Of a DNA stretch of 64,000 bases, positions 1-64,000 are shown piece by piece. The notes under the pieces are model-generated. The model did no database searches, had not been told where the DNA came from, and saw only the letters and a program-made list of their open reading frames with translations. The DNA lies in IMG/VR virus record IMGVR_UViG_3300031857_000001; one strand, written 5' to 3'. This stretch comes from a virus (Duplodnaviria; Caudoviricetes). Each line of letters opens with the position of its first letter. Positions within the stretch are counted from its first letter, which is position 1. The position numbers were made by a program, and so were the translations under genes.

Positions 1-918
1 GAATTACTGTGGTTTTTAAGAGGTGATACCAACATCAAATACCTTGTTGATAACAATTGTCATATTTGGGATGGTGATGCTCATAAGAATTACTTACACA
101 AAGTTATTCGTGATAAAGACATTGTAAGGTATTTAAAATCATATTCAATAGATACAAATGGTGTTCCTACTATTGAACCATACTCAAAAGAAGAATTTAT
201 TGAACGAATTAAAAACGATGATGAGTTTGCAGAACAGTGGGGTGAATTAGGACCTATTTATGGAGCACAATGGAGAAATTGGCTAAACATCCCAGGTGAA
301 CTCAATAAGGGAGGTACAGACCAAATTGCTAATCTAATCTCTGAACTCAAAACAAACCCAGACTCAAGACGATTAATGGTTAATGCTTATAATATAGGTG
401 AATTAGACCAAATGGTTCTTCCACCCTGTCATTACGGATTTCAAGTTTATACAAGAGAGTTGTCAATATATGAAAGAGCAAAAATATATGCTAAAAAGAA
501 TAGTACTGAAATAAAAATTGATACTACTGATGACCATACCGCTTTGCATTTGTACTATACAACAAACAATGTACCTACCAGAGCAATCTCTCTAATGTGG
601 AATCAAAGGTCGGTAGACACACTATTGGGGCTTCCATTCAATATAGCGTCATATGGGTTGTTATTAGAAATCATTGCCAAAGAAGTTAATATGGTTCCTG
701 ATGAGTTGATTGGTAACTTAGGTGATGTACATTTATATCTAAATCATATTGAGCAGGCTAAGGAACAAATTAGTAGAACACCTTATAATTTGCCTAAATT
801 AGGTGTGGATTATAGAGAGGATGAATATGATAAAAATTTAAAAGACTTTGTACCTGATGATTTTTATCTAATAGATTATCAATCACACCCAGCAATTAAA
901 GCACCTTTAAGTAATTAA
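1..918 (+). CDS. thyA: Thymidylate synthase (5' end outside window)
   Basis: Frame 1 is open from base 1 (ELLWFLRGDTNIKYL...GELGPIYGAQWRNW...PDSRRLMVNAYN). It has the catalytic LPPCH motif, QRSVD..LGLPFNIASY, GDVHLYLNH and a C-terminal HPAIKAPLSN. Confidence 0.97.
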   Translation, partial: ELLWFLRGDTNIKYLVDNNCHIWDGDAHKNYLHKVIRDKDIVRYLKSYSIDTNGVPTIEPYSKEEFIERIKNDDEFAEQWGELGPIYGAQWRNWLNIPGELNKGGTDQIANLISELKTNPDSRRLMVNAYNIGELDQMVLPPCHYGFQVYTRELSIYERAKIYAKKNSTEIKIDTTDDHTALHLYYTTNNVPTRAISLMWNQRSVDTLLGLPFNIASYGLLLEIIAKEVNMVPDELIGNLGDVHLYLNHIEQAKEQISRTPYNLPKLGVDYREDEYDKNLKDFVPDDFYLIDYQSHPAIKAPLSN

Positions 919-919
919 A

Positions 920-1168
920 ATGAAAATAACTCTGTTAAACTACGAAGGCCCCGTTCTTTGGGCCAAAAGCTCGGATTCGGGTATTGCAATCTACGACCAA
1001 TGGAATGAGCTGGTTGAAGTTCTAACAAGGGAAGAATTTTGTTCTTTTATTGATGGTGAAATGAAATTGATGGACAGTAGAGAACGAGCATGGATTTACA
1101 CCGAACAAAGCCAAGAAGCACGACAAAAGTTCTCCAAACTTTTTGAATTTTTAAACCTAAATAACTAA
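920..1168 (+). CDS. Hypothetical protein
   Basis: 82-aa ORF packed 1 nt after thyA. Confidence 0.7.
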   Translation: MKITLLNYEGPVLWAKSSDSGIAIYDQWNELVEVLTREEFCSFIDGEMKLMDSRERAWIYTEQSQEARQKFSKLFEFLNLNN

Positions 1169-1169
1169 T

Positions 1170-1364
1170 ATGGATAATTTCCAACACATTTTAAAACAAA
1201 TTTCAGAATCTTTATCAAAGGTTTCATACGACAATGGAAATTTGTCTGATGTTGGAAATGAAGTTGGAATTGTCATCGGAAATTATATAACAACCGAACA
1301 GGATTTTAAAGATTTTGTTCAAGGATTAAGACACGGAATATCCCTCACAAATGGAGAACACTGA
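1170..1364 (+). CDS. Hypothetical protein
   Basis: 64-aa ORF in a tightly packed operon. Confidence 0.6.
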   Translation: MDNFQHILKQISESLSKVSYDNGNLSDVGNEVGIVIGNYITTEQDFKDFVQGLRHGISLTNGEH

Positions 1365-1812
1365 AGATTTATGGTGTAACTATTCTGATTTACCAAGTGT
1401 AATGAGTTACGAACAACCAAAAAAGAAATATCCCGACAATATTGTATGGAGTGAAGAGCGTGGGTATTACGCTCACCTTCTTCCATATGCAACAAACATC
1501 GGAGCACCAGTCATATCACCTGACAATGTATCAACATGGAAGAATGAAAAGATTTTAAAAACCAATCATTACTTCAATAGAAAATACGAGGAGATAAAAG
1601 AACAATATCAAAAATTACTTGAGGAATTTGAGTGGAATAGTATTGTGTATAATGCAACATATAATTTTCAACCAATTATCGGACAAGAATATTATTTGTA
1701 TCGTAGAAAAAGTGGAGAATATTTCTTATCATTAATCAAACCAACCGAGTGGAAGGAAAACCACATTGGAACATTTGAATTGGATTCTGATAATAAATGG
1801 AAAAAAATATAA
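1351..1812 (+). CDS. DUF2452-like protein (Bacteroidota-type)
   Basis: LPYATNIGAPVI...YEEIKEQYQKL...VYNATYNFQPIIGQEYYLY...FLSLIKPTEW matches my recollection of DUF2452. Confidence 0.7.
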   Translation: MENTEDLWCNYSDLPSVMSYEQPKKKYPDNIVWSEERGYYAHLLPYATNIGAPVISPDNVSTWKNEKILKTNHYFNRKYEEIKEQYQKLLEEFEWNSIVYNATYNFQPIIGQEYYLYRRKSGEYFLSLIKPTEWKENHIGTFELDSDNKWKKI

Positions 1813-1815
1813 GTT

Positions 1816-2031
1816 ATGATACAAAAAACAACATTATCTTCAGAAATTGATTTGACGTGTAGTACATTAACCGCAAACCCTGACCTTACGATTGAATCCG
1901 GTCCTAAGTATGTGGGATGTTATCAACTAGGTGGGAGTATGGGATTACAAATTTATCTTGCAAAAAAACCAAAATGGCTCCATAGAAAAATGATGAAACT
2001 ATGTTTGGGATTTGAGTGGATTAATAAGTAA
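1816..2031 (+). CDS. Hypothetical protein
   Basis: 71-aa ORF, operon spacing. Confidence 0.6.
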   Translation: MIQKTTLSSEIDLTCSTLTANPDLTIESGPKYVGCYQLGGSMGLQIYLAKKPKWLHRKMMKLCLGFEWINK

Positions 2032-2056
2032 AACAATAGAAAGTTACGAATAATAT

Positions 2057-2407
2057 ATGATGGAAGATTTAAAACATAAGTGGGAACAAATTGACGAGGA
2101 CGATTATGTTGCCAAGTATCGTGATATGATGCTACGAGTTGAAAAGATGGATGAGCAACAATGGTGGTGGGCGGTTTATAGAGGAAAAGAAGAACTATGT
2201 CCCGAGAAACCATTTGCAAGAAAAAAAGATTATGCGATGAAGATGGCTCAGGAATGTGCCGAAGAAAATATTGGACCTTATGTATCAGATGACTTTCAGA
2301 TTGGACCGGATGGTGCTTACGAGCATACAGATGATATGGAAGATTGGGACAATACTTTAATGGATGGACTTGAAGATGATGATACAAATAGCGAAGAATG
2401 GGAATAA
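2057..2407 (+). CDS. Hypothetical protein with acidic tail
   Basis: 116-aa ORF, operon spacing. Confidence 0.7.
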   Translation: MMEDLKHKWEQIDEDDYVAKYRDMMLRVEKMDEQQWWWAVYRGKEELCPEKPFARKKDYAMKMAQECAEENIGPYVSDDFQIGPDGAYEHTDDMEDWDNTLMDGLEDDDTNSEEWE

Positions 2408-2622
2408 TTAAATTACATAAAATGGGAAAAGATATAGGAACGGTTAGTTACACCGATAAGCGAGATTCTATAAAACAGATTGAGTTAATCACTGATAGAT
2501 TTAAAAAAGGTAAAATCAATAACGAAGATTATATCAAACTTATTCACGAAAACTTACAAAAACTAACAACTAAAAGAAATTATATTGGTTATTTGATGAA
2601 TATAGGACAATTAGATAATTGA
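2398..2622 (+). CDS. Hypothetical protein
   Basis: 74-aa ORF overlapping the previous stop. Confidence 0.6.
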   Translation: MGIIKLHKMGKDIGTVSYTDKRDSIKQIELITDRFKKGKINNEDYIKLIHENLQKLTTKRNYIGYLMNIGQLDN

Positions 2623-2623
2623 T

Positions 2624-3076
2624 ATGGAATTAATAACGACATACATTTGTAAGAAAGGTGACGAGGGTGTTCACGGAAATATGTTCGGAGGTTTAATACT
2701 CGGGCTTATTGATGATGCGGCTGCTTCATACGCCTCTCAAATCTGTGACACTCAAAAGATTGTTACATTGAAGATTGATGAGTTGTTATTTAAACGAGCG
2801 GTAAAAGTTGGAAACATATTAAAAGTTTATGGTGAGGTCGTTTCATTTGGTAATACCTCTGTTACACTTTATATCGAAGTTAGAAAACACAATGTTTATA
2901 CAGGTGAGCAAGACATTGTAACTCAAACAAAAATTGTTTTTGTTAGAATTGATGAGGACGGAAAACCCAGACCGATTCATCATCATGTTAAAGAAAGATA
3001 CTGGGAAAGATTAGAAAAATTTGGAAAGGGTCTCCTAACTCCCGAAGAAAAATTTAGAATTGGTTCAGAGATTTAA
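2624..3076 (+). CDS. Acyl-CoA thioesterase (HotDog fold, YciA-like)
   Basis: GNMFGGLILGLIDDAAA and FGNTSVTLYIEV...TKIVFVRIDEDGKPRP are typical HotDog thioesterase motifs. Confidence 0.88.
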   Translation: MELITTYICKKGDEGVHGNMFGGLILGLIDDAAASYASQICDTQKIVTLKIDELLFKRAVKVGNILKVYGEVVSFGNTSVTLYIEVRKHNVYTGEQDIVTQTKIVFVRIDEDGKPRPIHHHVKERYWERLEKFGKGLLTPEEKFRIGSEI

Positions 3077-4208
3077 GAATATTATTGTCTTAATAATACT
3101 CACATTATGTGGGTTAATTTCTATTGCCCAATGTCCAAACGCAAATTTTGAATTTGGTAATTTTACAAACTGGACAGGGAGAAGAGGATTTTGTTGCCCA
3201 ATTGATTTACCTTTTGCTGGAATTTTTCCGGGAAGACAAACAATTGTAAGTGCGGGTATTGACCCCAATACATGCGGAGGTCTCAATACGGTTTATGACG
3301 GAAATTTTTCAGCCCGTCTTGGAAACAACCAAAACAATGCAAGAGCTGAAGGTTTATATTATACATTTACTGTTAGTCCGGCAACAACTTTGATACAGTA
3401 CGCTTACGCGGTTGTATTACAAGACCCTGGCCATAGCGATGGGGCTCAACCAAGATTTCAATCAAGAGTTAGACTTGCAAACGGAACAGTAATTCCTTGT
3501 ACCGAGTACATGGTGACGGCCGGACCTAATTTGCCAGGTTTTAATTATTGTACAATGCCGGGCAACCCAACACCAATAGCTTGGAGTGATTGGAGGGTTA
3601 TATCATTAGACTTATCAGGGTATGTTGGACAAAGTGTTACACTTGAATTTGAAACGGGTGATTGTGATTTAGGTGCTCACTATGGATATGCCTATATCGA
3701 CGCAATATCTTGTGGTCCGATTGAAACAAAAGTTTATTATTGTCAGGCAAGTGATTCTACATTGATTGAAGGTCCGGAAGGTTTTGCGACATACCAATGG
3801 TCACCAACAGGAGATAACACAAGAGTTATTACTATTCCATCAAATACTTACACCAATTTGACATTGAGTGTAACAACTATTACAGGATGTGAACTTGACC
3901 TTCAAATAATCCTTGACCCGATACCCTTATTATCAAGTATAATATGTGAAGATGTATGTTTTCCTGACATAGTTAATTTTACAAATTTAACACCACCTAT
4001 TCAGGGGTATCAAACCGCCTATTTATGGGACTTCGATGATGGACAAACTTCAAATTTATATTCTCCATCACATACGTATAGTTCTCCCGGTGTCTATAAT
4101 GTGACGATGACCGCTCATGTTGTGGGGACAAATTGCACAGACAACGCAAATTGTGAAGTTGAGGTTTACGACATTCCAATAATACCTGGAATTATTAGCC
4201 ACGATTAG
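3060..4208 (+). CDS. Secreted PKD-domain protein (Bacteroidota adhesin-like)
   Basis: Signal peptide, CPNANFEFGNFTNWTG N-terminal domain and PKD motif YLWDFDDGQTS...PSHTYSSPGVYNVTMT. Ends IISHD. Confidence 0.85.
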   Translation: MVQRFKNIIVLIILTLCGLISIAQCPNANFEFGNFTNWTGRRGFCCPIDLPFAGIFPGRQTIVSAGIDPNTCGGLNTVYDGNFSARLGNNQNNARAEGLYYTFTVSPATTLIQYAYAVVLQDPGHSDGAQPRFQSRVRLANGTVIPCTEYMVTAGPNLPGFNYCTMPGNPTPIAWSDWRVISLDLSGYVGQSVTLEFETGDCDLGAHYGYAYIDAISCGPIETKVYYCQASDSTLIEGPEGFATYQWSPTGDNTRVITIPSNTYTNLTLSVTTITGCELDLQIILDPIPLLSSIICEDVCFPDIVNFTNLTPPIQGYQTAYLWDFDDGQTSNLYSPSHTYSSPGVYNVTMTAHVVGTNCTDNANCEVEVYDIPIIPGIISHD

Positions 4209-4255
4209 TCTTTTTCAAGATATTTATAGTAGAATAAACTCTAACTACTTTAAAC

Positions 4256-4813
4256 ATGAAAAAACTCTTATTACTTGTACTGGCAATACTACCAATCACA
4301 CTTTTTGCTCAATTTACCACAATTAATCCCGATACAGTCTGTATAAATGACCCTTTTGCAACTTATCAGGTTCCAAATACTCCAAACTATACTTATGTAT
4401 GGTCAGTTTCGGCTCCCGGTATTTTAACATCAGGACAAGGAACTAATGAAATAACTGTCGACTGGTCGGCCGCTCCTGCGGGCGGTCCTATAGTAGATGC
4501 GATTAGTGTTTATGCAACAACACCTGCTGGTTGTGACGGACCCCCAATCACGATGAATGTATTTATTCTTGAAATCAACCCTGTGGTTACTCCACTTGTA
4601 TTTTGTGAAGGTGACCCTTGCGAAGATTTGGTTGCAACACCGGCTGGTGGTGTATTCTCAGGACCAAACATTGTTAATGGTCAATATTGCCCACAAACGG
4701 AGGGAACAGAAACGGTGACTTACACCATAACTGAGGCGGGATGTACATTCACTGCGACAGCTGATATGACCGTCTATCCAATTCCTGTTTTAGACAATAT
4801 TTCACATGACTAA
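4256..4813 (+). CDS. Secreted PKD-like/Ig-like protein
   Basis: Signal peptide MKKLLLLVLAILPITLFAQ and YTYVWSV...GQGTNEITVDW PKD-like motif. Ends NISHD. Confidence 0.8.
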   Translation: MKKLLLLVLAILPITLFAQFTTINPDTVCINDPFATYQVPNTPNYTYVWSVSAPGILTSGQGTNEITVDWSAAPAGGPIVDAISVYATTPAGCDGPPITMNVFILEINPVVTPLVFCEGDPCEDLVATPAGGVFSGPNIVNGQYCPQTEGTETVTYTITEAGCTFTATADMTVYPIPVLDNISHD

Positions 4814-4815
4814 GA

Positions 4816-5388
4816 ATGAAAAACATAAAAACAATCTTGTTGTTGTTTTTTGTTATGATTATGCTTGGTCAGCAACAAGAAATAGACATTTGTGAAGAGG
4901 AGTCTAAAAAAGAATACACCTATTCAATACAGTCTGACACACCAAATACAACATTTTATTGGTATGTTGATGGTGTTTACCATTTTGGACAAACTCTAAC
5001 CGTAAACTGGGAAACTTATTCGCCCGGTATTCACACCGTAAAAGTTTATGGTAAAAGTGGAGATTGTAGGTCAGAACCCATGGAGTTTAAAGTACATATA
5101 GGTGAGTGCTCTTCAATCTACATACCAAACGCATTTACACCAAATGCCGATGGATTTAATGATACTTGGTTCCCACAAGGAACAGGATGGGAAAGTATCG
5201 AAGTACTTGTGTTTGATAGATGGGGAGAGTTAGTTTTTCAATCAGTAGACCCAAAAGGACAGTGGATTGGAAATTTTAGAGGTGGTGACTATTATGTTCA
5301 AAATGATGTGTATGAATATAAAGTCACTTGGAAGGGAATTGACAACGAACCTGAAATAATTTTTGGTCATGTAACGGTTGTTAGGTAA
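4816..5388 (+). CDS. T9SS type B sorting-domain (gliding motility-associated C-terminal domain) protein
   Basis: Signal peptide and IYIPNAFTPNADGFNDTWFP...VFDRWGELVF...GQWIG...GHVTVVR, the canonical CHU_C/type B CTD. Confidence 0.92.
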   Translation: MKNIKTILLLFFVMIMLGQQQEIDICEEESKKEYTYSIQSDTPNTTFYWYVDGVYHFGQTLTVNWETYSPGIHTVKVYGKSGDCRSEPMEFKVHIGECSSIYIPNAFTPNADGFNDTWFPQGTGWESIEVLVFDRWGELVFQSVDPKGQWIGNFRGGDYYVQNDVYEYKVTWKGIDNEPEIIFGHVTVVR

Positions 5389-5446
5389 AAACATTTGATT
5401 TTACTGATTTAATGTTCTATAATTTGTATAAATAAAAAAACAATTT

Positions 5447-5677
5447 ATGCAAACACTAGTTTTTAACACAACAGAAAAAAAAGTTTGGGTGTATGACGGT
5501 ACGGCTGAGGTCTCAAACTTAATTTACAAATTCGAAAATGTACCAACGGTAAAACCATTACAAGATTATTATGAAGTAATGCAAAGACTTGATAGCGAAA
5601 GTGCTCCATCAGGTTATTCATCAGTTCCTGTAGCAAGATTTCCAATTTCTAACACCAATATGATTATTGAGAAATGA
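5447..5677 (+). CDS. Hypothetical protein
   Basis: 76-aa ORF. Confidence 0.65.
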   Translation: MQTLVFNTTEKKVWVYDGTAEVSNLIYKFENVPTVKPLQDYYEVMQRLDSESAPSGYSSVPVARFPISNTNMIIEK

Positions 5678-6195
5678 GGTATAAAGTAGTTGTAGGTGGT
5701 CGTGGTGCAGAATGTTACGTTCATTTATTAGAAGATGAACAAAGACAGAGATTATTTGAGTCGGATGTTGAAAACGATAATTGTGAGCCTGAAGTTATCA
5801 GTGAAATAGTAAATAAAAATGATATATTTGAAACTGATGATACTTTTTTGGGACCCTTTAATAACCCTGAACATTTTATAATTCAGGTTTATAACGAAAA
5901 CGACGACCTAATTTGGGAATCTAAAAATGACCACGAATTTGAGGATTATATTTTCGAATTTGTTTTTGAAGAGGACAAATCTTTGATAATTGAGGATTAC
6001 ACCAAGGGTCAATTTTTTCAATATGATATAGAATTGGATGAAGAATTTGACCCAAAAAAATTAAAACCCATAGTTACCGAAATTGGAGAAAGGGTCGAGA
6101 TTATTACGAATTTTACTTACAACGAAACAGATTTATCCCTTTTCAAGGAGTACGGAGATTATTGGAGCAAAGGGTTAACATATTATTTGAATTGA
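5674..6195 (+). CDS. Hypothetical acidic protein
   Basis: 173-aa ORF with ATGA overlap. Confidence 0.75.
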   Translation: MRYKVVVGGRGAECYVHLLEDEQRQRLFESDVENDNCEPEVISEIVNKNDIFETDDTFLGPFNNPEHFIIQVYNENDDLIWESKNDHEFEDYIFEFVFEEDKSLIIEDYTKGQFFQYDIELDEEFDPKKLKPIVTEIGERVEIITNFTYNETDLSLFKEYGDYWSKGLTYYLN

Positions 6196-6250
6196 CTTTT
6201 ATGTCTTTTTCTAGATATTTACCTTTATAATAAACTTATAAATTTTTAAA

Positions 6251-7036
6251 ATGAAAAAATTATTATTTCTTTTTCTACTTGGGATTTTAACAACAATGTC
6301 ATCGTTTGCCCAAGCGGATACTGTTAAAACAAAAGGGTTGTTCTTTAGACCCGCAAAAAAACAAAGTCCTTTTACAAGTGAGTTTGGATTATCAACATCA
6401 AATTTGTGGAGAGGTGTTGACGTGGGTAAACAACCCGTAATTAAAATGGTTGCTGATTACGAACCAGTTCAGTGGTTTACTTTGAATACTGAAGTTAATG
6501 CAGTATACAATCAATTTAGAGAGGGTTATGCTAACACAGTTAAAAATGCGGCTATGTTTAACATCCTAAACACATCTATCGGAGTTCAAGATATATATTT
6601 CAGTCAGAATACTCCTACTCAAATTGACACATCTTATTTCCACTATAATAAGAATACGACCAATCACTTCCTTGAGGCGGTGATAAAGTACAAGGGTGAT
6701 GCTAAATCAAGAATTGACTTCTTAACATCTTATGTGTTTTATCAAAACGAGTCATATAAGAAAGGAGCGTTGTATTTTGAAGCAACATATCACTTAGATT
6801 ACAATGCTGATTTATTCGTTGGTTATGTGACAGGAGAATCACAAGTTAACTTCCAAAAAGAAAACGGATTTACTAATGTGGGTGTTGTTTTAAAGAGAAC
6901 TTTATCATTCTCTAAGGGAACTGACGCAAATTCTCGTTTGACAATAATGGTAAATCCATTGTATAAAACAGTAATTGTGACAAATCCAAGTTTGGCTAAT
7001 AGACCAATAACTGCTAATTTACAGATATTGTTTTAA
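6251..7036 (+). CDS. Putative outer-membrane beta-barrel (TorF/Gcw_chp-like)
   Basis: Signal peptide, SNLWRG motif in the first strand, alternating amphipathic strands and a C-terminal Phe (LQILF beta-signal). Confidence 0.65.
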   Translation: MKKLLFLFLLGILTTMSSFAQADTVKTKGLFFRPAKKQSPFTSEFGLSTSNLWRGVDVGKQPVIKMVADYEPVQWFTLNTEVNAVYNQFREGYANTVKNAAMFNILNTSIGVQDIYFSQNTPTQIDTSYFHYNKNTTNHFLEAVIKYKGDAKSRIDFLTSYVFYQNESYKKGALYFEATYHLDYNADLFVGYVTGESQVNFQKENGFTNVGVVLKRTLSFSKGTDANSRLTIMVNPLYKTVIVTNPSLANRPITANLQILF

Positions 7037-7054
7037 TAAAAAATAAATCAATTT

Positions 7055-7083
7055 AAATGGGGACCTTGAGTCCCCATTTTTTA
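7055..7083 (+). terminator. Intrinsic terminator
   Basis: AAATGGGGAC-CTTGA-GTCCCCATTT hairpin followed by a T-run. Confidence 0.8.
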
Positions 7084-7199
7084 TTTACCATGAAAAAATT
7101 ATCAAACATATTTCATTTTTTATCTTTTCATATTCCTTTTACTGTAATTTATTATATGAAAAAAATTACTAATAAGTTTTAAATATATTTATAATTGAT

Positions 7200-7589
7200 A
7201 TGAAAGTTATAGTTACTCATAGAAACTCAGGAATCCCACAGAAAGATTATAAATTGTTAGATTTGTTTATGAGATTCTTACAAAAACAGTTCCCACTTAA
7301 ACACGACCTGAAAGTTTTTTTTATTTCTGAAAGAACAGGAAAAATGACTACAGGTAGTAGGAATGATGAGAATGAAATTAAAATTTTAACAAAAGGAAGA
7401 ATTTATAGGGATATTCTAAGAACATTGGCACACGAGTGGGTTCACGAATATCAAAGAGACGTGTTAAAATGGAAACACGGACCGGACATAGGAGGTAGAA
7501 ATGAAGATATGGCAAATAGCGAGGCCGGGGCTCTCATGAAAATGTTTGAGAAAATATACCCCGACCTCGAAGATAAGATGTATGAGTGA
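7200..7589 (+). CDS. Zincin-like HExxH protein
   Basis: LRTLAHEWVHEYQ and a downstream E.ANSEAG motif. TATTTAT lies upstream. Confidence 0.7.
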   Translation: MKVIVTHRNSGIPQKDYKLLDLFMRFLQKQFPLKHDLKVFFISERTGKMTTGSRNDENEIKILTKGRIYRDILRTLAHEWVHEYQRDVLKWKHGPDIGGRNEDMANSEAGALMKMFEKIYPDLEDKMYE

Positions 7590-8015
7590 TTAGTCTATGC
7601 TAACCAACTCCAAATCAAAGATGAGTTTCTTACCTGCCAAAGGATGATTTGCATCAACCATAGCTGATTTTTCATTCACTTCTTTAACAACTACCATTAC
7701 TGGACCACGCTCAGTCATCCCCTGTAGTTGGTCACCAACTTTAACATTTTCAGGAAGATTCTCAAGAGGTACTTCACTTACCATACCCTCAATAACTTGA
7801 CCGTATGCGTCTTCAGGAGCAATTTCAATAGTTCTTTTATCACCAATTGACATTCCCATCAAACCTGATTCAAAACCTTTGATTAATTGTCCTTGTCCCA
7901 ATACTGCGGCCAATGGTTCACGACCCTCAGTCAATGAAGAATCGAATACAGAACCGTCTTCCAAACGTCCTGTGTAGTTAACTTTTACGGAGTCACCGTT
8001 TTGTACTATTTTCAT
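7590..8015 (-). CDS. FKBP-type peptidyl-prolyl cis-trans isomerase (SlyD-like)
   Basis: VKVNYTGRLEDGSVFDSS, LIKGFESGL, PEDAYG and VDANHPLAGKKLIFDLELV. Confidence 0.95.
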   Translation of the reverse strand: MKIVQNGDSVKVNYTGRLEDGSVFDSSLTEGREPLAAVLGQGQLIKGFESGLMGMSIGDKRTIEIAPEDAYGQVIEGMVSEVPLENLPENVKVGDQLQGMTERGPVMVVVKEVNEKSAMVDANHPLAGKKLIFDLELVSID

Positions 8016-8148
8016 TTTATATGTTTTTACTAATTATAGGTGAAAAATCATAACTCATCAAATATTTTTTGTAAAAAAATTTTTTAATCATTTTTTTTAC
8101 TATATTTGTATAGTTATTATTATTAAATCATTAAATTTTAAGGTAAAA

Positions 8149-8325
8149 ATGTCAAACGAGAAATTTTTAGAGGAAATACTATACTCCGCACACAAAAGTG
8201 GGGTTTTTAGTCAATTTATGGAAGAAATTGATTCAAAAATTAAGTCAGGTGATAGTATCACAACTCATGACGCTGCCCCAAAAGTATATTATGAATTTAA
8301 AAACAGGGGTTTGATTCAAGATTGA
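8149..8325 (+). CDS. Small hypothetical protein (58 aa; not in ORF track)
   Basis: MSNEKFLEEILYSAHKSG... follows a TATATTTG promoter at 8101. Confidence 0.55.
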   Translation: MSNEKFLEEILYSAHKSGVFSQFMEEIDSKIKSGDSITTHDAAPKVYYEFKNRGLIQD

Positions 8326-8597
8326 CTGACCAAATCGTAAGTTGCAACCAATGCGAACTTATCATGCTCAAAATTTGACCATTTTAAACTTTCCTCGATT
8401 AAAAAATTGAGACCATCCAACCTACTTTCTTCAAAAAGAGAGATGTCAGTCATAAAAAGTTTACAATCAATCAAATAATGTTTATTAACCGTACAAAATT
8501 TAACATGATTTATAATAATATAGCTGTCTTTACCGTATAAAGCCTCTAAATCTTTGGAAAAAACATAATTTAAGAGGACAGAAAGGCAAGTTTTCAT
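8316..8597 (-). CDS. Hypothetical protein
   Basis: Likely start MKTCLSV at 8597, directly after a minus-strand TATTTAT motif. Confidence 0.6.
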   Translation of the reverse strand: MKTCLSVLLNYVFSKDLEALYGKDSYIIINHVKFCTVNKHYLIDCKLFMTDISLFEESRLDGLNFLIEESLKWSNFEHDKFALVATYDLVSQS

Positions 8598-8633
8598 ATA
8601 TTTTATAAATATAAACCTAATTTTACTAAAAGT

Positions 8634-8846
8634 ATGGATATTTTGATAGAGTTTCAATGGGTATTGTCGGTTTTAGAGTCCTGTGAGACTAGAAAACAGG
8701 TGAATTCTTCATTAAGACTATTTGAACAGTTTATAAAAAAGTGGGATTACGAAATTTCTGAAGAAATTAAGTTAAAATACATAAATAAATTTGAAGATTC
8801 AAAAAAAGACCAAATTTGTAAGATAGTTTCAGGTAAAAACGAATAA
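8634..8846 (+). CDS. Hypothetical protein
   Basis: 70-aa ORF. Confidence 0.6.
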   Translation: MDILIEFQWVLSVLESCETRKQVNSSLRLFEQFIKKWDYEISEEIKLKYINKFEDSKKDQICKIVSGKNE

Positions 8847-9001
8847 AATTACTATTTTTGACCTTAAAATTGACATATTTTTGATTTTTAGGTATATTTA
8901 TCAAAACTATCACTCTCATCTGAGAGCCTATATATAGAAAAAGGGACTTAAATTTTGTTAAGTCCCTTTTTTCATTAAAAAACTTGTCGTATATTTGTAC
9001 T

Positions 9002-9241
9002 ATGAAAGCAAAACTTGAATTTAACTTAGACGATTTTGATGACCGAATAGCCCATGAAAGATGTGTTAAGGCAACTGACATGGCGTTTGTACTTTGGGAA
9101 CTAACCCATAATTCTTATCGCAGTATAACCAATGGTTATGGTGAAGATGATGGTTTTCATAAGGGAGTTGATGCCGTTTATGATAAACTTCGCGAACTTT
9201 TGGAAGAAAACGGTATACACCCTGATAAATTAATCGTATGA
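9002..9241 (+). CDS. Hypothetical protein (probably leaderless)
   Basis: ATG lies 4 nt after TATATTTG (8990-8997), so the start is moved from 8984. Confidence 0.7.
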   Translation: MKAKLEFNLDDFDDRIAHERCVKATDMAFVLWELTHNSYRSITNGYGEDDGFHKGVDAVYDKLRELLEENGIHPDKLIV

Positions 9242-9313
9242 AAAAGTTTTGGAAGAAAGTTGTTGAATTTTTTAAAATAGTTTCAGAAGGAATAGATAAA
9301 ACACAATATAAAA

Positions 9314-9832
9314 ATGGCTGGGGTAAACTTTAATAACATAACATATCCGTTCAGGAGATTTTTCAGGAAGATAAAGAATGTTTTTCGATGGCTTCCTACA
9401 ATTTGGAAAGATGAAGACTATGATAACCACTTCATTGTTGAAATCTTAATCAAAAAACTTGAGCATACTAGAGATTTCTTTTTGTCTGACAGGACACACA
9501 TCACGGAGGCAAAAAAAGTCGCTGAAGAAATTCAAGAAGCGATTGATAGACTTCATATGACCCGTGATAGTTGGGAATTCTATGAGGAACAGGCTCATGA
9601 AATAATAACAGAAAAGTGGGGTGAGAGTAAATTCAACTGGACACCAACTAATGATGGAACCGGCTCCATGTATTTGGATATTGAGCATGAGAATGTAAAA
9701 ACTCCTGAAGATAAGGAACAATACTCAAAAGAATTCAGAGCGGCACTGAAAAGTGCCAAAAAGGAATACATGAAAGATAAAAAAGAAGCATATAAATTTA
9801 TCGCCAAACACATTGATGGTTGGTGGGACTAA
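9314..9832 (+). CDS. Hypothetical phage protein
   Basis: 172-aa ORF ending GWWD, a common phage motif. Confidence 0.75.
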   Translation: MAGVNFNNITYPFRRFFRKIKNVFRWLPTIWKDEDYDNHFIVEILIKKLEHTRDFFLSDRTHITEAKKVAEEIQEAIDRLHMTRDSWEFYEEQAHEIITEKWGESKFNWTPTNDGTGSMYLDIEHENVKTPEDKEQYSKEFRAALKSAKKEYMKDKKEAYKFIAKHIDGWWD

Positions 9833-9844
9833 AAAATTAAAATT

Positions 9845-10366
9845 ATGGAATGGTACATTGTAAGAGCACAAGCAAATCGTGAGAGAAAAGTCTCAGAAAG
9901 AATTTTAAAAGAAGCGGACAAAGGGGAACTCAATGGAGTAATCGGAAGAGTTGTGGTTCCAATGGAAAAGGTTTTCGCAACAAAAGATGGTAAAAAAACA
10001 CAACGAGAAAAAGTTCTATTTCCTGGTTACGTTTTTGTTGAAACATCTGCAATTGGAGAATTAAAACAAGTTGTTAAAAAAATTGACGGAGCGACAGGTT
10101 TGTTGTCTGATAGAGCTGGAAATATTCAAATCGTATCAGACCAAGAAGTAAACCGAATGATTGGTCTACACGAGGAAAACAAAACAAAAAGTTTTTCAGA
10201 CATATTCAGTGTTGGAGATGAAGTTACCGTAACTGAAGGTCCGTTCACATCCTTTAAGGGGAACATTGAATTTATTGATAAAGAAAAAGGTAAACTTAAA
10301 GTAAATGTTCTTATATTTGGCAGACCAACATCTGTTGAATTAGAGGACACCCAAGTAAGAAAATGA
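9845..10366 (+). CDS. nusG: Transcription termination/antitermination factor NusG
   Basis: WYIVRAQANRERKV, EKVLFPGYVFVE and KOW GDEVTVTEGPFTSFKG...LKVNVLIFGRPTSVEL. Confidence 0.95.
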   Translation: MEWYIVRAQANRERKVSERILKEADKGELNGVIGRVVVPMEKVFATKDGKKTQREKVLFPGYVFVETSAIGELKQVVKKIDGATGLLSDRAGNIQIVSDQEVNRMIGLHEENKTKSFSDIFSVGDEVTVTEGPFTSFKGNIEFIDKEKGKLKVNVLIFGRPTSVELEDTQVRK

Positions 10367-11052
10367 AAATAACACTCATCAGCGATACTCATAACAAACA
10401 CAAACAGGTAACAAGTTCTTTACCTGGCGGTGATTTATTGATTCATGCTGGTGATATATCATCAAGGGGTTATAAGCATGAAATCCAAGAATTCTGTAAG
10501 TGGTTTAACAGTTTGGATAATTATACTGTAAAGGTATTCATCGCTGGAAACCACGACTTTGGATTTCAAACAGAACCTAAAATGGCGAAAGAGATTGTTG
10601 GTTCCTACAAGTGGATTGATTATCTCCAAGATAATTTTTTGGGTTACGGAGTTGATACTGAAAATTATGTAAAAATTTATGGTAGTCCTTGGCAACCTGA
10701 ATTTAATGGTTGGGCGTTTAACCTACCAAAAGATGGGTGGGAACTTAAACAAGCTTGGGATGAAATACCGGATGATATTGATATACTTGTAACTCACGGG
10801 CCAGCATTTGGTTATTTGGATACAATTATGGGTCAGTATGATAATCTTGGATGTGAATTACTGACAAAGAGAATTAAAACAATTAAACCCAAAATTCATG
10901 TCTGCGGACATATACATTCGGGGTATGGTTATGTTTTTGATGGTGATACTCACTTCATTAATGCTTCCGTTTTAGATGAACAGTATCAATACACCCAAAA
11001 ACCACTAACAGTAGAATGGGACCCTGTAACGAATAAGTTGGAGTTTATTTAA
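10363..11052 (+). CDS. Calcineurin-like metallophosphoesterase (MPPED-like)
   Basis: ISDTH, HAGD, IAGNHD, THGP and CGHIH motifs. Confidence 0.93.
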   Translation: MKITLISDTHNKHKQVTSSLPGGDLLIHAGDISSRGYKHEIQEFCKWFNSLDNYTVKVFIAGNHDFGFQTEPKMAKEIVGSYKWIDYLQDNFLGYGVDTENYVKIYGSPWQPEFNGWAFNLPKDGWELKQAWDEIPDDIDILVTHGPAFGYLDTIMGQYDNLGCELLTKRIKTIKPKIHVCGHIHSGYGYVFDGDTHFINASVLDEQYQYTQKPLTVEWDPVTNKLEFI

Positions 11053-11056
11053 TTTG

Positions 11057-11084
11057 AAACCCGTCGAATTTGGCGGGTTTTTTT
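11057..11084 (+). terminator. Intrinsic terminator
   Basis: AAACCCGTC-GAATTT-GGCGGGTTT followed by a T-run. Confidence 0.75.
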
Positions 11085-11147
11085 ATTGGGGTAAAATTAT
11101 AGTAAATCGAAAAATTTTATCAAGAGTTTAATGATATTTATCAGAGT

Positions 11148-12740
11148 ATGGATAGAAAAATCAAAATACTCATTTCGTTGTCATTCGTCATAATGTTGGT
11201 GTTCTTCGTCGTTAAAACTGCGGTTTTAGTTGAACTTACCCCAAGCACAAGATTAACAAGAGGAACAGAATATGTTTGTTTTTTATTCTTTATCCCCGTT
11301 TTTTTCAGTTTGATTAGACACTACATTAAAACTAGTAGATTATATAATAAATTTAAAGAATTTGAGAAGTTTGTTGACACATCTGTATTAGTTAGTAAAG
11401 CCGATAAGAATGGTAAGATAACATATGTTAACAAAAAATTCAGTGAAGTATCTGGATGGAGCTTAGAAGAGGCCATTGGAAAAGACCACAAAATAGTTAA
11501 TTCAGGGTACCACCCCAAAGAGATGTGGCAAGAAATGTATAAAACCACAATCGTAGATAAACAAATTTGGAATAAAGTTGTAACCAATATTTCAAAAGAC
11601 GGACATTTATATTGGGTTGATTCATATATTAAAGCCGAGTTCAGAGGAAATGGAGAACTAAAAGGATTTACATCATTAAGGTATGATGTCTCAGATGTTA
11701 AGAAAAAAGAACTTGAGATTAGAAATAGAATGAATGCTATTAACCAATCCAATGCAGTTATTGAGTTTGATTTAACCGGTACTATAATGTATGCTAACAA
11801 AAATTTCTGTGATGTTATGGGATATGATATGGAAGAAATTACAGGAAAACACCACAGAATATTTTTAACTGAGGATTATTCAAATTCAGTTGAATACAAA
11901 GAATTTTGGGATAAGTTAAAGGGTGGTAATTTCATATCTGCTCAATTTACAAGGATTAAAAAGAATGGGGATGAAATTTGGTTACAAGCCACATATAACC
12001 CAATCTTTGATAATGATAATAAAGTTATCAGAATTATGAAAATAGCGATTGATATTACTGATAAAGTTTTACAATCCCAAGAGATAGAGAAGAAAAACAC
12101 TTATCTGGAACATGCTGCCAAGATATTAAGACACGATATGCACTCAGGTATTAACACTTATATGCCAAGAGGTTTAAGTTCTTTGGAAAGAAGATTGAAA
12201 GTTGAAGATATTGAAAATTTGAAAATCGAGGCTCCGATTAAAATGATTAAGGAGGGTTTAAGACACTCACAAAAGGTTTATAAAGGAGTTTATGAATTTA
12301 CAAATTTGGTTAAAAAAGATGTGGTGTTAAATAAAGCTGAATGTGATTTAAGAGAGATACTAAATGATTACTTATCATCAACGGCTTATCATAGTCAGGT
12401 TATAATTGAAGAGTTACCAACCATAGAAGTTAATGAAGCGTTGTTCTGTACGGCGATAGACAACTTAATTAGAAATGGATTGAAGTATAATGACTCAGAA
12501 TCAAAATTTGTAAAAATATATATGGAAGGTGATAACCTTATAGTCCAAGATAATGGAAGAGGTATTGACCAAGAAGATTTTGACCATTTATCAAAACCAT
12601 ATACAAGAAAAGAAGGACAAAAAGAATCAGGAACCGGACTCGGATTAAACATATGTGTTGCAATATTGCAAGAGCACAAGTTTTTGGTAAGATGTGAGAA
12701 AAATGAGATAGGAACTAAACTGAAAATAAAAATAAAATAA
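11148..12740 (+). CDS. Membrane PAS-PAS sensor histidine kinase
   Basis: Two N-terminal TM segments and two PAS/PAC domains. H-box ILRHDMH, N-box NLIRNGLKY, G1 QDNGRG and G2 GTGLGL. Confidence 0.93.
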   Translation: MDRKIKILISLSFVIMLVFFVVKTAVLVELTPSTRLTRGTEYVCFLFFIPVFFSLIRHYIKTSRLYNKFKEFEKFVDTSVLVSKADKNGKITYVNKKFSEVSGWSLEEAIGKDHKIVNSGYHPKEMWQEMYKTTIVDKQIWNKVVTNISKDGHLYWVDSYIKAEFRGNGELKGFTSLRYDVSDVKKKELEIRNRMNAINQSNAVIEFDLTGTIMYANKNFCDVMGYDMEEITGKHHRIFLTEDYSNSVEYKEFWDKLKGGNFISAQFTRIKKNGDEIWLQATYNPIFDNDNKVIRIMKIAIDITDKVLQSQEIEKKNTYLEHAAKILRHDMHSGINTYMPRGLSSLERRLKVEDIENLKIEAPIKMIKEGLRHSQKVYKGVYEFTNLVKKDVVLNKAECDLREILNDYLSSTAYHSQVIIEELPTIEVNEALFCTAIDNLIRNGLKYNDSESKFVKIYMEGDNLIVQDNGRGIDQEDFDHLSKPYTRKEGQKESGTGLGLNICVAILQEHKFLVRCEKNEIGTKLKIKIK

Positions 12741-12748
12741 AAAAAACT

Positions 12749-13180
12749 ATGATTGATTCTATTTTACTTGTAGATGACGAGGATTTATTCCATTTAGTGT
12801 TTGAGGACAGTTGTTCTCTTTTAGATATAACATTATCTTTAAAAAGTTTAAATAGTTCAGATGAAGCCGCCAAATTATTTGAAAAATGGCAATCAAACAA
12901 GGCAGATAAACCTGAATGTGTATTTGTTGACTTGAATATTATCGGGTCTTCATTTGATGGTATTGAGCTTATTAGAAAGATTAACTTTGAATATGGTAAT
13001 AATGTTGTAATCGGAATTATTTCATCTTCAAATGAACCTGAGGAGCAGGCAAAGGCAATTCAGTCAGGGGCTCAATTTTGGATTATAAAATCAGACGAGA
13101 TTGAACCAAGATTAGAGGAGTTTAAGAAAGATTATGAAGGTTACAAAAACAGAACCGCTCCGTTTAAAATTTACAAATGA
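12749..13180 (+). CDS. Single-domain response regulator (receiver)
   Basis: ILLVDD, phosphoacceptor FVDLN, ISSS, and GAQFWIIK. Confidence 0.9.
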   Translation: MIDSILLVDDEDLFHLVFEDSCSLLDITLSLKSLNSSDEAAKLFEKWQSNKADKPECVFVDLNIIGSSFDGIELIRKINFEYGNNVVIGIISSSNEPEEQAKAIQSGAQFWIIKSDEIEPRLEEFKKDYEGYKNRTAPFKIYK

Positions 13181-13866
13181 TAAAATTAACCCCTGAAATA
13201 CAGAAAGAATTAATTACCTTATCCGAAAACAAAAACTTATTTTTGGAAGGGAATATTGTTAAGGTAATTAATTCTGATGGGGATGATGATTTTAAAGAAT
13301 ACCTTAAAAAGTGTGGGGAAAAGGATGTTGCAAATAGAAAAAAGAGACTTGATATAACCAAACAAATCCAAACCCAAAATAAAGAATTATCTGATTTAAA
13401 CTCCCAAAACCAAAAAATATTAGAAGAACTCCAAACTACATTAAAGGAAGTAGAAGAATCCAAATTAACATTTGAAGTTCAAAACAGAGAACTAAACGAG
13501 TGGAAACTGGATAATTTGAGGTTAACGGAAGAATTAAAGGTGGAGATGGTTAAATCCGAACAAGCAAGGGTTGAGGCTGAAAAGGCAAAACAACATGCCG
13601 AAAATGATTTGGATGTGTTACAAAAGAAAACTCAATTTGAGTTAATAAATACAATTGTAAGAGTTGCGTTGATTGTAATTATTGGAGTTGGGATAGTTAC
13701 CACGGCATTATATTCTGTGGCATTATTCACAGGTCAAGATACACAAATAATTGGGTCAACTTGGAGCAATATGTTTGGTATATTATTAACAAACGCATTT
13801 AGTATTGTCGGAACAATAATGGGTGTTAAGTACGCATCTGAAAAGCCAAAAAAAGGGGGTCAATGA
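13177..13866 (+). CDS. Coiled-coil protein with two C-terminal TM helices (third gene of TCS operon)
   Basis: ATGA overlap with the regulator. Long heptad region followed by two hydrophobic segments. Confidence 0.8.
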   Translation: MIKLTPEIQKELITLSENKNLFLEGNIVKVINSDGDDDFKEYLKKCGEKDVANRKKRLDITKQIQTQNKELSDLNSQNQKILEELQTTLKEVEESKLTFEVQNRELNEWKLDNLRLTEELKVEMVKSEQARVEAEKAKQHAENDLDVLQKKTQFELINTIVRVALIVIIGVGIVTTALYSVALFTGQDTQIIGSTWSNMFGILLTNAFSIVGTIMGVKYASEKPKKGGQ

Positions 13867-13877
13867 CCCCCCATTTT
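13851..13877. terminator. Bidirectional terminator
   Basis: AAAA-GGGGGTCA-A-TGACCCCC-CATTTT between convergent genes. Confidence 0.7.
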
Positions 13878-13880
13878 CAT

Positions 13881-14738
13881 TTAAAATTTCTGTAAATCAC
13901 CATAATTCATGTGTAATTCAGCATGTTCATCTTTCATCATTTGGTAAGCTCTTGCAAGACGAGTCAAACCGATACCACCACCAAATCTTTTAAAGAATTT
14001 GTGAGATAAAAACTCCTCAAGTTCCTTCTCAACTCGCTCTTTTCCAAATAATTCAAACAATTTGTTAGAATATCCGCCATTTTCGATGGTATAAAACATT
14101 TCTCTCATTTCATCAACGTCACAACTTCTTTCAGCAGAGCCAATAGTTTCTTGACCATAAAGAATAACATCAATTTTGTTAAATTTGTCATTCTGACCTG
14201 ACTTCATATTCCAAAATGGGTTAGTCCTGAGTGGGAAATTTTGTAGAGATACAACACAACCTTTTTCTTTCCACATTCTTGACTCATGTTCGTTTTCCAA
14301 AATCTTAACTCCACCGTATTCGCTACAAACATCATCGTAATTTACTTCGACTGGGGTGTCAAAACCTAAAAACGTTAAAAGTTCCAATTCCAATCTTTTT
14401 AATTCTTCCATTCCACCTTTTGATTCAAACTCAAACATGGGAAAGATTAATTCGTGACGACCAGGGATTGGGTCTTTTTCTTGACGATAAGAAGTTGAGA
14501 TACAGAACACACCTGGCCACTCAGGATTCTTTAATAGTTCATACTCCAACCACATCTGACCTGTTTGGGGTAACGGCCAAATCTCACCTTTATACTCAAA
14601 TGTGGTGATTGAGTGTGGATTCTCACATGCCGCAAGAATTGATAGTCTTGATTGAGTAGGAACCTCAATAAAACCTTTGTTTAGGAAAAAAGTCCTCATT
14701 TTTTGGACCAACTCGTGATAAATTTTTGTGTTTTTCAT
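13881..14738 (-). CDS. Class IIb aminoacyl-tRNA synthetase-like catalytic domain (AsnRS2/asparagine synthetase-like)
   Basis: Motif 2 SYRQE...GRH..IFPMFEFE and motif 3 GGGIGLTRL. At 285 aa it has no OB-fold anticodon-binding domain. Confidence 0.8.
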   Translation of the reverse strand: MKNTKIYHELVQKMRTFFLNKGFIEVPTQSRLSILAACENPHSITTFEYKGEIWPLPQTGQMWLEYELLKNPEWPGVFCISTSYRQEKDPIPGRHELIFPMFEFESKGGMEELKRLELELLTFLGFDTPVEVNYDDVCSEYGGVKILENEHESRMWKEKGCVVSLQNFPLRTNPFWNMKSGQNDKFNKIDVILYGQETIGSAERSCDVDEMREMFYTIENGGYSNKLFELFGKERVEKELEEFLSHKFFKRFGGGIGLTRLARAYQMMKDEHAELHMNYGDLQKF

Positions 14739-14882
14739 ATAACTTTTGGGTAAAAAAAAACCTCCCGAAGGAGGTTTACGTTTATTTATTATTTATTAAA
14801 TTGTTTATCATTTTGATATAAATACGGCACAAAGTTGAAAAATAAATAGGTTTTTTAATTTTTTTTTGTAGTATTTATAGAT

Positions 14883-15923
14883 ATGAAAGTTTTATTGTCT
14901 GAAGAACAGTTAAAAACATTAATTAAGGAGGATTTGGGGGTGTCAAGGGCATCTTTGGCTTATGCTAATTTAATTTATCAAACATTAGAATCAAAAGCGG
15001 TTGAATTCATGGAATTAAGAAATGAATCTCAAGAAAAAATTGTTATCAGTTTACAAGATATGTCAAGAATTTATCAATCCAGTATGGATGACTATATTGA
15101 GTTACCTGTTGAAAAAATCGAGATTAATTTTATTTGTAGTAAGATTCCGAAAGGTAATAAAAATATTAAATTCACATCAGGAGGTGGTTTTGAATCAATA
15201 GACAAAAAATCTTTTGGTGGTTCTTATTTAAAAGAACCGTCATTAGAATTACCAAAATATGTTTTAGAGGAAGTTACACAAACTTTAGTTGCTAAATTTA
15301 GTTTGTATTTCAAATTGAGTTCAGATTTTAGTGACGAATTTAAAGATAAGGCACTATATGATTTGAGAGATACGATAATACATGAATGTAACCATCTTTT
15401 TGAAAGTTATAAAAGAGCCGAGTCAGGAGCAAAACAATTCAACGTTTCTTTAAGCTGGGTAGGGGGTAAAAATTATAATGTTAATAGAGAAATATTCAAA
15501 ATCTGGCAAGAATTTCTTGATATGATTTATTATTCAGAGCCATATGAAATAAATGCCAAATCACAAGAAGCGGTAAGTCAAACATCTATCATGTCATTCG
15601 ATGAATTCAAAAAAACCAAATTTTGGCAAGATTCATCAGTTATGAAAAATTTTAACTCAGAATTATATATTGATAAATTATTGAGTAAAATTCAAGAAGT
15701 AAATCCTGAAAAAACCATATCTATCTTAAATAATCTATATAAATGGTTCATGACGGATTATTATAAATGGATGAAAGTTCATGGTGAGTCTCCTGCCAGA
15801 TACATTGAAAAAACAACAGGGTTGTTTGACTTAGTTAAGAAGTTTAAAAGTAGAATTAACAAAGCTGGTGACAAATTACAGAGAAATTACATGAGACTGT
15901 ATACTTTGGACCTCGAAAAATAA
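14883..15923 (+). CDS. Late protein with N-terminal LSE/IKE motif and HExxH
   Basis: MKVLLSEEQLKTLIKE, IIHECNH, and EPYEINA. TATTTAT lies 4 nt upstream. Confidence 0.75.
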   Translation: MKVLLSEEQLKTLIKEDLGVSRASLAYANLIYQTLESKAVEFMELRNESQEKIVISLQDMSRIYQSSMDDYIELPVEKIEINFICSKIPKGNKNIKFTSGGGFESIDKKSFGGSYLKEPSLELPKYVLEEVTQTLVAKFSLYFKLSSDFSDEFKDKALYDLRDTIIHECNHLFESYKRAESGAKQFNVSLSWVGGKNYNVNREIFKIWQEFLDMIYYSEPYEINAKSQEAVSQTSIMSFDEFKKTKFWQDSSVMKNFNSELYIDKLLSKIQEVNPEKTISILNNLYKWFMTDYYKWMKVHGESPARYIEKTTGLFDLVKKFKSRINKAGDKLQRNYMRLYTLDLEK

Positions 15924-15948
15924 TCACATTGTCATATAATTTAATGAT

Positions 15949-15983
15949 AAACTGACATTTTGTCAGTTTTTTTGTTTTGGCAC
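15949..15983 (+). promoter_or_regulatory. Palindromic operator plus TGGCAC box upstream of dnaK
   Basis: AAACTGACA-TTT-TGTCAGTTT perfect inverted repeat, then TGGCAC at 15978. Confidence 0.45.
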
Positions 15984-16067
15984 ATTAATTAATAATGTAG
16001 ATTCGGAGTTGACTCCATAAAAGTTTTTTAATATACTTTAAAAAAAATAAAAATAATTTTTTAAACT

Positions 16068-17945
16068 ATGGGTAAAATTATAGGTATTGATTTAGGAACA
16101 ACAAATTCGTGTGTTGCCGTTATGGAAAATGGTGAACCTGTTGTGATTACAAACAGTGAAGGAAAAAGAACCACCCCTTCGATTGTTGGTTTTTCAAATG
16201 GTGGTGAGAGAAAGGTTGGTGACCCGGCAAAACGTCAAGCGGTTACAAATCCTGATAAAACAGTTTACTCTATTAAGCGTTTTATGGGTGCAAGCTTTGA
16301 TGAAAGTAAAAAAGAAATCAAGCGTGTTCCTTATAAAGTGGTTAAGGGTGAAGGTAACACTCCTCGTGTTCAAATTGAGGATAAGAAGTATTCTGCTCAG
16401 GAAATCTCGGCGATGGTTCTTCAGAAAATGAAGCAAACTGCTGAAGATTATTTGGGGGAAACTGTGACCGATGCGGTTATTACAGTACCCGCGTATTTCA
16501 ATGATGCTCAACGTCAAGCAACAAAAGAAGCTGGTGAAATTGCGGGTCTAACTGTTAAACGTATCATCAACGAACCAACCGCAGCTGCACTTGCCTATGG
16601 TCTTGACAAAAAAGGTCAGGATATGAAAGTTGTTGTGTTCGACTGTGGTGGTGGTACTCATGACGTATCAGTTCTTGAACTTGGTGACGGCGTATTTGAA
16701 GTTTTGTCAACTGACGGTGATACTCACCTCGGTGGTGATGACTTTGACCAAGCAATTATTGATTGGTTGGCAAAAGAGTTCCAAGATGAAAATGGAGTTG
16801 ATTTGACAAAAGACCCGATGGCTCTTCAGCGTCTTCGTGAAGGTGCTGAAAAGGCAAAGATTGAATTGTCATCTTCACCATCAACAGAAGTCAATCTACC
16901 TTACATTATGCCGGTAGATGGTATGCCAAAACACTTGGTTCGTACATTGACAAAGGCTAAGTTCGAGCAGTTGGTTGATAGTTTGGTACAACGTACAATT
17001 GCACCATGTAAATCAGCTTTGAAGAACGCAGGTTTGAAACCAAAAGACATCGATGAAGTTATCTTGGTTGGAGGTTCGACTAGAATTCCGGCAATCCAAG
17101 AGGCTGTTAAAAAGTTCTTCGGTAAAGAACCATCAAAAGGAGTTAACCCTGATGAAGTTGTTGCGCTTGGTGCGGCAATTCAAGGAGGAGTACTCGCAGG
17201 TGATGTAAAAGACGTATTGTTGTTGGATGTAACACCACTTTCACTTGGTATTGAAACAATGGGTGGAGTTTTCACAAAACTTATTGAGTCTAACACAACA
17301 ATTCCGACTAAAAAGTCACAAATTTTCTCAACGGCAGTTGATAACCAACCATCAGTAGAAATTCACGTTCTACAGGGAGAAAGAGCAATGGCTCAAGACA
17401 ATAGAACAATTGGTCGTTTCTTCCTTGATGGACTTCCAACGGCAATGAGAGGAGTTCCACAAATCGAAGTAACTTTTGACATCGATGCAAACGGTATCAT
17501 TAATGTTTCTGCCAAAGACAAAGCGACTGACAAAGAACAATCAATCCGTATCGAAAGTTCAACTGGACTTTCTAAGGAGGAAATTGAACAAATGAAGCGT
17601 GACGCTGAGTTAAATGCTGAGTCAGACGCTAAAGCTCGTGAAAATGTTGACATTATGAATCAAGGAGATTCAATGGCATTCCAAACTGAAAAGACTTTAA
17701 AAGATTTGGATGAGAAAATGACCGATGAGCAAAAAACTCAACTATCTGAGGCCTTATCCGAATTAAAAACCGCTTTGGAAGAAAAGGAAGTTGAGAAAGT
17801 TAGAGACGCGACGGCAAAAGTTGCAATAACCTCTCAAACAATCACTCAATCAATTTATAGTCAGACCGCTTCTGAAGGTACTGGTGACGAACCTACTAAT
17901 GAAGAAGTATCTGATGTAGATTTTGAGGAAGTTGAACCTAAGTAA
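16068..17945 (+). CDS. dnaK: Chaperone DnaK (Hsp70)
   Basis: [34 protein letters not shown] and [14 protein letters not shown]. Full length. Confidence 0.99.
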
Positions 17946-17960
17946 TCGTAGAAAAATGTT

Positions 17961-17987
17961 AAAATCCCCACCTAAGTGGGGATTTTT
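17961..17987 (+). terminator. Intrinsic terminator after dnaK
   Basis: AAAATCCCCAC-CTAA-GTGGGGATTTT. Confidence 0.85.
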
Positions 17988-18002
17988 GTTTATATTTGTA
18001 CT

Positions 18003-18143
18003 ATGAATAAAATAACAAGAAAATACGAAACCGAGGACACAATCTCAATTTGGACTTATGACTTGGATAAATTCAAGAATGGTCCGATATCGGTTGAGAT
18101 AATCGATAAGAAGCCCGAACCTGTTAAGAAAAAACGAAAATAA
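18003..18143 (+). CDS. Small hypothetical protein (46 aa, leaderless; not in ORF track)
   Basis: MNKITRKYETEDTISIWTYDLDKFKNGPISVEII... ATG lies 4 nt after TATATTTG, and a terminator follows. Confidence 0.6.
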   Translation: MNKITRKYETEDTISIWTYDLDKFKNGPISVEIIDKKPEPVKKKRK

Positions 18144-18171
18144 AAAACCCCACTTAAAGGTGGGGTTAATT

Positions 18172-18453
18172 TTATTCGGAATCCTCTTCTTTCTTTTTTC
18201 CTCGTCTTGCTGTGAATTTATCCACACTAGCCAAACCTAAACAACCAAACGCCAATAAAGCAACTGCGTCGACCAAATATTCGGCGGGAGCAACATCCAC
18301 AGTTGAAAAGCTATTGTGATACATAGTTAGACACAACGCAACCGCGCATCCCATACCAACAATTCTTTTTGATGATGGATTACCTTTCTCATCGTTAAAA
18401 ATACCTTTCAACCATAGAATGGCTTCAACAAATAAAGCAACAATTTTTTTCAT
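18172..18453 (-). CDS. Two-TM membrane protein (SSKR motif, holin-like)
   Basis: PSSKR followed by two hydrophobic helices and a basic C-terminus. Confidence 0.7.
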   Translation of the reverse strand: MKKIVALFVEAILWLKGIFNDEKGNPSSKRIVGMGCAVALCLTMYHNSFSTVDVAPAEYLVDAVALLAFGCLGLASVDKFTARRGKKKEEDSE

Positions 18454-18474
18454 TTTTTCAGTTTTAGTTTTAGT

Positions 18475-18603
18475 TTATTTTCTTCCTTGACCTTTGTAAG
18501 CTTTGGGTTTCTCTTCTTTTGGACCATACTTTCTTTTAGATTTTCCTTTTTTACGAGTACCAAAAGTTTCTTTAGACCCAACAGCACTACCTGATTTTGC
18601 CAT
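18475..18603 (-). CDS. Small very basic protein (42 aa; not in ORF track)
   Basis: MAKSGSAVGSKETFGTRKKGKSKRKYGPKEEKPKAYKGQGRK, with a late TATTTAT motif upstream (18636-18642, minus). Confidence 0.65.
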   Translation of the reverse strand: MAKSGSAVGSKETFGTRKKGKSKRKYGPKEEKPKAYKGQGRK

Positions 18604-18727
18604 AATTTTTATTTTTTAGATAATTTATTTATTATATAAATATTCGGGCAACAAAAAAGGGGACAGTAGCGAACTTCCCCTTTTCCTGTTATGTAACATA
18701 ACGGTCCTAAGACTCCTCTTTCGAGGT

Positions 18728-19258
18728 TTATTTTCCTTTAACTAAGACTAAACATCTCTTTAAATATTCCTTTGCTCTCGGAGATGGAGTATATTCATCA
18801 TCCTTAGTTTGAAGTGCTAGAACCCTTTCAATGTCCTTAACTAATTCGGTTCCATGTTCATTTTCCTTATAAAGTTCAATAACCTTATCCATTGCTTTAT
18901 GACATTCACCAGATGTTTCGTCATAGTAGTTTTTGTTTCTGAACTTATTTAAATTATTCATCATTTCATATGATAAATGAGCTCCACCATCAGTGATATC
19001 TTTAAACAATCTCAAATTATTTAAAATACCTAAAGTATCAACCATTGAATTAACACCTCTTTTTCTTTTTGTCACTCCTGGAGAATATAAATCATAATCA
19101 CCGGCTTCACCAACAAGTTCAGTTAATGGAATAGAATTGGTGGTCATACATTTTGGTTTAGATTCTTGAGTTTCTTTAGAATCCATTCCCATTTCTTCTA
19201 TCAGGTGTTGTCTGATTATTTTTCTAAGTTCACCTTCGTTTATCGTAATTCTTTTCAT
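18728..19258 (-). CDS. Putative virion/internal head protein
   Basis: N-terminus MKRITINEGELRKIIRQHLIEE. Late motif upstream. Confidence 0.7.
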   Translation of the reverse strand: MKRITINEGELRKIIRQHLIEEMGMDSKETQESKPKCMTTNSIPLTELVGEAGDYDLYSPGVTKRKRGVNSMVDTLGILNNLRLFKDITDGGAHLSYEMMNNLNKFRNKNYYDETSGECHKAMDKVIELYKENEHGTELVKDIERVLALQTKDDEYTPSPRAKEYLKRCLVLVKGK

Positions 19259-19367
19259 GACAATTTTATTTATAAATATTATTTGACTGTGAATTATTCT
19301 TCGATAACAATATTTATATTAAAAGTATTTTAGACTCGTTCTATAAAAAGTAAATTATAAACCATGA

Positions 19368-19592
19368 GTGATGGAGATAGTAAAATCAACTTGGAGGAAA
19401 ATTTTTGTGGGGAACCTATCGGTAAAGTTTTTGATGTTGGGAATGTTCTTCAACCCTTTCGGTTTCGATTTGGTTCAATATCAACTTATTTTACTAACAG
19501 GAAATTTGTGGAACGCAAATTTAGTTTTGTATTTTATTTCGGCCTTTTTCTTTGGTCTATCTTTTTTATCTCAAAAATTTTCATCTAAATAA
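19368..19592 (+). CDS. Small membrane protein
   Basis: Two hydrophobic segments. Late motif upstream. Confidence 0.6.
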   Translation: MMEIVKSTWRKIFVGNLSVKFLMLGMFFNPFGFDLVQYQLILLTGNLWNANLVLYFISAFFFGLSFLSQKFSSK

Positions 19593-19593
19593 A

Positions 19594-19806
19594 TTAACTA
19601 TTTTCTGATTCATCATTAGATTCGGAAACATTATTTGGTATGATTTGTTGTAACCAAATGTCAAAAATTAAATAATAAATCCACCATGTGATATTGTCTA
19701 ATGGGTGTTGTTGGGGGTTTATTGAATTCATAATTAAACCACCAACTACTCTATAACATACGTATAATCTAATTACAACTAGAAATATCATCAAAAATTT
19801 TTTCAT
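19594..19806 (-). CDS. Small membrane protein
   Basis: Hydrophobic N-terminus. A minus-strand TATATTTG-like promoter lies upstream. Confidence 0.55.
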   Translation of the reverse strand: MKKFLMIFLVVIRLYVCYRVVGGLIMNSINPQQHPLDNITWWIYYLIFDIWLQQIIPNNVSESNDESENS

Positions 19807-19858
19807 AGGAAATTTATTTGATACAAATATAGGGATATTTATTTAAAAAACATACCAC

Positions 19859-20263
19859 ATGAATAAAATTATAAGATTGACAGAATCAGATTTGAAAAGA
19901 ATTATTGAGATGGTTACCGCTCAGATGAATGAAGGTATCATATATGAAGATGAATATGGAAGTGTGGTTGAGACAGACTTTGAATCTACCGATGTTTTAA
20001 ATGAAGCCGAGTATAAGGGTAGAAAAGTGCAACTTGGTAAAATCATGCAAGGTGATATTAAAAAGTTTAAAGTTTATGTTAAGAACGACAAAGGAAAAGT
20101 TGTTAAGGTAAACTTTGGATTTGGTGGTAAGTCGGCAAAAGGAAAAAGAATGACAATCAAGAAAAATAATCCTGAAAGAAGAAAATCTTTTAGAGCGAGA
20201 CACAATTGCGACAATCCTGGGCCAAGATGGAAACCAAGATATTGGGCTTGTAGAACTTGGTAA
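19859..20263 (+). CDS. Putative virion protein with conserved RKSFRARHNC...RYWAC domain
   Basis: N-terminus MNKIIRLTESDLKRIIE and a basic C-terminal domain common in T4-like aquatic phages. Confidence 0.75.
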   Translation: MNKIIRLTESDLKRIIEMVTAQMNEGIIYEDEYGSVVETDFESTDVLNEAEYKGRKVQLGKIMQGDIKKFKVYVKNDKGKVVKVNFGFGGKSAKGKRMTIKKNNPERRKSFRARHNCDNPGPRWKPRYWACRTW

Positions 20264-21271
20264 TTATTTATCGTATCTTTTACGGGCGTTTTCTGTTATG
20301 AAAACAAAATCAGAGTATTTGAATGACTCAAGATTTTTTGAATTGGTGTAAGACATTGCCGACCTCAAATAATCTTTAAAGTTTTCAGTCCAACCCATTA
20401 ATGTGTATTCGACTTTATTCATCCGATGGACACCCTCGGATGTTTTAATTTTACCTCTACCCCATTTTTTCTGTACTTCTTTTGTACTCATACCTCTAAA
20501 CTTTTTGTATAAATACTTTCTCATAAACGGATACTTTTCCCAAATTTTAATTGCTCGTTCTTTGGATAATTTAAACTTACCAAACAACAGAGTGTCTGAA
20601 CATGATTCCAAAGATTTATTCAACATACCTCCTAACATTACATAGTCAGCGCCCAAAGCGAGAGCTTTAATAATGTCATCGTAATTTCTGAAGCCTCCAT
20701 CTGCGACAATTTTAGAATTATAACCCCATTGTTTTTTAATTTCAAAACATTCCTTAATTAAGGATGCCATTGGATAATGGACACCAGTATTTGCCGATGT
20801 TAAACAACCACTACCACCACCGATACCAACACGAATATATTTTACACCAATCTCGGCGAATTTTTCATATGTTTTTGGGTTGGCAATATTACCAATCATT
20901 AATTCACCATATGGGTATTGTTCCATAAACTTTTTGGATAAATTGTATAGTTTTTCCATATGACCGTTGGCAATATCAACCAGTATTTTTGGTAGTACCG
21001 AACACTTGGTATTTATTAATTTCTCAAATTCATCTAATGATATCGATTTGAAACCTGTATAAGTTGGTTCCATTCCCCTTGGATAACATAGAACCATGTT
21101 TTCTTGCCAAAAATCGATAGAACTTGTGTAATCAATAACTGTATCCATTGGTGATACCATAAGGGGTAAATGTTTAGAATCTGTCAAAATATTAATCTCA
21201 CTACGAGACGAAATTGATGAGATGGTTTCAGGAACCAATGTGATATCTTTGAAATCGAACTTTTTATCCAT
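20264..21271 (-). CDS. guaC: GMP reductase / IMP dehydrogenase family protein
   Basis: FDFKDITLVP, VDIANGH, RVGIGGGSGCLT, IVADGG, KALALGADYVMLG, FRGMST and SEG. Confidence 0.88.
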   Translation of the reverse strand: MDKKFDFKDITLVPETISSISSRSEINILTDSKHLPLMVSPMDTVIDYTSSIDFWQENMVLCYPRGMEPTYTGFKSISLDEFEKLINTKCSVLPKILVDIANGHMEKLYNLSKKFMEQYPYGELMIGNIANPKTYEKFAEIGVKYIRVGIGGGSGCLTSANTGVHYPMASLIKECFEIKKQWGYNSKIVADGGFRNYDDIIKALALGADYVMLGGMLNKSLESCSDTLLFGKFKLSKERAIKIWEKYPFMRKYLYKKFRGMSTKEVQKKWGRGKIKTSEGVHRMNKVEYTLMGWTENFKDYLRSAMSYTNSKNLESFKYSDFVFITENARKRYDK

Positions 21272-21334
21272 ATTATTTGTTTAACACTAAAATATAAGTG
21301 AAAAATTATTATCGGTCAAAGAGTATTTATTGAT

Positions 21335-22336
21335 ATGTTAAGTGAAAAAGCGATAGATAGGATTAATGGTCTATTAAAAGATAATACTTTCAATTATACC
21401 GGGGAACTTATACAAAATTTAAACGGTAATATTAATTTCAAGATTGAGTTATTGGGTTATAGAAATATGATAAGAGTTGGTGAGCCATACCCACACATGA
21501 GGGTAAAAATAACTATTACCGATATCAAAGATAGAGTTAGTAGACTTGTCCTTTTACAACTTAGAAAAGTAGAAAAGGAAGATATATTACGTCATTTAGA
21601 TAGAAATATGTGGACGTTCAAACGTGGAGTTCAAAATTACTTATCTTCGGTGCTCCAATTCTTCGACACAGAAAATTATGAAAATGTTGTTATTGATGAA
21701 TTTGTTTTTGATTATGATATTGACGAGGATGAACTTTTAAGAGAACAAAAAGTACCCAATTTGGCGGTTAGAACTGTAATTAGAGATATTGTAACGGTTT
21801 TAAAATCAGGTAAAACAGATGAAATTATGTTACCTTATGACTTAAATGGTCAAGAAAGTTATGAGATAATGAATTTTCCTGAGTTTGATGTTTTTTTAGA
21901 CATAAGACAGGTCGATTTTGAAGAAATTAAGTCAGGTGCTGACTTTTTTATACAGTCAAGTTACGTTTCTGAAGGACAACAATTACAAATTTTAATTCAG
22001 TATGTACCTGAGAGGCTACAAAAATCATTACATTCTATAGTTGGAAATCTTAATGACGATATCGCACATGAATTACAGCATTTAAGACAGGATGTTGAGG
22101 GTAGACTTGATATTACTGATTATAGAGGTTCTAATGTTGGATATTTTTTACAACCGAACGAAATTGAATCACAATATAGGGGACTCAAAAGAAAATCAAA
22201 AATTATGGGATTACCTATGATTGATGTTGTTGATGATTGGTTTGAAAATAACTCAAAAAGATTTAGATTATCTGATAAAGATGTTGCAAAGATAAAATCT
22301 GCAATTATGAAATATCCTAAGAAGAAAATCTCTTAA
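21335..22336 (+). CDS. Late protein with C-terminal HExxH zincin-like domain
   Basis: LLREQ linker motif, IAHELQHLRQ and YFLQPNEIESQ. TATTTAT lies 4 nt upstream. Confidence 0.75.
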   Translation: MLSEKAIDRINGLLKDNTFNYTGELIQNLNGNINFKIELLGYRNMIRVGEPYPHMRVKITITDIKDRVSRLVLLQLRKVEKEDILRHLDRNMWTFKRGVQNYLSSVLQFFDTENYENVVIDEFVFDYDIDEDELLREQKVPNLAVRTVIRDIVTVLKSGKTDEIMLPYDLNGQESYEIMNFPEFDVFLDIRQVDFEEIKSGADFFIQSSYVSEGQQLQILIQYVPERLQKSLHSIVGNLNDDIAHELQHLRQDVEGRLDITDYRGSNVGYFLQPNEIESQYRGLKRKSKIMGLPMIDVVDDWFENNSKRFRLSDKDVAKIKSAIMKYPKKKIS

Positions 22337-22946
22337 TTATTTTACTAATTGAATTTCTAAGTCCTATTGAAGATACAGTTAGTAGTCCAGAAGTTAACAA
22401 TCTATCTGAAATTTCTTTTACAGTAGAACTGTCAATTTCACCACTTGTTGCATATTGAGCTAAATAAAATAAAATCGGAGCTAAAAAAGCGTAAGACATT
22501 AAGTTTGTCACTTTATATAAATGTAGATTTAGGCTTTCCATGAAACTTATAAAGGCATCCTTAAATTCCTGACTTTTATATAATGCCATTTTGAATGGTT
22601 CCTCTAAACCTTTTTCTTTAATAACCTCAATAATTTTTTTAACTTTTGATTTGTTGTCTTGGAAATATATTGCAATAACTCCAAGTAAAACTATACTTAA
22701 TTCCGCGTCAGATAGTCCCGAATAGTTACCACGTATAAATCTTGATAAAGGTTCAATTAAACCACCAATAGTTGCTCCCCACGATATCAAAATATTAAAA
22801 TGACCCCCAAATTCTTTTGAAGTTTCCTCAATAATATTTTTAACAGTTTCGTAATTAGTTTTTAAAACACCAATCAATTCATCGGCGATTGATTCAGTGA
22901 TTAAAACTTTTTTTTGACTTTCGTTTATTACTACAGTTAATTTCAT
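22317..22946 (-). CDS. Putative virion protein with hydrophobic segments
   Basis: Likely start MKLTVVINESQKKVLITES at 22946, after a minus-strand TATTTAT. Confidence 0.7.
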   Translation of the reverse strand: MKLTVVINESQKKVLITESIADELIGVLKTNYETVKNIIEETSKEFGGHFNILISWGATIGGLIEPLSRFIRGNYSGLSDAELSIVLLGVIAIYFQDNKSKVKKIIEVIKEKGLEEPFKMALYKSQEFKDAFISFMESLNLHLYKVTNLMSYAFLAPILFYLAQYATSGEIDSSTVKEISDRLLTSGLLTVSSIGLRNSISKIIKRFSS

Positions 22947-22990
22947 ACAATAATAAATACTTGAAATATATTTATTGTTAAAGTCAAAAT

Positions 22991-23593
22991 ATGATAAATC
23001 CAAAATTAAAGGTGGGAGATAGGGTCCAAATATTACATATGGAGGATGAAATGGATATAATCCCCATGGGGACGTGGGGAACTGTGGAGAGAGTTTCTAA
23101 TGTAATGGATGAGGACATTTATGGTGTTAAATGGGATAATGGTAAAACTTTAAACATTTTGTCAACTACAGATGTTTGGGACACCGAAGAAAATAGAGGT
23201 AAATTCAAAAAGAAAAAAATAACCGAATCAGGTGAAATTGAAAGACACAACGCTTTGTACGGTAATTTGGATGTGTTTGCCAATTTTAAAATGAGATACT
23301 TAAACGAGTATTTAAGAAAAGTTAGAGAGTGTGGTGCGGTAAATATGTTTACCGCAGCTTCATTTCTTTACATGGGAAGAGACCGAATGGAACATATGTT
23401 TGCTTATCAGGATATTGACAGTGAAATATGTGAAGAGGTTTTGGATATGGCAAACATGGCACAACATGAAATGGTGTCAGGGGTTATTAAGGTTTTAGAA
23501 AGCGAAGGTAAAGAAGTTGAGTTGAATAAAATTAATAGATATCTCCAAAGATATTCTCAAAAAGTTTTAGATAGTTACATGCATCTATTCTGA
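22991..23593 (+). CDS. Hypothetical late protein (SH3-like N-terminus)
   Basis: LKVGDRV...GTWGTV...GVKWDNG, ITES linker and VRECGAVNMF. Confidence 0.7.
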   Translation: MINPKLKVGDRVQILHMEDEMDIIPMGTWGTVERVSNVMDEDIYGVKWDNGKTLNILSTTDVWDTEENRGKFKKKKITESGEIERHNALYGNLDVFANFKMRYLNEYLRKVRECGAVNMFTAASFLYMGRDRMEHMFAYQDIDSEICEEVLDMANMAQHEMVSGVIKVLESEGKEVELNKINRYLQRYSQKVLDSYMHLF

Positions 23594-23872
23594 GTAATAA
23601 GATATTTTATCATTATCAGGAATAGGAGTTATATTTAAATCTAAAAAAACAGGATTTTGTTCTCCGGCGTAAAGACCCAAAATATTATAGTCATAAAATT
23701 CTTCAGCTTCGCTCATAGTCATACCATCTCTGACCATTAAAATATTCAAAATTTTTTCTTTTGAATATAAAATTCTTCTACCGTTAAAATCCTCAACAAT
23801 ACCAATAATCGCATTATCTAAATCTGAAAGTAAGACAGCACCTTCAGCGTATTCATTAATATCTACTATCAT
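23585..23872 (-). CDS. Hypothetical phage protein
   Basis: DLDNAIIG...EAEEFYDYNILGLYAGEQNPVF. Confidence 0.7.
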   Translation of the reverse strand: MIVDINEYAEGAVLLSDLDNAIIGIVEDFNGRRILYSKEKILNILMVRDGMTMSEAEEFYDYNILGLYAGEQNPVFLDLNITPIPDNDKISYYSE

Positions 23873-24366
23873 TTTTTTATATATTCGTTAAAATCAATCG
23901 CCGTGTTATCCTTATCACTTATAATTAATTGGTGGTTACCAAGTAATGACTCAACTCTTTTTCTAACTCCCGGTATACTAGTCCAATGAATTGATACTTC
24001 ATGTTCTTTTGAATAAATCTCATCAACAAAATAACTAACTATGGTACCTGATTCTAATGTTAAAAATCCGTGAGCGTAATTTTTTGGGACAAATAAACTT
24101 TCACCTTCGGATAATTCATAAACTTCAACTTCACCTACATTTTCTCCGGTCAAACTAACAATAATATCAACAATTTTACCTTTAATAACAGTAACATGTT
24201 TAGATTGTCTTCGTGGTCCTACCTGAAAATGTAACCCTCTCCATGTAAATGGATTATCATTAATACTTAAATTAGATTGAATCCAATTGTCTTCTAACTT
24301 AGTTGGAACAAATGACCCTCTATTATCTTTATAAATTGGTTGAGTAGATTTTTTTGGAGTTTTCAT
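23869..24366 (-). CDS. rmlC: dTDP-4-dehydrorhamnose 3,5-epimerase
   Basis: DNRGSF, RGLHFQ, QSK.V.VIKG.I.D and LFVPKNYAHGFLTL. Confidence 0.9.
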   Translation of the reverse strand: MKTPKKSTQPIYKDNRGSFVPTKLEDNWIQSNLSINDNPFTWRGLHFQVGPRRQSKHVTVIKGKIVDIIVSLTGENVGEVEVYELSEGESLFVPKNYAHGFLTLESGTIVSYFVDEIYSKEHEVSIHWTSIPGVRKRVESLLGNHQLIISDKDNTAIDFNEYIKK

Positions 24367-24426
24367 GTATAAAATATAAAAAATAATTTCACATCAATCA
24401 ATATATTTATTTAGAAAAACAAAACT

Positions 24427-24951
24427 ATGAATTCATATTTCTTTAAAATGACTCAAGCCGAGAAAAACAATATTCTTGACCAACATAAAACAATTTATGA
24501 TGGGTTTGCAACTCAATACGGTCAACCAAATGAACAACCATTATATGTTCAAGATTTTGCTAATGATAAAGCCGGTATCACAGTTAGTAACAAAGGTGAT
24601 GTAAAATCATATACAAACATGAAAATTAATGAGGATGTGTTTACAGGTTCTGCAGTTGAATCTGAGGAAACATTTGAAGATGAAGAATTCATGGTAAGTG
24701 TTGGTGAACAGTTGGATATGATTGGTGACGGCTCTGAGGATTTAGACCACGGCACATTTGAGGATGATGAAACGGAGATGTTGGTAAGTCCTGAAGGTGA
24801 AATAGACATATTTGTTGATGATAATAAAGATGATTTTGATGAAATTGATTTGGAAAAAATGTTTGAGGAGATAGATGAGGATATTGTTGAACCTTTACAA
24901 GAGCAGATTAACAAAACTCTTGACATGTTTAAGAGATTTAAAAAATATTAA
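24427..24951 (+). CDS. Acidic late protein
   Basis: TATTTAT upstream, KINE motif, ends LQEQINKTLDMFKRF. Confidence 0.7.
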   Translation: MNSYFFKMTQAEKNNILDQHKTIYDGFATQYGQPNEQPLYVQDFANDKAGITVSNKGDVKSYTNMKINEDVFTGSAVESEETFEDEEFMVSVGEQLDMIGDGSEDLDHGTFEDDETEMLVSPEGEIDIFVDDNKDDFDEIDLEKMFEEIDEDIVEPLQEQINKTLDMFKRFKKY

Positions 24952-24956
24952 ATGTT

Positions 24957-25295
24957 ATGCAGATTAAAGATTTAGTTTCATTTTATGTGAATGAATCATC
25001 CCACACTTTAGATGTGACATTTAGGATTGATTCTGATTTGGATGATGAGGTTAGAACAGACCAAATAGGGTTTGATGAAATTAAAGGATTCGGGTATAAT
25101 TTTCTTGATGACAAAATAGATGTTTATAAAACTCTATTTGAAGACGAATCATTTGATGACGAAGAAGACTTCAACGCAGATGACTTTGAGGATATTTTTT
25201 CTGAAGGTGAAATTGACGAACAAGAAGTAATATCTTTTTTAGAAGAATATTATTTAATTTACAGTACAAGATTACCTGATACAGAAATTTATTAA
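24957..25295 (+). CDS. Acidic hypothetical protein
   Basis: 112-aa ORF co-transcribed with the previous gene. Confidence 0.7.
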   Translation: MQIKDLVSFYVNESSHTLDVTFRIDSDLDDEVRTDQIGFDEIKGFGYNFLDDKIDVYKTLFEDESFDDEEDFNADDFEDIFSEGEIDEQEVISFLEEYYLIYSTRLPDTEIY

Positions 25296-25798
25296 GGTCC
25301 AATTCTTGTTAAATGTAACGTCATCGAGGATTGTTGCCAAATATTGGGAAACACCCATTGACCTGTAGTTCTAAATGTTAGACTTTCTGCGGAATCATCT
25401 ACAACTTTTAAAACTAATTTTCTTTCCATCAAATTAATGTCAATGTATCCCAAGTCATATTGATTGTAAGCCGGTACCAAACTATAGAAATATTGTTCGG
25501 ACCATTCTAATTGACCTACGGGGTTTACATAAGGTAAAAAAGAAACCACACTATAATCAAAATGCCATTTGGTATGACCCACATGTATGTAATTTAGAGG
25601 AAAACTATCGGTTTCATTTACAAAAACATCGCCAGGTAGATATGTAGTATCTGACCCAGTGTTAGGGCCCTCAGTAATATTAACAACTATTTTATCGATG
25701 ATGTATTCACCACTTAGACTAACTAATGAAGGCTCTTCGTATCTATAACAAGATACTAATACACTTGATAATATAAAAATCAAAAATATGTTTCTCAT
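25292..25798 (-). CDS. Putative lipoprotein
   Basis: Signal peptide with LVSC lipobox. Confidence 0.7.
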   Translation of the reverse strand: MRNIFLIFILSSVLVSCYRYEEPSLVSLSGEYIIDKIVVNITEGPNTGSDTTYLPGDVFVNETDSFPLNYIHVGHTKWHFDYSVVSFLPYVNPVGQLEWSEQYFYSLVPAYNQYDLGYIDINLMERKLVLKVVDDSAESLTFRTTGQWVFPNIWQQSSMTLHLTRIGP

Positions 25799-25854
25799 AA
25801 TAGTAATATTTTACAAATATAGGAAATTTTTGAATAACAAAATATTTATTTTAT

Positions 25855-26103
25855 ATGAAAAACGATATTGATTCAATCATTTCTCTGATGAAATCGTTTA
25901 CTCCGTCATCAGATAAAGAAGAAATGGGAGAACAGGACGCTGCAGCACCTGCCTCGGGAGGTGGAGGAGCTAAGCCGGCGTATCCTACGGTAACAAAATG
26001 GGAAAGTGGTGTTGCAAGAACAGGGCCTGCTAATCAAATAGGACTTACAAAGTGGAGTGAAATTGTTAAATTAACAAGAGGTAAGGCTAATACTTTATTA
26101 TGA
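25855..26103 (+). CDS. Small late protein
   Basis: TATTTAT upstream, KWESGVARTGPANQI. Confidence 0.7.
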   Translation: MKNDIDSIISLMKSFTPSSDKEEMGEQDAAAPASGGGGAKPAYPTVTKWESGVARTGPANQIGLTKWSEIVKLTRGKANTLL

Positions 26104-26143
26104 ATTTATTATAAGTAAGATATATTTATTAAAAAACTAAATC

Positions 26144-27154
26144 ATGGATAATAAGAGAAAAATCGGAGAAGAAGAATTAAAAAGAGCTCTTCTCATGATG
26201 AAATACGACAGTAAAAAAACATTAACCGAAAATGTACAAGAAGTTGGAAAACCACAAATTTTAAATGAATGGGGGTTTTTATTACCGGCTTTAGGAAGAT
26301 TAGGGGCTTCACTATTAGGAAAAAAAGCCGCCACTACGGCAGCTGGCACTGCGGTAAAACGAGGTTTAGGAGCTAGAGCCGCAGGTTTTGCAATAGATAC
26401 CGCAGCATTTACATTACTCACATCTTGGATTAGTTCACTAATGGGAGGTGGAGACGCGGAACAAAAACTCAAAATGTTTTTTGAAGGTTGCCCAACTCAC
26501 ATGGGAAAAATACAAGGTACCAATAGTCAAGAAGAAATAAGAAAGGCTGCCGATACAATTTGGGAAAATTCTGAAGGTGAGGATTGGTACGAAGGATTCG
26601 GTTCTGGAAATGAAGAAAACATTAAAAAGGCCATTAAATCTATGAATACTATTTCCGATATTTGCGCATTAAGTGGTGTGTTTTATGATGTATATGGAAC
26701 TACTTTAGAGGATGCACTTACGGGTGAGGCTACGGGGTCTGACTTGGTTTCATACGTATGGGTTCCTATAAATGATAAAGTTAAAGAATCCGATTCTCAA
26801 TTATCGGAATTACAACAACAAAATGCACAAGATGGTGCAACAGGTGAAACCCAAGATGGAGGAACAGGTGAAGCTCAAAATGCGCCTGCAATAGGTAGTT
26901 ATACACCATGTAGTGGTACTTACACAAGAGGATGTTATTCTGAGGCAATTAAAGAGGTTCAAACATGTTTAGGAGGTTTAGTTCCTGATGGTAAATTTGG
27001 GCCTAAAACACAGGCGGCGTTAGACGGAGTTGGTTTTGGTAGTGGATTTAAGGATTCTGATGTTTCCAAAATTTGTAACGTATCATCAATGCCTGAACCT
27101 GATATGGATTTACCGACACCTGATGAAGATGACATTGATTCATTGAATATTTAA
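26144..27154 (+). CDS. Putative virion protein with C-terminal peptidoglycan-binding domain
   Basis: KTLTE and ILNE motifs, a hydrophobic segment and IKEVQTCL...DGKFGPKTQAAL. Confidence 0.75.
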   Translation: MDNKRKIGEEELKRALLMMKYDSKKTLTENVQEVGKPQILNEWGFLLPALGRLGASLLGKKAATTAAGTAVKRGLGARAAGFAIDTAAFTLLTSWISSLMGGGDAEQKLKMFFEGCPTHMGKIQGTNSQEEIRKAADTIWENSEGEDWYEGFGSGNEENIKKAIKSMNTISDICALSGVFYDVYGTTLEDALTGEATGSDLVSYVWVPINDKVKESDSQLSELQQQNAQDGATGETQDGGTGEAQNAPAIGSYTPCSGTYTRGCYSEAIKEVQTCLGGLVPDGKFGPKTQAALDGVGFGSGFKDSDVSKICNVSSMPEPDMDLPTPDEDDIDSLNI

Positions 27155-27167
27155 AAAATTTAACCGA

Positions 27168-28850
27168 ATGAAAAAAAGAAATATTATAACGGAACAATCC
27201 GCTGTCATGGATGACAGAACAAAACTAAAAACCGCTGCCGAAAATGGATGCTATCCTAAATGGTTAAAAAATGGAAGATTAGGTAACTATAAAGGTAAAA
27301 AAGTTTGGTATGGCACAAACGATAAAGGAAATACCGTTATCTTCTATGCGGATATGACCGCAGAAGTTAAGTTCAAAGATACAGATAAACCTTCTAAAAC
27401 TGGAAAATGGAAATGTCAGGCATTAGAACAAACAGTTGGTGTGGAAACTCCAATGGAACAATTCACTCCTGACCAACAAAAATACATTGAAGATTTGGTT
27501 AAATATGAAGGTGTTGTTAGAGAAAAACCATCTGACTATGAAACAAATCAAGGAAAATATGAGGTCATAGATTTAAATTCCAAAAACCCAACTTTATTCC
27601 CTAAAGTCGGAGTTGCGATGGTTTATAAACAAAAGGGCGAAATTAATATTGATAAACCACAACAAGACCAAATAATTCAATCTTACAAAGATAGAGGGTA
27701 TCAAATTGAAAGACCACCAGCAACTGAAAGTTTATTTTGGAACTCAATTGAATTAAGAACCGCTGAAGATGGTAAATACTCAGAATATTTTTCAAAACCA
27801 TTTTTCATGTATCAGAGAGTCCAAGATACAAAACTTGCGGACGAAGACGTTAAGCAAGTTGAAATTGATAGTCAAAGTCAAGATGTTGAAAAATCTTTAT
27901 GTAGACAATATATTCAATCTTTATACACTCACATGTCCCAAAACAAAGCCATGGAAGACACTATGAAGAATAACATGAAGATTTATGTTAGAAGATGTGC
28001 CGCTCAAGATAAAATTCCGATGTTTGCTAAGAGTAAATATGAGGAATTATATGGTTTGAACCCTTATAGAAATTCTTATAGTTTGAGATGTCCGGCAGGA
28101 TACAAATTAAATGAATTAAAAGTTTGTATGCCGGTTAAGGGAAAAAATGAAAGCATCGAACAAAAAGAAGTTATTGATAGTTACGAGATTGATTTGAAAA
28201 AATCAATTAAAGAAGGACTTAAAAACTATAAAGGTCCAAAAAAAAAAGTTAACGAGAACGAAACCAAAATAATTAAAAACAGAATTAAATTCATAACTGA
28301 GGACATAAATTTAGACTCAGTTGAGAACCAAAAAAAGGTGGGTTCAGAATTATTCGAGGAAGTTATGTACCTTCGTTCACAAGGTTTTAATTCTCCATTA
28401 TTAAATGAAAGTTTATTTGACTTTTTAGGTGGAGTTTTAGGACACTCAACTGAAGGAGTAAGTCAGTTCTTTAAAGAGAAATTAGTAGATAAAGTTCTAT
28501 CAATATTAGGGGTAAATCCTGATAGCTGGGTTGGAGGAGTGGTATCAACAACTATTGGTAACTTAGCGTTAAGTGACATTCCTAAAGTATTTAGTGATTG
28601 TAGTTTTACAACAAAATTATTATCAAAATCAATCGCCGAAGAAGCCGTTAACCAAGTTAGATTAGGTGTTGGAGTATCTGGAGGTTTCTATGATATTCTT
28701 TCAAATACTTTAGTTGATATGATTGAAAAAGGTGATTTCGCCCAATCAGTCGAAGAAAAATTAGCAGAATCAATTTGTCCTATGTTATCTGATGTTAGAC
28801 AAAAATTTACTGATACAGAACAAGGTTTAAAGGACAAAGTTTTTTCTTAA
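27168..28850 (+). CDS. Large hypothetical late protein
   Basis: 560-aa ORF with IITE, VNE, FITE and LLNE motifs. Confidence 0.8.
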   Translation: MKKRNIITEQSAVMDDRTKLKTAAENGCYPKWLKNGRLGNYKGKKVWYGTNDKGNTVIFYADMTAEVKFKDTDKPSKTGKWKCQALEQTVGVETPMEQFTPDQQKYIEDLVKYEGVVREKPSDYETNQGKYEVIDLNSKNPTLFPKVGVAMVYKQKGEINIDKPQQDQIIQSYKDRGYQIERPPATESLFWNSIELRTAEDGKYSEYFSKPFFMYQRVQDTKLADEDVKQVEIDSQSQDVEKSLCRQYIQSLYTHMSQNKAMEDTMKNNMKIYVRRCAAQDKIPMFAKSKYEELYGLNPYRNSYSLRCPAGYKLNELKVCMPVKGKNESIEQKEVIDSYEIDLKKSIKEGLKNYKGPKKKVNENETKIIKNRIKFITEDINLDSVENQKKVGSELFEEVMYLRSQGFNSPLLNESLFDFLGGVLGHSTEGVSQFFKEKLVDKVLSILGVNPDSWVGGVVSTTIGNLALSDIPKVFSDCSFTTKLLSKSIAEEAVNQVRLGVGVSGGFYDILSNTLVDMIEKGDFAQSVEEKLAESICPMLSDVRQKFTDTEQGLKDKVFS

Positions 28851-28918
28851 GAAACCTAGCAGAGTAGTTTCTGCAATGGGATAAACCACTAAAAGAAAGG
28901 GGGTATTCCAAATCTAAC

Positions 28919-28944
28919 AAAAGGGTGTCGAGAGACACCTTTTT
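28919..28944. terminator. Bidirectional terminator
   Basis: AAAAGGGTGTC-GAGA-GACACCTTTTT. Confidence 0.8.
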
Positions 28945-28947
28945 GTT

Positions 28948-29439
28948 TTATATGAAGGATTTTCTAAATTCTTCCCATACAAACTCAACTTGAGGATTTA
29001 CAACGTCTGAAAATATTGTCGGTTCATATGGTTTTTTGAGTAATTTCATTCCGGCTTCATCCGGTGTTTTATTGTCCTTTGTTCTGTTACATGAAGAACA
29101 ACAAGTAACAAGATTTAACCAAGTATTTTGTCCACCTCGTGATTTAGGAATAACATGGTCAACAGTTAAATTTCTTTTACTACCACAATAAACACATTGA
29201 TAATCATCCCGCCTAAAAAGTCTATGACGATTAATTTTTAATTTGTGATATCTGAATTTAACATAATTGAAAAGGCGTATAATAAGAGGTCGAACAAATG
29301 ACCTTAAACCTGCCATAATTGGCTGGTCGTGAGACTTTAATATCTCCGCCTTACCCTTATTAACCAAATTAAAACCTTTAAAAACGGTTGTTACGTTAAT
29401 GGGGGTGTAGTCCGAATTTAGTACTAATACCTTTTCCAT
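28948..29439 (-). CDS. HNH endonuclease (McrA-like)
   Basis: VLVLNSDY.P, RDDYQCVYCG...LTVDHVIPKSRGG..W.NLVTCC..CN..K. Confidence 0.9.
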   Translation of the reverse strand: MEKVLVLNSDYTPINVTTVFKGFNLVNKGKAEILKSHDQPIMAGLRSFVRPLIIRLFNYVKFRYHKLKINRHRLFRRDDYQCVYCGSKRNLTVDHVIPKSRGGQNTWLNLVTCCSSCNRTKDNKTPDEAGMKLLKKPYEPTIFSDVVNPQVEFVWEEFRKSFI

Positions 29440-29557
29440 CTATTTATTCAATATCTCAAATATACAAAATTTTAATCACATAAAAAATAACATGTGAAAA
29501 AATAATTTATTTGGTTATTTGGAAAATGTTCGTATATTTGTGGTGTGAATAACATAT

Positions 29558-29840
29558 GTCTCCGTAGCTCAGTAGGATAGAGCAACAGCCTCAAAGGGGG
29601 CGTCTGATTAGAAATAATCAGATGGAACTTCTCGAATTCGGTGAAACCTTCCGAGTAATGTCGATGGTAATACCGAGCCAAACCTCAGAAATGAGGAAGT
29701 GTGTAGAGACTAAGTGGGAAGCACCTAAACAAATTAAGTTGAAGGTGATGATATAGTCCAGACCACAAACCGAAAGGGTAGTGAAAACTATAGTGGTATG
29801 TCTAAGCTGTGGGCCACAGGTTCGAATCCTGTCGGGGATA
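29558..29840 (+). tRNA. tRNA-Arg(UCU) interrupted by a group I intron after U33
   Basis: Exon 1 is 29558-29591 (GTCTCCG..ACAGCCT) and exon 2 is 29801-29840 (TCTAAGCTGT..TTCGAAT..CGGGGATA). Joined, they give a canonical cloverleaf with loop CT-TCT-AA. Confidence 0.92.
29592..29800 (+). mobile_element. Group I self-splicing intron (209 nt, no ORF)
   Basis: The 5' splice site follows U, with P1 GCCU|C paired to GGGGC (U.G wobble), and the intron ends in G. Core elements: P GAATTCGGTGAAA, Q AATACCGAGCC, R GTAGAGACTA and S GATATAGTCC. Confidence 0.9.
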
Positions 29841-30368
29841 CTGGTAACTCAATTGCTCACCGTGAATTTCGCGGTGGCAATTTGAGCACAGTAACATACA
29901 TTTATCCAATTCATCAATTATTACTTGGTTAAATGAGTATATTTTAAGATGTGATAGAGTAAAATCTTTTTCTTCAGGATTCAAATGGTGGAACTCTAAA
30001 GCTCCAATATATTTATCATATCCACATCTTTCACATTTACCCCCCTTATAATCTACCATTTCTTTTTTCAATTTTCTTTGCCTCTCAATTGTTTGCATAT
30101 TTGTACATTGCTTACAATACACTGATGAATTTTCTTTACCCCTTCTACTATAAAATTCAGAAGTATCACAGTCTTTTTTACATCTAGGACAAAATCTAGT
30201 TTCACCATAAACCTTTTTCCCCATTTGTTTAAAAGGTTTATTTGGAAATTCAACATTATGTTTTTTTGCCCAATATCTCACTGTTGTTAGTCCTTTACCT
30301 GTTTCCTTACTTATTTGGTTTAGAGATAAACCACTATTAATTTTCCCAATTAAAAATTCTTTAGTCAT
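29802..30368 (-). CDS. HNH homing endonuclease-like protein (HTH + Zn finger + HNH)
   Basis: N-terminal HTH-like segment, CPRC..C..C, YKGGKCERCGY...ALEFHH...ELDKC.LLCSNCHREIH. The last 13 codons are antisense to the tRNA 3' exon. Confidence 0.85.
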   Translation of the reverse strand: MTKEFLIGKINSGLSLNQISKETGKGLTTVRYWAKKHNVEFPNKPFKQMGKKVYGETRFCPRCKKDCDTSEFYSRRGKENSSVYCKQCTNMQTIERQRKLKKEMVDYKGGKCERCGYDKYIGALEFHHLNPEEKDFTLSHLKIYSFNQVIIDELDKCMLLCSNCHREIHGEQLSYQYPRQDSNLWPTA

Positions 30369-30437
30369 ATGGATAGTTTTTATATAAATATCCATTAAGT
30401 TATTTTTTTATTGGAAATTATTGACTATATTTGTGGT

Positions 30438-30815
30438 ATGAAAAAACTAATCCTAACTTTAGTCCTATCACTTTGGACAATCATTTCATTTTCCCAAGTT
30501 TGGGCAAAGGCCGTCAGTCTAACAATTGGTGTCAGAGATGATGCTTACTCCAAATTTACGTGGGGTGAAACAAAAAGTTTACCCGGAGATATCCTAATTA
30601 AATTTGATGACCAAGAAGTAACAATATATACCGAGGACATTCAATTCTATCAAACATTAAAACCTGAATATTTTACTGAGGATGGTAATGGGTCATATTG
30701 GTTTGCGGTTGATGAAGAAAGAAAAAGATGCAAGCTTTATATGTACAATAAGGGTGGGAATGTTATTATGATTGAATACGACGATGTTTGTATAATTTAT
30801 GGGGTTTTATATTAA
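30438..30815 (+). CDS. Secreted hypothetical protein (leaderless)
   Basis: Signal peptide MKKLILTLVLSLW. ATG lies 4 nt after TATATTTG. Confidence 0.75.
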   Translation: MKKLILTLVLSLWTIISFSQVWAKAVSLTIGVRDDAYSKFTWGETKSLPGDILIKFDDQEVTIYTEDIQFYQTLKPEYFTEDGNGSYWFAVDEERKRCKLYMYNKGGNVIMIEYDDVCIIYGVLY

Positions 30816-31011
30816 AAAGATGGAAGACCCGATTAAATACAAGATTAAAAATTCTCATTATTATAAGTTTGGAGGTATTGCCCCTGATGGATTCACCTTA
30901 ATCCCAAACGAAACTCTTAAAAGGTTGTTAGATTTTGATAATTGGAAAGAATGGAAATCCGACCATTCAGTTTTGGAAAAATGGATGATTGAGGACACTG
31001 TTGATAAGTAA
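30799..31011 (+). CDS. Hypothetical protein
   Basis: 70-aa ORF. Confidence 0.6.
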   Translation: MGFYIKKMEDPIKYKIKNSHYYKFGGIAPDGFTLIPNETLKRLLDFDNWKEWKSDHSVLEKWMIEDTVDK

Positions 31012-31049
31012 AATTTGTAAAATCAAAAAAGTCACCTTATATTTGTACC

Positions 31050-31718
31050 ATGAAACACACACTTATTATCCTTACAGTTATTACTTTATTTTCATGTAAC
31101 AATGAGCCGACCAAAGTCGTACCTTGGTCTGAGAGCGGAATTCCTGAACTTGAAAGTCTTGGTCGAAAACTCGAAAAAATGCCAAATGTTGACGACACCC
31201 TATCTCAACATTACGTCAAAATCCTTAAAGAAAAGGAATCAAATGAAATTCAACCAAAAGTCGAATCTGCGGTCCGAATTAAGGGGTTAGGTAATTACAA
31301 CCAAAAGGATGTCAACAAAGTTGCGGAATATGTGAACAAGTTTTTTGGTTATAAATGTATAATTGAGGAAGGAGTTCCAACCACATCTAAAATGTATTAT
31401 GGTGGTAGTGATTTGGATGTATCACAATGTATATTTGAACTTAATCGTCACGGTGTTAAAACAATATACGTGACTAATGAAAATGTTGTTAACAAAGGAC
31501 AACAAATTCGTGGGGGTACGTTCTTACGTTGTAATACTGTGATTGTTGAACATACTGATTATGATGAATCAACTGTTTTACACGAAGTTGGACATACTTT
31601 GGGACTTGTTCACTGTGATAACCCAAAATGTTTGATGGCGATTAATAATGACGCCGAGGTAACTATGGATTTTTGTAATAAATGTAAAAAAAGATTAGAA
31701 AATGAAAACATTCGATGA
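31050..31718 (+). CDS. Lipoprotein with archaemetzincin-like (M54-like) Zn protease domain
   Basis: LFSC lipobox and HEVGHTLGLVHCDNPKCLM...FCNKC. Confidence 0.85.
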   Translation: MKHTLIILTVITLFSCNNEPTKVVPWSESGIPELESLGRKLEKMPNVDDTLSQHYVKILKEKESNEIQPKVESAVRIKGLGNYNQKDVNKVAEYVNKFFGYKCIIEEGVPTTSKMYYGGSDLDVSQCIFELNRHGVKTIYVTNENVVNKGQQIRGGTFLRCNTVIVEHTDYDESTVLHEVGHTLGLVHCDNPKCLMAINNDAEVTMDFCNKCKKRLENENIR

Positions 31719-31986
31719 TTTGATATTTAAACCACACCCTGTAGGTATGGGTGGAAAATTGGCTCAAATGGAATTGGGCAACGGATACACAATTTCTGTG
31801 GTTGGTGGTAGAAAAGGTTTATACGGAGATGGTGAAACGACTTTTGAAGTTGCAATGTTTGACCGAACTGGTGAAATGCTTAGGTTGTCAGAAGATGACC
31901 AAGTTTTGGGTTGGATGACTATTGATGAGGTAAATGAAATAATTCAAAAATACGATAATGAGCCAATTTTAAAAGTTAAATTATGA
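31702..31986 (+). CDS. Hypothetical phage protein
   Basis: NGYTISVV...YGDG..TFEVA motif. Confidence 0.7.
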   Translation: MKTFDDLIFKPHPVGMGGKLAQMELGNGYTISVVGGRKGLYGDGETTFEVAMFDRTGEMLRLSEDDQVLGWMTIDEVNEIIQKYDNEPILKVKL

Positions 31987-32147
31987 GTAAAGAATCTAAA
32001 GATTTTGCATATTGGATACCAACAGTATACGAACCGTGCGGACAACACGATTGGAAATATCGGTATCCAAAAACTTCAGAGGATATGACCAAGTGTTTTA
32101 CTGTTGAGGAGGTCTATAACGATTATATACAAAAAAAGGGGAGTTAA
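31983..32147 (+). CDS. Small hypothetical protein (54 aa; not in ORF track)
   Basis: MSKESKDFAYWIPTVYEP... ATGA overlap, followed by a terminator. Confidence 0.5.
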   Translation: MSKESKDFAYWIPTVYEPCGQHDWKYRYPKTSEDMTKCFTVEEVYNDYIQKKGS

Positions 32148-32178
32148 CAACTCCCCTTAATTCCCAATATTTGAAATA

Positions 32179-32343
32179 TTATTTGTTGGATAAAACTGAC
32201 CAAACAGTTCCAACAAAAGTTACAGTCATACCAATTATGTCCATAATTTGACCTTCTGTTGCCAAGCCCTTAGCAACTAAAATTCCCCCTAAAAAAGTAA
32301 GTCCGTGTCTAACTAAACCCAAAATTTGTTCTTTTTGTACCAT
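32179..32343 (-). CDS. Putative small holin (54 aa; not in ORF track)
   Basis: MVQKEQILGLVRHGLTFLGGILVAKG...TFVGTVWSVLSNK has two TM segments and resembles Pam3-type putative holins. Late motif upstream. Confidence 0.7.
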   Translation of the reverse strand: MVQKEQILGLVRHGLTFLGGILVAKGLATEGQIMDIIGMTVTFVGTVWSVLSNK

Positions 32344-32433
32344 TGTTTAAAAATTAAAGTTTATTTTACTATAAATATTTTGAAAGTTGGAAAAACATAC
32401 TTACATTTGTAATCACAATTAAAACGATAAAAT

Positions 32434-32802
32434 ATGTCTAAAGAAAAAAAGAGTTCGATTGATTCATTGTATGAACAAACTATGTTAATTGCAAAACAAG
32501 TTAAGGAACTGAAGAAAGAAGTTATGGGTGAACAAACCTATTCTTTCACTCAAGAACAACTTAAAGAATTTTCTGAGCGACTTTATGATAATTTTACAGA
32601 ATATAATAATTCACAAATTTCGGAAATTGAGTTTTCAAATGACTTTATTGAACTAGAACTTGTGGATAATGTGATTGTTACGTCAATTAATTCCGAAAGT
32701 GTATCTAATGAAATTGAGAACGTTGTAGAATCTCCAACTGATAAAGAAATGTCAAATATAATTAGTGAGATTTTGGACGGTATGGAGATAGAACTCCAAT
32801 GA
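32434..32802 (+). CDS. Hypothetical acidic protein
   Basis: 122-aa ORF after TACATTTG. Confidence 0.65.
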   Translation: MSKEKKSSIDSLYEQTMLIAKQVKELKKEVMGEQTYSFTQEQLKEFSERLYDNFTEYNNSQISEIEFSNDFIELELVDNVIVTSINSESVSNEIENVVESPTDKEMSNIISEILDGMEIELQ

Positions 32803-33028
32803 AAAAAACCTTATATCGATAAAACTGATGAGACAAGAAATCAGGTAATTAGAGATATGTTTAATACCAATAAAAAACCAATTACAAAAATGAAATACAA
32901 TAACAACACACCATTTGAAGAATTTATGTACCGTTTTGCGGTTGTATTTGGTATCACTGTAATAACTTTAAATCTAATTATTTTGGTTTTAAAGTTGATA
33001 GGTTAAGGTTTTTATCGTATATTTGTAG

Positions 33029-33041
33029 AAGTTATTTGAAA
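33029..33041 (+). promoter_or_regulatory. boxA-like element upstream of tRNA cluster
   Basis: AAGTTATTTGAAA, 3 nt after promoter TATATTTG (33018-33025). Confidence 0.55.
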
Positions 33042-33042
33042 C

Positions 33043-33128
33043 GCCCGGATGCTGAAATGGTATACAGTGCAGACTTAAAATCTGCTGAGCAATCGCTCGT
33101 GAGGGTTCGAGTCCCTCTCCGGGTACCA
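33043..33128 (+). tRNA. tRNA-Leu(UAA)
   Basis: GCCCGGA/TCCGGGT acceptor, GCAGA-CT-TAA-AA-TCTGC, long variable arm, encoded CCA. Confidence 0.95.
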
Positions 33129-33130
33129 AA

Positions 33131-33208
33131 GCACCTTTATCTCAGTTGGTTAGTAGAAGCTCGCTCATAACGAGAAGGTCACAGGTTCGAGTCCTGTAAG
33201 GTGCACCA
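33131..33208 (+). tRNA. tRNA-Met/Ile2(CAU)
   Basis: GCACCTT/AAGGTGC acceptor, loop CT-CAT-AA, TTCGAGT T-loop, encoded CCA. Confidence 0.9.
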
Positions 33209-33218
33209 GTTAAAACAT

Positions 33219-33363
33219 AGTCAAGTGGCGGAATACTGAGAGTCTCCGGAAACATACTCTCAAGGTAGACGTACTAGATGGTTATAGCACTAGGGGTAAA
33301 AAATCACAATGCGTGTGGTCACTATAATGACAGCCCGTGGAGGTTCGAATCCTTCCTTGACTA
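33219..33363 (+). ncRNA. Expanded tRNA-like RNA (145 nt)
   Basis: Perfect AGTCAAG/CTTGACT acceptor and GGAGG-TTCGAAT-CCTTC T-arm, but with a D-loop hairpin insertion, an irregular anticodon arm and a branched variable arm. Confidence 0.7.
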
Positions 33364-33530
33364 CTAAAATTTTTAATTTACTATGAATGGGTTAGAATTA
33401 TTGTTAATTGGTATTTGGGTTGGAATGGGACTTGTATACCTAATAACTAAAGATTTCTATAAGAAAAAATAATTTTAATATTCAAAACTTACGTATTATA
33501 TTTGTATCAATAATTTAAATTTATAAAAAT

Positions 33531-34556
33531 ATGAAAAATAAACTTTTTTTAATTGCATCTTTATTAATTATTAATGGTGGTCTAATCTCCCAAGTACCAA
33601 GTTACGTACCTTCCGAAGGATTAGTGGGTTGGTGGCCATTTAACGGAAATGCGGAGGATGAAAGTGATTATACTAATGACGGAACTGTCTACGGTGCAAC
33701 ATTAACTACTGACAGATTTTTAGAAAATGATAAGGCTTATTCCTTTAACGGTTTTGATTATATTGAGGTTATTGATGATAATACTTTGGATTTAACACAA
33801 AATTTTACCATAAGTGTCTGGTATCTTACATATGATTCAATATCATATGGGGCTATTTTGGGAAAAGGAAAAAATGAAAATTCAACTGGGTACGTCTTAC
33901 TTCATAATGTTTGGGATTTTAATAACAACGAATTAACATTTAACACCGGAATTTCTTTACAAAACAATCCCGATTATGTCACAGCATCGGAGTCTTTTAT
34001 CGACCCTTCATTGATTACCCCAAATACTTGGAACCATTTGGTTTCCACTTATGACGGAAACGAATTAAAACTTTACTTAAATGGGGAACTGGTTAATTCT
34101 ATAAATACGAACATTGAATTATATGATAACTCAACAACTAGTTTGTATTTTGGAAAAGAATTGGTGAATTTTAGATATTTTTATGGTAAGATTGACGATA
34201 TTGGTATGTGGGACAGAGCTTTAACTCGAGAAGAAATAGGAAAAATATTCAACTCGGCCGATTCAACAACCGATGTTAATGACACCTCATCCCCAATTGA
34301 TTTCGGAGATAAGATAGAATGTTATCCAAATCCAACTACAGATATTATTAATGTTGATTTGTCTGGTCTGAACGATTATAGTGGTCAAAAACTAAGAATT
34401 ATGAATTTATCAGGTCAAATTGTTTATGAAGAAAATGTAAACCAAAGTAAGGTTGTTATTGATGTTAAATCATTACTTTCTTCGGGAATCTATGTTCTTA
34501 ACACCGTTGACCAAAATGGTAATGTCTCATCCACAAACAAATTTGTGGTTCAATAA
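33531..34556 (+). CDS. LamG-like jellyroll protein with T9SS type A C-terminal sorting domain
   Basis: Signal peptide, GLVGWWPFNGNA.D, WNHLVSTYDG, GKIDDIGMWDRAL, and CTD CYPNPTTDII...NLSGQIV...SGIYVL...KFVVQ. Confidence 0.92.
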   Translation: MKNKLFLIASLLIINGGLISQVPSYVPSEGLVGWWPFNGNAEDESDYTNDGTVYGATLTTDRFLENDKAYSFNGFDYIEVIDDNTLDLTQNFTISVWYLTYDSISYGAILGKGKNENSTGYVLLHNVWDFNNNELTFNTGISLQNNPDYVTASESFIDPSLITPNTWNHLVSTYDGNELKLYLNGELVNSINTNIELYDNSTTSLYFGKELVNFRYFYGKIDDIGMWDRALTREEIGKIFNSADSTTDVNDTSSPIDFGDKIECYPNPTTDIINVDLSGLNDYSGQKLRIMNLSGQIVYEENVNQSKVVIDVKSLLSSGIYVLNTVDQNGNVSSTNKFVVQ

Positions 34557-34568
34557 TCAACCAAAAAG

Positions 34569-34597
34569 AAAATACCACCTTAGGGTGGTATTTTTTT
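34569..34597 (+). terminator. Intrinsic terminator
   Basis: AAATACCACC-TTAG-GGTGGTATTT followed by a T-run. Confidence 0.8.
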
Positions 34598-34646
34598 GTT
34601 AATAACTTAATTTTGTGGGTTAGAATGTTCGCCGTATATTTGTGAT

Positions 34647-35129
34647 ATGAATAACGAAATCAAATACATACCCACCAAAGAGGCAATTATTGGATATTCT
34701 GATTCAAAAATTGCTAAAACCGAAAAAAATGACTGTGTTGTTAGAGCAATCTCGTCGGCATTTGAAATGCATTATGATGAAGCTCACAAGTTAGTTGCAA
34801 AGATTTGGTTCCGTAAAAACTTTGAGGGGACAAGAAACTTTGTCGGTGGTATGCGTCATATGGTTGACCATAAAATTATGATTAATGGAAAATCATTCTC
34901 AAATTTGGGTGACCAGTACGGACATATGAAATACGATGTTAAGTCCAAAGGTCAAATGGTTAAACGTAATATGACCACAAGTACGTTCATTAAGAAATAC
35001 CCTGTTGGTAAGTATCTTGTTGTTGTTCGTGGTCACGCATTCTCAATCATTGATGGTCAAGTCGTTGGAAACACATCTGACGCAACAATGAAGAAACGAG
35101 TTATTAACTTTGCTTGGAGGGTCTCGTGA
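34647..35129 (+). CDS. Conserved phage hypothetical protein (leaderless)
   Basis: NDCVVRAIS...RGHAF..IDG motif. ATG lies 4 nt after TATATTTG. Confidence 0.75.
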   Translation: MNNEIKYIPTKEAIIGYSDSKIAKTEKNDCVVRAISSAFEMHYDEAHKLVAKIWFRKNFEGTRNFVGGMRHMVDHKIMINGKSFSNLGDQYGHMKYDVKSKGQMVKRNMTTSTFIKKYPVGKYLVVVRGHAFSIIDGQVVGNTSDATMKKRVINFAWRVS

Positions 35130-35393
35130 TTAAAGAGGTGAAATATCGATTATGGTATCTTTTGTTACCTCGATATTGTGTTTTGTTTCGTAACTGATGT
35201 ATGAAATGGACTTAATCTCCTCACCTTGAGGTATTTCAACATAACCATAAAGGTCGGTGAAGTAAGTATTATTGTCTGTTTCAACTCTTGCGCCCACCAA
35301 ATTTTCATTTGTTTGTGAGTCGATGATTAGGAGTTTAAATACTATTGTAATGAATATTGTCTTCATAAGTAATAGATATGTTAAATTTTTCAT
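35130..35393 (-). CDS. Carboxypeptidase-regulatory-like (Bacteroidota CarboxypepD_reg) domain protein
   Basis: IIDSQTNENLVGARV...TDLYGY...ISYISYET. Confidence 0.6.
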   Translation of the reverse strand: MKNLTYLLLMKTIFITIVFKLLIIDSQTNENLVGARVETDNNTYFTDLYGYVEIPQGEEIKSISYISYETKHNIEVTKDTIIDISPL

Positions 35394-35456
35394 TTGTCAA
35401 AATTGTTAATATGAATTAACATTTCCTTAATCTATTTATAATATATCGTTAATATT

Positions 35457-35810
35457 ATGAAACAGATTATTTTCTTTTTGAGTTTGTTTGTGTGGGTCAC
35501 AGGCCTTTCTCAGGTTAAGGAAATCGTAACCAAATACGATAACGGGTGTGTTAACCAAATAGGTCACATCAATGAAAATGGTTTAAAAGATGGTAACTGG
35601 GTTGCCTATTATGAAAATGGTATTCTTTGGTCTACGGCTCAGTATTATAAAGGTCTTAAAGATGGTATTTGGAAAATTTACAGACCTGACGGGAAGTTAT
35701 ATTCTGAAATAGAATATAGAAAGGGTAAAAGGTTGTATGGTAGAATGTATGATGAAACAGGTCAAGTTATTGATAAAAGAATCTTTCAGGATTACATAAC
35801 CAATGAATAA
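35457..35810 (+). CDS. Secreted MORN-variant repeat protein (YwqK-like)
   Basis: Signal peptide and repeats GLKDGNWVAYYENG / GLKDGIWKIYRPDG. Confidence 0.8.
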   Translation: MKQIIFFLSLFVWVTGLSQVKEIVTKYDNGCVNQIGHINENGLKDGNWVAYYENGILWSTAQYYKGLKDGIWKIYRPDGKLYSEIEYRKGKRLYGRMYDETGQVIDKRIFQDYITNE

Positions 35811-36043
35811 AATTTGTTAATAACTTAATTTTGTGGTAACATAGTTTGTTGTATCTTTGTATACTTAAAAATAACAACTATGGAATTCATCGGAGTGTAC
35901 AAAAAAGAAAACTTAATTGGAATTATTGACCTTGATGAGGTCGATGTAAATTTCCTACATAGAATGTTTGAACAGGGATATTCTTTTAATAAAATATCTC
36001 AAAAACTTTTGGCAGGTAAGGAAAATGTCCTTAAATTTGTCCA

Positions 36044-36226
36044 ATGAAAACAAATCGATTACTTTTAGTTTTAGCATGGGTTATGATTGGTTTATCCTTC
36101 ATGTTTAAAGAACCTGTACATGGTTATTTACTTGGAATTGGATGCGGACTTTCAATATCTAGTGTTATTATAACAACCCGAGAAATCAAAAAAAATGAAA
36201 CAGAACGAGCAGACAATATGGTGTGA
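36044..36226 (+). CDS. Small membrane protein
   Basis: Two hydrophobic segments. Confidence 0.6.
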   Translation: MKTNRLLLVLAWVMIGLSFMFKEPVHGYLLGIGCGLSISSVIITTREIKKNETERADNMV

Positions 36227-36383
36227 AAGATGTGGTGAAAAACTTAACCCATTAAAGGCGGTATGGCTTGAGTTATCAATGACCGATGGAAAATACTATA
36301 ATCAAATTCCTGATGGCCACGATAGTCAAGGAGCATTCAGTTTCGGTAAATCATGTGCTAAATCAGAATTAAAAGAAATATAA
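36195..36383 (+). CDS. Small Cys-containing protein
   Basis: CERC...FGKSCA. Confidence 0.6.
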   Translation: MKQNEQTIWCERCGEKLNPLKAVWLELSMTDGKYYNQIPDGHDSQGAFSFGKSCAKSELKEI

Positions 36384-36384
36384 A

Positions 36385-36717
36385 ATGTCAGGAGGAGCAT
36401 TTGACTACAAACAATGGCATATTGAACAAATTGCCGATGAGGTTGAGAAACTGATTGAGAAAAATGGTCGTGAAAAAACACGAGAGGAACTCAAAGAAGA
36501 AGGATGGCGTGTGGATGATTGGTATGAGAAATATCCCGAAGATTTATATCATTACAAATACCCTGATGAAGTAATCGAGAAATTCAAGGAGGGTATGAAA
36601 GCTCTGAGAGTTGCTGCGGTTTACGCTCAACGTATTGATTGGTTGGTATCAGGTGATGATGGTGAAGAAAGTTTTTTGGAAAGATTGAAAGAAGAATTAG
36701 GCCAGTTGGAAAAATAG
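36385..36717 (+). CDS. Conserved phage hypothetical protein
   Basis: MSGGAFDY...RIDWLVSGDDGEESF motif. Confidence 0.75.
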   Translation: MSGGAFDYKQWHIEQIADEVEKLIEKNGREKTREELKEEGWRVDDWYEKYPEDLYHYKYPDEVIEKFKEGMKALRVAAVYAQRIDWLVSGDDGEESFLERLKEELGQLEK

Positions 36718-36731
36718 CCGTATATTTGTAG

Positions 36732-36744
36732 AAGTTCTTTGAAA
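36732..36744 (+). promoter_or_regulatory. boxA-like antitermination element
   Basis: AAGTTCTTTGAAA, 3 nt after promoter TATATTTG (36721-36728). Confidence 0.65.
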
Positions 36745-36749
36745 TCATT

Positions 36750-37115
36750 TAAAGGGTGGGGTGGCAGACGAAAGTTAGATATATCCAAGTCAAACGTAGC
36801 TACGGTGTTTTTAAAACACGATGGATAAACGACAAGTAGAGCTCTAAGGGAACAAGTCGCTATTGTTCCTCCCCCACCGACAACATTATAGGTTGATTGG
36901 GGAATGATTATACCAATAGTTTGAGAGTGGATACCGACTGGTATAATCGGAGTTGGCAGGTATTCACCTGAAGTAATGCCAATCGTAAAAGGGGTTGTCC
37001 ACTCGACCATCTTCCCCTTACCTAAAACACAGAGTGGCGCAGGTTGATGCTACCTTAGCGGGTATACTGATACAGAGTAAAAAGAGGTGGGGGAAACCAC
37101 TCATTAACCCACCCA
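36750..37115 (+). ncRNA. Unassigned ~370-nt structured RNA
   Basis: GC-enriched with no plausible ORF. Terminal helix GGGTGGG/CCCACCC plus several nested long-range helices. Has its own promoter and boxA. Confidence 0.7.
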
Positions 37116-37119
37116 ACAT

Positions 37120-37191
37120 GGTCGGTTCATCTAAGGGTTAGGATACAAGATTTTCATTCTTGTCATAGGGGTTCGAATCCCCTACCGACTA
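37120..37191 (+). tRNA. tRNA-Glu(UUC)
   Basis: GGTCGGT/ACCGACT acceptor and CAAGA-TT-TTC-AT-TCTTG. Confidence 0.92.
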
Positions 37192-37331
37192 CAAAAAGTA
37201 ATATTTATGAAAAAGATGTTTATTAATACACATAGGGAAATAGAAAAAATACTTCACCCATTTGACCCGGTTGGATTTTACGTTCTAATACCTTTTATAC
37301 TAATCCTATTGTATCTGTTTACATAAAAAAT

Positions 37332-37453
37332 AGTCAGGTGGCGGAATGGTAGACGCAGCTGTGATGATTTTGTTGGAAGGTGAATCTCCTTAAACTATTA
37401 GCAAGGTTAATCAACTCCCAATCATCGTACAGGTTCGAGTCCTGTCCTGACTT
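37332..37453 (+). ncRNA. tRNA-like RNA lacking a canonical anticodon arm (122 nt)
   Basis: AGTCAGG/CCTGACT acceptor, class II-type D-arm GCG-GAATGGTAGA-CGC and ACAGG-TTCGAGT-CCTGT T-arm. The centre is a long GATGATT/AATCATC-closed branched arm. Confidence 0.7.
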
Positions 37454-37609
37454 CGCGTTCCGAAACAAATACAACGGATAGTGTGCCCCACACGAAGATA
37501 AACGGAGTGATGTCCGTAGGAGGTTTGGTATCACAGTAAGGCTGTGTACGACTGTTGACTAGTCGGCCCAAGAAAAGGTAAGAGTTGGTGGTACCTTGTT
37601 AGTTAATAT

Positions 37610-37683
37610 AGTCGGATAGCTCAGGTGGTGAGAGCGGCACGCTTATACCGTGATGGTCGTGGGTTCAACTCCCACTCCGACTA
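37610..37683 (+). tRNA. tRNA-Ile(UAU)
   Basis: AGTCGGA/TCCGACT acceptor, CACG-CT-TAT-AC-CGTG anticodon arm and GTGGG-TTCAACT-CCCAC. Confidence 0.85.
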
Positions 37684-37751
37684 CAACTGAAAAACTATAG
37701 TTCATATCTAACTCGCCATTTGTTTAAGATATTTACTATAAAACCTAACAA

Positions 37752-46177: not shown

Positions 46178-46555
46178 ATGGGAAAAGTTATAAGATTGTC
46201 AGAATCCGATTTGGAAAAAATAGTACAAAAAGTAATTGAGGAACAAGAAACCCAAGAAGGTTTAGGTGACATATACCAAGGTTTAAAGGGTGTTTGGAGA
46301 GGAGAAGGTTATGATTATTTTAAATACTTAAGTTCTTTAAGAGGTATTACTCGTAAATTAAAAAAATTAGATGAACCTAATGTTAGAGTCATGGGCGATT
46401 TATATCAACTCAGGACTAAAGTGGATACATCTAAAATGCCAACGGATAAAAAAAGTAATTTACTTAATACTATCGACGCTGCTATGGACCACTTCAAATC
46501 TTATTCAACTCTGATTAATAAAATTGAACAACTATCAACACAAAAATTAGCATAA
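46178..46555 (+). CDS. Putative internal head protein
   Basis: MGKVIRLSESDLEKIVQKVIEEQ. Late motif upstream. Confidence 0.75.
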   Translation: MGKVIRLSESDLEKIVQKVIEEQETQEGLGDIYQGLKGVWRGEGYDYFKYLSSLRGITRKLKKLDEPNVRVMGDLYQLRTKVDTSKMPTDKKSNLLNTIDAAMDHFKSYSTLINKIEQLSTQKLA

Positions 46556-46567
46556 AAAAAAGGGGAT

Positions 46568-48613
46568 TTATTCCCCTTTTTTCTTTCTTGGTTTTTTAAC
46601 CGTAATAGGTTTATTTTCAATAATATTTATTTCTTTATTGTCTACAGATAGTCGATATTCTCCATTTTCGATAATATTGCCCTTTAGAACTTCTTCAGAA
46701 ATATAGTCTTCAATTTTATCTTGAATGGCTCTCTTAAGAGGCCTAGCTCCAAACTGCTCGTCAAAACCAACTTCAGATATTAGTTCAACAACATTTTCTT
46801 CGTAAGAAATATTGTATTTTAAATTTACTAAACGCTTACAAAGTTTATCAAGTTCAAGTTTAACAATTTGTTGTATGTCTTCTTTTTTCAAATTGTTAAA
46901 TACAATAACCTCATCAATACGATTTAAAAATTCAGGAGCGAAAAACTTTTGAAGTTCTTTTTTAAGAACATCTCTCTTATATTCTTCCTCAATATAAGAG
47001 TTAACACTCTTAAAACCAATTCCAGCACCGAACTCTTGTAATTTTTTGGCTCCAATATTCGAGGTCATAATAATGACACAATTTTTAAAGTTGATTTTTC
47101 TTCCCAATCCATCGGTTACGTGACCATCGTCTAACACCTGAAGTAAGGTTGAAAAAATATCCTTATTGGCTTTTTCAATCTCATCAAATAATATAACCGA
47201 ATATGGTTTATTCTTAACTTGTTCTGTCAACTGCCCGCCTTCATCATAACCAACATATCCTGGAGGAGCTCCAATCAATCGAGATATTGTATGTTTCTCT
47301 TGGAATTCGGACATATCAATTCTGATAAGATTATCTTCACTACCAAAAATTTGTTTTGCAAGTTCTTTTGCTAACAATGTTTTTCCAATACCTGTAGAAC
47401 CTAAGAATATGAATGAACCAATTGGTTTGTTTGGGTCCTTAATCCCTAATCTATTTCTTCTAATTGATTTGGCGATTTTAGATACTGCGGAATCCTGACC
47501 AATAACCTTTCCTGAAAGTTCCTCCTCTAATGACGCCAATTTTTTGGTTTCATCTGAATTTAATTTAGAGATAGGTATTTTGGTCATATTTGATACCGTT
47601 TCATAAACTAAATCAGTGGTTATTTCCTTTTTTTGTAATATCAAATCATCATCGAATTTCTTTTTCTCATCCTCTAGTTTCCCCAAAATTTTCTTTTCCT
47701 TATCCCTAAGGTTTGCCGCTTCTTCATAGTTTTGTTTCTTAACAACTTCTATTTTTTGTTGTTTTATTTCGGCGGCTTGTTGTTTTAGTTGGTCAATTAC
47801 TTCGGGTACTTTAATCTCAACTTGACTTCTGGCACCCACTTCGTCGATAATGTCGAAAGCCTTATCAGGGAATTCTCTATCTGTAATATATCGCTCAGCC
47901 AAATCAACGCATAGGGTTAAAATTTCGTCAGAATATTTAACTTTGTGATAATTTTCATACTTATCCTTGATATTTTTCAAAATAAGAAATGTCTCATGTT
48001 TTGTTGCAGAATCAACAATAACTTTTTGAAATCTCCTTTCTAAAGCCCCATCCTTCTCAAAATTCTTTCTATACTCATCCAACGTCGTTGCTCCGACACA
48101 TTGAATCTCCCCACGGGCAAGTGCTGGTTTAAATATGTTGGACGCATCTAACGAACCTGATGAATTTCCGGCACCAACTATTGTATGAATTTCATCAATA
48201 AAAACAATAATATTTGGTGACGATTGTAATTCTTCGATGATAACCTTCATTCTTTCTTCAAACTGACCACGATACTTAGTTCCCGCAACAATCGATGTCA
48301 TATCTAAAGATACAATTCTTTTGTCCATAAGATTTCTAGGGCAATCTCCATTGAAAATTTTAATGGCTAATCCCTCAACAATAGCGGTTTTACCACAACC
48401 TGGTTCACCAATGATGATTGGATTGTTCTTTTTTCTTCTCGCCAAAATCTGAGCGATTCTTGTTATCTCTCTTTCTCTACCAATAACAGGGTCTAATTTA
48501 CCTTCCTCAGCTAGTTTTATTAAATCTCTACTGAAATTATCAAGGACTGGAGTTGACGAATCTCCTTTTGATTTGCTTTTGCTCTTTCCGTCATTATCCA
48601 TTGGTTCGGTCAT
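46568..48613 (-). CDS. clpC: ClpC/ClpB-like AAA+ ATPase lacking the N-domain
   Basis: Two Walker A motifs (GEPGCGKT, GSTGIGKT), UVR-type coiled coil (QNYEEAANLRD) and RLIGAPPGYVGYDEGGQLTE. Confidence 0.92.
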   Translation of the reverse strand: MTEPMDNDGKSKSKSKGDSSTPVLDNFSRDLIKLAEEGKLDPVIGREREITRIAQILARRKKNNPIIIGEPGCGKTAIVEGLAIKIFNGDCPRNLMDKRIVSLDMTSIVAGTKYRGQFEERMKVIIEELQSSPNIIVFIDEIHTIVGAGNSSGSLDASNIFKPALARGEIQCVGATTLDEYRKNFEKDGALERRFQKVIVDSATKHETFLILKNIKDKYENYHKVKYSDEILTLCVDLAERYITDREFPDKAFDIIDEVGARSQVEIKVPEVIDQLKQQAAEIKQQKIEVVKKQNYEEAANLRDKEKKILGKLEDEKKKFDDDLILQKKEITTDLVYETVSNMTKIPISKLNSDETKKLASLEEELSGKVIGQDSAVSKIAKSIRRNRLGIKDPNKPIGSFIFLGSTGIGKTLLAKELAKQIFGSEDNLIRIDMSEFQEKHTISRLIGAPPGYVGYDEGGQLTEQVKNKPYSVILFDEIEKANKDIFSTLLQVLDDGHVTDGLGRKINFKNCVIIMTSNIGAKKLQEFGAGIGFKSVNSYIEEEYKRDVLKKELQKFFAPEFLNRIDEVIVFNNLKKEDIQQIVKLELDKLCKRLVNLKYNISYEENVVELISEVGFDEQFGARPLKRAIQDKIEDYISEEVLKGNIIENGEYRLSVDNKEINIIENKPITVKKPRKKKGE

Positions 48614-48660
48614 AACTATTTTTTTTTTAATAATAACAATTATTTTTTAAAAAAAAAGTT

Positions 48661-48903
48661 ATGGGAATAATCAAAGAAGAAATTATCGGAACAAAAATTA
48701 TTAATGAAATTCAGTCAAGTAATCTTAAAAAAACTGAATATGATACTGAAACCAAAAAAATGTTGGTTGAGTTCAATACAGGTGCGAAATATGAATACTC
48801 TGAGGTCCCCCACCAAGTTTATACTCAGTTTAGAATGTCAGAATCACAAGGAAAATTTTTTAATTCAAAGATTTCTAAGACGTATAAATATAGAAAAATT
48901 TAA
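48661..48903 (+). CDS. KTSC domain protein
   Basis: SSNL...YD.....L.VEF..G..Y.Y..VP..VY..F..SESQGKFFN..I...Y.Y. Confidence 0.9.
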   Translation: MGIIKEEIIGTKIINEIQSSNLKKTEYDTETKKMLVEFNTGAKYEYSEVPHQVYTQFRMSESQGKFFNSKISKTYKYRKI

Positions 48904-48933
48904 CAATTAACACTACTCAAATATTTATCTCTG

Positions 48934-50610
48934 ATGAGTAGTTTAAAAGATATTCTTTCAAGTTTTCATCTACAAGATGAACTGAATCCAAAAATTTGGT
49001 CCAAAGACGGACAAAAAATGAATCCAAAGGTCCGTGAAAGACTATTGGAGATAACCAATGACTTTGTAGAATTTTTGGGTGTTGACATCATTGTTACTGA
49101 TGTGATAATGACAGGTTCACTGGCCAATTATAATTGGTCAAAATTTTCTGATATTGATTTACACATAGTTGCAAATTTTTCTCAATTCTCAGAAGAACAA
49201 TTACCTCTATATGAAGAGTTATTTAAACTTAAAAAAACTTTATATAACGACAAACATAATATAAAGATTTTCGGTTATGACGTTGAGTTATACGTTCAAA
49301 ATGAAACTGAAATTCATTTTAGTAGTGGCGTTTATTCCGTGTTGTTTGATGAATGGAGTAACGAACCTAAAAAAGAATCAGTTAAAGTTGATAAAGAACT
49401 TATTAAAGTTAAATCACAACAATGGATGGATATTATTGATAGTGTGATTGAAAATGCGTCTGATGAGCCATTAGAAAGGGCTAAAAAAATAATAAAAAAA
49501 TATAAAGATAAGTTAAAAAAATATAGAACATGCGGTTTAGAAAAGGATGGGGAATATTCAGATGAGAATTTGGTCTTTAAAGTTCTAAGAAGAAATGGAT
49601 ATATTGAAAAATTATTTAATTTTGAAAACCAACACACCGATAAACAACTGTCTTTAAAAGAACAAGAGGAGGATGAGGAATATTCAAATGTCATATCTAG
49701 TTTAGTTGATTTATCGAAAAAAAATATAACATTAATTAACGAACCAAAACCAAAAGGTCAAAAAACTTTTAATCCTGATACTGAAATACTCCAAAATGCT
49801 TTAATTTTAATGGGTTATCCTTTACCTAAATTTGGAGTTGACGGTAAATTTGGAAAAGAAACACAAACTGCCGTAGAATCTTTCGAAGATGAAAATGGGT
49901 TGAATGTTGACGGAAAAGTTGATTCAAATGATTTCAAAAAAATGTCAGAAGTTATTTTTAAAAGAAAACCTGTTAAAAGTTTAGAACCTATAAAATCAAA
50001 GGAAACCGAATTAATTGTTAAAAAAGAACCAAAAATTGTTGTTCCATCAGGTTCAGTTGATTTTAGACAAATTACAAGAAATGTAATCAACAATTTGGAA
50101 GGTGGTTATTATAATCCAAATTGGCATAGTACAAAAGGAATGGGAAGGTCTGGTGAAACCATGTTTGGAATCGATAGGAGACACGGAGGTAAATACAATA
50201 CAAGCGCACCTGGAATTAAATTTTGGAGTATAATTGATAAAAATAAAAATCCAAAAACTTGGAAATATAATTATAGAGGAGGAAGTTTGGAGGGAGAATT
50301 AACTGATTTAGTTGTTGATATAATTCAGCCATTCTATAATGAATTCAAGGATAGATATCTTTCACCTGAAGCTAAAAAAATTGTTGATAGCGACTCAAGA
50401 TTAACTTTCCATTTCGCTTATGCTGTTTGGAATGGTCCAGGATGGTTTAGAAAATTTGCAAGAGTTATTAATAAATCAGTTGAGAAAGGTCAAACTAATC
50501 CAAATATACTAGCAAAAACCGCAATTAGAAGTAGAGTTGATAGTGGTAATAGTTTGATTGCTAAGGGTGGTAGAAAGATTGATGACGTTCTTGGAATTAA
50601 CGCGGCTTAA
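48934..50610 (+). CDS. Nucleotidyltransferase + peptidoglycan-binding + lysozyme-like fusion protein
   Basis: TGSLANYNW...DIDLH (Pol-beta NTase), GVDGKFGKET..AV..F....GL.VDG (PG-binding) and LEGGY...GETMFGIDR (GH108-like). Confidence 0.8.
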   Translation: MSSLKDILSSFHLQDELNPKIWSKDGQKMNPKVRERLLEITNDFVEFLGVDIIVTDVIMTGSLANYNWSKFSDIDLHIVANFSQFSEEQLPLYEELFKLKKTLYNDKHNIKIFGYDVELYVQNETEIHFSSGVYSVLFDEWSNEPKKESVKVDKELIKVKSQQWMDIIDSVIENASDEPLERAKKIIKKYKDKLKKYRTCGLEKDGEYSDENLVFKVLRRNGYIEKLFNFENQHTDKQLSLKEQEEDEEYSNVISSLVDLSKKNITLINEPKPKGQKTFNPDTEILQNALILMGYPLPKFGVDGKFGKETQTAVESFEDENGLNVDGKVDSNDFKKMSEVIFKRKPVKSLEPIKSKETELIVKKEPKIVVPSGSVDFRQITRNVINNLEGGYYNPNWHSTKGMGRSGETMFGIDRRHGGKYNTSAPGIKFWSIIDKNKNPKTWKYNYRGGSLEGELTDLVVDIIQPFYNEFKDRYLSPEAKKIVDSDSRLTFHFAYAVWNGPGWFRKFARVINKSVEKGQTNPNILAKTAIRSRVDSGNSLIAKGGRKIDDVLGINAA

Positions 50611-50679
50611 TTTAAAATTAAATATTTATATTTCGCCGTATATTTATATATAAAAATTAATTTTTTAAAAAAAAACAAA

Positions 50680-51975
50680 ATGGGAAATTTAAGACCAATT
50701 GGTAGTGAGAAATTAGAAGGTATGGATAAAATTAACCGTATCATGGAAATTGCACGTTATAACGAGCACATCCCACAACCAATAAATGAAGACTCATCTA
50801 ATGAATATAAAATTACGTTGGCCGATGGGTTTAACTATCAAATAGTTAAAGAAAAGAATGGTTACGTCCTTAAAAAAGGACTTAATGAGTCTTATGATTA
50901 TCTTGAACCTATGAAAAATAGAAAACACTATTCTTCATATTCTGCGGCATTTAAGAGATTAAATCTAATTGCTAAAGAAGTTAATATTAACGAAGGTCAA
51001 GATAAGAATATTTCATTGTTTACTGAAAGCGAAGACTCTGAGAAAAAATATTATTTAAAACTTAATACCAATGAACAGGCAGCACCCGCACCCGCGCCAG
51101 CACCCGCACCAGCACCTGTATCTGCTCCGGCACCCGAGGCTGAAGTACCGGCAGCTCCCGTAGAACCTGAAGCGGAAATGCCTCCTATGGATGATATGGC
51201 GGATGAGGGTCAAGACGATGAAATTGTAACATTTAAGACAATTCAAAAATTGACTGGAAAATTGGGTCAAAAATTAAGAACATTAAATGCTGATGAAGAA
51301 AACAAAATGACATCAGATGATGTAAAATACGTGATTAATTCAGTTCTTTCTGCTTTGGATTTGAATACTTTGCAGCCTGAGGATAAGGAAGAAATTATGT
51401 CTAAGTTCGAAGGTGGTGAAGATATGGGTATGGAACCTGACATGGGTGATGAAGAAATGGGAATGGGTCCTGAAGGTGAAGAAGAGGAAATGCCAGTGGC
51501 TCCTGAAGGTGAAATGGCGGAAGGAGATATGGGAATGTCAATGGATGATATTAGCTCAATGTTTGATGATGAAGAGTCTGATGATTTTGATTATCCATCA
51601 CAACCAAGACATAGAAAAATTAAAGATAGAAGAATTAGTGACGACCACGCATACAAAATGGAAGAAATGATTGAGGGTATTTTCTCTGAATCTAAAATTG
51701 ATAAAATTTTAAAGAAGTATTTCCAAATTGACGAGGCAGAAAAAAGAGAGGTTCAAAATAAAAAACCAAAAGTGGTTTCAGAAGAAGTTGAACGTAAAAA
51801 ATTAGTTAAGAGAGTTCAATATGTTTCTGAAAGTGAAACTCAGTATTTGAAATCAAAGAAGCTTATTACTCAATACCCTGATGCTAAATTGTTAGGAAAA
51901 ACAAAGAACAAAAATTTGGTTTTCCAAGTAAATGAATCTAAAATTAAGATTACTCCTAAGGGTGAGGTTATATGA
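50680..51975 (+). CDS. Acidic head-associated/core-like protein
   Basis: Late motif, (PA)n linker, acidic Met/Glu-rich segments and multiple xNE/xSE motifs. Confidence 0.75.
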   Translation: MGNLRPIGSEKLEGMDKINRIMEIARYNEHIPQPINEDSSNEYKITLADGFNYQIVKEKNGYVLKKGLNESYDYLEPMKNRKHYSSYSAAFKRLNLIAKEVNINEGQDKNISLFTESEDSEKKYYLKLNTNEQAAPAPAPAPAPAPVSAPAPEAEVPAAPVEPEAEMPPMDDMADEGQDDEIVTFKTIQKLTGKLGQKLRTLNADEENKMTSDDVKYVINSVLSALDLNTLQPEDKEEIMSKFEGGEDMGMEPDMGDEEMGMGPEGEEEEMPVAPEGEMAEGDMGMSMDDISSMFDDEESDDFDYPSQPRHRKIKDRRISDDHAYKMEEMIEGIFSESKIDKILKKYFQIDEAEKREVQNKKPKVVSEEVERKKLVKRVQYVSESETQYLKSKKLITQYPDAKLLGKTKNKNLVFQVNESKIKITPKGEVI

Positions 51976-52385
51976 GTTATTTGATATTTGTAAATGAATT
52001 AGGACCAAATTATAAGGGAGATAACATATACGAGTTTATTTTTTCTGACGATTTGGAAGGTGTGTGGGGAGATTCATGGGAATCAAAACCATCAAACGGA
52101 TATCCCCTCCCACCTGATTTAGAATATATAAAAAAAGTTGGAGTTTTGAAAAACGACATAATAACAATGTCCGTGATTCAAAACTCTGATTATTTTTCAA
52201 TGGTTGATGCAATTGATGGTGTAATTGCTTTGTGTTGGGAAAACGAAAGTGAATCCATTGATTTTGATAGGCACAAGCGTTTAGTTTTTAGATTTGGGGA
52301 ACCAGAAGAAACCGTTAAAAATAAATTATACGAAAGAGACATCGTATTAGAATTTGAAAAAAAAATACAATATGAAAGCCAATAA
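51972..52385 (+). CDS. Hypothetical protein
   Basis: 137-aa ORF in the structural operon. Confidence 0.75.
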   Translation: MSYLIFVNELGPNYKGDNIYEFIFSDDLEGVWGDSWESKPSNGYPLPPDLEYIKKVGVLKNDIITMSVIQNSDYFSMVDAIDGVIALCWENESESIDFDRHKRLVFRFGEPEETVKNKLYERDIVLEFEKKIQYESQ

Positions 52386-53382
52386 AAAAATAATGGAGTT
52401 ATTAAATCACGGATTTAGTAATTCTTTGCTTTCGTCTTTAAATGAAAGACAAGTCGATTCTTTATACCAAAGATTAGATGAATCTAAAAAGGAAAATAAA
52501 GAACAGGTTACCACAAGCGCAACCACGGTCCAAATTGTCGGACCAAAAGGTGGTACAGCCACAGTAGGAGGAAAACCGGTTACTTTAACACCAACTTCAG
52601 GAGGTATGGCAATTGAGTCTGAGAGTGAAATGAATGAGGATGATGATACCGATATCGCCTTGGCGTTACAATCTAAAGAAACTAGTGAAGAGGAATCTAA
52701 CGATGGGGATGTTTTATTGGCTATGAATGACCCTGAAATGGCGGTTACATTCGGTGCTCAAGATTTAGGAGAAAAATTTGAATCAAAAAAACAACAGAAA
52801 TATTTTTGGTACAAGTGTGGTGATGGTAAAACAAAAGAACAGAAAAAGTGGTGTAAGATGGCAAAAGAATTTTCTGATTCTACTAAAAATTTTAGTAAAT
52901 TACCTGAAAAAAAGAAAAAAGAAACAAAAGAAGAATTTGGAATGGGAGATTATACAAAAAAATTATCATCAGTGTTAGCAAATAATTTAGAAAAAGCTGC
53001 GTATAATATGAAACCTGTTGTTAAATTTGGCGAAAGTGTTTTAGAAAAGAAAATTAGTAATTTAGTAGAAAAACATTTACCACCTAAGATGAGTAAAAAA
53101 GATTTAGTGAATATGATTAATGAGGCGGGAAAAGAAGTTGAGACTCCTGTAAAACCGGATGTTAAACCTGAAAGACCAAAGCCTCAGACCCCATACCAAC
53201 CAAAACATAAACCAGCACCAAAAGCCGGTGAAAGAGAAGTAGAAACCCCTGTCAAACCTGACGTTAAACCAGAAAGACCGAAACCACAGACCCCATATCA
53301 ACCAAAACATAAACCAGCTCCAAAAGCCGAGGATATACCACAATGGTTAACTTTCGGTGCAATTGGTATTAACTTAAAATAA
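52372..53382 (+). CDS. Structural-region protein with Pro/Lys tandem repeat
   Basis: Likely start MKANKK. Two copies of EVETPVKPDVKPERPKPQTPYQPKHKPAPKA. Confidence 0.75.
   Translation: MKANKKIMELLNHGFSNSLLSSLNERQVDSLYQRLDESKKENKEQVTTSATTVQIVGPKGGTATVGGKPVTLTPTSGGMAIESESEMNEDDDTDIALALQSKETSEEESNDGDVLLAMNDPEMAVTFGAQDLGEKFESKKQQKYFWYKCGDGKTKEQKKWCKMAKEFSDSTKNFSKLPEKKKKETKEEFGMGDYTKKLSSVLANNLEKAAYNMKPVVKFGESVLEKKISNLVEKHLPPKMSKKDLVNMINEAGKEVETPVKPDVKPERPKPQTPYQPKHKPAPKAGEREVETPVKPDVKPERPKPQTPYQPKHKPAPKAEDIPQWLTFGAIGINLK
53134..53328 (+). repeat. Intragenic tandem repeat, 31 aa x2 (period 102 nt)
   Basis: Identical peptide with many synonymous nucleotide differences between copies. Confidence 0.9.
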
Positions 53383-53383
53383 T

Positions 53384-54709
53384 ATGAGTTTCAATCCAAA
53401 AATGAAAAAAGTTATCAACGAAAAAACCAATTTGGAAAAAAAATTGGTAACAGAAGGTCTCACAAAAAAAGAAAGTGATAGATTGAAAAATTTAAAATTA
53501 AAACTTAATGAGGCACCTATTGATTACGAAGGTCCTGAAAGGATGGGTCGTGACATCGAGAGAAAAATAACTAGTAAAGAAACTCCATATTCTGAAAATC
53601 CGGCTTTACCAAAGGGGGACAGAGACTTTGTCGAGTTAGTTTCCTCAAAAAGATTCAAAGATTCTGTCGACACTGTAAGACGATATTTGGGTACTACCGC
53701 ACCTTTACAGGGAGGTAATCCACTCATGCAACTTATGGGTATGGCCATGCAGTCTCTACAACAAGTAATGAGAATTGAATTTCAAAATAAAGAATATCTC
53801 GAAAGATTGGCGGTTGATTTGGTTAAAAAAGAAATGGGAATTCCTGACGGGGCGATGCAATTTGATGCAAAGTTAGTTTCAGGACCAATGTCTTCCGCAG
53901 AAGGAATGAGGTCCACGCCTCAGAAACCAAGTAAAGAGGAAGTTAAACAGGCCTTTAAACATAAAGAAGAGCTGGAAGATTTTGCAGATGAGTTTGAAAA
54001 ATTCAATCTTGAAAAGGCAAAGAGACGTTTCATTAACTCATTAATTCAAGGAGCATCTAAAAAAGGACATTATATGTTTGAGTTAGTTAGAGATGAGTTA
54101 ACTAGTCTTGACCCAAATTTAGTAAATCTATATGGTGTTAACCAATCACTTATGGACCACCTTTATTGGGTAATGCCTGATATGGAAGGTATGGCGGCAA
54201 GTGGTGGAGGTCAGATGGGACAAACAAGTGTTGACCCTGAAACCGACCCACCAACTGTAAAGGCGAGAGCCGCGACATTCCCACTCCTTATTCACGAACT
54301 GATTAAGGGTATTTATGAAATATTTGGTACTCACGGTTTACCTGATGACCCACGTCAAGCCGAAATGGTTATGGGAGCTGAAGACACCCTACCCGCAGAA
54401 ATATGGGATATGAGATTAGGTCCGGTATTTTGGGAAAAATTCACCGAAGCGTATCCAATCGAGTTATTTGATGAAGATAAGAAACATATTCAACATTATT
54501 TGTTCATGAGATTTTCTAAATTACCGGCAGAAGAATTTTTCAAATTCGCTAAAGCGGTATTAAACGGAGACCCATCAGGAACAAAGGCGATGCAAAGAAT
54601 GGTTGATGAGATTGTTTCAGATTTAAAGAAACAAGAATATGAACAAGAGTCTTCCAAATGGGAAGACGATGATATCGACGATGTTGACCTTTCAAGTTTA
54701 GGTCTATAA
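53384..54709 (+). CDS. Hypothetical structural-region protein
   Basis: 441-aa ORF with VINE, LVTE and LNE/A N-terminal motifs. Confidence 0.8.
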   Translation: MSFNPKMKKVINEKTNLEKKLVTEGLTKKESDRLKNLKLKLNEAPIDYEGPERMGRDIERKITSKETPYSENPALPKGDRDFVELVSSKRFKDSVDTVRRYLGTTAPLQGGNPLMQLMGMAMQSLQQVMRIEFQNKEYLERLAVDLVKKEMGIPDGAMQFDAKLVSGPMSSAEGMRSTPQKPSKEEVKQAFKHKEELEDFADEFEKFNLEKAKRRFINSLIQGASKKGHYMFELVRDELTSLDPNLVNLYGVNQSLMDHLYWVMPDMEGMAASGGGQMGQTSVDPETDPPTVKARAATFPLLIHELIKGIYEIFGTHGLPDDPRQAEMVMGAEDTLPAEIWDMRLGPVFWEKFTEAYPIELFDEDKKHIQHYLFMRFSKLPAEEFFKFAKAVLNGDPSGTKAMQRMVDEIVSDLKKQEYEQESSKWEDDDIDDVDLSSLGL

Positions 54710-54761
54710 TTAAAACCCCCACTTAGTTGGGGGTTTAATATTTATATACAAATATAGTCTT

Positions 54762-56522
54762 ATGACAAAAGAACAATTAATGCTGGAGTATGTAAAGTGT
54801 ATGAAGGATACTCCATACGCACTACGTACCTATTTACAAACTTATGACAATACCGTTTCGAAATATGTTCCCTTAGAACTATTTCCTGACCAAATTTCGT
54901 TACTTGATGACTATGAAAACTTTAACGAAAATATTGCATTAAAATATCGACAAGCAGGTGTGTCCACAGTAACCGCTGCGTGGGTATCAAAAAAACTTGC
55001 GTTTGCCAAGAAAAATAAACCTGAAAAAATCCTAATTATTGCCAACAAACTTGACACTTCACAAGAAATGGCAAATAAAATAAGGGCCTTTATAACTCAA
55101 TGGCCTGATTGGGTGGGAGCTGGATTTTCAGCAGAAAAAGATTCTCAAAAACATTACAAATTAAATAATGGTTGTGAGGTAAAGGCCGTTGCAACATCAA
55201 AGGACGCACTTCGTGGATTCACACCAACAATATTAATATTTGACGAGGCGGCATTTATCGATGCTGATTCTGATTTTTGGGCAGCTTGTATGGCGTCCCT
55301 ATCTACGGGTGGTAAGGTAATCGTTGTGTCAACACCTAACGGATATGACCCAATTTATTATGAAATTTATGACCAAGCATTAAGAAATATGAATGATTTC
55401 AAGATTTCAGAGATGTATTGGTTTAGAGACCCAAGATATACTAGAGATTTATATCTTGTTAAGACAAAGGATATTATTCATTATTTGTTAAACAAAGAAG
55501 AATATAGTCATGATGATATTATAAGTTGGGAAAGTATCCCTTTCGATGATAGAAACTATGAAGAACTTAAACTGATTATGGATACGGGATACAAACCATG
55601 TTCAAATTGGTTTGAGGGGATGGTTAAGAAATTAAAATACGACAAACGTAAAGTTTCTCAGGAGTTGGAATGTAACTTTTTGGGTTCTGGTGATAACGTA
55701 TTTGACTCAAATTTGTTACAAAGAGTTAGAGAAAATTATATAAGAGAACCCCAAAATAAAATGATGGGTAACGCTCTTTGGATTTGGAAAGAACCTGTTG
55801 TCGGTCACAAATATGTTATGGGAGTTGACGTTAGTAGGGGAGACAGTGAAGACTTTAGTTCTTTTCAAATTATAGATTTTGATGAGAGAGAACAAGTTGC
55901 CGAGTACGTCGGTAAATTACCTCCTGATACAATGGCTGAGGTTTGTTATAAGTGGGCTAACATGTATTCTTGTTTTGTTGTAATTGATATTACCGGTGGT
56001 ATGGGTGTTTCTACTGCAAGAAAAATGCAAGAAATAGGATTTAAAAATCTATATGTTGACGGTGTTGATGTTGCAAATAAATGGAAATGGGACCCAAAAG
56101 CTGCCGAAAAAATACCAGGTATTAATTTTAATAATAAAAGAGTTCAAATTATTGCTTCGTTTGAGGAAGTCATGAGACATGATTTCAAAATTTACAGTAG
56201 TAGATTATTCAATGAAATGAACACATTCGTTTATATTAACGGAAGACCTGACCACCAAAAAGGGCACCACGATGACTTAATTATGTCAATCGCAATGGCA
56301 ACATATGTTGCAGAATCATCGTTTAGTCAGTTAACTAAAGTTACAGAACAAACTAAAGCCATGATTGAATCTTGGTCGGTTAGTAATAATGAAAATGTTA
56401 CTAATCAACTTGCGTTTAATCCTGTTATTCCTAATTTTAATGAAAGAATGAATCAAAACAGTCAACAAAATGTAACCAAAGAAGATTATATGAAATACGG
56501 TTGGCTATTTGGTGGTAGATAG
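54762..56522 (+). CDS. Terminase large subunit (T4 gp17-like)
   Basis: KYRQAGVST (Walker A), ILIFDEAAF (Walker B), VSTPNG, YVMGVDVSRG and HDDLIMS. Confidence 0.95.
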   Translation: MTKEQLMLEYVKCMKDTPYALRTYLQTYDNTVSKYVPLELFPDQISLLDDYENFNENIALKYRQAGVSTVTAAWVSKKLAFAKKNKPEKILIIANKLDTSQEMANKIRAFITQWPDWVGAGFSAEKDSQKHYKLNNGCEVKAVATSKDALRGFTPTILIFDEAAFIDADSDFWAACMASLSTGGKVIVVSTPNGYDPIYYEIYDQALRNMNDFKISEMYWFRDPRYTRDLYLVKTKDIIHYLLNKEEYSHDDIISWESIPFDDRNYEELKLIMDTGYKPCSNWFEGMVKKLKYDKRKVSQELECNFLGSGDNVFDSNLLQRVRENYIREPQNKMMGNALWIWKEPVVGHKYVMGVDVSRGDSEDFSSFQIIDFDEREQVAEYVGKLPPDTMAEVCYKWANMYSCFVVIDITGGMGVSTARKMQEIGFKNLYVDGVDVANKWKWDPKAAEKIPGINFNNKRVQIIASFEEVMRHDFKIYSSRLFNEMNTFVYINGRPDHQKGHHDDLIMSIAMATYVAESSFSQLTKVTEQTKAMIESWSVSNNENVTNQLAFNPVIPNFNERMNQNSQQNVTKEDYMKYGWLFGGR

Positions 56523-56558
56523 TATTTATATTATTGATAAAGTGTTTAAATTAACTTA

Positions 56559-58382
56559 ATGGAAAATAATAAACAGTTAACCGTATGGCAAAGATTAACA
56601 AGAGCGTTTGGACCGAACGCATTACTTAATCAAGATTACCCAACATATAAGTTTGACAAACAAGAACTATTAAAGACTACCTCAAAACAGGAATATGAAA
56701 AAGAGTTATTACAGGCTCAACAAACATATTATCTTGCAAATCAGTGGACTAAAATTGAAAGTAATCTTTATACCCAAGCGGTATATTACGAACCAACAAG
56801 ATTGGCATCATTTTATGATTACGAATCAATGGAATATACGCCAGAGATTTCTGCTGCCTTGGACATATACGGAGAAGAATCCACTACAGTTGACCAAAAT
56901 GGTTATATGTTGCAGATTTATTCTGAGTCAAAAAGAATTAAAGGTATTTTAACTGATTTATTTAATAATGTATTAGATATTAACACAAACTTACCAATGT
57001 GGACAAGAAACACTTGTAAGTATGGTGATAATTTTGTGTATTTAAAATTGGATTCTGATAAGGGTGTTGTTGGATGTATGCAACTTCCAAATATTGAAAT
57101 TGAACGTTTGGAAAGAGGTATGCCGGCAAAAAGTCAAAATGTTGAGGACCCAAAAGAAAATAGAGGTTTAAGATTTAAATGGAAAGCAAAAGACATGGAG
57201 TTTAACTCGTGGGAGATAGCTCACTTTAGATTAATGGGCGACGATAGAAAACTTCCTTATGGTACTTCTATGTTAGAAAAAGCTCGTCGCATTTGGAAAC
57301 AATTATTGTTGTCAGAAGATGCAATGTTGATATATAGAACATCAAGAGCCCCTGAAAGAAGAGTATTTAAAGTATTTGTTGGTAACATGGATGATAAAGA
57401 TGTTGAGGCATATGTACAACGTGTGGCTAACAAATTTAAAAGAAGTCAAGTTGTAGATAGTCAAACAGGTAATGTTGATTTGAGATTTAATCAAATGGCG
57501 GTCGACCAAGATTATTTTATCCCTGTTCGTGACCCGGCTCAATCATCTCCAATTGAAACATTAGACGGAGCTAAAAACCTGTCTGAAATTGCGGATATTG
57601 AATACATCCAAAAGAAATTATTGACCGCACTTCGTGTACCTAAAGCGTTTTTAGGATTTGAGGAAGTTGTTGGTGAAGGTAAAAATTTATCACTACAGGA
57701 TATTCGTTTTGCTCGAACAATTAACAGAATTCAAAAGTGTATGATTGCGGAAATGAACAAAATCGCAATTATTCATCTTTTTTTACTAGGTTTTGAGGAC
57801 GAATTAACTAATTTCACTTTAGGATTAACTAACCCATCAACCCAAGCCGATTTACTTAAAATTGATGTTTGGAAAGAAAAGATGTTATTATACAAAGACG
57901 CAGTTGCGGCAATCGAAGGTATTGCTCCTGTATCGGTTTCTTGGGCTAAGAAACATATTTTAGGTTTCTCTGACGAAGAAATTAAACTTGATTTACAACA
58001 ACAAAGAATTGAAAAAGCGGTAGGTGCCGAGTTAACAAACACTGCAACAATTATTGCTCATACAGGTGTATTTGATAATGTGGATAAATTATATGGAGGT
58101 CCGGGTACAGGGGCAACCGCATCATCTGAAGCGACTCCTCCACCACCTCCGGGAGGTGATATGGGAGGATTAGGACCTGAACCTGGAGGGGCCGAATTAC
58201 CGCCTCCACCCCCACCAGGAGGTGAAGCCGGAATTACTCCCGAATCAGAAAATAGAGATAATCTAAATATTTTATTAGAATCGGACTCTGTGTTTGAAGA
58301 AGATTCTTACATAGATTTATCTAAAGCAAGAAATTCATTAGGTCAAATGGAATCTCAACTAGAAAAACTTCTGAGAGATTGA
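56559..58382 (+). CDS. Portal protein (T4 gp20-like)
   Basis: YRTSRAPERRVFKVFVGNM, QDYFIPVR, DIEYIQKKLLTALRVPKAFL and DIRFARTINRIQ. Confidence 0.95.
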   Translation: MENNKQLTVWQRLTRAFGPNALLNQDYPTYKFDKQELLKTTSKQEYEKELLQAQQTYYLANQWTKIESNLYTQAVYYEPTRLASFYDYESMEYTPEISAALDIYGEESTTVDQNGYMLQIYSESKRIKGILTDLFNNVLDINTNLPMWTRNTCKYGDNFVYLKLDSDKGVVGCMQLPNIEIERLERGMPAKSQNVEDPKENRGLRFKWKAKDMEFNSWEIAHFRLMGDDRKLPYGTSMLEKARRIWKQLLLSEDAMLIYRTSRAPERRVFKVFVGNMDDKDVEAYVQRVANKFKRSQVVDSQTGNVDLRFNQMAVDQDYFIPVRDPAQSSPIETLDGAKNLSEIADIEYIQKKLLTALRVPKAFLGFEEVVGEGKNLSLQDIRFARTINRIQKCMIAEMNKIAIIHLFLLGFEDELTNFTLGLTNPSTQADLLKIDVWKEKMLLYKDAVAAIEGIAPVSVSWAKKHILGFSDEEIKLDLQQQRIEKAVGAELTNTATIIAHTGVFDNVDKLYGGPGTGATASSEATPPPPPGGDMGGLGPEPGGAELPPPPPPGGEAGITPESENRDNLNILLESDSVFEEDSYIDLSKARNSLGQMESQLEKLLRD

Positions 58383-58402
58383 TATTTATAATAAAAAAGA
58401 AA

Positions 58403-59125
58403 ATGATTAAGTTCGGAAATATTAAATCAAAGATTGAAGAAAAGTTACTTGAATCTTATTCTAACAATACTTTTAAATCTGAAATGAAGACTTTTAAGTC
58501 TTTGGTTTTAGGTAATAAAAATATTAGTAAACTATTTTATCTTTACGATGAGATGAGTTCTAATAAAGGTTTAAATGAATCTTTGGTTAATGACTACATT
58601 TATGAGTGTATTACAGTTTATGAAAATACCGTAAATAAAATCGACGAATCTACAATCTCTAAATTGAAATCTTGGGTTTCAAATGTTAAGTGTGACAACA
58701 AATATGAAAATATTGACAATTTATTTTCAACTGATGTTTTAACAATTGAATCTCGTTTAAAGAGTAAAAAAATTATTTCTGAAAATTTAATTAAATCACC
58801 TGAAACCAAAAAGACAGAAACTGTTAATTTACCAATATCAACAATGGTTAATATTGCAAATAAAACATTTTCAAATTATGTCGAAAATTTAAATGAATCT
58901 GATAGACAGGAATTAATTAAATTTTTAAAGACAGAGGATTCTGAATTAGAACCACAATTTGAGTCAATTAAAGATGAGGTTAAATCAAAATTAACTTCAT
59001 TAAAAGAAAACACGACAGATACTGACACTTTAAATAGAGTTGAGGAAACAATAACAAAAGTTGATTCTGAGACGTATAACAAATTGTCATTCTTCAAATT
59101 AAAAGGATTAAACGAAAGCCTTTAA
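58403..59125 (+). CDS. Hypothetical head-module protein
   Basis: Likely start MIKFGNIKS after TATTTAT at 58383. Confidence 0.75.
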   Translation: MIKFGNIKSKIEEKLLESYSNNTFKSEMKTFKSLVLGNKNISKLFYLYDEMSSNKGLNESLVNDYIYECITVYENTVNKIDESTISKLKSWVSNVKCDNKYENIDNLFSTDVLTIESRLKSKKIISENLIKSPETKKTETVNLPISTMVNIANKTFSNYVENLNESDRQELIKFLKTEDSELEPQFESIKDEVKSKLTSLKENTTDTDTLNRVEETITKVDSETYNKLSFFKLKGLNESL

Positions 59126-59313
59126 TTTTCGGAATCTTTCTTTTTTTGAACGTATTTGGCTTTTTTAAGAATATCTCTCTTTTTAACAGATTTTTTGGTA
59201 TATTCTTTTCTATTAACCAACTCAGCGGTTTGTTTTGTTCTAATAACCTTGCTCTTGAGAATTTTAAGTGCCTTCTCAATGTTCGTATGTTTATCTAACT
59301 TAACAATTATCAT
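59122..59313 (-). CDS. rpsU: Phage-encoded 30S ribosomal protein bS21
   Basis: IEKALKILKSKV..T....EL..RKEYTK.SV.KR pattern, 63 aa and basic, located between portal and prohead protease. Confidence 0.82.
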   Translation of the reverse strand: MIIVKLDKHTNIEKALKILKSKVIRTKQTAELVNRKEYTKKSVKKRDILKKAKYVQKKKDSEN

Positions 59314-59404
59314 ATATAAGAAATATCTCTAAATGAATTTTTTTTTGACTATCGATACAAATATACTTATTTTTTTTAAAAATAAACTTGTATAATATGA
59401 AAAG

Positions 59405-59878
59405 TTGATGAAAAAGGGGAAGACCTCACAAATTCAGGGGTTCAAAACAGCCAAGGTAATCTATGGCACAGTTGATTCGGTTAATTTCAAATCAGTATAC
59501 CTCAACATTCAAACATGGGTTGACCCCAAAATAAACTCAGAAAATTGGAATAGGATAGTTTTAAACTTAAGTAGGGCAATAAAACATTCAGTTTTAGAAT
59601 CATTAGATAAAATTTTATTTGATAACAAATTTATAGTTGATTTAGATTTAAGGTCTAGTGGTTTACAAAAAGGAAAAAAGTCATTTTTAAATTTAGAAAT
59701 AAATTTTTACTTATCAGGTTCAGAAACGGATTTCAAGTCAAGGAGAATTAAAGATGCTTTAAAAAAAGTATGTAAACAAGTATTCCAAGATAATTTTACA
59801 AATAACGAATATTTTAAATTTCACTTAACCAAAACTAAAAAAACTAAGGTAGAAAAAACAGAAACCGATAATCTTTAA
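59405..59878 (+). CDS. Hypothetical protein divergent from bS21
   Basis: 157-aa ORF, FIVDLDLRSSG...KKSFLNLEI. Confidence 0.75.
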   Translation: MMKKGKTSQIQGFKTAKVIYGTVDSVNFKSVYLNIQTWVDPKINSENWNRIVLNLSRAIKHSVLESLDKILFDNKFIVDLDLRSSGLQKGKKSFLNLEINFYLSGSETDFKSRRIKDALKKVCKQVFQDNFTNNEYFKFHLTKTKKTKVEKTETDNL

Positions 59879-59900
59879 TATTTATAAAGAAAAATTAAAG

Positions 59901-60626
59901 ATGAATCATCAAATCATACAACCTGGTCAAATCGGAAAGGGAATACTTGTTGAATACGACGCAGGGTATATATCACCAACCGAACAACGTAATGCGGATT
60001 TAATACGTGAATCTAAGGGAATGCTTGACCACTCAAAACCATTTGAGTTCTATGCGGTATTACAAAAGTATAATACCCCAAATAGAAACGGAAGAGTATA
60101 TCCTGAGAAAGTATTAAAGAGAGAAGCGGATAATTATAAAAAAATGATTGACAAGGGTATTGCGTTATCTGAACTTAACCACCCTGAATCTTCACTTGTT
60201 GATTTAGATAGAGTTTCACATGCAATAACTGAAATATGGTGGGAAGGACCTGTTTTAATGGGTAAATTAAAACTATTAACTTCACCAGGGTTTCATGAAA
60301 GAGGAATTGTTTCAACTAAGGGAGACCAAGCCGCAAATCTGTTAAGACAAGGTGTTACTTTAGGTATTTCATCTCGTGGAGTTGGGTCTTTAAAAAAGGT
60401 TGGAGAACATAATGAAGTTCAGAATGATTTTGAAATAATTTGTTTTGACCTTGTGTGGTCACCATCTACACCTGGCGCTTATTTATTCTTAGAACCAAAT
60501 GATAGATTTAATTTTGAAGAAAACTTAGAGGAAGAGAATAAAATGAAGTCTCAAAGAGTTTCTGATGAAAGTTCAAACAAATCGCTTGACTTAATGAAAA
60601 AATTGAACGATTATTTGAAGTACTAA
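59901..60626 (+). CDS. Prohead core protein protease (T4 gp21-like)
   Basis: NRNGRVYP, SELNHP, RVSH and LGISSRGVGS...DFEIICFDLV..PSTPGA. Confidence 0.95.
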   Translation: MNHQIIQPGQIGKGILVEYDAGYISPTEQRNADLIRESKGMLDHSKPFEFYAVLQKYNTPNRNGRVYPEKVLKREADNYKKMIDKGIALSELNHPESSLVDLDRVSHAITEIWWEGPVLMGKLKLLTSPGFHERGIVSTKGDQAANLLRQGVTLGISSRGVGSLKKVGEHNEVQNDFEIICFDLVWSPSTPGAYLFLEPNDRFNFEENLEEENKMKSQRVSDESSNKSLDLMKKLNDYLKY

Positions 60627-60637
60627 AAATAATAAAA

Positions 60638-60847
60638 ATGAACGAAAAATATTTTGTAGCAAAAATTACAACAGACATGCCTGACACAGAGACAGGTAAA
60701 ATTAAAAAACTAAGACAAGAAAAATTAGTTAAAGGTTTTTCACCAACAGATGTAGAGGCAAAAGTGACTAAAGTTTTTGAAAATTATTCTGAAGATTGGA
60801 GAATAACTGCAATTGTTGAAAGTAAGATTGATGAGGTGATAGAATAA
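60638..60847 (+). CDS. Small conserved phage protein
   Basis: 69-aa ORF after the protease. Confidence 0.7.
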   Translation: MNEKYFVAKITTDMPDTETGKIKKLRQEKLVKGFSPTDVEAKVTKVFENYSEDWRITAIVESKIDEVIE

Positions 60848-60869
60848 TCTTAGTATAACAATAAGAAAG

Positions 60870-60897
60870 AAAAGGAGGGTTTATCCCTCCTTTTTTT
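60870..60897 (+). terminator. Intrinsic terminator
   Basis: AAAAGGAGGG-TTTA-TCCCTCCTTTT. Confidence 0.8.
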
Positions 60898-60977
60898 ATT
60901 TTATTTAATTCAAAATATCAATTATAGATAATTTTTTTGAATTTGTACAATATTTATATAAAAATTAAAAACCAAAA

Positions 60978-62471
60978 ATGGCAAAAGAAAAATCAATTGT
61001 TGAAGAGGCAATCATCCAAATGAAAAACTTGGAAGAAGCGGTTGCTGAAAATGCAAAAGGAATACTTGCTTCTACTATGAAGGAAGAAATCAAAGAACTA
61101 GTAAAGGAATCTCTATCTGAACAAGAAGAAGAAGAGATTGGAATGACTGATGTAGACATGGAAGGACCTGAAATGGAAACAGATGACGAAATGGATTCTG
61201 ATGACATGGAAATGGGTATGGACATGGATACTGATGACGAAGAGGAAGATATGGAAGAACCAATCGACCTTACCGACAAGTCAGACGAAGAAGTACTTCG
61301 TGTATTTCAACTTATGGGACCTGATGACAACATCATCGTTACAAAAGACGATGCTGGTAACATCAATATCAAAGATGAAGAAAATGAATACATGATTGTA
61401 GGTGAATCTGACGAAGAAATGGAAGAAGAATTCTATGAGGGAGAAGAAATGGAAGAATCTATGGAAATGGAAGAAGAATCCGATGAAATGGAAAAACCAT
61501 ATTCTACTGACGAATCAATTGAAGACATTGTTTCTAGAATGTTTGATGATGAAGAATCAGACGAAGAAGAAATGGATTCGGACGATGACATGGAATTTAG
61601 CGATGAATATTCAGAAGGTGATGAGATTATGTACGAAATCGAAATGTCTGATGACTCCGATAATGAAGAGGAGGGAGAAGAAAATGAAGGGATTATGTAC
61701 GAAATCGAAATGTCTGATGAAGACAATGAAGAGGAAGAGTATGACGAATACAATGAATCTTTAGAAGAGTCTAAAAAGGCGTTCAAAGCAAAAGGTAAGA
61801 ACACGGGTAAACCAAAATTCTCATATAATAAAAATCCAAATCAAGGCGAAGGTTTTAAAGTTCTTAAAAAGAATCCTGACAAAACTATGGGTACAGGTAA
61901 CGCTAAAAAAGTTAATGTATACAAAGATAAGGAAACTCTTGATGGTGAATTTAAACACAAGCCAAAGAAAGTGGAATCAAATGAAGCATCAAGAACACTT
62001 GGTAGTGGCAAAAGATGGGGTAGAAAAGGTTTGAACAAACCAAAAGCGGCTCCACGTCACTTAAAAGTTGAGTCTGTAGATTCTTCTGAATTACAAATTC
62101 TTAGAGAGAAAAACGAAGAGTACAGAAAGGCACTTAACGTGTTCAGAAATAAATTAAACGAAGTTGCGGTTTTTAATTCAAATTTGGCCTATGCAACACG
62201 TTTGTTTACCGAACACTCAACATCTAAGCAAGAAAAAATTAACATCTTGAAAAGATTTGACGGTGTTGAAACTCTTAAAGAATCAAAGAATTTGTATAAA
62301 ACAATCAAGGAAGAACTTTCAACTGTACAAAGTCAACCAATGAATGAGTCAATCGAGCGTAAAATTGAATCGACTCCATCGACAGGTTCTGCGGTTAACT
62401 TAATTGAGTCAAAAACTTATGAAAATCCTCAATTCCTCAGAATGAAAGACTTGATGGCAAAATTAAAATAA
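60978..62471 (+). CDS. Prohead core scaffolding protein (gp22-like)
   Basis: Extremely acidic centre, coiled-coil C-terminus, directly upstream of the MCP. Contains a duplicated IMYEIEMSD. Confidence 0.8.
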   Translation: MAKEKSIVEEAIIQMKNLEEAVAENAKGILASTMKEEIKELVKESLSEQEEEEIGMTDVDMEGPEMETDDEMDSDDMEMGMDMDTDDEEEDMEEPIDLTDKSDEEVLRVFQLMGPDDNIIVTKDDAGNINIKDEENEYMIVGESDEEMEEEFYEGEEMEESMEMEEESDEMEKPYSTDESIEDIVSRMFDDEESDEEEMDSDDDMEFSDEYSEGDEIMYEIEMSDDSDNEEEGEENEGIMYEIEMSDEDNEEEEYDEYNESLEESKKAFKAKGKNTGKPKFSYNKNPNQGEGFKVLKKNPDKTMGTGNAKKVNVYKDKETLDGEFKHKPKKVESNEASRTLGSGKRWGRKGLNKPKAAPRHLKVESVDSSELQILREKNEEYRKALNVFRNKLNEVAVFNSNLAYATRLFTEHSTSKQEKINILKRFDGVETLKESKNLYKTIKEELSTVQSQPMNESIERKIESTPSTGSAVNLIESKTYENPQFLRMKDLMAKLK

Positions 62472-62498
62472 ACTCAAAATTAAATAAAAATTAAAACA

Positions 62499-64000
62499 AT
62501 GGGAGCATTATTAGAATCAGGTCTTGTTGGTAACATTGGTCTTAAGCACCTTAAAGTTATCAAAGAAGATACTATTAACAAATGGGACAAATTAGGGTTC
62601 CTTGAAGGTCTTAAGGGCCACCTAAAAGAGAACGTAGCTCAGCTTTATGAAAACCAAGCTAGTTACTTGATTAACGAAGCAACTTCTGACGGTTCTTCAG
62701 GTTCATTCGAAACTGTTGTATTCCCAATCGTTAGACGTGTATTCTCAAAATTACTTGCTAATGATATCGTATCAGTACAAGCTATGAACTTACCTATCGG
62801 TAAATTGTTCTACTTCGTACCTAAGATTCAGGCTTATGCGGGTGGTAACCCATATTTTGACCCACAAACACCATTAAATAATTATGATGGTTCTTCAGGT
62901 TCTCACTTGGGTCCTGTAGGTGCTCCTGGTAACTACCCTGGTTCACCAACATCAGGATATACAACTGGTAACCAATTCCAAAAGAATCTTTATGATTTGT
63001 TCTATGAAGGTAACGAAGGTCAATTAGACCCTCCAGGTTTGTTTGACTATTCAAAAGGTCAGTGGTCTGCAATTACAGTTACTACAAATGTTCAAGTTTG
63101 GTCAAACGGAACATTGATTGACTATACTAACGAATTCGAAGGTTTGAATGTTAGAAAAGTTATCGTTTCTATGTGTGGTTTTGCTAACGCAGGTAACGGT
63201 AAATTGATTGGTCCTGATGGTAATGAGTATGACTCAGAAACTTTCTTGTCTGACTTGAGAATTTACTCAACAAATGACTTCCAAGGTGGTGGTTGTACAA
63301 ACTTATTGGACGACGCTGGTAATCCAAATTCATTATTGTTCAGAGTTGTTACTCAACAATATGGTCAAGGTATCGTTTCAGGTTTGAATGTTCGTACTGC
63401 AACAACATGGCCAACTGACGGAAATGGTGGTTCTTATAATGATATTTGTAGCCCAACAGGTTGCATCTACTTAGAAGTTGACCTTTCTTGTCCAATTTGT
63501 GCTACTTGTGATTCAACATCTTTAGATGGTTACACAGGTACAACTATTAGCGGTCTTGGTGTTAATGACTTTAACGCTGTATTCAGACGTTATAAGAACT
63601 TAGAATTCGAAGACCAAATCGGTGAGGTTTCTTTTGACCTTGAGTCTGTAACTGTTTCAGTTGCTGAAAGAAAGTTAAGAGCTCAGTGGTCTCCAGAACT
63701 TGCACAAGACGTTGCGGCATTCCACAACATCGACGCTGAAGCTGAATTGACAGCTTTATTGTCAGAGCAAGTTGCTGCTGAAATTGACCGTGAAATTCTT
63801 CGTGACCTTCGTAAGGGTGCCGCTTGGAACTTACGTTGGGACTACAACGGTTGGAGAAGAATTTCTCAAACTACATCTTACACTCAGAAAGATTGGAACC
63901 AAACATTGATTACTGTAATCAACCAATTGTCAGCTCAAATCCACAAGTCAACTCTTCGTGGTGGAGCTAACTGGATTGTTGTATCATCTGAAGTTTCAGC
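62499..64000 (+). CDS. Major capsid protein (T4 gp23-like), 3' end outside window
   Basis: Open frame MGALLESG...YLINE/ATSD...PIVRRVF...DIVSVQAM...RKLRAQWSPELAQDVAAFHNIDAEAELTALLSEQVAAEIDREIL. Absent from the ORF track because it has no stop. Confidence 0.97.
   Translation, partial: MGALLESGLVGNIGLKHLKVIKEDTINKWDKLGFLEGLKGHLKENVAQLYENQASYLINEATSDGSSGSFETVVFPIVRRVFSKLLANDIVSVQAMNLPIGKLFYFVPKIQAYAGGNPYFDPQTPLNNYDGSSGSHLGPVGAPGNYPGSPTSGYTTGNQFQKNLYDLFYEGNEGQLDPPGLFDYSKGQWSAITVTTNVQVWSNGTLIDYTNEFEGLNVRKVIVSMCGFANAGNGKLIGPDGNEYDSETFLSDLRIYSTNDFQGGGCTNLLDDAGNPNSLLFRVVTQQYGQGIVSGLNVRTATTWPTDGNGGSYNDICSPTGCIYLEVDLSCPICATCDSTSLDGYTGTTISGLGVNDFNAVFRRYKNLEFEDQIGEVSFDLESVTVSVAERKLRAQWSPELAQDVAAFHNIDAEAELTALLSEQVAAEIDREILRDLRKGAAWNLRWDYNGWRRISQTTSYTQKDWNQTLITVINQLSAQIHKSTLRGGANWIVVSSEVS

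Follow-up and report, generated by a model that had tools for sequence, protein, structure and literature searches.

A candidate split T9SS adhesin in a giant lake phage, with a proposed C-terminal donor strand

Introduction

Cargo of the T9SS is viewed as single chains, each of which carries its own CTD. Two kinds of pili illustrate a different way of building a surface structure, in which one subunit completes the fold of another. In type V pili (FimA/Mfa1), the C-terminal strand of a subunit fills the place of the missing N-terminal strand of the next; these pilins are lipoproteins whose N-terminal strand is removed by an Arg-protease, and they polymerise. In chaperone-usher pili, an N-terminal extension serves as donor and takes the place of the last strand, and both a chaperone and an usher are required. 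The closest single-chain counterparts of the locus described here are the type B CTD adhesins of the Bacteroidota (SprB-type and CHU-type), and the examples encountered in this analysis are a 602-aa paralog in the same phage and a 901-aa protein in the related locus L017. Type B CTD cargo is expected to depend on a PorP/SprF shuttle (PMC10202324, PMC12618676). Co-export of signal-less partners is described for Tat hitchhikers such as PaoABC (PMC4273604). Finally, the Bacteroidota phage 'Cryophage' has variable genes with T9SS sorting domains that presumably use the host system (PMC7468147); its cargo consists of single proteins with type A CTDs (enzymes, PA14), and no split genes or tails are described. 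A full-text literature search returned no description of T9SS co-export of a CTD-less partner and no published description of a split adhesin with tails of the kind reported below.

The locus lies in the 321 kb genome of a giant lake phage (1260 ORFs), in an analysed stretch of 64,000 nt that is referred to as the window. Its three genes contain the same domains as the single-chain adhesins in the same order, namely a Sec signal peptide, a head, PKD or PKD_6 Ig domains and a CHU_C/TIGR04131 CTD. Unlike those adhesins, which are uncut, the module is divided into two or three genes that each encode a signal peptide, with the CTD on the last only, and the cut always falls one residue past a conserved His. 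The module shares with type V pili the phylum and a C-terminal strand that is predicted to act in trans. It differs in having no lipobox by inspection, no Pfam fimbrillin match, domains of the PKD type, a T9SS type B CTD as its anchor and no sign of polymerisation. As in chaperone-usher pili, an Ig fold is predicted to be completed in trans by the strand of a neighbour in an ordered tip-adaptor-base arrangement, whereas the export route is different and no chaperone or usher genes are present in the locus. In a manner analogous to Tat hitchhiking, the signal of a single subunit would carry a folded complex across a membrane, yet membrane, machine and signal are all different. The reading judged reasonably likely is a split adhesin that is assembled by strand complementation in trans and whose pieces would then be co-exported through the host T9SS.

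Gene layout and domains

Gene 1, the 'head' (3060..4208, + strand), is a 382-aa ORF that ends in ...IPIIPGIISHD and whose start overlaps the end of an upstream thioesterase gene by 17 nt. It comprises a signal peptide (aa 1-24), a MAM-like jelly-roll (approximately aa 25-220), an Ig-like domain, a PKD domain and a C-terminal tail that is the proposed donor strand (aa 371-382, ...DIPIIPGIISHD; 4170..4205, + strand). A 47-nt spacer (4209..4255, + strand) separates it from gene 2, the 'adaptor' (4256..4813, + strand), a 185-aa ORF ending in ...IPVLDNISHD that consists of a signal peptide (aa 1-18), a PKD_6 domain, a second Ig-like domain and a tail that forms the donor strand in the complex model presented below (aa 174-185, YPIPVLDNISHD; 4775..4810, + strand). 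Gene 3, the 'anchor' (4816..5388, + strand), starts 2 nt after the stop of gene 2 and encodes 190 aa, with a signal peptide (aa 1-18 or 19), one PKD_6-like Ig domain that would serve as acceptor and a type B T9SS CTD (aa 102-189; 5119..5382, + strand).

This layout agrees with the sequence-only reading, which had described three adjacent genes with a signal peptide each, nearly identical ends and no CTD in the first two, and a small Ig-like domain joined to a type B CTD in the third. By inspection, all three proteins begin with one or two basic residues and a hydrophobic run followed by a cleavage-type site before Q. The signal peptide of gene 3, MKNIKTILLLFFVMIMLG with the cut before QQQ (likewise by inspection), is conserved in 31 relatives (alignment A2). 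The mature N-termini would be Q-F-T-T-I-N-P-D-T-V-C for gene 2 and QQ-E-I-D-I-C for gene 3. The anchor scores above the cut-offs of both type B models, with 49.4 bits against CHU_C PF13585 (cut-off 27; aa 102-189) and 47.4 bits against TIGR04131 (cut-off 35; model positions 2-84 of 85). Pfam assigns PKD domains to gene 1 and PKD_6 to gene 2; at E <= 1 the matches of these two proteins are limited to PKD, PKD_4 and PKD_6, with no T9SS CTD of either type A (PF18962) or type B (PF13585), and a search against NCBIfam gives nothing relevant. The AF2 model of gene 1 has a pLDDT of 83, and its best Foldseek matches are the MAM-Ig-FN region of PTPRK and Aureispira GhpA. Genes 2 and 3 have homologous acceptor Ig domains, in which the C, Y, W, G and C columns align. 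PHROGs contains no family for any of the three proteins, and blastn of the locus against deposited phage genomes yields no match.

Conservation of the C-terminal tail

The shared tail had been read from the sequence as P-x(4-5)-I-S-H-D. The tail itself proves to be real and conserved; that exact motif is too narrow, and relatives share the form I-x-H-[DNYF] instead. The gene 2 family has 199 relatives of 177-191 aa, and among the best 120 of these the motif ends 118 proteins, the other two being truncated sequences. P177, I182 and H184 of gene 2 are invariant (alignment A1). The gene 1 family has 158 relatives, of which the best 120 include 87 that end in the motif; most other full-length members of this set end in I-x-x-N (IISN, IQFN, IIYN and the like), and the tail His is thus replaceable in about one quarter of the head family as sampled. 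The same tail also occurs on unrelated heads, including a family of 186-205 aa and ALK/LTK glycine-rich, SprB-repeat and GEVED proteins. The general C-terminal motif is I-x-H-[D/N/Y/F]-COOH, of which ISHD is the version particular to one clade. Within the whole 321 kb genome, genes 1 and 2 are the only two of the 1260 ORFs that end in the motif.

The tails could in principle be relics of gene fission with no present role, left on three separate proteins of which those of genes 1 and 2 stay in the periplasm, and the tail does correspond to a plain inter-domain linker together with the beginning of a strand. A relic would nevertheless be expected to decay or vary in length, whereas the Ile (I182), the His (H184) and the exact stop position are kept in sequences of as little as 40% identity and in head families that are unrelated. 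The gene 1 and gene 2 tails also differ in their codons (AGC/TCA, CAC/CAT, GAT/GAC), which indicates conservation of the peptide and not a recent DNA copy, and a relic is consequently very improbable. Intein-like (H-N), sortase-like and isopeptide readings of the tail are dropped as well, as the last residue varies (D, N, Y, F), an Ig fold lies upstream and the fused forms show plain peptide continuation. In the monomer model of gene 1, the tail has no secondary structure and a pLDDT of 54-70.

Distribution of the module

Split adhesin genes of this kind are probably present in this phage, in approximately 190 related phage contigs and in a few small Flavobacteriales genomes. The usual order in 80 viral loci is a tailed head, a tailed adaptor and an Ig plus CHU_C gene. 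The co-occurrence of the motif with adjacent type B CTD genes, named beforehand as a check on the sequence-only reading, is clearly seen in these loci: the motif is found on 161 of 1581 ORFs, nearly all within the module, and the tailed ORFs are almost solely genes directly upstream of a short Ig plus type B CTD gene. The interval from the end of the tailed gene 2 to the start of the CTD gene ranges from -1 to +8 nt in 69 loci, 48 of which have an overlap of 1 nt. Head and adaptor tails have the same last residue in each of 63 loci (63/63), and the spacer between genes 1 and 2 is only 3-19 nt in most related phages, compared with 47 nt here. The head gene is located after the anchor gene in L039 and L056. 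In L010, a phage contig of 293,850 nt, no tailed gene is seen directly upstream of the adaptor, and P0143, a relative of the head, is recorded on a contig that is also 293,850 nt long.

The close abutment or overlap of genes 2 and 3 would suit a bypass of the stops by readthrough or frameshift, giving one long polypeptide with the tail as a recoding signal. That explanation is hardly credible given that the stop-to-start gap is -1, 0, 1, 2, 3 or 8 nt depending on the phage, so the relative frame is not kept, and that every downstream gene has a full signal peptide; the gene arrangements of L039, L056 and L010 (with P0143 on its contig of like length) also speak against it.

The same three-gene module, with its tails and order, is present in three small Flavobacteriales genomes, where guaA and a LysM gene lie to one side of it and lolA and ftsK to the other; the bacterial locus is a housekeeping locus. 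Being phage-encoded, which the sequence-only reading had treated as a distinguishing mark, therefore does not set the module apart. A DNA pattern (P-I-x-H-[DN]-stop followed by ATGAAA) scanned against 401 Flavobacteriales genomes gives 14 matches, of which three are real modules, versus 7 for a reversed control; the scan acts as a finder and provides no measure of module frequency.

Strand docking and fused relatives

The fused paralog in this phage is 602 aa in length (G000:C1:229443-231251) and reads through its two junctions as ...D-I-T-H-N-F-I-P-C-P-D-T-T-C and ...P-I-T-F-A-S-E-Y-I-D-L-C. The segment that corresponds to the tail in fused paralogs is the stretch directly before the next Ig domain. 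Once the presumed signal peptide is removed, 62 of 69 split pairs show a spacing of 10 residues from tail Ile to acceptor Cys, and this spacing recurs in the 602-aa paralog, in the fused protein P0122 and, by a manual count, in the bacterial modules. In mature gene 3, 6-7 residues precede the first Cys, compared with 10 residues from the Ile in fused forms. Fused forms do not keep the His that is invariant in split adaptors, and have F, P or N in its place at their gene 2/3 junction. In the model of the 602-aa paralog, T-H of ITHN forms a short strand (pLDDT approximately 77). The second junction is weak (pLDDT 62-67) and uninformative, because alignment A4 placed the gene 3 Ig rows on the first rather than the third Ig domain; a global alignment, A3, was set aside for piling up signal peptides and misplacing domains.

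A model of the gene 2 and gene 3 proteins in complex predicts the docking. Three runs give ipSAE values of 0.65, 0.64 and 0.65, against a best of three of 0.00 for controls, and they share at least 95% of contacts with a partner pLDDT of at least 89. For comparison, 58 of 80 solved complexes attain the ipSAE mark, as do 2 of 110 mismatched pairs; these counts apply only roughly since this model used its own alignments. Residues 174-185 of gene 2 are modelled as a beta-strand antiparallel to strand 34-41 of gene 3, the inter-subunit strand contact for which the earlier reading had proposed a search. The interface further includes 115, 117 and 118 of gene 2, and on the gene 3 side 19, 21, 34-42, 45, 75, 77-87, 89 and 91; contact by residues 19 and 21 is as expected if two chain ends abut. 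The model describes a compatible predicted geometry and not an affinity, and its score may partly mirror the likeness to tandem Ig domains of a single chain, as the two chains are in effect halves of a split gene. Together with the fused forms, it provides in silico support for the suggestion that the tail docks as a donor strand onto the next subunit. A corresponding contact between genes 1 and 2 would follow from the homology of both acceptor domains. Gene 2 retains a canonical first strand of its own (T-T-I-N-P-D-T-V-C), which makes the seat of the gene 1 tail uncertain.

The tail might alternatively be a free-standing C-terminal sorting or recognition tag that does not dock and is read by a host factor, either a periplasmic or outer-membrane protein or a T9SS component. 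Its invariably fixed place at the end of the protein, its sharing by unrelated head domains and a His that never varies in split adaptors yet is replaced where genes 2 and 3 join in fused forms would all suit a tag. The internal position of the segment in fused paralogs, where it precedes the acceptor domain and cannot be a C-terminal tag, the seating of the tail on gene 3 in the complex model and the near restriction of tailed genes to the neighbourhood of matching acceptor genes make this unlikely.

A pilus-like polymer is also conceivable, with gene 2 joined head to tail through its donor strand, gene 3 as base and gene 1 as tip, in effect the equivalent of type V or chaperone-usher pili with a T9SS anchor. 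Gene 2 indeed combines a donor tail with an N-terminal Ig domain of acceptor type, homologous to that of gene 3, and the tails of head and adaptor differ so little in sequence as to be nearly interchangeable. The fused single-chain forms nonetheless contain exactly one copy of each part, which argues for a 1:1:1 composition, and coupled translation of genes 2 and 3 is more in keeping with equal amounts than with a major and a minor subunit, so that a polymer appears quite improbable.

Export and proposed mechanism

According to the split-adhesin reading, genes 1-3 would together specify a single adhesin, made as three pieces that are a variable head, an adaptor and a short anchor. Each piece would enter the periplasm via Sec on its own signal peptide. 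The tail of the upstream piece, a hydrophobic stretch plus I-x-H-[D/N] at which the chain stops exactly, would then supply the initial beta-strand to the PKD_6-like Ig domain at the N-terminus of the next piece, antiparallel to a conserved acceptor strand of the T-F-T-Y-S type, and thereby rebuild from two chains the junction that is continuous in single-chain relatives. The assembled complex would exit through the host T9SS with the type B CTD of the anchor as its sole secretion signal, and a host shuttle of the PorP/SprF type would hold it at the surface with the head exposed. By this route the CTD-less pieces would leave via the host T9SS and the product would be displayed on the infected cell. 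The loss of the tail His at the fused gene 2/3 junction and its replacement in part of the head family tell against this reading, and this His could point to a second function. As a guess, the purpose may be to change how the infected cell adheres or to mask surface receptors against further phage.

A shuttle encoded by the phage is not apparent: a search of its complete genome for PorP/SprF (PF11751) gives nothing at E <= 10. A 261-aa ORF (6251-7036) was considered for this role and rejected: it has no Pfam match, and Atlas groups it with generic outer-membrane barrels (neighbours Gcw_chp, DUF3078 and phenol-MetA-like barrels). This ORF is near the module in only one other phage. The three module-bearing bacterial genomes each contain 5-6 PorP/SprF genes, none of which adjoins the module. 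In lacking an adjacent shuttle gene, the module resembles the 'orphan' type B cargo of F. johnsoniae (PMC12618676).

If correct, this mechanism would make CTD-less proteins exportable as passengers, which counts of secreted proteins based on CTDs would miss. It would add a third Bacteroidota route to strand-complemented surface structures beside type V pili and usher systems, and it would offer a reusable short docking tag for surface display, made up of approximately 12 residues and an 80-residue Ig acceptor. It would also mean that large aquatic phages remodel the host surface with swappable heads, with relevance to superinfection exclusion and to particle attachment in lake and sea waters.

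A broader and rather doubtful proposal is that the module represents an undescribed T9SS surface build of streamlined aquatic Flavobacteriales, copied by large phages, in which subunits click together via a C-terminal I-x-H-[D/N] donor strand. Tails and acceptors from both sources obey the same rule (motif and 10-residue spacing), so heads or adaptors of the phage might plug into host anchors or the reverse, and an infecting phage could then re-arm or block a surface adhesin of its host.

Transcription

Short lake and river metatranscriptome contigs cover parts of genes 1-3, and one crosses the gene 2/3 junction; the RNA runs hold a small share of the words and may include DNA carry-over, and these contigs give no evidence on timing or transcript unit. 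A scan for sigma-70-type promoters stays at background level. The description of all three as late-promoter genes does not stand, in that the only TATTTAT before any of them lies in the spacer ahead of gene 2 (4221-4227). In the window as a whole, TATTTAT occurs 61 times versus 38.7 expected and is biased to the + strand.

Organization of the module

The window corresponds to positions 240417-304416 of contig C1 in the 321,403-bp phage genome (G000), whose ends carry direct terminal repeats. The module consists of gene 1, the head (3060-4208, plus strand, 382 aa), gene 2, the adaptor (4256-4813, plus strand, 185 aa), and gene 3, the anchor (4816-5388, plus strand, 190 aa), and by inspection all three start with a signal peptide directly followed by a Gln residue. 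Gene 1 contains PKD domains and gene 2 a PKD_6 domain, with no match to a T9SS C-terminal domain (CTD) for either in domain searches; residues 102-189 of gene 3 match CHU_C (PF13585; 49.4 bits, cut-off 27) and TIGR04131 (47.4 bits, cut-off 35). The C-terminal residues are IISHD in gene 1 and NISHD in gene 2, and these two genes alone carry an ISHD-type ending among the 1260 ORFs of the whole phage genome. The residues common to the two tails are encoded by differing codons, which argues for selection on the peptide.

The sequence-only reading described three late-promoter genes, a description that the layout does not support: the first 17 nt of gene 1 lie within the upstream thioesterase gene, gene 3 starts 2 nt after gene 2 and a single TATTTAT is the only one before any of the three. 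The spacer between genes 1 and 2 measures 3-19 nt in most relatives, so the genes are better regarded as an operon than as three promoter units. The overlapping upstream gene (2624-3076, plus strand), whose 3' end covers the TTG start of gene 1, encodes a 4HBT-family thioesterase (PF03061, E 4e-14) and is kept at the same position in the closest phages (locus L003). Across the whole window TATTTAT occurs 61 times (38.7 expected), a count that none of 100 shuffles attains; 46 of these copies are on the plus strand, and the motif may belong to a phage promoter.

Conservation and linkage of the tail

Gene 2 has 199 relatives, each 177-191 aa long, and I-x-H-[D/N/Y/F] ends 118 of the best 120 of these, the remaining two being truncated. 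In a profile search, relatives of gene 2 were found on 189 viral contigs, versus one match in 185,579 species genomes. Residues P177, I182 and H184 of gene 2 are invariant in a 24-sequence alignment that extends down to 43% identity. The same motif ends 87 of 120 gene 1 relatives among the matches listed; the other full-length relatives listed mostly end in I-x-x-N (IISN, IQFN, IIYN and similar), with the His replaced. The mature N-terminus is conserved as Q-[FL]-T-T-I-N-P-D-T-V-C in the gene 2 family and as Q-Q-x-I-E-[IL]-C in the gene 3 family. In a marine branch of the module (L021, a contig of GCA_902510075.1; relatives P0085-P0120), both tails end in H-Y or H-F in place of H-N or H-D, and the neighbors include a sulfotransferase gene and a glutamine synthetase gene.

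Among 80 fetched viral loci, the tail is present on 161 of 1581 ORFs of at least 60 aa, nearly all of them within the module. The usual viral order is a variable tailed protein (150-490 aa), the adaptor and then an Ig + CHU_C protein (~188 aa). The distance from adaptor stop to anchor start is -1 to +8 nt in 69 loci, with a 1-nt overlap in 48 of the 69, and the last residue is identical between both tails of a locus in 63 of 63 loci. Heads include MAM-like proteins (as in this phage), a 186-205 aa family and ALK/LTK glycine-rich, SprB-repeat and GEVED forms. In loci L039 (6135-7283, 382 aa, ending LISHN) and L056 (6130-7497, 455 aa, ending SISHN) the tailed head gene lies downstream of the anchor gene and not before the adaptor, so the module does not depend on a fixed gene order. 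In L008-L010, no tailed gene was seen directly upstream of the adaptor; the head relative P0143 is recorded on a 293,850-nt contig, and the contig of L010 is likewise 293,850 nt.

Fused single-chain forms

A fused paralog of the whole module (602 aa; G000:C1:229443-231251, equal to L108:144-1952) is encoded ~11 kb upstream of the window, and one phage therefore has split and single-chain versions. In the paralog, a head and three Cys repeats are combined with a part resembling gene 2 and an Ig + CHU_C part resembling gene 3; the head region differs from gene 1 in consisting of a QC-x-G family domain plus the three Cys-rich repeats. It keeps ITHN internally, its first junction reading D-I-T-H-N-F-I-P-C-P-D-T-T-C and its second P-I-T-F-A-S-E-Y-I-D-L-C. 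Counted after the presumed signal-peptide cut, the tail Ile and the first Cys of the acceptor, the N-terminal Ig domain of the next piece, are separated by 10 residues in 62 of 69 split pairs. This spacing recurs in the 602-aa paralog, in the fused metagenomic protein P0122 and, by hand count, in bacterial modules, so the split proteins, if placed one after another, reconstitute an uninterrupted chain. In fused forms, F, P or N takes the place of the tail His at the gene 2/3 junction, which suggests that this residue may matter specifically where the strand comes in trans from a separate chain.

Predicted structures and contacts

The complex of mature gene 3 (aa 19-190, family alignment A2) and mature gene 2 (aa 19-185, family alignment A1) was modeled in three runs, which gave ipSAE values of 0.65, 0.64 and 0.65, with 0.00 for the best of 3 controls. 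Of 80 solved complexes, 58 reach the ipSAE mark applied, as do 2 of 110 mismatched pairs; these counts are a rough guide here because custom alignments were used. At least 95% of contacts agree between runs, and partner pLDDT is at least 89. The predicted interface involves residues 174-185, 115, 117 and 118 of gene 2 and residues 19, 21, 34-42, 45, 75, 77-87, 89 and 91 of gene 3, with antiparallel pairing of 184 with 35-36, 182 with 36-38 and 178-179 with 38-41. Since the pieces amount to halves of a split tandem-Ig protein, this pass may partly reflect likeness to a single chain; what the model shows is compatible geometry and not binding.

In the gene 1 model (pLDDT 83.3) two Ig domains follow a jelly roll, and Foldseek matches it best to PTPRK MAM-Ig-FN and to GhpA, the grappling-hook protein of Aureispira. 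The last 12 residues of gene 1 are without secondary structure (pLDDT 54-70); the fused paralog model has a short strand at T-H of ITHN (pLDDT ~77). Because the acceptor Ig domains of genes 2 and 3 can be aligned to each other, we infer that the gene 1 tail would dock on gene 2. Overall, a docking role between pieces is the probable function of the tail.

Bacterial modules and proposed export

A Flavobacteriales MAG (L107) and two further bacterial genomes (G063 and G021) have the same order of head, adaptor and Ig + CHU_C protein, with heads ending in PIIHY or PISHN and adaptors in PIQHN, PIFHN or PISHW. At one end these modules border guaA and a LysM gene, and at the other end lolA and ftsK. 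Each of the bacterial genomes has 5-6 PorP/SprF genes, none of them next to the module, and the whole phage genome has none. Type B CTDs reportedly require a PorP/SprF shuttle and stay uncleaved, retained on the surface by it, and 'orphan' type B cargo using a distant shuttle is already known (PMC10202324, PMC9143113, PMC12618676).

We read the three genes as encoding a split adhesin; taken as a whole chain of steps, this reading is at best somewhat more likely than not. Each piece would cross via Sec, the pieces would be joined through strand complementation and the anchor CTD would direct the joined pieces to the cell surface by way of the host T9SS; there the complex might either change adhesion of the infected cell or mask receptors. 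Full-text literature searches found no strand-complemented, piggyback or hitchhiking T9SS cargo of this kind, and the phage-borne T9SS cargo reported so far consists solely of single proteins with type A CTDs (PMC7468147).

Other genes in the window

The ORF at 6251-7036 (plus strand) encodes a 261-aa protein that has a signal peptide and ends in Phe; it was considered as a PorP/SprF candidate and rejected by sequence. The Atlas groups it with small Bacteroidota outer-membrane beta-barrels (Gcw_chp, DUF3078-like), and L039 has a copy with 55% identity ~3.7 kb downstream of its module. By eye, a 129-aa ORF (7200-7589, plus strand) has an H-E-x-x-H motif (HEWVH) and sits beside an ORF (7590-8015, minus strand) resembling an FKBP/SlyD-type prolyl isomerase. 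Likewise judged by eye from its translation, 1-918 (plus strand) is the 3' portion of a gene that resembles thymidylate synthase, contains a long insertion and extends into the window.

Follow-up and report, generated by a model that had tools for sequence, protein, structure and literature searches.

At the locus described here, a tRNA-Arg(UCU) gene is interrupted by a group I intron that carries no ORF, and an HNH endonuclease gene lies on either side of it (Table 1). The window, which is the whole stretch of 64,000 nucleotides that was analysed, belongs to a giant freshwater phage, whose host is probably among the freshwater Bacteroidota. In the 321-kb phage genome there are just one group I intron and four HNH-like ORFs. 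This basic arrangement had been proposed in an earlier note made from the letters of the DNA, and it is borne out by matches to RF00028, by ARAGORN and by Pfam and phrog profiles.

Table 1. Positions of features at the tRNA-Arg(UCU) locus, numbered from the first nucleotide of the window
Feature	Position	Strand	Basis
HNH-1, HNH_5-type endonuclease, 163 aa	28948-29439	-	PF14279 2.5e-16, PF01844 1.2e-14
TATATTTG box of HNH-1	29457-29464	-	motif position
TATATTTG, putative Bacteroidota-type -7 promoter box, 17 nt 5' of tRNA	29533-29540	+	motif position
Mobile cassette (tRNA leader, tRNA-Arg with intron, HNH-2 and its upstream spacer), ~0.9 kb	29546-30437 (about)	.	
tRNA-Arg(UCU), whole gene with intron	29558-29840	+	ARAGORN
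tRNA-Arg(UCU) 5' exon, positions 1-33, last base U33	29558-29591	+	
Group I intron, ORF-less, 209 nt, terminal G29800	29592-29800	+	RF00028
tRNA-Arg(UCU) 3' exon, anticodon UCU to discriminator A73, CCA not encoded	29801-29840	+	
HNH-2, free-standing HNH endonuclease gene, 197 aa	29802-30395	-	phrog_2255 at 6.6e-39
TATATTTG box at cassette right end, 4 nt ahead of downstream gene ATG (30438)	30426-30433	+	

The intron and its RNA

The Rfam group I model RF00028 matches positions 29582-29782 at 75.6 bits (gathering score 50), and the full model (1-253) is covered. Joining the two exons yields a canonical tRNA-Arg(tct) in ARAGORN, and the same tRNA is called, as i(35,209), when identical contigs are searched with introns allowed. 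The split falls after U33, which at 29591 stands directly before the 5' splice site. This limit of the 5' exon is backed by the spliced fold and by the intron-less homologue of a related genome (L003), and intron-less homologues align exactly across the splice junction. Compensatory double changes among 14 homologues keep 17 of 51 intron pairs, the structure having been predicted on the same alignment. By these features the intron is a predicted self-splicing group I ribozyme.

The metatranscriptomes of two river studies contain contigs in which the intron ends are joined head to tail. One 239-nt contig (X18) runs through 29592-29800 and then 29592-29621, and it fixes both intron ends because its 29800-to-29592 junction is exact. 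Another of 240 nt (X16; 210 + 30) carries the junction of a 210-nt variant. These contigs fit excised circular intron RNA, although contigs by nature cannot prove an RNA origin, and finding such junctions in river metatranscriptomes suggests that the intron is excised in nature. The ribozyme appears functional on the basis of the compensatory changes and these junctions together. Ligated exons of the window allele were not found among the metatranscriptome contigs. There are RNA contigs in which a 5' exon is joined directly to 29801-29837, but these differ from the window at three of the 37 nt and in the anticodon stem, and they represent other intron-less tRNA-Arg genes rather than splicing of the window allele. 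RNA cover is limited to 29550-29970, is only 1-4x past the tRNA 3' end, and is zero on HNH-1 and on most of HNH-2.

The two flanking nuclease genes

HNH-2 begins with an HTH domain, contains a zinc ribbon and ends with the HNH domain. Its probable start is M10 (30368), for a product of 188 aa, since conservation among homologues begins only there. The residues of a beta-beta-alpha-metal fold (HH ... N ... H) and two CxxC pairs of zinc ligands are present, and no variation is seen among 22 homologues at the CxxC...HH...CxxC-H-x3-H residues (C121, C124, H136, H137, C170, N172, C173, H174 and H178). Pfam HNH (PF01844) scores 18.1 bits in hmmscan, where the cut-off is 21.4, and 27.3 bits in a genome search that included neighbouring stretches. 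Against PDB sequences, the HNH-2 profile gave marginal matches only (McrA, a group II intron maturase and PacI) and no close solved relative, while NCBIfam gave nothing useful on HNH-2 and generic HNH-domain matches for HNH-1.

Exactly as the earlier note described, HNH-2 reads antisense through the tRNA 3' exon and stops 1 nt from the splice site (29800/29801). Its tail, ...YPRQDSNLWPTA, is followed by a stop codon at 29802-29804, and the final 12 codons plus stop are the antisense of tRNA positions 35-73. The stop codon itself is the antisense of anticodon-loop bases C35-U36-A37; HNH-2 has no stop codon of its own and therefore borrows this one. Because HNH-2 of intron-less relatives uses the same stop, the 1-nt spacing reflects geometry rather than adaptation to the intron. 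An HNH-2 transcript would be able to pair with the complementary 3' half of the tRNA. The gene is present in a single copy in the genome.

There is no -7 box within 150 nt of HNH-2, and scanning for sigma-70 promoters gave no excess of sites over shuffled sequence. A late motif that had been placed at 30384-30390 could not be confirmed, as the surrounding 11-mer has 6 matches against 7.5 expected and thus shows no enrichment. The TATATTTG box upstream of the tRNA may act as a promoter. The copy at the right end of the cassette probably restores transcription of the downstream gene after convergent insertion of HNH-2: in L003 this gene begins 11 nt past the tRNA without such a box, and the gene at 31050 has the same spacing from box to ATG as the gene at 30438.

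The upstream gene, HNH-1, matches phrog_16726 at 4.7e-40. Its product is 92% identical to that of L003 (dS 0.85) and 54-73% identical to those of four other lineages (L027, L028, L031 and L205), where its dS is saturated (1.8-3.0); these identities are like those of the flanks. In three of these four (L028, L031 and L205), HNH-1 is separated from tRNA-Arg by a tRNA-Met and three ORFs. HNH-1 thus diverges in step with its flanks and its adjacency is not kept. By these comparisons, HNH-1 is an unrelated resident gene apparently inherited with the flanks, lies outside the mobile cassette and plays no visible part.

Lateral transfer of the tRNA, intron and HNH-2

Homologues of HNH-2 number 1323. 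Ten of 11 viral loci with HNH-2 relatives adjoin tRNA genes, seven of them lying within tRNA arrays and three next to tRNA-Arg(UCU), the exception being L008, which has no tRNA; tRNA-adjacent relatives also occur in cultured Aeromonas, Bacteroides and Yersinia phages. Judged by these neighbourhoods, HNH-2 is a member of a large phage family with a predicted specialisation on tRNA gene clusters. In close homologues, the ...DSN... tail is the antisense of the tRNA T-arm, whereas distant homologues stop just past the HNH motif. HNH-2 is convergent with tRNA-Arg(UCU) and abuts or overlaps its 3' end in 16 lineages, nine with the intron and seven without it. One further sequence, L018 (P0001), ends within the tRNA 3' exon, such that its intron state is not readable. 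The 3' end of tRNA-Arg(UCU) would therefore appear to be the home site of HNH-2. The recurrence of this position, and the presence of only four HNH-like ORFs and one group I intron in the whole genome, make the arrangement more than chance.

Compared with two diverged lineages (L028 and L031), the window is 92-100% identical within the cassette and 55-78% identical or unalignable outside. The edges are sharp, falling on the left near 29546-29550 and on the right at 30439/30440. Similarity to L217/L219, L028, L031 and L027 breaks just past the TATATTTG box upstream of the tRNA, and an indel relative to L003 ends at 30437. The dS of HNH-2 is 0.25 against L028, where the flanks reach 1.9-3.2, and 0.49 against L031, where they are saturated. 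The closest relative genome, L003 (flank dS 0.67-0.85), has HNH-1 and an intron-less tRNA-Arg and lacks both the intron and HNH-2. A further pair (L016 and L028) has near-isogenic flanks (91-99%) and differing cassettes, that of L016 being intron-less and that of L028 intron-bearing. On this comparative evidence, the tRNA, intron and HNH-2 behave as one laterally moving cassette. HNH-2 also shows the population pattern typical of free-standing homing endonucleases, in that it is polymorphic at a fixed site (absent from L003 and present in 16 lineages) and has spread laterally with co-conversion of its flanks (HNH-2 dS 0.25-0.5 versus more than 1.9 for flanks, with sharp block edges).

The proposal that the ORF-less intron is mobilised with its neighbour HNH-2 agrees with this shared transfer, but the two are not obligate partners. 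Relatives show each of the four possible combinations of the two elements, and the HNH-2 tree requires at least two to three changes of intron state. Co-occurrence, which the earlier note had put forward as a check, is complete in the clade of introns at least 90% identical to that of the window, where all nine lineages carry HNH-2. It fails beyond that clade, both in the seven HNH-2 lineages without an intron, from which it follows that the intron is not required for HNH-2 residence, and in at least three lineages that have an intron (86% identical or less) at the same site without HNH-2. In one of the latter (L101), a GIY-YIG gene occupies the HNH-2 flank. Moreover, the tRNA-Leu(UAA) gene of L003 contains an ORF-less intron of the same family (74% identity) that is absent from the window and has no nuclease gene nearby, so such introns can come and go without a linked nuclease.

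In four lineages (L214, L217, L044 and L205), the tRNA and intron are 91-99% like those of the window, whereas HNH-2 is just 73-90% identical (dS 1.4-2.4), and similarity breaks sharply at the tRNA 3' end. The histories of intron and HNH-2 are therefore not always shared. Simple passive linkage does not explain this pattern, which suggests that the tRNA was broken internally in phages already in possession of HNH-2. Structural constraint could account for part of the close similarity in tRNA and intron.

A scan of viral and metagenome collections for a 15-nt junction pattern gave mostly chance matches (eight of 182 loci were real). The abundance of 117 intron-less tRNAs of the window type is no argument here, as all of them belong to other phage groups.

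Proposed trans homing and its alternatives

We lean, with some reserve, towards a mobile cassette that homes in trans by co-conversion as the best-fitting explanation. On co-infection, HNH-2 would break the tRNA-Arg region of a rival phage, and repair would copy in HNH-2 and the donor tRNA together with its intron. Having no nuclease of its own, the intron would thereby be mobilised in trans. Population patterns are what point to HNH-2 as the enzyme that would make the break, and to where the break may fall. The model for this explanation is the T4 system of MobE and the nrdB intron/I-TevIII, in which MobE, a gene lacking a promoter of its own, moves the adjacent intron in trans (PMC2790892). 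There, as here, a free-standing HNH-family gene stands beside a gene holding a group I intron unable to move by itself. Inheritance of the intron follows from gene conversion driven by the nuclease, as would be the case here, and the nuclease gene is promoterless, as HNH-2 appears to be. The present locus differs in that the host gene is a tRNA rather than nrdB, the intron holds no ORF remnant, HNH-2 runs convergently to the tRNA with a 39-nt overlap, and HNH-2 is filed by sequence in a different family (phrog_2255).

The alternative that survives best is strict collaborative homing, in which HNH-2 would cut the uninterrupted anticodon region, the intron would split the site and make its carrier immune, and each element would depend on the other. 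Such systems have been described for F-CphI with the psbA intron of cyanophage S-PM2 and for T3/T7-like phages (PMC3984707, PMC10448857, PMC6083498). In these the nuclease target has been shown to be the intron insertion site, whereas for HNH-2 this site is a candidate target, and the two elements of our locus also occur apart in many relatives, which classical collaborative homing does not predict. Besides these precedents in cyanophage psbA and T3/T7-like phages (PMC3984707, PMC10448857), several patterns speak for it. The intron lies 40 bp from HNH-2 and moves with it, and the tract converted relative to L003 comprises the whole tRNA and ~12-45 bp upstream, with nothing beyond HNH-2. At least four different HNH-2 lineages have received the tRNA module with its intron, the breakpoints falling at the ends of the tRNA, and an intron-bearing cassette has replaced an intron-less HNH-2 cassette in the near-isogenic pair, both of which are expected if breaks occur inside the tRNA even where HNH-2 is already present. 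HNH-2 beside an intron-less tRNA is always found with a different anticodon-stem sequence, except in L017, and none of 105 intron-less tRNAs with a window-type anticodon arm has HNH-2.

However, the seven HNH-2 lineages that adjoin an intron-less tRNA-Arg(UCU) and the at least three with an intron and no HNH-2 argue against mutual dependence, and the intron-less L017 has the anticodon arm of the intron-bearing L027 and L044. A link between intron and anticodon stem would arise in any case, since pairing with a ...CCU 5' exon is a requirement of the ribozyme. The absence of HNH-2 from the 105 intron-less tRNAs is little informative, given that the phages they come from are unrelated, and complete linkage of tRNA and HNH-2 gives the same patterns without immunity. 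We therefore regard strict collaborative homing as possible but rather doubtful.

It is unlikely that HNH-2 is kept for a benefit to the phage, through amplification or diversification of the tRNA locus or through antisense regulation of tRNA-Arg, with the intron irrelevant. T4-type SegB is reported to amplify tRNA and anti-defence loci, which allows escape from a tRNA-cleaving defence (PMC13096335); the HNH-2 family is very widespread in tRNA clusters, and the HNH-2 transcript would be complementary to the tRNA 3' half. Yet the close relative L003 does without HNH-2, and there are no repeats or extra copies of this single-copy gene to hint at amplification. A phage benefit would in any case be compatible with selfish homing, the two not being mutually exclusive.

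Very improbable, finally, is the reading in which intron and HNH-2 are independent co-residents that arrived separately in a tRNA region tolerant of insertions, their similarity owing to purifying selection and ordinary recombination: it accommodates the four combinations, the GIY-YIG gene on the same flank in L101, the nuclease genes in tRNA clusters of many phages and the polymorphic tRNA-Leu intron with no nuclease gene nearby, but HNH-2 occurs in all nine lineages of the closest intron clade, the cassette edges are sharp and recurrent, and the dS of HNH-2 is four- to ten-fold under that of adjacent genes while its non-coding 5' spacer is also 90-92% identical, neither of which is explicable by selection on the protein.

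A further reading, which we offer tentatively and regard as less likely than not, is that the intron serves as a portable immunity element between rival nuclease alleles. By splitting the consensus anticodon region it would let a carrier cassette survive cutting by HNH-2 variants, and intron-less cassettes, even those with their own HNH-2, would be cut and overwritten. Portable immunity would explain why one tRNA and intron module, 91-100% identical, recently came to lie in at least four diverged HNH-2 lineages, and why an intron-less HNH-2 cassette was replaced in a near-isogenic phage background.

The locus can also be compared with other known systems. T4 SegB is a free-standing homing endonuclease among phage tRNA genes that recognises a conserved T-psi-C stem-loop motif and spreads itself and neighbouring tRNA genes into related phages lacking it (PMC2330249). 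HNH-2 is likewise free-standing and embedded among phage tRNA genes, although SegB is a GIY-YIG enzyme and no intron is involved in T4. Group I introns in bacterial tRNA genes, such as Azoarcus tRNA-Ile, cyanobacterial tRNA-Leu(UAA) and tRNA-fMet (PMC3984707, PMC13168695), are like this one small ORF-less ribozymes (~200-250 nt) in the anticodon loop; that of Azoarcus is 205 nt long, with a 40-nt 3' exon and circular intron forms, and is comparable with the intron of the window. Here, in contrast, the host is a phage gene for tRNA-Arg(UCU) and insertion is after U33. Lak megaphages, which are also large phages, have tRNA genes with conserved introns whose presence differs from one variant to another (bioRxiv 10.1101/356790), but these were described as enigmatic, were not assigned to group I and have no neighbouring nuclease implicated.

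The spread of ORF-less group I introns, and the first partnership between an intron and a homing endonuclease, are understood from just two or three systems studied in the laboratory (T4 nrdB/MobE, cyanophage psbA/F-CphI and T3/T7-like phages). Among natural alleles of uncultured giant phages, the locus described here comes in every state, with neither element, nuclease only, intron only, both, or a GIY-YIG gene in the place of the nuclease, and it offers datable transfers, mapped tract edges and evidence of ribozyme activity in rivers and lakes. Its group I intron lies in a phage tRNA gene, a setting not yet seen at the time of a 2014 review, when all known phage introns were in protein-coding genes (PMC3984707). 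The large HNH family that appears specialised on phage tRNA clusters would be the HNH counterpart of SegB. If portable immunity is true, the locus would be a natural snapshot, in a tRNA gene, of the step before a nuclease gene enters an intron.

Recent exchange of a tRNA and nuclease cassette

The phage is represented by a 321,403-bp IMG/VR record with direct terminal repeats, of which the window covers bases 240417-304416. Lake and river metagenomes, among other freshwater ones, contain near-identical DNA, and boxes of the Bacteroidota type (TAnnTTTG) precede genes of the window. The earlier note described an ORF-less intron in a tRNA gene with two HNH genes, one of them overlapping the tRNA in antisense, and this description is accurate. 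The late motif that the note places at 30384-30390 was not confirmed, and the 11-mer around it shows no enrichment (6 matches, 7.5 expected). Rfam reports a single group I intron match in the whole genome (29582-29782; 75.6 bits, gathering score 50), a canonical tRNA-Arg(UCU) results when 29558-29591 and 29801-29840 are joined, which sets the intron bounds, and the downstream gene, HNH-2, matches phrog_2255. Most aligned phage tRNA-Arg(UCU) alleles have a G1-U72 wobble topping the acceptor stem, and most end in TAC with CCA not encoded.

Annotated genes and RNAs of the window
Feature	Position	Strand	Description
HNH-1 (upstream HNH gene)	28948-29439	minus	163 aa; strong HNH_5/HNH match
Group I intron	29592-29800	plus	209 nt; after U33; terminal G; ORF-less
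HNH-2	29802-30395	minus	phrog_2255, 6.6e-39
GOLLD RNA	41796-42189	plus	Rfam RF02032, 298 bits; within the phage's stable-RNA region
tmRNA, phage-encoded	43769-44146	minus	RF00023, 90 bits; no ARAGORN call

Comparison with related phage loci (L-numbers) indicates that the tRNA, with or without its intron, forms with HNH-2 an exchangeable allele that in recent times has swept into several backgrounds. Between the window and L028 or L031, the flanking genes are saturated (synonymous divergence, dS, of 1.9 or more), whereas a block at about 29550-30439 is 92-100% identical with sharp edges on both sides, and HNH-2 has a dS of only 0.25 (L028) or 0.49 (L031). L016 and L028 have flanking genes that are 91-99% identical, but their HNH-2 and tRNA are only 71-87% identical, and the intron is present in one and absent from the other. 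The pair L217 and L219 is similar, with an upstream flank that is common up to the -7 box and divergence beyond. In the nearest genome, L003 (flank dS of 0.67-0.85), HNH-1 is followed by an intron-less tRNA-Arg and, 11 nt on, by the downstream gene. At the right end of the cassette (30426-30437), a TATATTTG box lies 4 nt ahead of the ATG of the downstream gene, and the L003 counterpart (8455-8466) has no such box before that gene. The box probably makes up for blocked read-through from the tRNA promoter, and the cassette seems to bring a substitute for the promoter that it cuts off.

HNH-1, the upstream HNH gene, diverges like its flanks. Its amino acid identity to the window gene (92% in L003; 54-73% in L027, L028, L031 and L205) is in step with that of neighbouring genes, and its dS is 0.85 for L003 and saturated for the other four. 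HNH-1 is preceded by its own -7 box, stands in L003 beside a tRNA lacking both intron and HNH-2, and is separated from tRNA-Arg by 1-2 kb in L028, L031 and L205. Neither recent mobility nor an intron link was seen when divergence and position were compared in these five loci. A G+C-rich hairpin (28924-28939; minus strand in the scan) between HNH-1 and a convergent 560-aa gene looks like a terminator common to both genes, and it overlaps a weak, sub-threshold match to the Bacteroides sRNA BTnc231 (28 bits, where the gathering score is 80).

Activity of the intron ribozyme

Double changes preserve 17 of the 51 predicted intron pairs across 14 homologues, and these, together with river RNA contigs, indicate that the intron ribozyme works. 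A 239-nt river metatranscriptome contig consists of 29592-29800 followed by 29592-29621, with G29800 joined to C29592. It runs once through the 209-nt cycle and then repeats the first 30 nt, which is consistent with the k-1 overlap of the assembler. A 210-nt intron cycle occurs in a second metatranscriptome study. No DNA contig among the more than 25 that were inspected contains the head-to-tail junction, and RNA cover is limited to 29550-29970, with only 1-4x past the tRNA 3' end. These observations fit excised circular intron RNA, a form that the tRNA intron of Azoarcus is known to take (PMC13168695), although contigs by themselves do not prove an RNA origin. In RNA run X17, one contig (record 9) is identical to the 5' exon end and the whole intron (29583-29800) but then runs on into 22 unrelated letters where the 3' exon would be expected. 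A chimera, another 3' context or a product of RNA processing could account for it.

The HNH-2 gene and its overlap with the tRNA

All Cys, His and Asn residues of the zinc-bound HNH motif of HNH-2 are kept in 22 homologues, and the gene probably starts at 30368 (M10) because homologue conservation begins only there. In antisense, its final 12 codons and stop cover tRNA positions 35-73, and C35-U36-A37 read on the opposite strand form the stop codon (29802-29804). Databases hold 1323 relatives; nearly all those of at least 69% identity have a ...Y-x-x-x-DSN... end, which is the antisense of a tRNA T-arm, whereas more distant ones terminate 3-10 residues past the last His. This pattern indicates that the overlap results from the gene's position, flush against a tRNA end, and from its lack of a stop codon of its own. 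Seven loci (L005, L006, L007, L016, L017, L218 and L219) have HNH-2 convergent with an intron-less tRNA-Arg(UCU) and abutting or overlapping its 3' end, and the overlapping tails of L016, L017 and L218 reach about the same tRNA point. The stop was correctly reported as 1 nt from the 3' splice site, but its spacing is thus a matter of geometry rather than an adaptation to the intron.

In uncultured phages, more distant family members are placed within tRNA arrays, frequently after tRNA-Asn; they also lie within tRNA clusters of Aeromonas phage 4_4572, Bacteroides phage DAC15 and Yersinia phage fHe-Yen9-04. To judge from these locations, the HNH family to which HNH-2 belongs has specialised in the tRNA genes of phages. 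Arrays holding relatives of HNH-2 also hold UUA-anticodon tRNAs, called 'tRNA-Stop' by ARAGORN (L015 4257-4570, L014 3836-3908 and L011 672-800), one of which is interrupted by a group I intron of 227 nt (Rfam, 61.5 bits). Suppressor tRNAs are one possible reading of these calls, and wrongly called tRNA-Leu is another.

Intron mobility and the question of immunity

Co-occurrence, which the earlier note put forward as a check, shows that intron and HNH-2 are not obligate partners and that HNH-2 can reside at the tRNA without the intron. All four states exist among the compared loci: both elements (the window, at least 20 identical contigs, L027, L028-L030, L031, L039, L044, L205, L214-L216 and L217), HNH-2 without the intron (the seven loci), the intron without HNH-2 (L165, a 302-kb contig with 85.6% intron identity; L042, L055 and L062, 73%; and L101) and neither (L003 and L004). 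The HNH-2 tree requires at least two to three changes of intron state, and in it L039, with the intron, is sister to L007, without it (support 100/99), far from the window's clade. In L101 (10392-11414), an intron of 192 nt occupies the same tRNA-Arg(UCU) site. A co-oriented 223-aa ORF lies 49 nt past this tRNA region, directly downstream in the place of HNH-2, and extends into the next tRNA-Met; weak GIY-YIG and NUMOD3 matches make it a probable GIY-YIG/NUMOD3 gene, and thus a different nuclease family would occupy the same flank.

Relatives also carry this intron family in different tRNAs, since in L003 it is tRNA-Leu(UAA) (10920-11209) that is split, by a group I intron of 202 nt; this intron shares 74% identity with the tRNA-Arg intron of the window and is almost the same over the final ~25 nt. 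The window's tRNA-Leu (33043-33128) is uninterrupted, and no nuclease gene lies beside tRNA-Leu(UAA) in either genome.

In L214, L217, L044 and L205, tRNA and intron are 91-99% like those of the window but HNH-2 is only 73-90% identical (dS 1.4-2.4), with similarity breaking exactly at the tRNA 3' end. In the identity matrix, intron-less HNH-2 alleles are interleaved among intron-bearing ones. The intron identity of 95-97% exceeds what constraint alone would give, because functional introns at this site differ by 14-27% (L165 and L042), and the exons were converted along with the intron, because the tRNAs of intron-less HNH-2 partners are only 59-77% identical. The pattern points to DNA-level conversion of exons and intron rather than reverse splicing. 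At least four HNH-2 lineages have acquired the intron-bearing tRNA, from which we suggest that breaks fall inside the tRNA, even in phages already carrying HNH-2.

The mechanism that best fits the cassette would be trans homing of the kind demonstrated with T4 MobE, which mobilises the nrdB intron (PMC2790892). Collaborative homing is a stricter variant (PMC3984707, PMC10448857), under which the intron would shield tRNA-Arg from cutting by HNH-2. Although the suggested breaks inside the tRNA favour it, we consider such immunity rather unlikely: in L017, HNH-2 stands beside a tRNA that lacks the intron yet has the same anticodon arm as L027 and L044, and between L003 and the window the related tRNA-Leu intron comes and goes with no nuclease gene nearby. 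The established analogue of the HNH-2 family is T4 SegB, which recognises a T-psi-C stem-loop motif and spreads adjacent tRNA genes (PMC2330249), although SegB is a GIY-YIG and HNH-2 an HNH nuclease.

Phage introns known at the time of a 2014 review were all in protein genes (PMC3984707), and the tRNA introns of Lak megaphages were later termed enigmatic (10.1101/356790). New in the present case are a phage tRNA as the host gene of the intron, a nuclease gene that physically overlaps this tRNA, the HNH family of HNH-2 itself, and a natural allele series with which the immunity question becomes directly testable.

Follow-up and report, generated by a model that had tools for sequence, protein, structure and literature searches.

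The tRNA-Ile(CAU) intron of Azoarcus sp. BH72 is a group I ribozyme of the IC3 type, about 205 nt in length, for which crystal structures exist. The tRNA, a bacterial one, is interrupted after position 36; the intron is near-minimal in size and ORF-less, and carries GAAA tetraloops on P2 and P9. In phages, the cyanophage psbA intron is mobilised by the free-standing endonuclease F-CphI, and Bonocora and Shub are said to have described in 2009 an ORF-less intron of a T7-like phage that is likewise mobilised by a free-standing nuclease. Nucleases of this kind also occur within phage tRNA clusters, the HNH enzymes of T5 among them. SegB of T4/T6 is a further free-standing nuclease located in phage tRNA clusters (PMC13096335).

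Split tRNA genes have been surveyed most broadly by Williams (2020; bioRxiv 10.1101/2020.01.27.920355), who located 5,292 of them in assemblies from bacteria and thereby brought the known types to 21. In the numbering of that preprint, position 2 is the U33/34 site (as in fMet.2Ug) and position 3 the 34/35 site (as in Leu.3Ug). The seeds, in the parts of the preprint accessible to us, include Arg.3Ug, Arg.5Ug and seven site-2 types (fMet, Met, Leu, Thr, Ile2, Lys and Phe), and Arg.2Ug, that is arginine at 33/34, is absent from the 22 seed types given there. The list of four bacterial cases on which the original prediction for our locus drew, Leu(UAA), fMet, Ile(CAU) and Arg(CCU), is therefore outdated, as the 21 types of the same preprint, so far as accessible, take in Arg.3Ug and seven types at 33/34. 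Introns in tRNA-Arg-TCT have also been noted in Beggiatoa and Thiomargarita (PMC4853749). For phages, a 2014 review noted that, numerous as phage tRNA genes are, every intron known at the time interrupted a protein-coding gene (PMC3984707). A report on the Lak megaphages (Devoto 2019; PMC6784885), as far as its text was available to us, stated that phage tRNA introns were previously unreported and called its own "enigmatic"; no intron class was assigned to the Lak inserts there despite a test against Rfam, and one of them is tRNA-shaped. In open-access full texts we came across no account of a phage tRNA interrupted by a group I intron, several of the texts mentioning introns in protein genes only; such absence is not proof. 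The locus described below shares with Lak the placement of an intron within a phage tRNA gene, but the insert is a textbook group I ribozyme.

The window, by which we mean the whole 64,000-nt stretch of DNA analysed, belongs to a complete viral record of 321,403 bp with direct terminal repeats and 32.7% G+C. Its major capsid protein is of the T4 Gp23 type (Pfam PF07068, 212 bits), and the record is therefore assigned to a T4-like jumbo phage. Among the 6-7 tRNAs of this phage there is one tRNA-Arg, with anticodon UCU, and its gene is split on the plus strand. Exon 1 (29558..29591), delimited by ARAGORN in intron mode, comprises the acceptor 5' strand, the D arm, the anticodon-stem 5' strand, C32 and U33. 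It is followed by an ORF-less group I intron of the IC3 type (29592..29800; 209 nt), identified by Rfam and by consensus and single-sequence folds. Exon 2 (29801..29840; ARAGORN) begins with the anticodon U34 C35 U36, continues with A37, A38 and the anticodon-stem 3' strand, and ends with the variable loop, the T arm, the acceptor 3' strand and the discriminator A; CCA is not encoded. No endonuclease ORF is present inside the 209-nt intron, the nuclease genes of the locus lying outside it.

The gene had been proposed, on reading the sequence, to be a tRNA-Arg(UCU) interrupted by a 209-nt group I intron after U33, and both search tools agree. The Rfam group I covariance model RF00028 matches window positions 29582-29782 over the full length of the model with 75.6 bits (gathering score 50; E 2.1e-17), which is the sole such match in the whole genome. 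With the -i option, ARAGORN calls a tRNA-Arg(tct) interrupted by 209 nt of intron and places the same junction, exon 1 ending in agcct and exon 2 starting with tctaa; in its default setting, without intron mode, the program does not call the split gene at 29558-29840. Since standard tRNA finders miss split genes, phage tRNA repertoires are under-counted. Removal of the intron was expected to restore a canonical tRNA, and the joined exons indeed fold as a clean 74/75-nt cloverleaf with the loop CU-UCU-AA (ARAGORN), the predicted ligated-exon junction being ACAGCCU-UCUAAGCUGU. A seven-membered anticodon loop results from this junction only, and from no other choice of a U ahead of the 5' site combined with a G ahead of the 3' site. 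The joined exons can be aligned with intronless homologues (73-75 nt) with no indel at the junction, which is the best available in-silico check of the predicted splice product.

A putative Bacteroidota-type promoter can be read from the sequence upstream of exon 1, at 29510..29540 on the plus strand, where TTTG (29510-29513) is followed after 19 nt by TAtaTTTG (29533-29540). This reading uses TTTG-N19-21-TAnnTTTG, which we take to be the Bacteroides promoter consensus. The element lies in a stretch that is conserved in relatives (L306-L308), with 17 nt separating it from the start of the tRNA, and we infer that it may be the tRNA's own Bacteroidota-style promoter. A hairpin at about 29850-29886 was considered as a terminator of the tRNA and rejected, as it lies inside an HNH coding region and has no U run.

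The helices of the group I fold can be placed on the plus strand of the intron and its flanking exon bases. P1 pairs GCCUC (29588-29592) with GGGGC (29597-29601) and sets U33.G at the splice site; P2 (29603-29610/29615-29622) is capped by a GAAA loop, and P3 (29628-29633/29716-29721), P4 (29638-29643/29671-29676), P5 (around 29647-29667) and P6 (29677-29702, again with a GAAA loop) follow. P7, formed by GACUA (29708-29712) and UAGUC (29754-29758), completes the pseudoknotted core, with P8 at 29722-29747. The 3' part is made up of P9.0 (29762-29766/29793-29797), of P9 and P9a (29770-29791) with two GAAA loops, and of the terminal G (omega G) at 29800, so that the intron has a three-way P9.0/P9/P9a end, a feature that sets it apart from the Azoarcus intron. 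P10 is weak or absent, as is usual among tRNA introns. An unconstrained minimum free energy fold of the single sequence recovers P1, P2, P3, P4, P5, P6, P8, P9.0, P9 and P9a at -62.2 kcal/mol (z = -4.45), a value that none of 200 shuffled sequences equalled.

Covariation was assessed in an alignment of 15 distinct split tRNA-Arg(UCU) genes, the window's and 14 others from IMG/VR contigs. The consensus structure that RNAalifold derives from it contains the tRNA arms and P1-P9, with compensatory changes in 42 of the 70 predicted pairs. Once P7 is added, 97.2% of pair cells are standard pairs, a share that falls to 37-43% if the 3' partners are displaced by 1-3 columns, and both sides have changed in 43 of 75 pairs; the observed values were reached by none of 500 shuffles. 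The core helices P3, P4, P6, P7 and P8 covary, as does the acceptor stem, and the anticodon stem that closes across the intron shows both-side changes in four of its five pairs. The U.G in P1 and the G before exon 2 are kept in all 15 homologues. It follows from the covariation of intron and exons that the RNA is under selection for exactly this fold. The original prediction had named the exon boundaries, the conserved core, the terminal G and the U.G pair of P1, and each was borne out by Rfam, ARAGORN -i and the 15 homologues; that the intron and its boundaries are real we regard as almost certain.

By homology with proven members of the family, we infer that the intron very probably self-splices in vivo. 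The precursor would be transcribed from its own putative promoter and the intron would fold into P1-P9, after which free guanosine bound in P7 would attack the bond after U33, which the U33.G wobble of P1 marks. In the second step the terminal G (29800) would occupy the guanosine-binding site and U33, through its released 3' OH, would join U34, to give a 74-nt tRNA-Arg(UCU) that host enzymes would trim and complete with CCA. AGA had been described as heavily used by this phage, and it makes up 1731 of the 2535 arginine codons (68%) counted in 208 long ORFs; because of this share, the phage would need the spliced tRNA if it relies on its own tRNA-Arg.

The kinship of the intron can be traced through its core. 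Its core strings match rows of the Williams (2020) seed alignment, in the part accessible to us, including that of the Azoarcus tRNA-Ile intron, a proven self-splicer: J6/7-P7 (GUGUAGAGACUA) and J8/7-P7' (AUAGUCCAG) are near-identical to those of Azoarcus, and P2 and P9 are GAAA-capped in both. The two differ in that the Azoarcus intron follows position 36 and the window's follows U33 of a phage tRNA-Arg. A 16-nt motif that runs from the P7 3' strand through P9.0 (AGTCCAGACCACAAAC) is found exactly in at least 120 bacterial genome stretches, from cyanobacteria, Bartonella, rhizobia and others; Nostoc, Scytonema, Trichodesmium, Mesorhizobium and Bradyrhizobium are among the carriers, as are many MAGs. 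The tRNAs split at these loci, according to ARAGORN, are Leu(UAA), Met(CAU), Arg(CCU), Arg(UCU) and others. The same exact motif occurs in at least 119 IMG/VR virus stretches (loci L058-L174), roughly half of which lack a tRNA assignment by our ARAGORN-based heuristics; among the tRNAs assigned, Leu(UAA) is split most often, alongside Met(CAU), Arg(UCU), Asn, Lys, Gln, Ile and others. Both surveys rest on the exact 16-nt motif and on these heuristics. Splice sites were anchored on the P9.0 3' strand and 152 of 243 sequences were left unassigned, so that the tRNA and site counts are a sample rather than a census; assignment by brute-force ARAGORN over all U/G pairs was dropped as too ambiguous. 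A compact P2, the lack of P5abc, the presence of P9.0 and the GNRA loops are further traits that it shares with established members. Judged by these matches, the window's intron belongs to the classical IC3-type family of bacterial tRNA introns (Leu.3Ug, fMet.2Ug, Arg.5Ug, Ile2.5Ug and newer types), and this family is common both in bacterial genomes and in uncultured phage contigs, its occurrence in the latter being unreported to the extent that we could establish.

Comparison of the locus with named phages by BLAST gave only core similarity, to introns in protein genes (the HTVC120P capsid gene and a crAss-like helicase gene), and further core similarity to huge uncultured phages. The cultured jumbo phage Agrobacterium phage Atu_ph07 (MF403008.1, about 112.9-113.25 kb; L376 586-947) has an unannotated split tRNA-Leu(UAA), in which a 278-nt IC3-type intron ending in G separates CUU from AAAA and a "hypothetical protein" CDS is annotated over the 3' part. 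Introns of the same family, 205 nt and 700 nt long, split the tRNA-Leu(UAA) of two huge uncultured phages, at L003 520-810 (LR756501, 735 kb) and L377 394-1180 (LR756511, 595 kb). RF00028 at E <= 0.01 has no match in the tRNA-Leu introns of Atu_ph07, LR756501 and LR756511; as the model misses three clear phage tRNA-Leu introns, an Rfam-negative result does not mean intron-free. The intronless tRNA-Leu genes of cultured cyanomyoviruses (S-CAM4, S-TIM5, ACG-2014j and others) are about 93% identical to the exons of the intron-bearing gene in L081, an uncultured relative, and the presence of the intron is therefore polymorphic in cyanophage tRNA-Leu as well. Two further tRNA-Arg(UCU)-like genes (L048 and L049, in IMGVR_UViG_3300021387_000091 and IMGVR_UViG_3300028048_000103) are split after U33 by inserts of about 101 nt that are not group I introns; these hold an acceptor- and T-arm-like tRNA shape of their own and resemble the "tRNA inside an intron" of Lak.

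The position of the intron within the anticodon loop distinguishes it from bacterial introns in the same isoacceptor. All seven bacterial Arg(UCU) introns that we sampled split the tRNA after U34, with CCUU before the intron, G as its last base and CUAAG after it. On virus contigs, nine distinct Arg(UCU) genes are split after U33 and six after U34, and the pattern of the 33/34 form (the motif, 20-48 nt, GTCTAAG) was found on 15 IMG/VR contigs besides the window's record. Neither the 33/34 nor the 34/35 pattern for Arg, searched with the exact 16-nt motif, turned up in a sample of 401 genomes from a Bacteroidota lineage, the phylum of a Saprospiraceae MAG, a sample that does not amount to proof of absence. 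Within the samples taken, Arg(UCU) introns at 33/34 are thus seen only on virus contigs. The original prediction knew of no phage with this combination of isoacceptor and site, and we likewise found no report of it, from phages or elsewhere, in the open-access literature. As far as we could find, the novelty lies in where the group I intron is situated, in the tRNA of a phage and at 33/34 of tRNA-Arg(UCU); the kind of intron itself is known.

Two described groups, as represented in the accessible parts of Williams (2020), share one half of this combination each. The bacterial Arg.3Ug introns agree with ours in family and isoacceptor, in a collinear P1, in the P2-P9 architecture and in the P7/P9.0 motif; they differ in that they cut the loop after U34, as in the sampled bacterial genes above, whereas the window's intron cuts after U33, between CCU and UCUAAG, starting with C and ending with G, and has its wobble one base pair earlier. 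The cyanobacterial tRNA-fMet intron and the other site-2 types have the same U33/34 site and the universal U33 as the -1 uridine, but fMet.2Ug, Met.2Ug, Leu.2Ug, Thr.2Ug, Ile2.2Ug, Lys.2Ug and Phe.2Ug all interrupt tRNAs other than Arg.

The step between the two Arg sites can be followed in two pairs of the alignment. Pair 36:52 is U.G in the nine 33/34 introns and U-A in the six 34/35 introns, and pair 37:51 is C-G in the former and U.G in the latter; the reactive wobble is therefore shifted by one base pair, one U having changed sides. A tree of the intron core, built without P1 and the last four bases, places the window's intron in a well-supported clade (100/97) with those of L017, whose core is 96% identical, and L007. 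The remaining six 33/34 introns form a second clade (84/95) and the backbone lacks resolution; the data neither establish nor reject a grouping of the nine Arg 33/34 introns in one clade (AU p = 0.207), so that the site may have arisen once or more than once, from Arg.3Ug or from a Met/fMet site-2 intron. The 33/34 and 34/35 introns of tRNA-Arg make a natural pair for the study of group I splice-site shifts.

The split gene is flanked by two genes for free-standing HNH endonucleases, both on the minus strand. One encodes 163 aa (28948..29439; Pfam HNH_5 2.5e-16, HNH 1.2e-14; phrog_16726 4.7e-40), is divergent from the tRNA, and is present in relatives with or without the intron; 64 related virus loci are known to us for this protein, many of them adjoining tRNA genes. 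The other encodes 197 aa (29802..30395; phrog_2255 E 6.6e-39, Pfam HNH only at E 0.003) and is referred to below as HNH-197. Its last 13 codons or so run antisense through exon 2, and its stop codon TAG (29802-29804) lies 1 nt from the 3' splice site.

A survey of relatives, identified by way of these two proteins, for intron-less alleles found them at the same locus in L306, L307/L308 and L309. In L306, whose flanks are 85-92% identical to the genome studied here, an uninterrupted 75-nt tRNA-Arg(UCU) occupies the locus, the gene for HNH-197 is missing and the next gene starts 12 nt past the tRNA. In L307/L308, from a 322-kb sibling genome, the intronless tRNA-Arg(UCU) is a divergent allele, and the ORF that comes after it, HNH-like and 200 aa long, is an unrelated one (L308 2171-2773); the locus thus shows three combinations of allele and nuclease across relatives. 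Intronless tRNA-Arg genes are found also in L309, at the same locus, and in L295-L297, where they stand beside homologues of HNH-197 (79% aa identity in L295/L296). The exon bases that pair with the guide are GCCU in the intron-bearing alleles and GAUU in the intronless L306 and L309. In L017 and L007 an HNH-197 homologue (81% and 61% aa identity, respectively) occupies the same position beside an intron-bearing tRNA. Intron and HNH-197 are therefore both present in the window, L017 and L007 and both absent from L306, yet HNH-197 homologues also stand beside the intronless genes of L295-L297; the six 33/34 introns of the second clade have no HNH-197 neighbour. From shortly ahead of the tRNA to shortly past the start of HNH-197 (29550-30407), the window is 86% identical to L017, while the other aligned stretches of L017 reach only 65-72% identity to this genome.

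Judging from these comparisons, the intron is an optional, horizontally moving passenger rather than a built-in part of the gene, and its presence or absence at the locus may reflect either a gain in the window's phage or a loss in its relatives. In the window the whole split gene forms a cassette with HNH-197. The excess identity of 29550-30407 to L017, together with the HNH-197 genes co-located in L017 and L007, is as expected from co-conversion of a mobile cassette, and suggests spread with the help of the nuclease and with co-conversion of the exons. Similar arrangements are known from the cyanophage psbA/F-CphI and T7-like systems, where an ORF-less intron likewise lies beside a free-standing homing-type endonuclease gene, is present or absent among relatives, and is accompanied by exon differences between alleles; there, however, the introns are in protein genes, whereas here the intron is in a tRNA and the predicted nuclease gene runs antisense over the 3' exon. 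Taken as a whole, the explanation that we consider highly probable is that of a genuine IC3 intron, predicted to be self-splicing, carried as an optional mobile passenger by the sole tRNA-Arg of the phage; it would spread among phage tRNA genes, possibly helped by the adjacent nuclease.

A more specific account extends this explanation and does not exclude it. HNH-197 may cut the uninterrupted tRNA-Arg(UCU) of rival phages near the anticodon region, with the intron and the GCCU exon bases making the resident copy uncuttable, so that the intron would be copied together with the nuclease gene into the broken rival by collaborative homing, and would protect its bearer at the same time. The overlap of HNH-197 with exon 2 up to 1 nt from the splice site fits this account, as do the joint presence of intron and nuclease in the window, L017 and L007 and their joint absence from the near-identical L306, the greater likeness of the cassette than of the remaining genomes between phages, the GCCU/GAUU difference, and the third relative (L308) with a different tRNA-Arg allele and a different HNH gene. 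The HNH-197 homologues beside intronless tRNA-Arg genes speak against it, as do the six other Arg 33/34 introns without such a neighbour and the fact that both HNH families are common across phage tRNA arrays generally. On this mixed evidence we hold the account tentatively, as possible but on balance doubtful. Rather unlikely, in our estimate, is its fullest form, in which the split tRNA gene and the overlapping HNH gene would make up a composite selfish cassette directed against the uninterrupted tRNA-Arg(UCU) of co-infecting phages, and the intron, lying one nucleotide off the usual Arg site through the shift of the U.G in P1, would confer immunity. If it were true, introns and nucleases would be at war over phage tRNA genes, and simple compensatory changes would be enough to slide a group I splice site. 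The locus, with its intron-plus and intron-minus relatives and three HNH neighbours, offers a ready test system for nuclease-assisted mobility in tRNA genes.

It had also been suggested that splicing gates the decoding of AGA, and that the precursor, its anticodon loop being split, is shielded from anticodon nucleases. A gate acting through timing or the GTP pool would have wide effects in this phage, as a delay in splicing would affect nearly all its proteins given one tRNA-Arg and an AGA share of 68%, and tRNA-cleaving defences and phage tRNA counter-measures are real (e.g. PMC13096335). The comparisons lend no support to either role, however: the closest relatives lack the intron at the same locus, the same intron family interrupts many different phage and bacterial tRNAs, and no regulatory element is visible at the locus. 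A precursor that does not decode would protect nothing before splicing, and once spliced the tRNA shows nothing unusual in its anticodon loop. The intronless alleles of the closest relatives and the HNH cassette fit an optional mobile element better, and we consider a gating or shielding role very improbable. Least probable of all is that a decayed, non-splicing intron has left tRNA-Arg(UCU) a pseudogene and the phage dependent on host tRNA. In favour of this, the Rfam model flags some non-canonical pairs in P1, P2 and P8 and splicing is a prediction from sequence; against it, all core helices are intact and covarying, the U.G and terminal G are invariant in the 15 homologues, compensatory changes have left the cloverleaf of the exons perfect, the putative promoter is conserved, and the core remains 96% identical to that of L017 within the clade that L007 shares.

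As an optional mobile passenger, the intron leaves the general understanding of group I introns unchanged. Its interest lies in the fact that the interrupted tRNA is a phage's and that the intron is a textbook group I member, from a family that splits tRNAs on at least 119 IMG/VR stretches, allowing for those without an assigned tRNA, and in the cultured Atu_ph07. The region of the phage genome that holds the tRNA genes contains further structured RNAs. A full-length GOLLD RNA (Rfam 298 bits) is located at window positions 41796-42189 on the plus strand, and a match to the tmRNA model, with a low-confidence middle part, at 43769-44146 on the minus strand (90 bits). A tRNA-like element of 123 nt at 37332-37454, called by ARAGORN as Ile(aat) with a 44-nt insert, has a T arm and an acceptor stem whose 7 bp are perfect, but its D and anticodon arms are poor.

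Follow-up and report, generated by a model that had tools for sequence, protein, structure and literature searches.

What is a 145-nt sequence that begins and ends as a tRNA, and carries extra helices where a tRNA has loops, doing among the tRNA genes of a large bacteriophage? The window that we analysed, a stretch of 64,000 nt, corresponds to bases 240417-304416 of a complete virus record of 321,403 bp with direct terminal repeats and a G+C content of about 32%. ARAGORN finds only five tRNAs in the whole phage genome; the element starts 10 nt after the tRNA-Met gene and shares one RNA-gene region of the phage with a GOLLD RNA, which Rfam detects in the window together with a tmRNA (43769-44146) and a group I intron that splits a tRNA. 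A preliminary description had listed acceptor and T arms, a hairpin in the D loop, a bulged anticodon arm and a variable region with two hairpins, and had taken the whole for a tRNA mimic under selection. The sequence agrees with each of these features and the minimum-free-energy fold reproduces every arm (Table 1); what had been overlooked is a 6-nt complementarity between the anticodon-like loop and the second loop of the variable arm. The stability of the fold is by itself ordinary (z = -0.74 against shuffled sequences), so that fold energy alone is no proof, and the case for a structure above chance rests on comparison.

Table 1. The tRNA-like element, its parts, neighbouring genes and other RNAs built on the same frame (window coordinates, except where a contig is named).
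Feature	Position	Strand	Observation
tRNA-like element, 145 nt	33219-33363	+	extent confirmed by sequence reading
Acceptor stem, 7 bp	33219-33225 with 33356-33362	+	7/7 pairs compensated, 98.6% of cells paired in 82 relatives
U8-G9, D stem 5' strand GCG, G13 A14 A15 U16 (start of a tRNA-Leu-type D arm)	33226-33236	+	nearly invariant in the alignment
Alpha-region hairpin of the D loop, optional; 7-bp stem (33237-33243 with 33256-33262), 12-nt loop	33237-33262	+	
A, G18 G19, UAGA, D stem 3' strand CGU, position 26	33263-33273	+	D stem 100% paired
Anticodon-like arm: 4 bp, invariant bulged A33278, 2 invariant bp, 7-nt loop (33281-33287)	33274-33293	+	
Loop segment UUAUAG, proposed partner of 33322-33327	33282-33287	+	6-nt Watson-Crick complementarity
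Closing stem of the variable arm, 5' strand GGGU, and A-rich single strand	33294-33304	+	
Variable-arm hairpin 1	33305-33317	+	sequence variable, stem kept; several unrelated stem sequences
Variable-arm hairpin 2: 4-bp stem, 6-nt loop CUAUAA (33322-33327)	33318-33331	+	minimum-free-energy fold, RNAalifold, covariation count
A, closing stem 3' strand GCCC, G, U48	33332-33338	+	
T arm: GGAGG, canonical 7-nt T loop, CCTTC	33339-33355	+	99.8% paired, 4/5 pairs compensated
Acceptor 3' strand and discriminator A33363	33356-33363	+	next bases CUA, CCA not encoded
TAnnTTTG promoter box, Bacteroidota-type	33020-33027	+	sequence reading; ahead of tRNA-Leu
Canonical tRNA-Leu(taa) and tRNA-Met(cat)	33043-33208	+	ARAGORN; Rfam tRNA 53.4 and 55.9 bits
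tRNA-Glu, tRNA-Ile(tat), tRNA-Cys	37120-38330		ARAGORN
Paralogue, type B	37332-37453	+	42.3 bits to R1, frame only
Types C, E, F and D on the same frame	L002:6307-6414, L005:7425-7533, L023:3737-3918, L218:1588-1693, L187:760-856		

Relatives of the element were retrieved by scanning contigs for exact patterns, three times in viral and once in metagenome sequences, which yielded more than 100 loci, and a covariance model (R1) was built from 30 of these, the sequence in the window included. R1 matches 84 loci at 72-137 bits, 82 of them distinct, and at least 54 of the matches, from the metagenome scan, lie outside the set from which the model was built. The copy in the window scores 120.7 bits, a match that holds by construction, and is the sole full match in its genome. 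Elsewhere in that genome, outside the window (G000:C1:73452-73557, plus strand), R1 aligns very weakly over its full length (10.6 bits, E about 5), probably by chance. RNAalifold, applied to 30 relatives, returned the same structure, with 19 of 31 pairs compensated. Across the 82 distinct relatives, standard pairs fill 98.9% of the cells, against 33-52% when partners are slid by one to three columns; compensatory changes are present in 22 of the 37 pairs, and none of 500 shuffles reached any of the observed measures. Covariation across relatives had been set beforehand as the test of the proposal that the paired insertions reflect selection rather than decay, and it upholds that proposal. We regard the element as almost certainly a real and conserved phage RNA gene. 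A blastn search of 50,697 GenBank phage records gave no match to it, and one fixed-pattern scan of about 185,000 prokaryotic species genomes, with both loops left free, found no copy of the family, only two chance matches without its features. As far as these searches reach, the family appears to be confined to uncultured phages, and no description of such an RNA was found in Rfam 15 or in the literature searched.

The same comparison bears on the idea that the locus is a decaying tRNA-Leu pseudogene, or a tRNA gene broken by introns or mobile insertions. Clear descent from tRNA-Leu, together with insertions, would favour it, as would the real group I intron in another tRNA of the window. However, the supposed insertions are the most conserved parts of the 82 sequences and they covary, while deleting them restores no canonical anticodon arm. 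At E values up to 10, Rfam gives only weak tRNA matches in 33150-33450 and no riboswitch, ribozyme or intron family; ARAGORN in intron mode, with lowered thresholds, can do no better than a forced, low-scoring tRNA-Arg fit with a 70-nt 'intron', and we rejected the intron reading. Decay or interruption thus conceived is, in our estimate, extremely improbable, and that part of the preliminary interpretation which saw a selected tRNA mimic rather than a pseudogene is retained on the strength of the covariation.

The arrangement of the family loci suggests how the RNA may be transcribed. In the window, the box at 33020-33027 is likely to drive tRNA-Leu, tRNA-Met(cat) and the element as a single unit. 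Across the family no tRNA lies within 250 nt upstream in 74 of the 84 loci, and none within 3 kb in 28; the element is therefore usually the first or the sole gene of its unit. A TAnnTTTG box stands 3-9 nt before the element itself in three relatives (L018, L043 and L007), and members of the family would seem to carry transcription signals of their own; another clade has a conserved upstream block with TTGACA. Where a tRNA follows downstream, Arg(tct) is the commonest; among all family neighbours, tRNAs with the anticodon cat are the most frequent (46 in 84 loci, including the type found at 33131-33208 in the window). An internal TATAAT (33323-33328) was also considered as a promoter and is an unlikely one, being without a matching -35 box and with the covarying positions outside the hexamer. 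On the other side of the element, 20 nt past its end, begins a 29-codon open frame of mostly hydrophobic residues (33384-33473, plus strand), the first bases of which recur after the element in contig L005.

Descent from tRNA-Leu is indicated by several comparisons. When a member without the D-loop insert is used as a blastn query, its only hits in the GenBank phage records are annotated tRNA-Leu genes of many cultured phages, reached through its first 33 nt or so, and the true tRNA that scores highest against R1 is tRNA-Leu, both in this phage and in T4. The element shares with class II tRNA-Leu (RF00005) the 7-bp acceptor stem, U8, the Leu-type D arm (A14, A15, G18G19 and A21), U48, the canonical T arm, a discriminator that is mostly A73 (so in 70 of the 82 members), a long extra arm and location in tRNA operons. 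The nucleotides that build the core and elbow of a tRNA are kept in the alignment (U8, A14, A15 with U48, G18G19 and the T loop), and a U precedes the T stem in every alignment row inspected, which fits an A15-U48 Levitt pair. A 7-bp acceptor stem with discriminator and a T arm with canonical T loop are features of any canonical tRNA, and the Rfam tRNA model does align the T-arm part of the element; the Leu-type D arm, the A15-U48 combination and the long extra arm are those of class II tRNA-Leu. At the 3' end, an encoded CCA is absent in every member inspected, and C nearly always follows the discriminator. Position 1 of the acceptor stem forms no strong pair with position 72 in 65 of the 82 members, which have a weak A-U, a G.U or a mismatch there. 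We consider it very probable that the element derives from tRNA-Leu and is L-shaped.

In its lower half the element departs from that model. It measures 145 nt against about 85 for a class II tRNA-Leu, and in place of a canonical 5-bp anticodon stem with a free 7-nt loop it has four pairs, a bulge and two further pairs. U33 and A37 are present in the loop, but positions 32 and 38 are both G; no Leu anticodon is found, the loop triplet being UAU in all 82 members, and this triplet is paired, in the structure we propose, to a 43-nt variable arm. That region (33294-33336) is a three-way junction made of a 4-bp closing stem and two hairpins. Neither of the standard tRNA finders calls the element: ARAGORN passes over it at default settings, and the Rfam tRNA model reaches 13.4 bits, with a cut-off of 29, and covers only the 3' half (33295-33363). 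Could it nonetheless be an unusual working tRNA that reads AUA and is charged with leucine or isoleucine? U33, the invariant UAU and a purine at 37 in a loop of 7 nt are what a real AUA-reading tRNA has, the neighbours of the family include tRNAs for further codons that end in A (Arg(tct), Leu(taa) and those with anticodon cat), and the genome has the low G+C content already mentioned. The stem of six pairs with a bulge, G at both 32 and 38, the branched variable arm and the complementarity, with covariation, of the loop to its own arm all stand against decoding, and the phage has a canonical tRNA-Ile(tat) for AUA. We judge the AUA tRNA to be quite improbable. Because the stem is bulged and longer than 5 bp, G occupies both position 32 and position 38, the arm is branched over 43 nt, the loop has an internal partner and a normal tRNA-Ile(tat) is available, we are fairly confident that the element would be non-decoding.

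Conservation is distributed unevenly over the molecule. In the anticodon-like arm, 99.6% paired over the 82 relatives, the four outer pairs covary strongly (one of them, for example, is A-U in 49 sequences, C-G in 22, U-A in 7 and G-C in 4), and two modelled pairs of variable-arm hairpin 1 show 23 and 19 double changes. Two relatives (L023 and L100) have substituted another complementary pair of 4-mers for the closing stem of the variable arm. The alignment shows hardly any variation in the bulged A, in the inner two pairs and the 7-nt loop that they close, or in the A-rich strand and hairpin 2; the A tract is invariant across relatives, though the search patterns partly fixed it. The invariant core of the family is the lower half of the molecule.

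Within this core, the segment UUAUAG of the anticodon-like loop is exactly complementary over 6 nt to the loop of hairpin 2, and all of its bases but G33287 are invariant (5 of 6). Among five loops of such composition, complementarity of this kind is expected by chance with a probability of 0.0007 for this pair of loops and 0.016 for any pair. In an alignment whose model was built without this helix, the loop-loop positions are 99.6% paired across 82 sequences. At least 78 loci have the standard combination UUAUAG/CUAUAA. Another 13 loci, with 8 distinct sequences, combine UUAUAA with UUAUAA, a switch from G:C to A:U, and a sister sequence (L119) keeps the G:C pair. A change from A to G in the first loop, with retention of a G.U pair, occurs in 3 loci of at least two clades; in the second loop there are two A-to-G changes that likewise retain G.U, one in 3 loci and the other in L023 only. 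The terminal pair alone is lost in 5 loci, and none of the loop combinations found breaks an inner pair. The helix is thus supported by a single compensatory pair, which may go back to one event in one clade, by three changes that remain wobble-compatible and by strict conservation. Part of that conservation is an effect of retrieval: pattern 1 fixed the first loop, the other patterns fixed the A tract, and some bases near the loops were likewise set by the patterns; the metagenome scan left both loops free. On this evidence from aligned sequences, the loop-loop pairing is probably real.

Whether the two loops meet in one molecule or in two is a separate matter, which covariation does not separate. 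A self-assembling RNA, in which the complementary loops of successive molecules pair head to tail to give dimers or closed rings with several tRNA-like heads, would be compatible with the covariation, and rough geometric reasoning suggests that a full 6-bp kiss between arms of one core may be strained. The loop core UAUA is self-complementary, and pairing of first loop with first loop between molecules is also conceivable. Loop-loop pairing assembles the pRNA of phage phi29 into rings, and GOLLD, one of which lies in the same RNA-gene region as the element, is reported to form multimers. Against this stands the weakness of the AU-rich loop-loop duplex, which we estimate at -5.4 kcal/mol. A variant RNA on the same frame (type D, L187:760-856) could join both loop segments in one plain hairpin stem, which would argue for pairing within the molecule; the minimum-free-energy fold, however, paired this region otherwise and did not recover the helix, and a pattern scan found no second copy of type D, so that it stands as a single case. 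A multimer of this kind appears rather unlikely to us, as does its further consequence, that an RNA-only ring encoded beside GOLLD could be a multivalent trap or platform for tRNA-binding proteins in infection.

The D-loop hairpin, the feature that had made the element look hyper-expanded, behaves differently from the lower module. It is present in 47 of the 82 members, always at one identical site just before G18G19 (in the window, inside the 3-bp D stem, between A14-A15-U16 and G18G19), and belongs to at least six unrelated sequence types; the remaining 35 members have a normal Leu-type D loop of 10-12 nt. The stem of the type found in the window does covary, A-U pairs being exchanged for G-C. 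Since the hairpin is optional and of several types, the hyper-expansion of the D loop is partly a clade-specific decoration. A search of the retrieved DNA for the Leu-type frame showed that its acceptor, D and T parts also enclose other centres. One such RNA, type B, is encoded in the window itself, 4 kb downstream of the element (Table 1); its first 26 nt are identical to those of a member of the family (L052), its D loop is normal, and its different central domain of 65 nt is closed by a 7-bp stem. Relatives of type B were found on 5 viral contigs and, judged by eye, an inner stem seems to covary. Types C, E and F come from related contigs, one of which, L002, has all three of types A, B and C. 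Because the frame is constant, the conserved centres change and inserts in the D loop are tolerated, this pattern suggests that the frame is a generic carrier and that the centre would do the work.

These observations lead us to our preferred reading, to which we assign a probability of roughly one half: that the element is a non-decoding, tRNA-framed payload RNA with the lower module as its working part. It would be the gene for a stable RNA built on a class II tRNA-Leu frame, in which the anticodon and variable regions have been rebuilt into a nearly invariant module made of a bulged 6-bp stem and a three-way-junction arm with an A-rich strand. The enzymes that process tRNAs would cut the RNA from its transcript, as for its neighbours, so that the tRNA frame would give it defined ends and stability; the earlier suggestion of a scaffold processed by RNase P/Z fits both the intact acceptor, T and D core and the place of the element, inside a tRNA operon or as its first gene. 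Decoding would then be prevented by the loop-loop pairing, the lengthened stem and the branched 43-nt arm, and the conserved lower module may bind a conserved partner, which could be a protein, a small ligand or a second copy of the RNA. In favour of a payload, the loops, bulge and A tract of the module are invariant, while the stems of the frame covary and its D loop takes unrelated hairpins.

The principal competitor of this reading places the function in the upper half. The acceptor, T and D parts could act as a decoy or sponge that sequesters or recruits a factor recognising tRNA shape or the tRNA 3' end, such as LeuRS, EF-Tu, a processing enzyme or a defence toxin that acts on the acceptor ends of tRNAs; the lower half, being locked, would then serve merely to avoid the ribosome. 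The retention of the full tRNA core and elbow nucleotides, the prevalence of an A discriminator, the origin of the frame from tRNA-Leu and the apparent masking of the anticodon loop are all consistent with such a role, and by the identity rules of E. coli LeuRS reads neither the anticodon nor the long arm. Yet conservation is highest in nucleotides of the lower module, which would be superfluous in a sponge; hairpins beside G18G19 in over half of the members (47 of 82) would, to judge from E. coli data, probably disturb recognition by LeuRS; the 1-72 pair is mostly weak or mismatched; and the same phage has other conserved modules on the same frame. A constant frame with changing conserved centres and a D loop that tolerates inserts is the main reason why we prefer the payload over the decoy, which we consider possible and clearly the less probable of the two. 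The narrower form of the idea in the preliminary description, a decoy for anticodon nucleases or uncharged-tRNA sensors, finds no support: a loop with G32 and G38, on a bulged 6-bp stem and apparently paired with the variable arm, is unlike a natural anticodon loop, and both the peak of conservation in the lower module and the presence of unrelated modules on the frame in the same phages speak against it.

The payload reading can be set against several RNAs already described. The nearest precedent in kind is the species 1 RNA of T4 (rnaC, 139 nt), for which the T4 record states no function. It is a stable phage RNA encoded beside tRNAs; its T arm is canonical and its closing stem acceptor-like, and its centre is not that of a tRNA. 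It differs in sharing no module with our family and in having no Leu-type D arm, and its score against R1 is that of ordinary T4 tRNAs (22.5 bits, compared with 72-137 for the family). In our data the T4 rnaC sequence is L223:1909-2047 (minus strand), the 3' part of which, about 90 nt, holds the T arm and acceptor-like stem. YrlA and other Y RNAs of bacteria and phages are also non-decoding, contain a tRNA-like domain and are often phage-encoded, and the ends of YrlA sit in the Ro-binding stem, not in an acceptor stem (Chen et al. 2014, PMC4201824). Our element has in common with them that it is phage-encoded, appears to be non-decoding and has a tRNA-like domain. Rfam gave no match of the element to YrlA (RF02553) at the gathering score or at E values up to 10, and no TROVE/Ro60 gene (PF05731) was found in the complete genome of this phage or in 20 further records with the family, of which 4 are complete, with a very diverged or a host-encoded Ro60 being conceivable; we rejected identity with Y RNAs on these grounds. 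The tRNA-like domain of tmRNA likewise joins an acceptor and T-arm mimic to a pseudoknotted RNA and decodes with no anticodon. The element is set apart by its length of 145 nt, by having no reading frame and by a 3-70 pair that is U-A, not the G.U of alanine identity; it has no match to RF00023, and the tmRNA of this phage is a separate gene.

Two further comparisons concern the concept more than the sequence. Ponchon and Dardel reportedly engineered a tRNA scaffold for RNAs, and murine herpesvirus MHV68 has tRNA-miRNA genes, in which viral RNAs are linked to tRNAs. In both, as in our proposal, an unrelated module that takes the place of the lower half of a tRNA owes its processing and stability to the tRNA body; those systems are engineered or come from a eukaryotic virus, whereas the element belongs to a natural bacteriophage family with a conserved module. 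If the payload reading is right, it would be a natural counterpart of the tRNA scaffold with a folded RNA payload, and the same phages would load several payloads on the frame. The pRNA of phi29, likewise a phage RNA, resembles the element in size, in its three-way junction and in two loops that are complementary to each other. It has no tRNA frame, and its loops pair between molecules in the ring of a packaging motor.

One protein family recurs near the RNA. At 55 of 91 loci the RNA is closely preceded, on its own strand, by a gene for a DUF932 protein (PF06067; for example L003:3620-4423, minus strand), and DUF932 is found in 10 of the 15 records with the family that were compared with 20 controls, of which 2 have it. 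The neighbouring proteins form two lineages that are only about 33% identical. This phage has one DUF932 gene, 98 kb away and outside the window (G000:C1:175286-175885). In the reverse direction the association is weak: the RNA lies within 2.5 kb of only 3 of the 80 closest DUF932 loci, and a tRNA within 800 nt downstream of 5. We therefore rejected DUF932 as an obligate partner and treat it as a lead only. Sequence searches found no DUF932 relative in the PDB; with an AlphaFold model (pLDDT 75), Foldseek returned nothing at E <= 0.001, and the best VIA-align Z score, 6.7, is within noise. The literature searched gives no function for the domain. In five large phage contigs (L241, L242, L244-L246) the DUF932 gene lies inside a long tRNA array, with tRNAs for Asn, Lys, Trp, Ile and others 57-280 nt downstream.

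Phage tRNA clusters have been a recognised source of unexplained stable RNAs since the species 1 and 2 RNAs of T4. The family described here suggests that the body of a tRNA-Leu can be reused as the frame of a conserved, pseudoknotted module that masks its own anticodon, and that a single phage can hold several such RNAs with different modules. It is widespread in uncultured phages, among them some with Bacteroidota-type promoter boxes and others with a different conserved block upstream, and it escapes tRNA finders and is absent from Rfam 15. Short, well defined and highly conserved, and reduced to about 117 nt in members without the D-loop insert, the RNA is suited to work on its structure and on its partners. 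If the tRNA frame does confer processing and stability, it would be a natural precedent for the engineered tRNA scaffold; and if the RNA is charged, or bound by a translation or defence factor, it would represent a new route by which phages interfere with the tRNA biology of their hosts.

Follow-up and report, generated by a model that had tools for sequence, protein, structure and literature searches.

Candidate stable RNA modules at the head of a probable tRNA-containing transcription unit in an uncultivated jumbo phage

The phage tRNA clusters of T4 and T5 contain small stable RNAs. Two of them, rnaC (species 1, 139 nt) and rnaD (species 2, 119 nt) of T4, are transcribed together with the tRNAs and mature alongside them; to our knowledge their function is still unexplained. 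In the T4 record, rnaD and rnaC come after tRNA-Arg with gaps of 1 nt and 6 nt. GOLLD and ROOL (RF02032 and RF03087) are large ornate RNAs associated with phages and prophages; they lie near tRNA genes, and their function is unexplained too (Weinberg et al. 2017, PMC5737381; cryo-EM preprint 10.1101/2024.12.08.627333). In addition, an IMG/VR screen by Fremin et al. (2023, PMC10690425) yielded 8,495 covarying candidates from DNA viruses, tRNA-like ones included.

We analyzed a 64,000-nt stretch of DNA (the window), which corresponds to bases 240417-304416 of a 321,403-bp viral genome with direct terminal repeats in IMG/VR. The source virus is an uncultivated freshwater jumbo phage. Its host is probably a member of the Bacteroidota, because a phage protein encoded at 33531-34556 carries a T9SS C-terminal sorting domain and because metagenome-assembled genome (MAG) contigs with the core of module B, described below, bear matching labels. 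We consider it probable that 36721-37192 of the window is the start of a phage stable-RNA transcription unit, in which a non-coding transcript made of the modules A, B and C runs into tRNA-Glu. The features needed below are as follows.

29582-29782: group I intron
33043-33208: tRNA-Leu and tRNA-Met (ARAGORN/Rfam)
36721-36728, plus strand: Bacteroidota-type promoter -7 box TATATTTG (TAnnTTTG), recognized by sequence, with a putative start site downstream
36734-36744, plus strand: boxA-like element GTTCTTTGAAA, 11 nt, U-rich, in the leader
36755-36878, plus strand: module A
36889-37024, plus strand: module B
37032-37113, plus strand: module C
37120-37192, plus strand: tRNA-Glu(UUC) (ARAGORN and Rfam tRNA, 57 bits)
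37610: tRNA-Ile
38259: tRNA-Cys
41796-42189: GOLLD RNA, 4.7 kb downstream of the 36750-37115 stretch
43769-44146, minus strand: tmRNA

The closest precedent for the A/B/C arrangement appears to be rnaC and rnaD of T4, as an analogy and not by homology. B and C are like the T4 RNAs in size class and position. They differ in the phylum of the host, in their predicted pseudoknots and in being fused in one piece behind a promoter of their own. No homology was found: the covariance models of B and C, run with filters off, matched nothing at E≤1 in the tRNA region of T4 (66000-76000). Unlike GOLLD and ROOL, which are single large folds, the stretch is composed of three modules of ~85-135 nt that occur separately elsewhere, although the GOLLD RNA of this very phage lies behind the same boxA-like element.

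Coding potential, homologues and modular arrangement

A preliminary description of this DNA had read 36750-37115 as one highly structured non-coding RNA of about 370 nt outside the known families. The complementary segments that it named are all present in the sequence.

GGGTGGG 36754-36760 / CCCACCC 37108-37114: proposed terminal helix
TAGGT 36889 / ACCTA 37020: proposed helix
GGGGAA 36899 / TTCCCC 37012: proposed helix
GAGTGGA 36925 / TCCACTC 36998: proposed helix
GGGAACAA / TTGTTCC and GTGTTT / AAACAC: two proposed local hairpins
TCCCCCACC 36870 / GGTGGGGGA 37086: proposed 9-bp "switch" helix

Rfam 15 bears out the absence of a known family. At gathering thresholds, and at E≤10 with lax filters, no model matched 36750-37115, including those for RNase P, tmRNA, SRP, 6S, group I and group II introns, GOLLD and ROOL as well as the ribozyme, riboswitch and tRNA models. 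The single sequence folds with an MFE of -108 kcal/mol, a stability that 7 of 100 shuffles attain (z = -1.72). Judged from the single sequence alone, the structure of the stretch is no more than chance, and evidence for structure must therefore come from homologues.

The sole long open reading frame lies on the minus strand (36627-37010, 127 aa) and is open in the window and in contig L107. That the stretch codes for this protein is hardly credible. The frame has no Pfam match, runs antisense to every neighboring gene, is broken in L110 (≤50 aa) and is shortened in L104, and was thus rejected as a gene. Moreover, the changes among relatives are compensatory in RNA stems and are not enriched at third codon positions.

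A blastn search with the stretch against 50,697 GenBank phage records returned no match. A BLAST comparison with 38 complete records of related phages produced nothing but short matches, which we judged to be chance as their E values were 0.01 or worse and no tRNAs lay near. The 110-aa protein that flanks the RNA on its upstream side has 391 relatives in IMG/VR, among which the RNA adjoins the protein gene only in two 94%-identical contigs, L002 and L003; synteny with this gene is therefore useless for finding homologues. Distant relatives were gathered through pattern scans, in which L002 and L003 recur as L107 and L109 and L112, from the second scan, is an unrelated chance match. Counts of contigs given here are lower bounds.

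The first 325 nt of the L002 and L003 copies are 98% identical to the window, and the few substitutions in stems are compensatory. In L002, a 93-nt block is inserted directly after ACCTAAA, between B and C. The RNA is followed by tRNA-Lys(CUU) in L002 as against tRNA-Glu in the window, and the different tRNAs behind near-identical RNAs indicate that the RNA and the downstream tRNA are separate units. The more distant contigs carry the modules in further combinations, in which D denotes the 93-nt insert, itself a recurrent element.

Window, L104 and L229: A-B-C
L002/L107: A-B-D-C
L111, L105, L106 and L103: promoter-B-D-C, without A
L110: A-B-D, a tRNA-like element, D', another element, a tRNA-like element, a small ORF and C, with C starting ~670 nt after the end of B
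L108: B, a tRNA-like element, another element and C
L102 and L113: D, a tRNA-like element, C and a tRNA-like element

The 321-kb genome itself holds one copy of each module. In the window, no tRNA-like element stands between A, B and C.

These arrangements show the stretch to be three linked modules, predicted to fold separately, and not one large RNA, and the modules evidently recombine freely between phages. What looked like a giant RNA thus resolves into modules that are inherited separately. The preliminary description was right that the stretch is non-coding, structured, conserved and without an Rfam family; its single class of ~370 nt falls apart, since the modules stand in other combinations in related phages and are split there by tRNA-like processing sites.

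Predicted folds of the modules

Module B is modeled as a three-way junction with a pseudoknot.

P1, 36889-36892/37021-37024: core AGG/CCU
P2, 36895-36900/36979-36984: GATTGG/CCAATC
P4, 36906-36914/36940-36948: hairpin
P5, 36927-36935/36959-36967: pseudoknot between the P4 hairpin loop and a downstream strand
P3, 36989-36995/37013-37019: hairpin with the conserved 17-nt loop UGUCCAC-N4-CCAUCU

The fixed core of the family is made of P1, P2 (GAUUGG/CCAAUC), the junction GUAAAA and P3 with its loop. The consensus reads AGG-UU-GAUUGG, the variable domain, GCCAAUCGUAAAA, a 5-bp stem with the UGUCCAC-N4-CCAUCU loop, the 3' strand of the stem and UU(U/A)CCU, and the window fits it. The window also matched the models of module B (nhmmer 2.2e-30; cmsearch 151 bits) as well as the exact core pattern GCCAATCGTAAAA-N5-TGTCCAC. 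This pattern is found in at least 119 IMG/VR contigs, whereas in 185,579 species genomes it is found only in three small MAG contigs, two of them labeled Bacteroidetes and Sphingobacteriaceae. In 14 other loci, no Rfam family covers B at E≤0.05. The domain that caps P2 varies, so that the span from AGG to CCU ranges from 73 to 160 nt; in the class of the window this domain consists of the P4 hairpin and the P5 pseudoknot.

Among 20 distinct class-1 sequences, 97.9% of the cells are paired and 13 of the 35 pairs show compensatory changes (five in P4, four in P5, three in P3 and one in P1), compared to 0-4 in slid controls. No shuffle reached the covariation score of the alignment. P2 is invariant in this set and hence uninformative. 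The alignment holds one length class and was anchored by the exact pattern, so the conservation of the anchors is partly by construction. Across all collected copies, the junction and loop nucleotides of B are near-invariant while the stems vary.

These comparisons bear differently on the helices proposed earlier for this region. TAGGT/ACCTA corresponds to P1 and is supported by homologues. GGGGAA/TTCCCC is contradicted, as TTCCCC (37012) forms the 3' side of P3, where it covaries with 36991-36995, while GGGGAA never changes. The same holds for GAGTGGA/TCCACTC: its GTGGA pairs in the covarying P5 with 36959-36967, and the opposing nucleotides in the P3 loop vary without compensation. The MFE of the single sequence recovers the earlier helices within B, in conflict with this covariation.

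Module C is predicted to form an H-type pseudoknot.

S1, 37032-37037/37097-37102: GAGTGG/CCACTC
S2, 37050-37054/37061-37065: hairpin
S3, 37086-37091/37108-37113: GGTGGG/CCCACC, crossing S1

The family has the crossing S1 and S3, the S2 hairpin and conserved AGGUUGAU and CUGAUACAGAGU blocks, all of which are found in the window, and the window scored 105 bits with the model of module C. The pattern used for C in metagenomes was too loose, and among the at least 120 matches listed nhmmer confirmed 18, of which 16 are distinct. The nhmmer-filtered alignment of C comprises 19 different sequences, drawn from contigs of viruses and metagenomes. It has 98.1% of its cells paired and compensatory changes at 11 of 17 pairs, as against at most three in slid controls. 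S1 and S3 are each 100% paired (four and three compensatory pairs), and S2 is 93.5% paired (four compensatory pairs). Variants include GTGTGA/TCACAC for S1 and GGTAGG/CCTACC and GCTAGT/ACTAGC for S3. Most contigs have C flanked on both sides by tRNA-like elements of the AGTCAGG...CCTGACTACA type, and in L102, L113 and L110 it stands alone between such elements. A search of 100 other module-B loci did not detect module C.

Comparative evidence thus shows that B and C are covarying structures with predicted pseudoknots. They are two phage RNA families for which Rfam has no match and whose modeled pseudoknots are supported by covariation. The main text of PMC10690425 names no motif like module B; given its frequency, module B may be among the unnamed candidates of that study, which drew on the same collection. 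A full-text literature search with the B core sequence found no relevant paper. B occurs in at least 119 viral contigs, and with their predicted ends and folds and their invariant nucleotides B and C are concrete RNAs that can be tested.

Module A is closed by GGTGGGG (36755-36761) and CCCCACC (36872-36878).

Interior of module A: ATCCA/TGGAT enclosing two inner hairpins, and the hairpin GGAACAA/TTGTTCC

It was found only in a narrow clade, namely the window, L002/L003, L104, L110 and L229, to which a scan with its pattern contributed no more than one near-identical contig. The structure of A is based on four close sequences; in all four, which are distinct, 28 of 28 proposed pairs can form. 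The GGAACAA/TTGTTCC hairpin, proposed in the preliminary description, gains three compensatory pairs from this comparison. The remaining helices of A, the closing helix included, are invariant. The other hairpin of that description, GTGTTT/AAACAC, does not vary among homologues either and is therefore uninformative.

Across the A-bearing clade, the strands that close A are identical in sequence to those of S3 in C. For this reason a long-range pairing between the two looks good in the window and is preferred by the nested MFE. One could thus read the stretch as a single integrated RNA of ~365 nt, with GGGTGGG/CCCACCC as an end clamp and TCCCCCACC/GGTGGGGGA as a second long-range helix or a switch. 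Both helices are perfect in the window, both are used by the nested MFE, and a swap of partners between the duplicated strands is physically possible. In addition, the global MFE lies 9.6 kcal/mol below the sum of the modules folded apart (-108 vs -98.4 kcal/mol), in a calculation that ignores the two pseudoknots.

We nevertheless regard one integrated RNA as improbable. S1 and S3 of C covary as local helices. CCCACC at 37108-37113, the strand required for the end clamp, covaries with GGTGGG at 37086-37091, and the GGTGGGGGA strand required for the switch pairs locally with CCCACC(C) in an S3 that is fully paired in all 19 sequences. In phages that have C and lack A, no upstream partner for the S1 or S3 strands was found within 1.5 kb. 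L110 keeps the closing strands of A even though its C is ~770 nt away beyond two tRNA-like elements and a small ORF. L002 has the 93-nt module between B and C, covariation speaks against the inner helices GGGGAA/TTCCCC and GAGTGGA/TCCACTC, and the z-score of the MFE is just -1.72. The parts also occur apart and in other associations and are not co-inherited. The homologues therefore uphold covarying local folds in B and C, while four of the long-range helices proposed earlier do not survive the comparison.

The local closure of A is favored, because L110 retains the closing strands of A where C is distant and beyond processing sites. Within the narrow clade that has the fused A-B-C, the duplicated GGTGGGG/CCCCACC strands might still allow a switch between local and end-to-end pairing.

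Promoter and boxA-like element

The preliminary description had assigned the RNA its own promoter and a boxA, and both assignments find support at the sequence level. The -7 box has the form TAnnTTTG, which we take to be the -7 promoter consensus of Bacteroides. Two copies of a 27-nt unit, CGTATATTTGTAGAAGTT(A/C)TTTGAAA, are present in the genome, one directly 5' of tRNA-Leu (33018) and one directly 5' of this RNA (36721). On the minus strand, the tmRNA is preceded by a similar unit of promoter and box (44152), and the box GTTCTTTGAAA alone lies upstream of GOLLD. The pattern GTT[ACG]TTTGA[AG]A has seven matches in the 321-kb genome, four of which are directly 5' of stable-RNA genes (tRNA-Leu, this RNA, GOLLD and tmRNA). 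The promoter-box unit also heads the homologous RNA arrays in L104, L110, L111 and L158.

For comparison, 16S loci were taken from 11 genomes of Sphingobacteriales, the order of the Sphingobacteriaceae MAG. All eight loci with a leader of at least 178 nt carry AGTT[CG]TT[TA]AA, for example GAGAAGTTCTTTAAAGAAAT, at 160-178 nt upstream of 16S. In the five loci whose sequence reaches far enough, promoter boxes of the TACCTTTG type are found upstream of this motif. The phage element (AGAAGTTCTTTGAAAT) is nearly identical to this 16S-leader motif, which supports the boxA reading. In the window, AGAAGTTCTTTGAAA follows TATATTTG, so that both the sequence and the position of a leader boxA are found in a phage whose host is probably of the Bacteroidota.

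The consensus of the E. coli boxA is GCUCUUUAACAA, and the phage element resembles it. The likeness to the boxA of rRNA leaders, the site of NusB and NusE, lies in a box placed just downstream of a stable-RNA promoter. The difference is that the rRNA boxA heads rRNA, whereas the phage box heads units of tRNA, tmRNA, GOLLD and module RNA, where it would be a putative site for Nus factors. Alternatively, the phage box might belong to an extended promoter or to the initially transcribed sequence. A literature search met the boxA-like string only in lists of primers. The locus suggests that phage stable-RNA units are laid out after the model of host rRNA operons, with a promoter followed by boxA.

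The tRNA-Glu gene begins 5 nt downstream of the stretch. A simple consensus scan for terminators found no plus-strand site in 36300-38600, which is consistent with co-transcription of the RNA with tRNA-Glu and the genes that follow.

Maturation and possible roles

A possible course of events can be proposed for the transcription unit. The host-type promoter and the boxA-like leader element would drive a non-coding transcript, and the boxA-like element might recruit the Nus antitermination machinery of the host, as in rRNA operons. The transcript would fold co-transcriptionally into the independent modules A, B and C and would continue through tRNA-Glu to the tRNA and tRNA-like genes beyond. 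In the window, a cut by RNase P at the 5' end of tRNA-Glu would free the A-B-C piece. In other phages, RNase Z or RNase P may free B (~75-160 nt) and C (~90 nt) separately. The freed RNAs would then accumulate as stable, trans-acting molecules. Their conserved junction and loop nucleotides may bind a conserved protein or RNA partner in translation, in the RNA-processing apparatus or in host defence. Most likely, A, B and C are stable RNAs that mature through the same enzymes as the tRNAs next to them, which would extend the idea of T4-like stable RNAs to uncultivated jumbo phages, probably of Bacteroidota.

B and C are recurrent phage RNA families, and in other phages tRNAs or tRNA-like elements flank them on both sides, a few nucleotides away. 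A tRNA lies within 40 nt of B in 49 of the 82 unique copies and on both sides in 21, with gaps of 1-4 nt upstream and 4-7 nt downstream. In the window, B adjoins modules A and C and not tRNAs, and adjacency to tRNAs is thus typical of the family and not universal.

This tight and regular spacing, and the position of the modules at the start of or within tRNA arrays, would also suit cis-acting spacers in the tRNA precursor, which might serve as folding insulators or as entry and recognition sites for nucleases and be degraded afterwards. Such a role also agrees with a search of the phage genome for antisense targets, in which the conserved loops of B and C matched only the RNA itself. We consider passive spacers unlikely. 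Of the 82 unique B copies, 33 (~40%) lack a canonical tRNA in the 40 nt on either side, and such elements are missing from most tRNA junctions of the same arrays. Junction and loop nucleotides that stay near-invariant among the B copies from at least 119 viral contigs while the stems change, and a pseudoknot supported by covariation, would be needless in a spacer. In B and C, the nucleotides of junctions and loops are near-invariant whereas the stems vary, which, for the stable RNAs that we favor, argues for a specific macromolecular partner. When B and C were compared with the 16S of Sphingobacteriales and the rRNA sequence around it, no similarity rose above noise (E≥4).

Compact pseudoknotted folds with invariant unpaired blocks are the usual signature of ribozymes and aptamers alike. 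B and C have both, are located at processing junctions and are not in Rfam, so that one or both might be catalytic or ligand-binding RNAs, either a new class of self-cleaving ribozyme or an orphan aptamer. This appears rather improbable to us. No known ribozyme or riboswitch model matches even at E≤10, and neither an expression platform nor a gene sensible to control lies downstream. Self-cleavage would be unneeded too, because the flanking tRNAs already offer sites for RNase P and RNase Z. Module B is carried by tRNA-rich freshwater phages, apparently hundreds of them. In a wider sense, module B, and possibly C, could be a new functional class of RNA with a specific biochemical activity and not a passive one, an assignment that we hold to be doubtful; candidate activities would be, for example, those of a self-cleaving or tRNA-processing ribozyme, an aptamer sensing a ligand or a protein, or a decoy against host defence that targets tRNA.

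The neighboring proteins include no partner for RNA repair or RNA binding, with one exception: the protein encoded at 39511-39963 has a cREC_REC domain and, as a cyclic-phosphate RNA-processing receiver, is a loose hint at a partner.

Shared blocks among modules B, C and D

Modules B (36889-37024) and C (37032-37113), two of the three separately folding RNA modules that precede tRNA-Glu, have the block AGGUUGAU in common. In both of them an A-rich junction (GUAAAA or GUAAAAAG) precedes a hairpin, and the loop of this hairpin carries CCAC(UC) in the two modules alike. Modules B and C may be distant paralogues. Searches with nhmmer found two module B copies in each of four loci, not listed here by identifier.

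The 93-nt insert located between B and C in the related contig L107 (the same contig as L002) is a further module, D, which also recurs free-standing in many related arrays. Its order over ~90 nt is TGTGTTGTTCCCTTGAGAAAGGAA, a variable stretch, ACAACACAGAGG and a small hairpin. The block ACACAGAG is common to module D and the 5' end of module C. The window is without module D. Copies of it were located as follows:

L107 7071-7165, module D
L110 3438-3524, module D
L110 3611-3690, module D
L102 9408-9500 (-), module D

Many module B copies are immediately preceded by a TAGTTTG-type promoter box of their own. In the contigs L143, L161, L177 and L183, a second GGTTGATTGGGG motif starts a few nucleotides past the module B end, in the displayed 3' flank.

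tRNA-like element, intervening segment and small ORF

Three features lie between tRNA-Glu and tRNA-Ile in the window:

37207-37326 (+), small ORF of 39 aa, between tRNA-Glu and the tRNA-like element
37332-37453 (+), tRNA-like element; its acceptor stem is AGTCAGG/CCTGACT, its D arm is of the Leu type and its T arm is normal
37455-37609 (+), segment of ~155 nt that separates the tRNA-like element from tRNA-Ile

A long insert replaces the anticodon arm of the tRNA-like element, which was matched neither by ARAGORN nor by the Rfam tRNA model at E<=10. Elements of this type punctuate the module arrays in L102, L108, L110 and L113, where some copies score as tRNA with 36-54 bits. The ~155-nt segment is without an ORF or an Rfam match and probably forms a further module of this operon.

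A similar small ORF (L110 4486-4608) is found inside the L110 RNA array, and the two ORFs have an HPFDP motif in common. They may encode a conserved small membrane protein whose gene is placed inside stable-RNA operons. The C-terminal half of the window ORF is hydrophobic.

boxA-like motif in Sphingobacteriales 16S leaders

In the 16S loci fetched from Sphingobacteriales (L352-L360), the motif AAGTTCTT(T/A)AAA is conserved 160-178 nt upstream of 16S. Several of these loci carry TACCTTTG promoter boxes further upstream, ~110-125 nt apart. On sequence grounds, the motif looks like the boxA of Sphingobacteriales rRNA operons, and it matches the boxA-like element of the phage leader (36734-36744, +).

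Neighbouring protein genes

Two protein genes of the window were annotated:

39511-39963 (+), cREC_REC domain protein of 150 aa (E 2.5e-19)
46568-48613 (-), double AAA+ protein of the phage, similar to ClpB/ClpA (AAA_2, E 1.3e-67)

The cREC_REC domain, a cyclic-phosphate processing receiver, is linked to RNA-repair systems; its gene is placed between the tRNA region and GOLLD. The ClpB/ClpA-like gene lies near the phage tmRNA.
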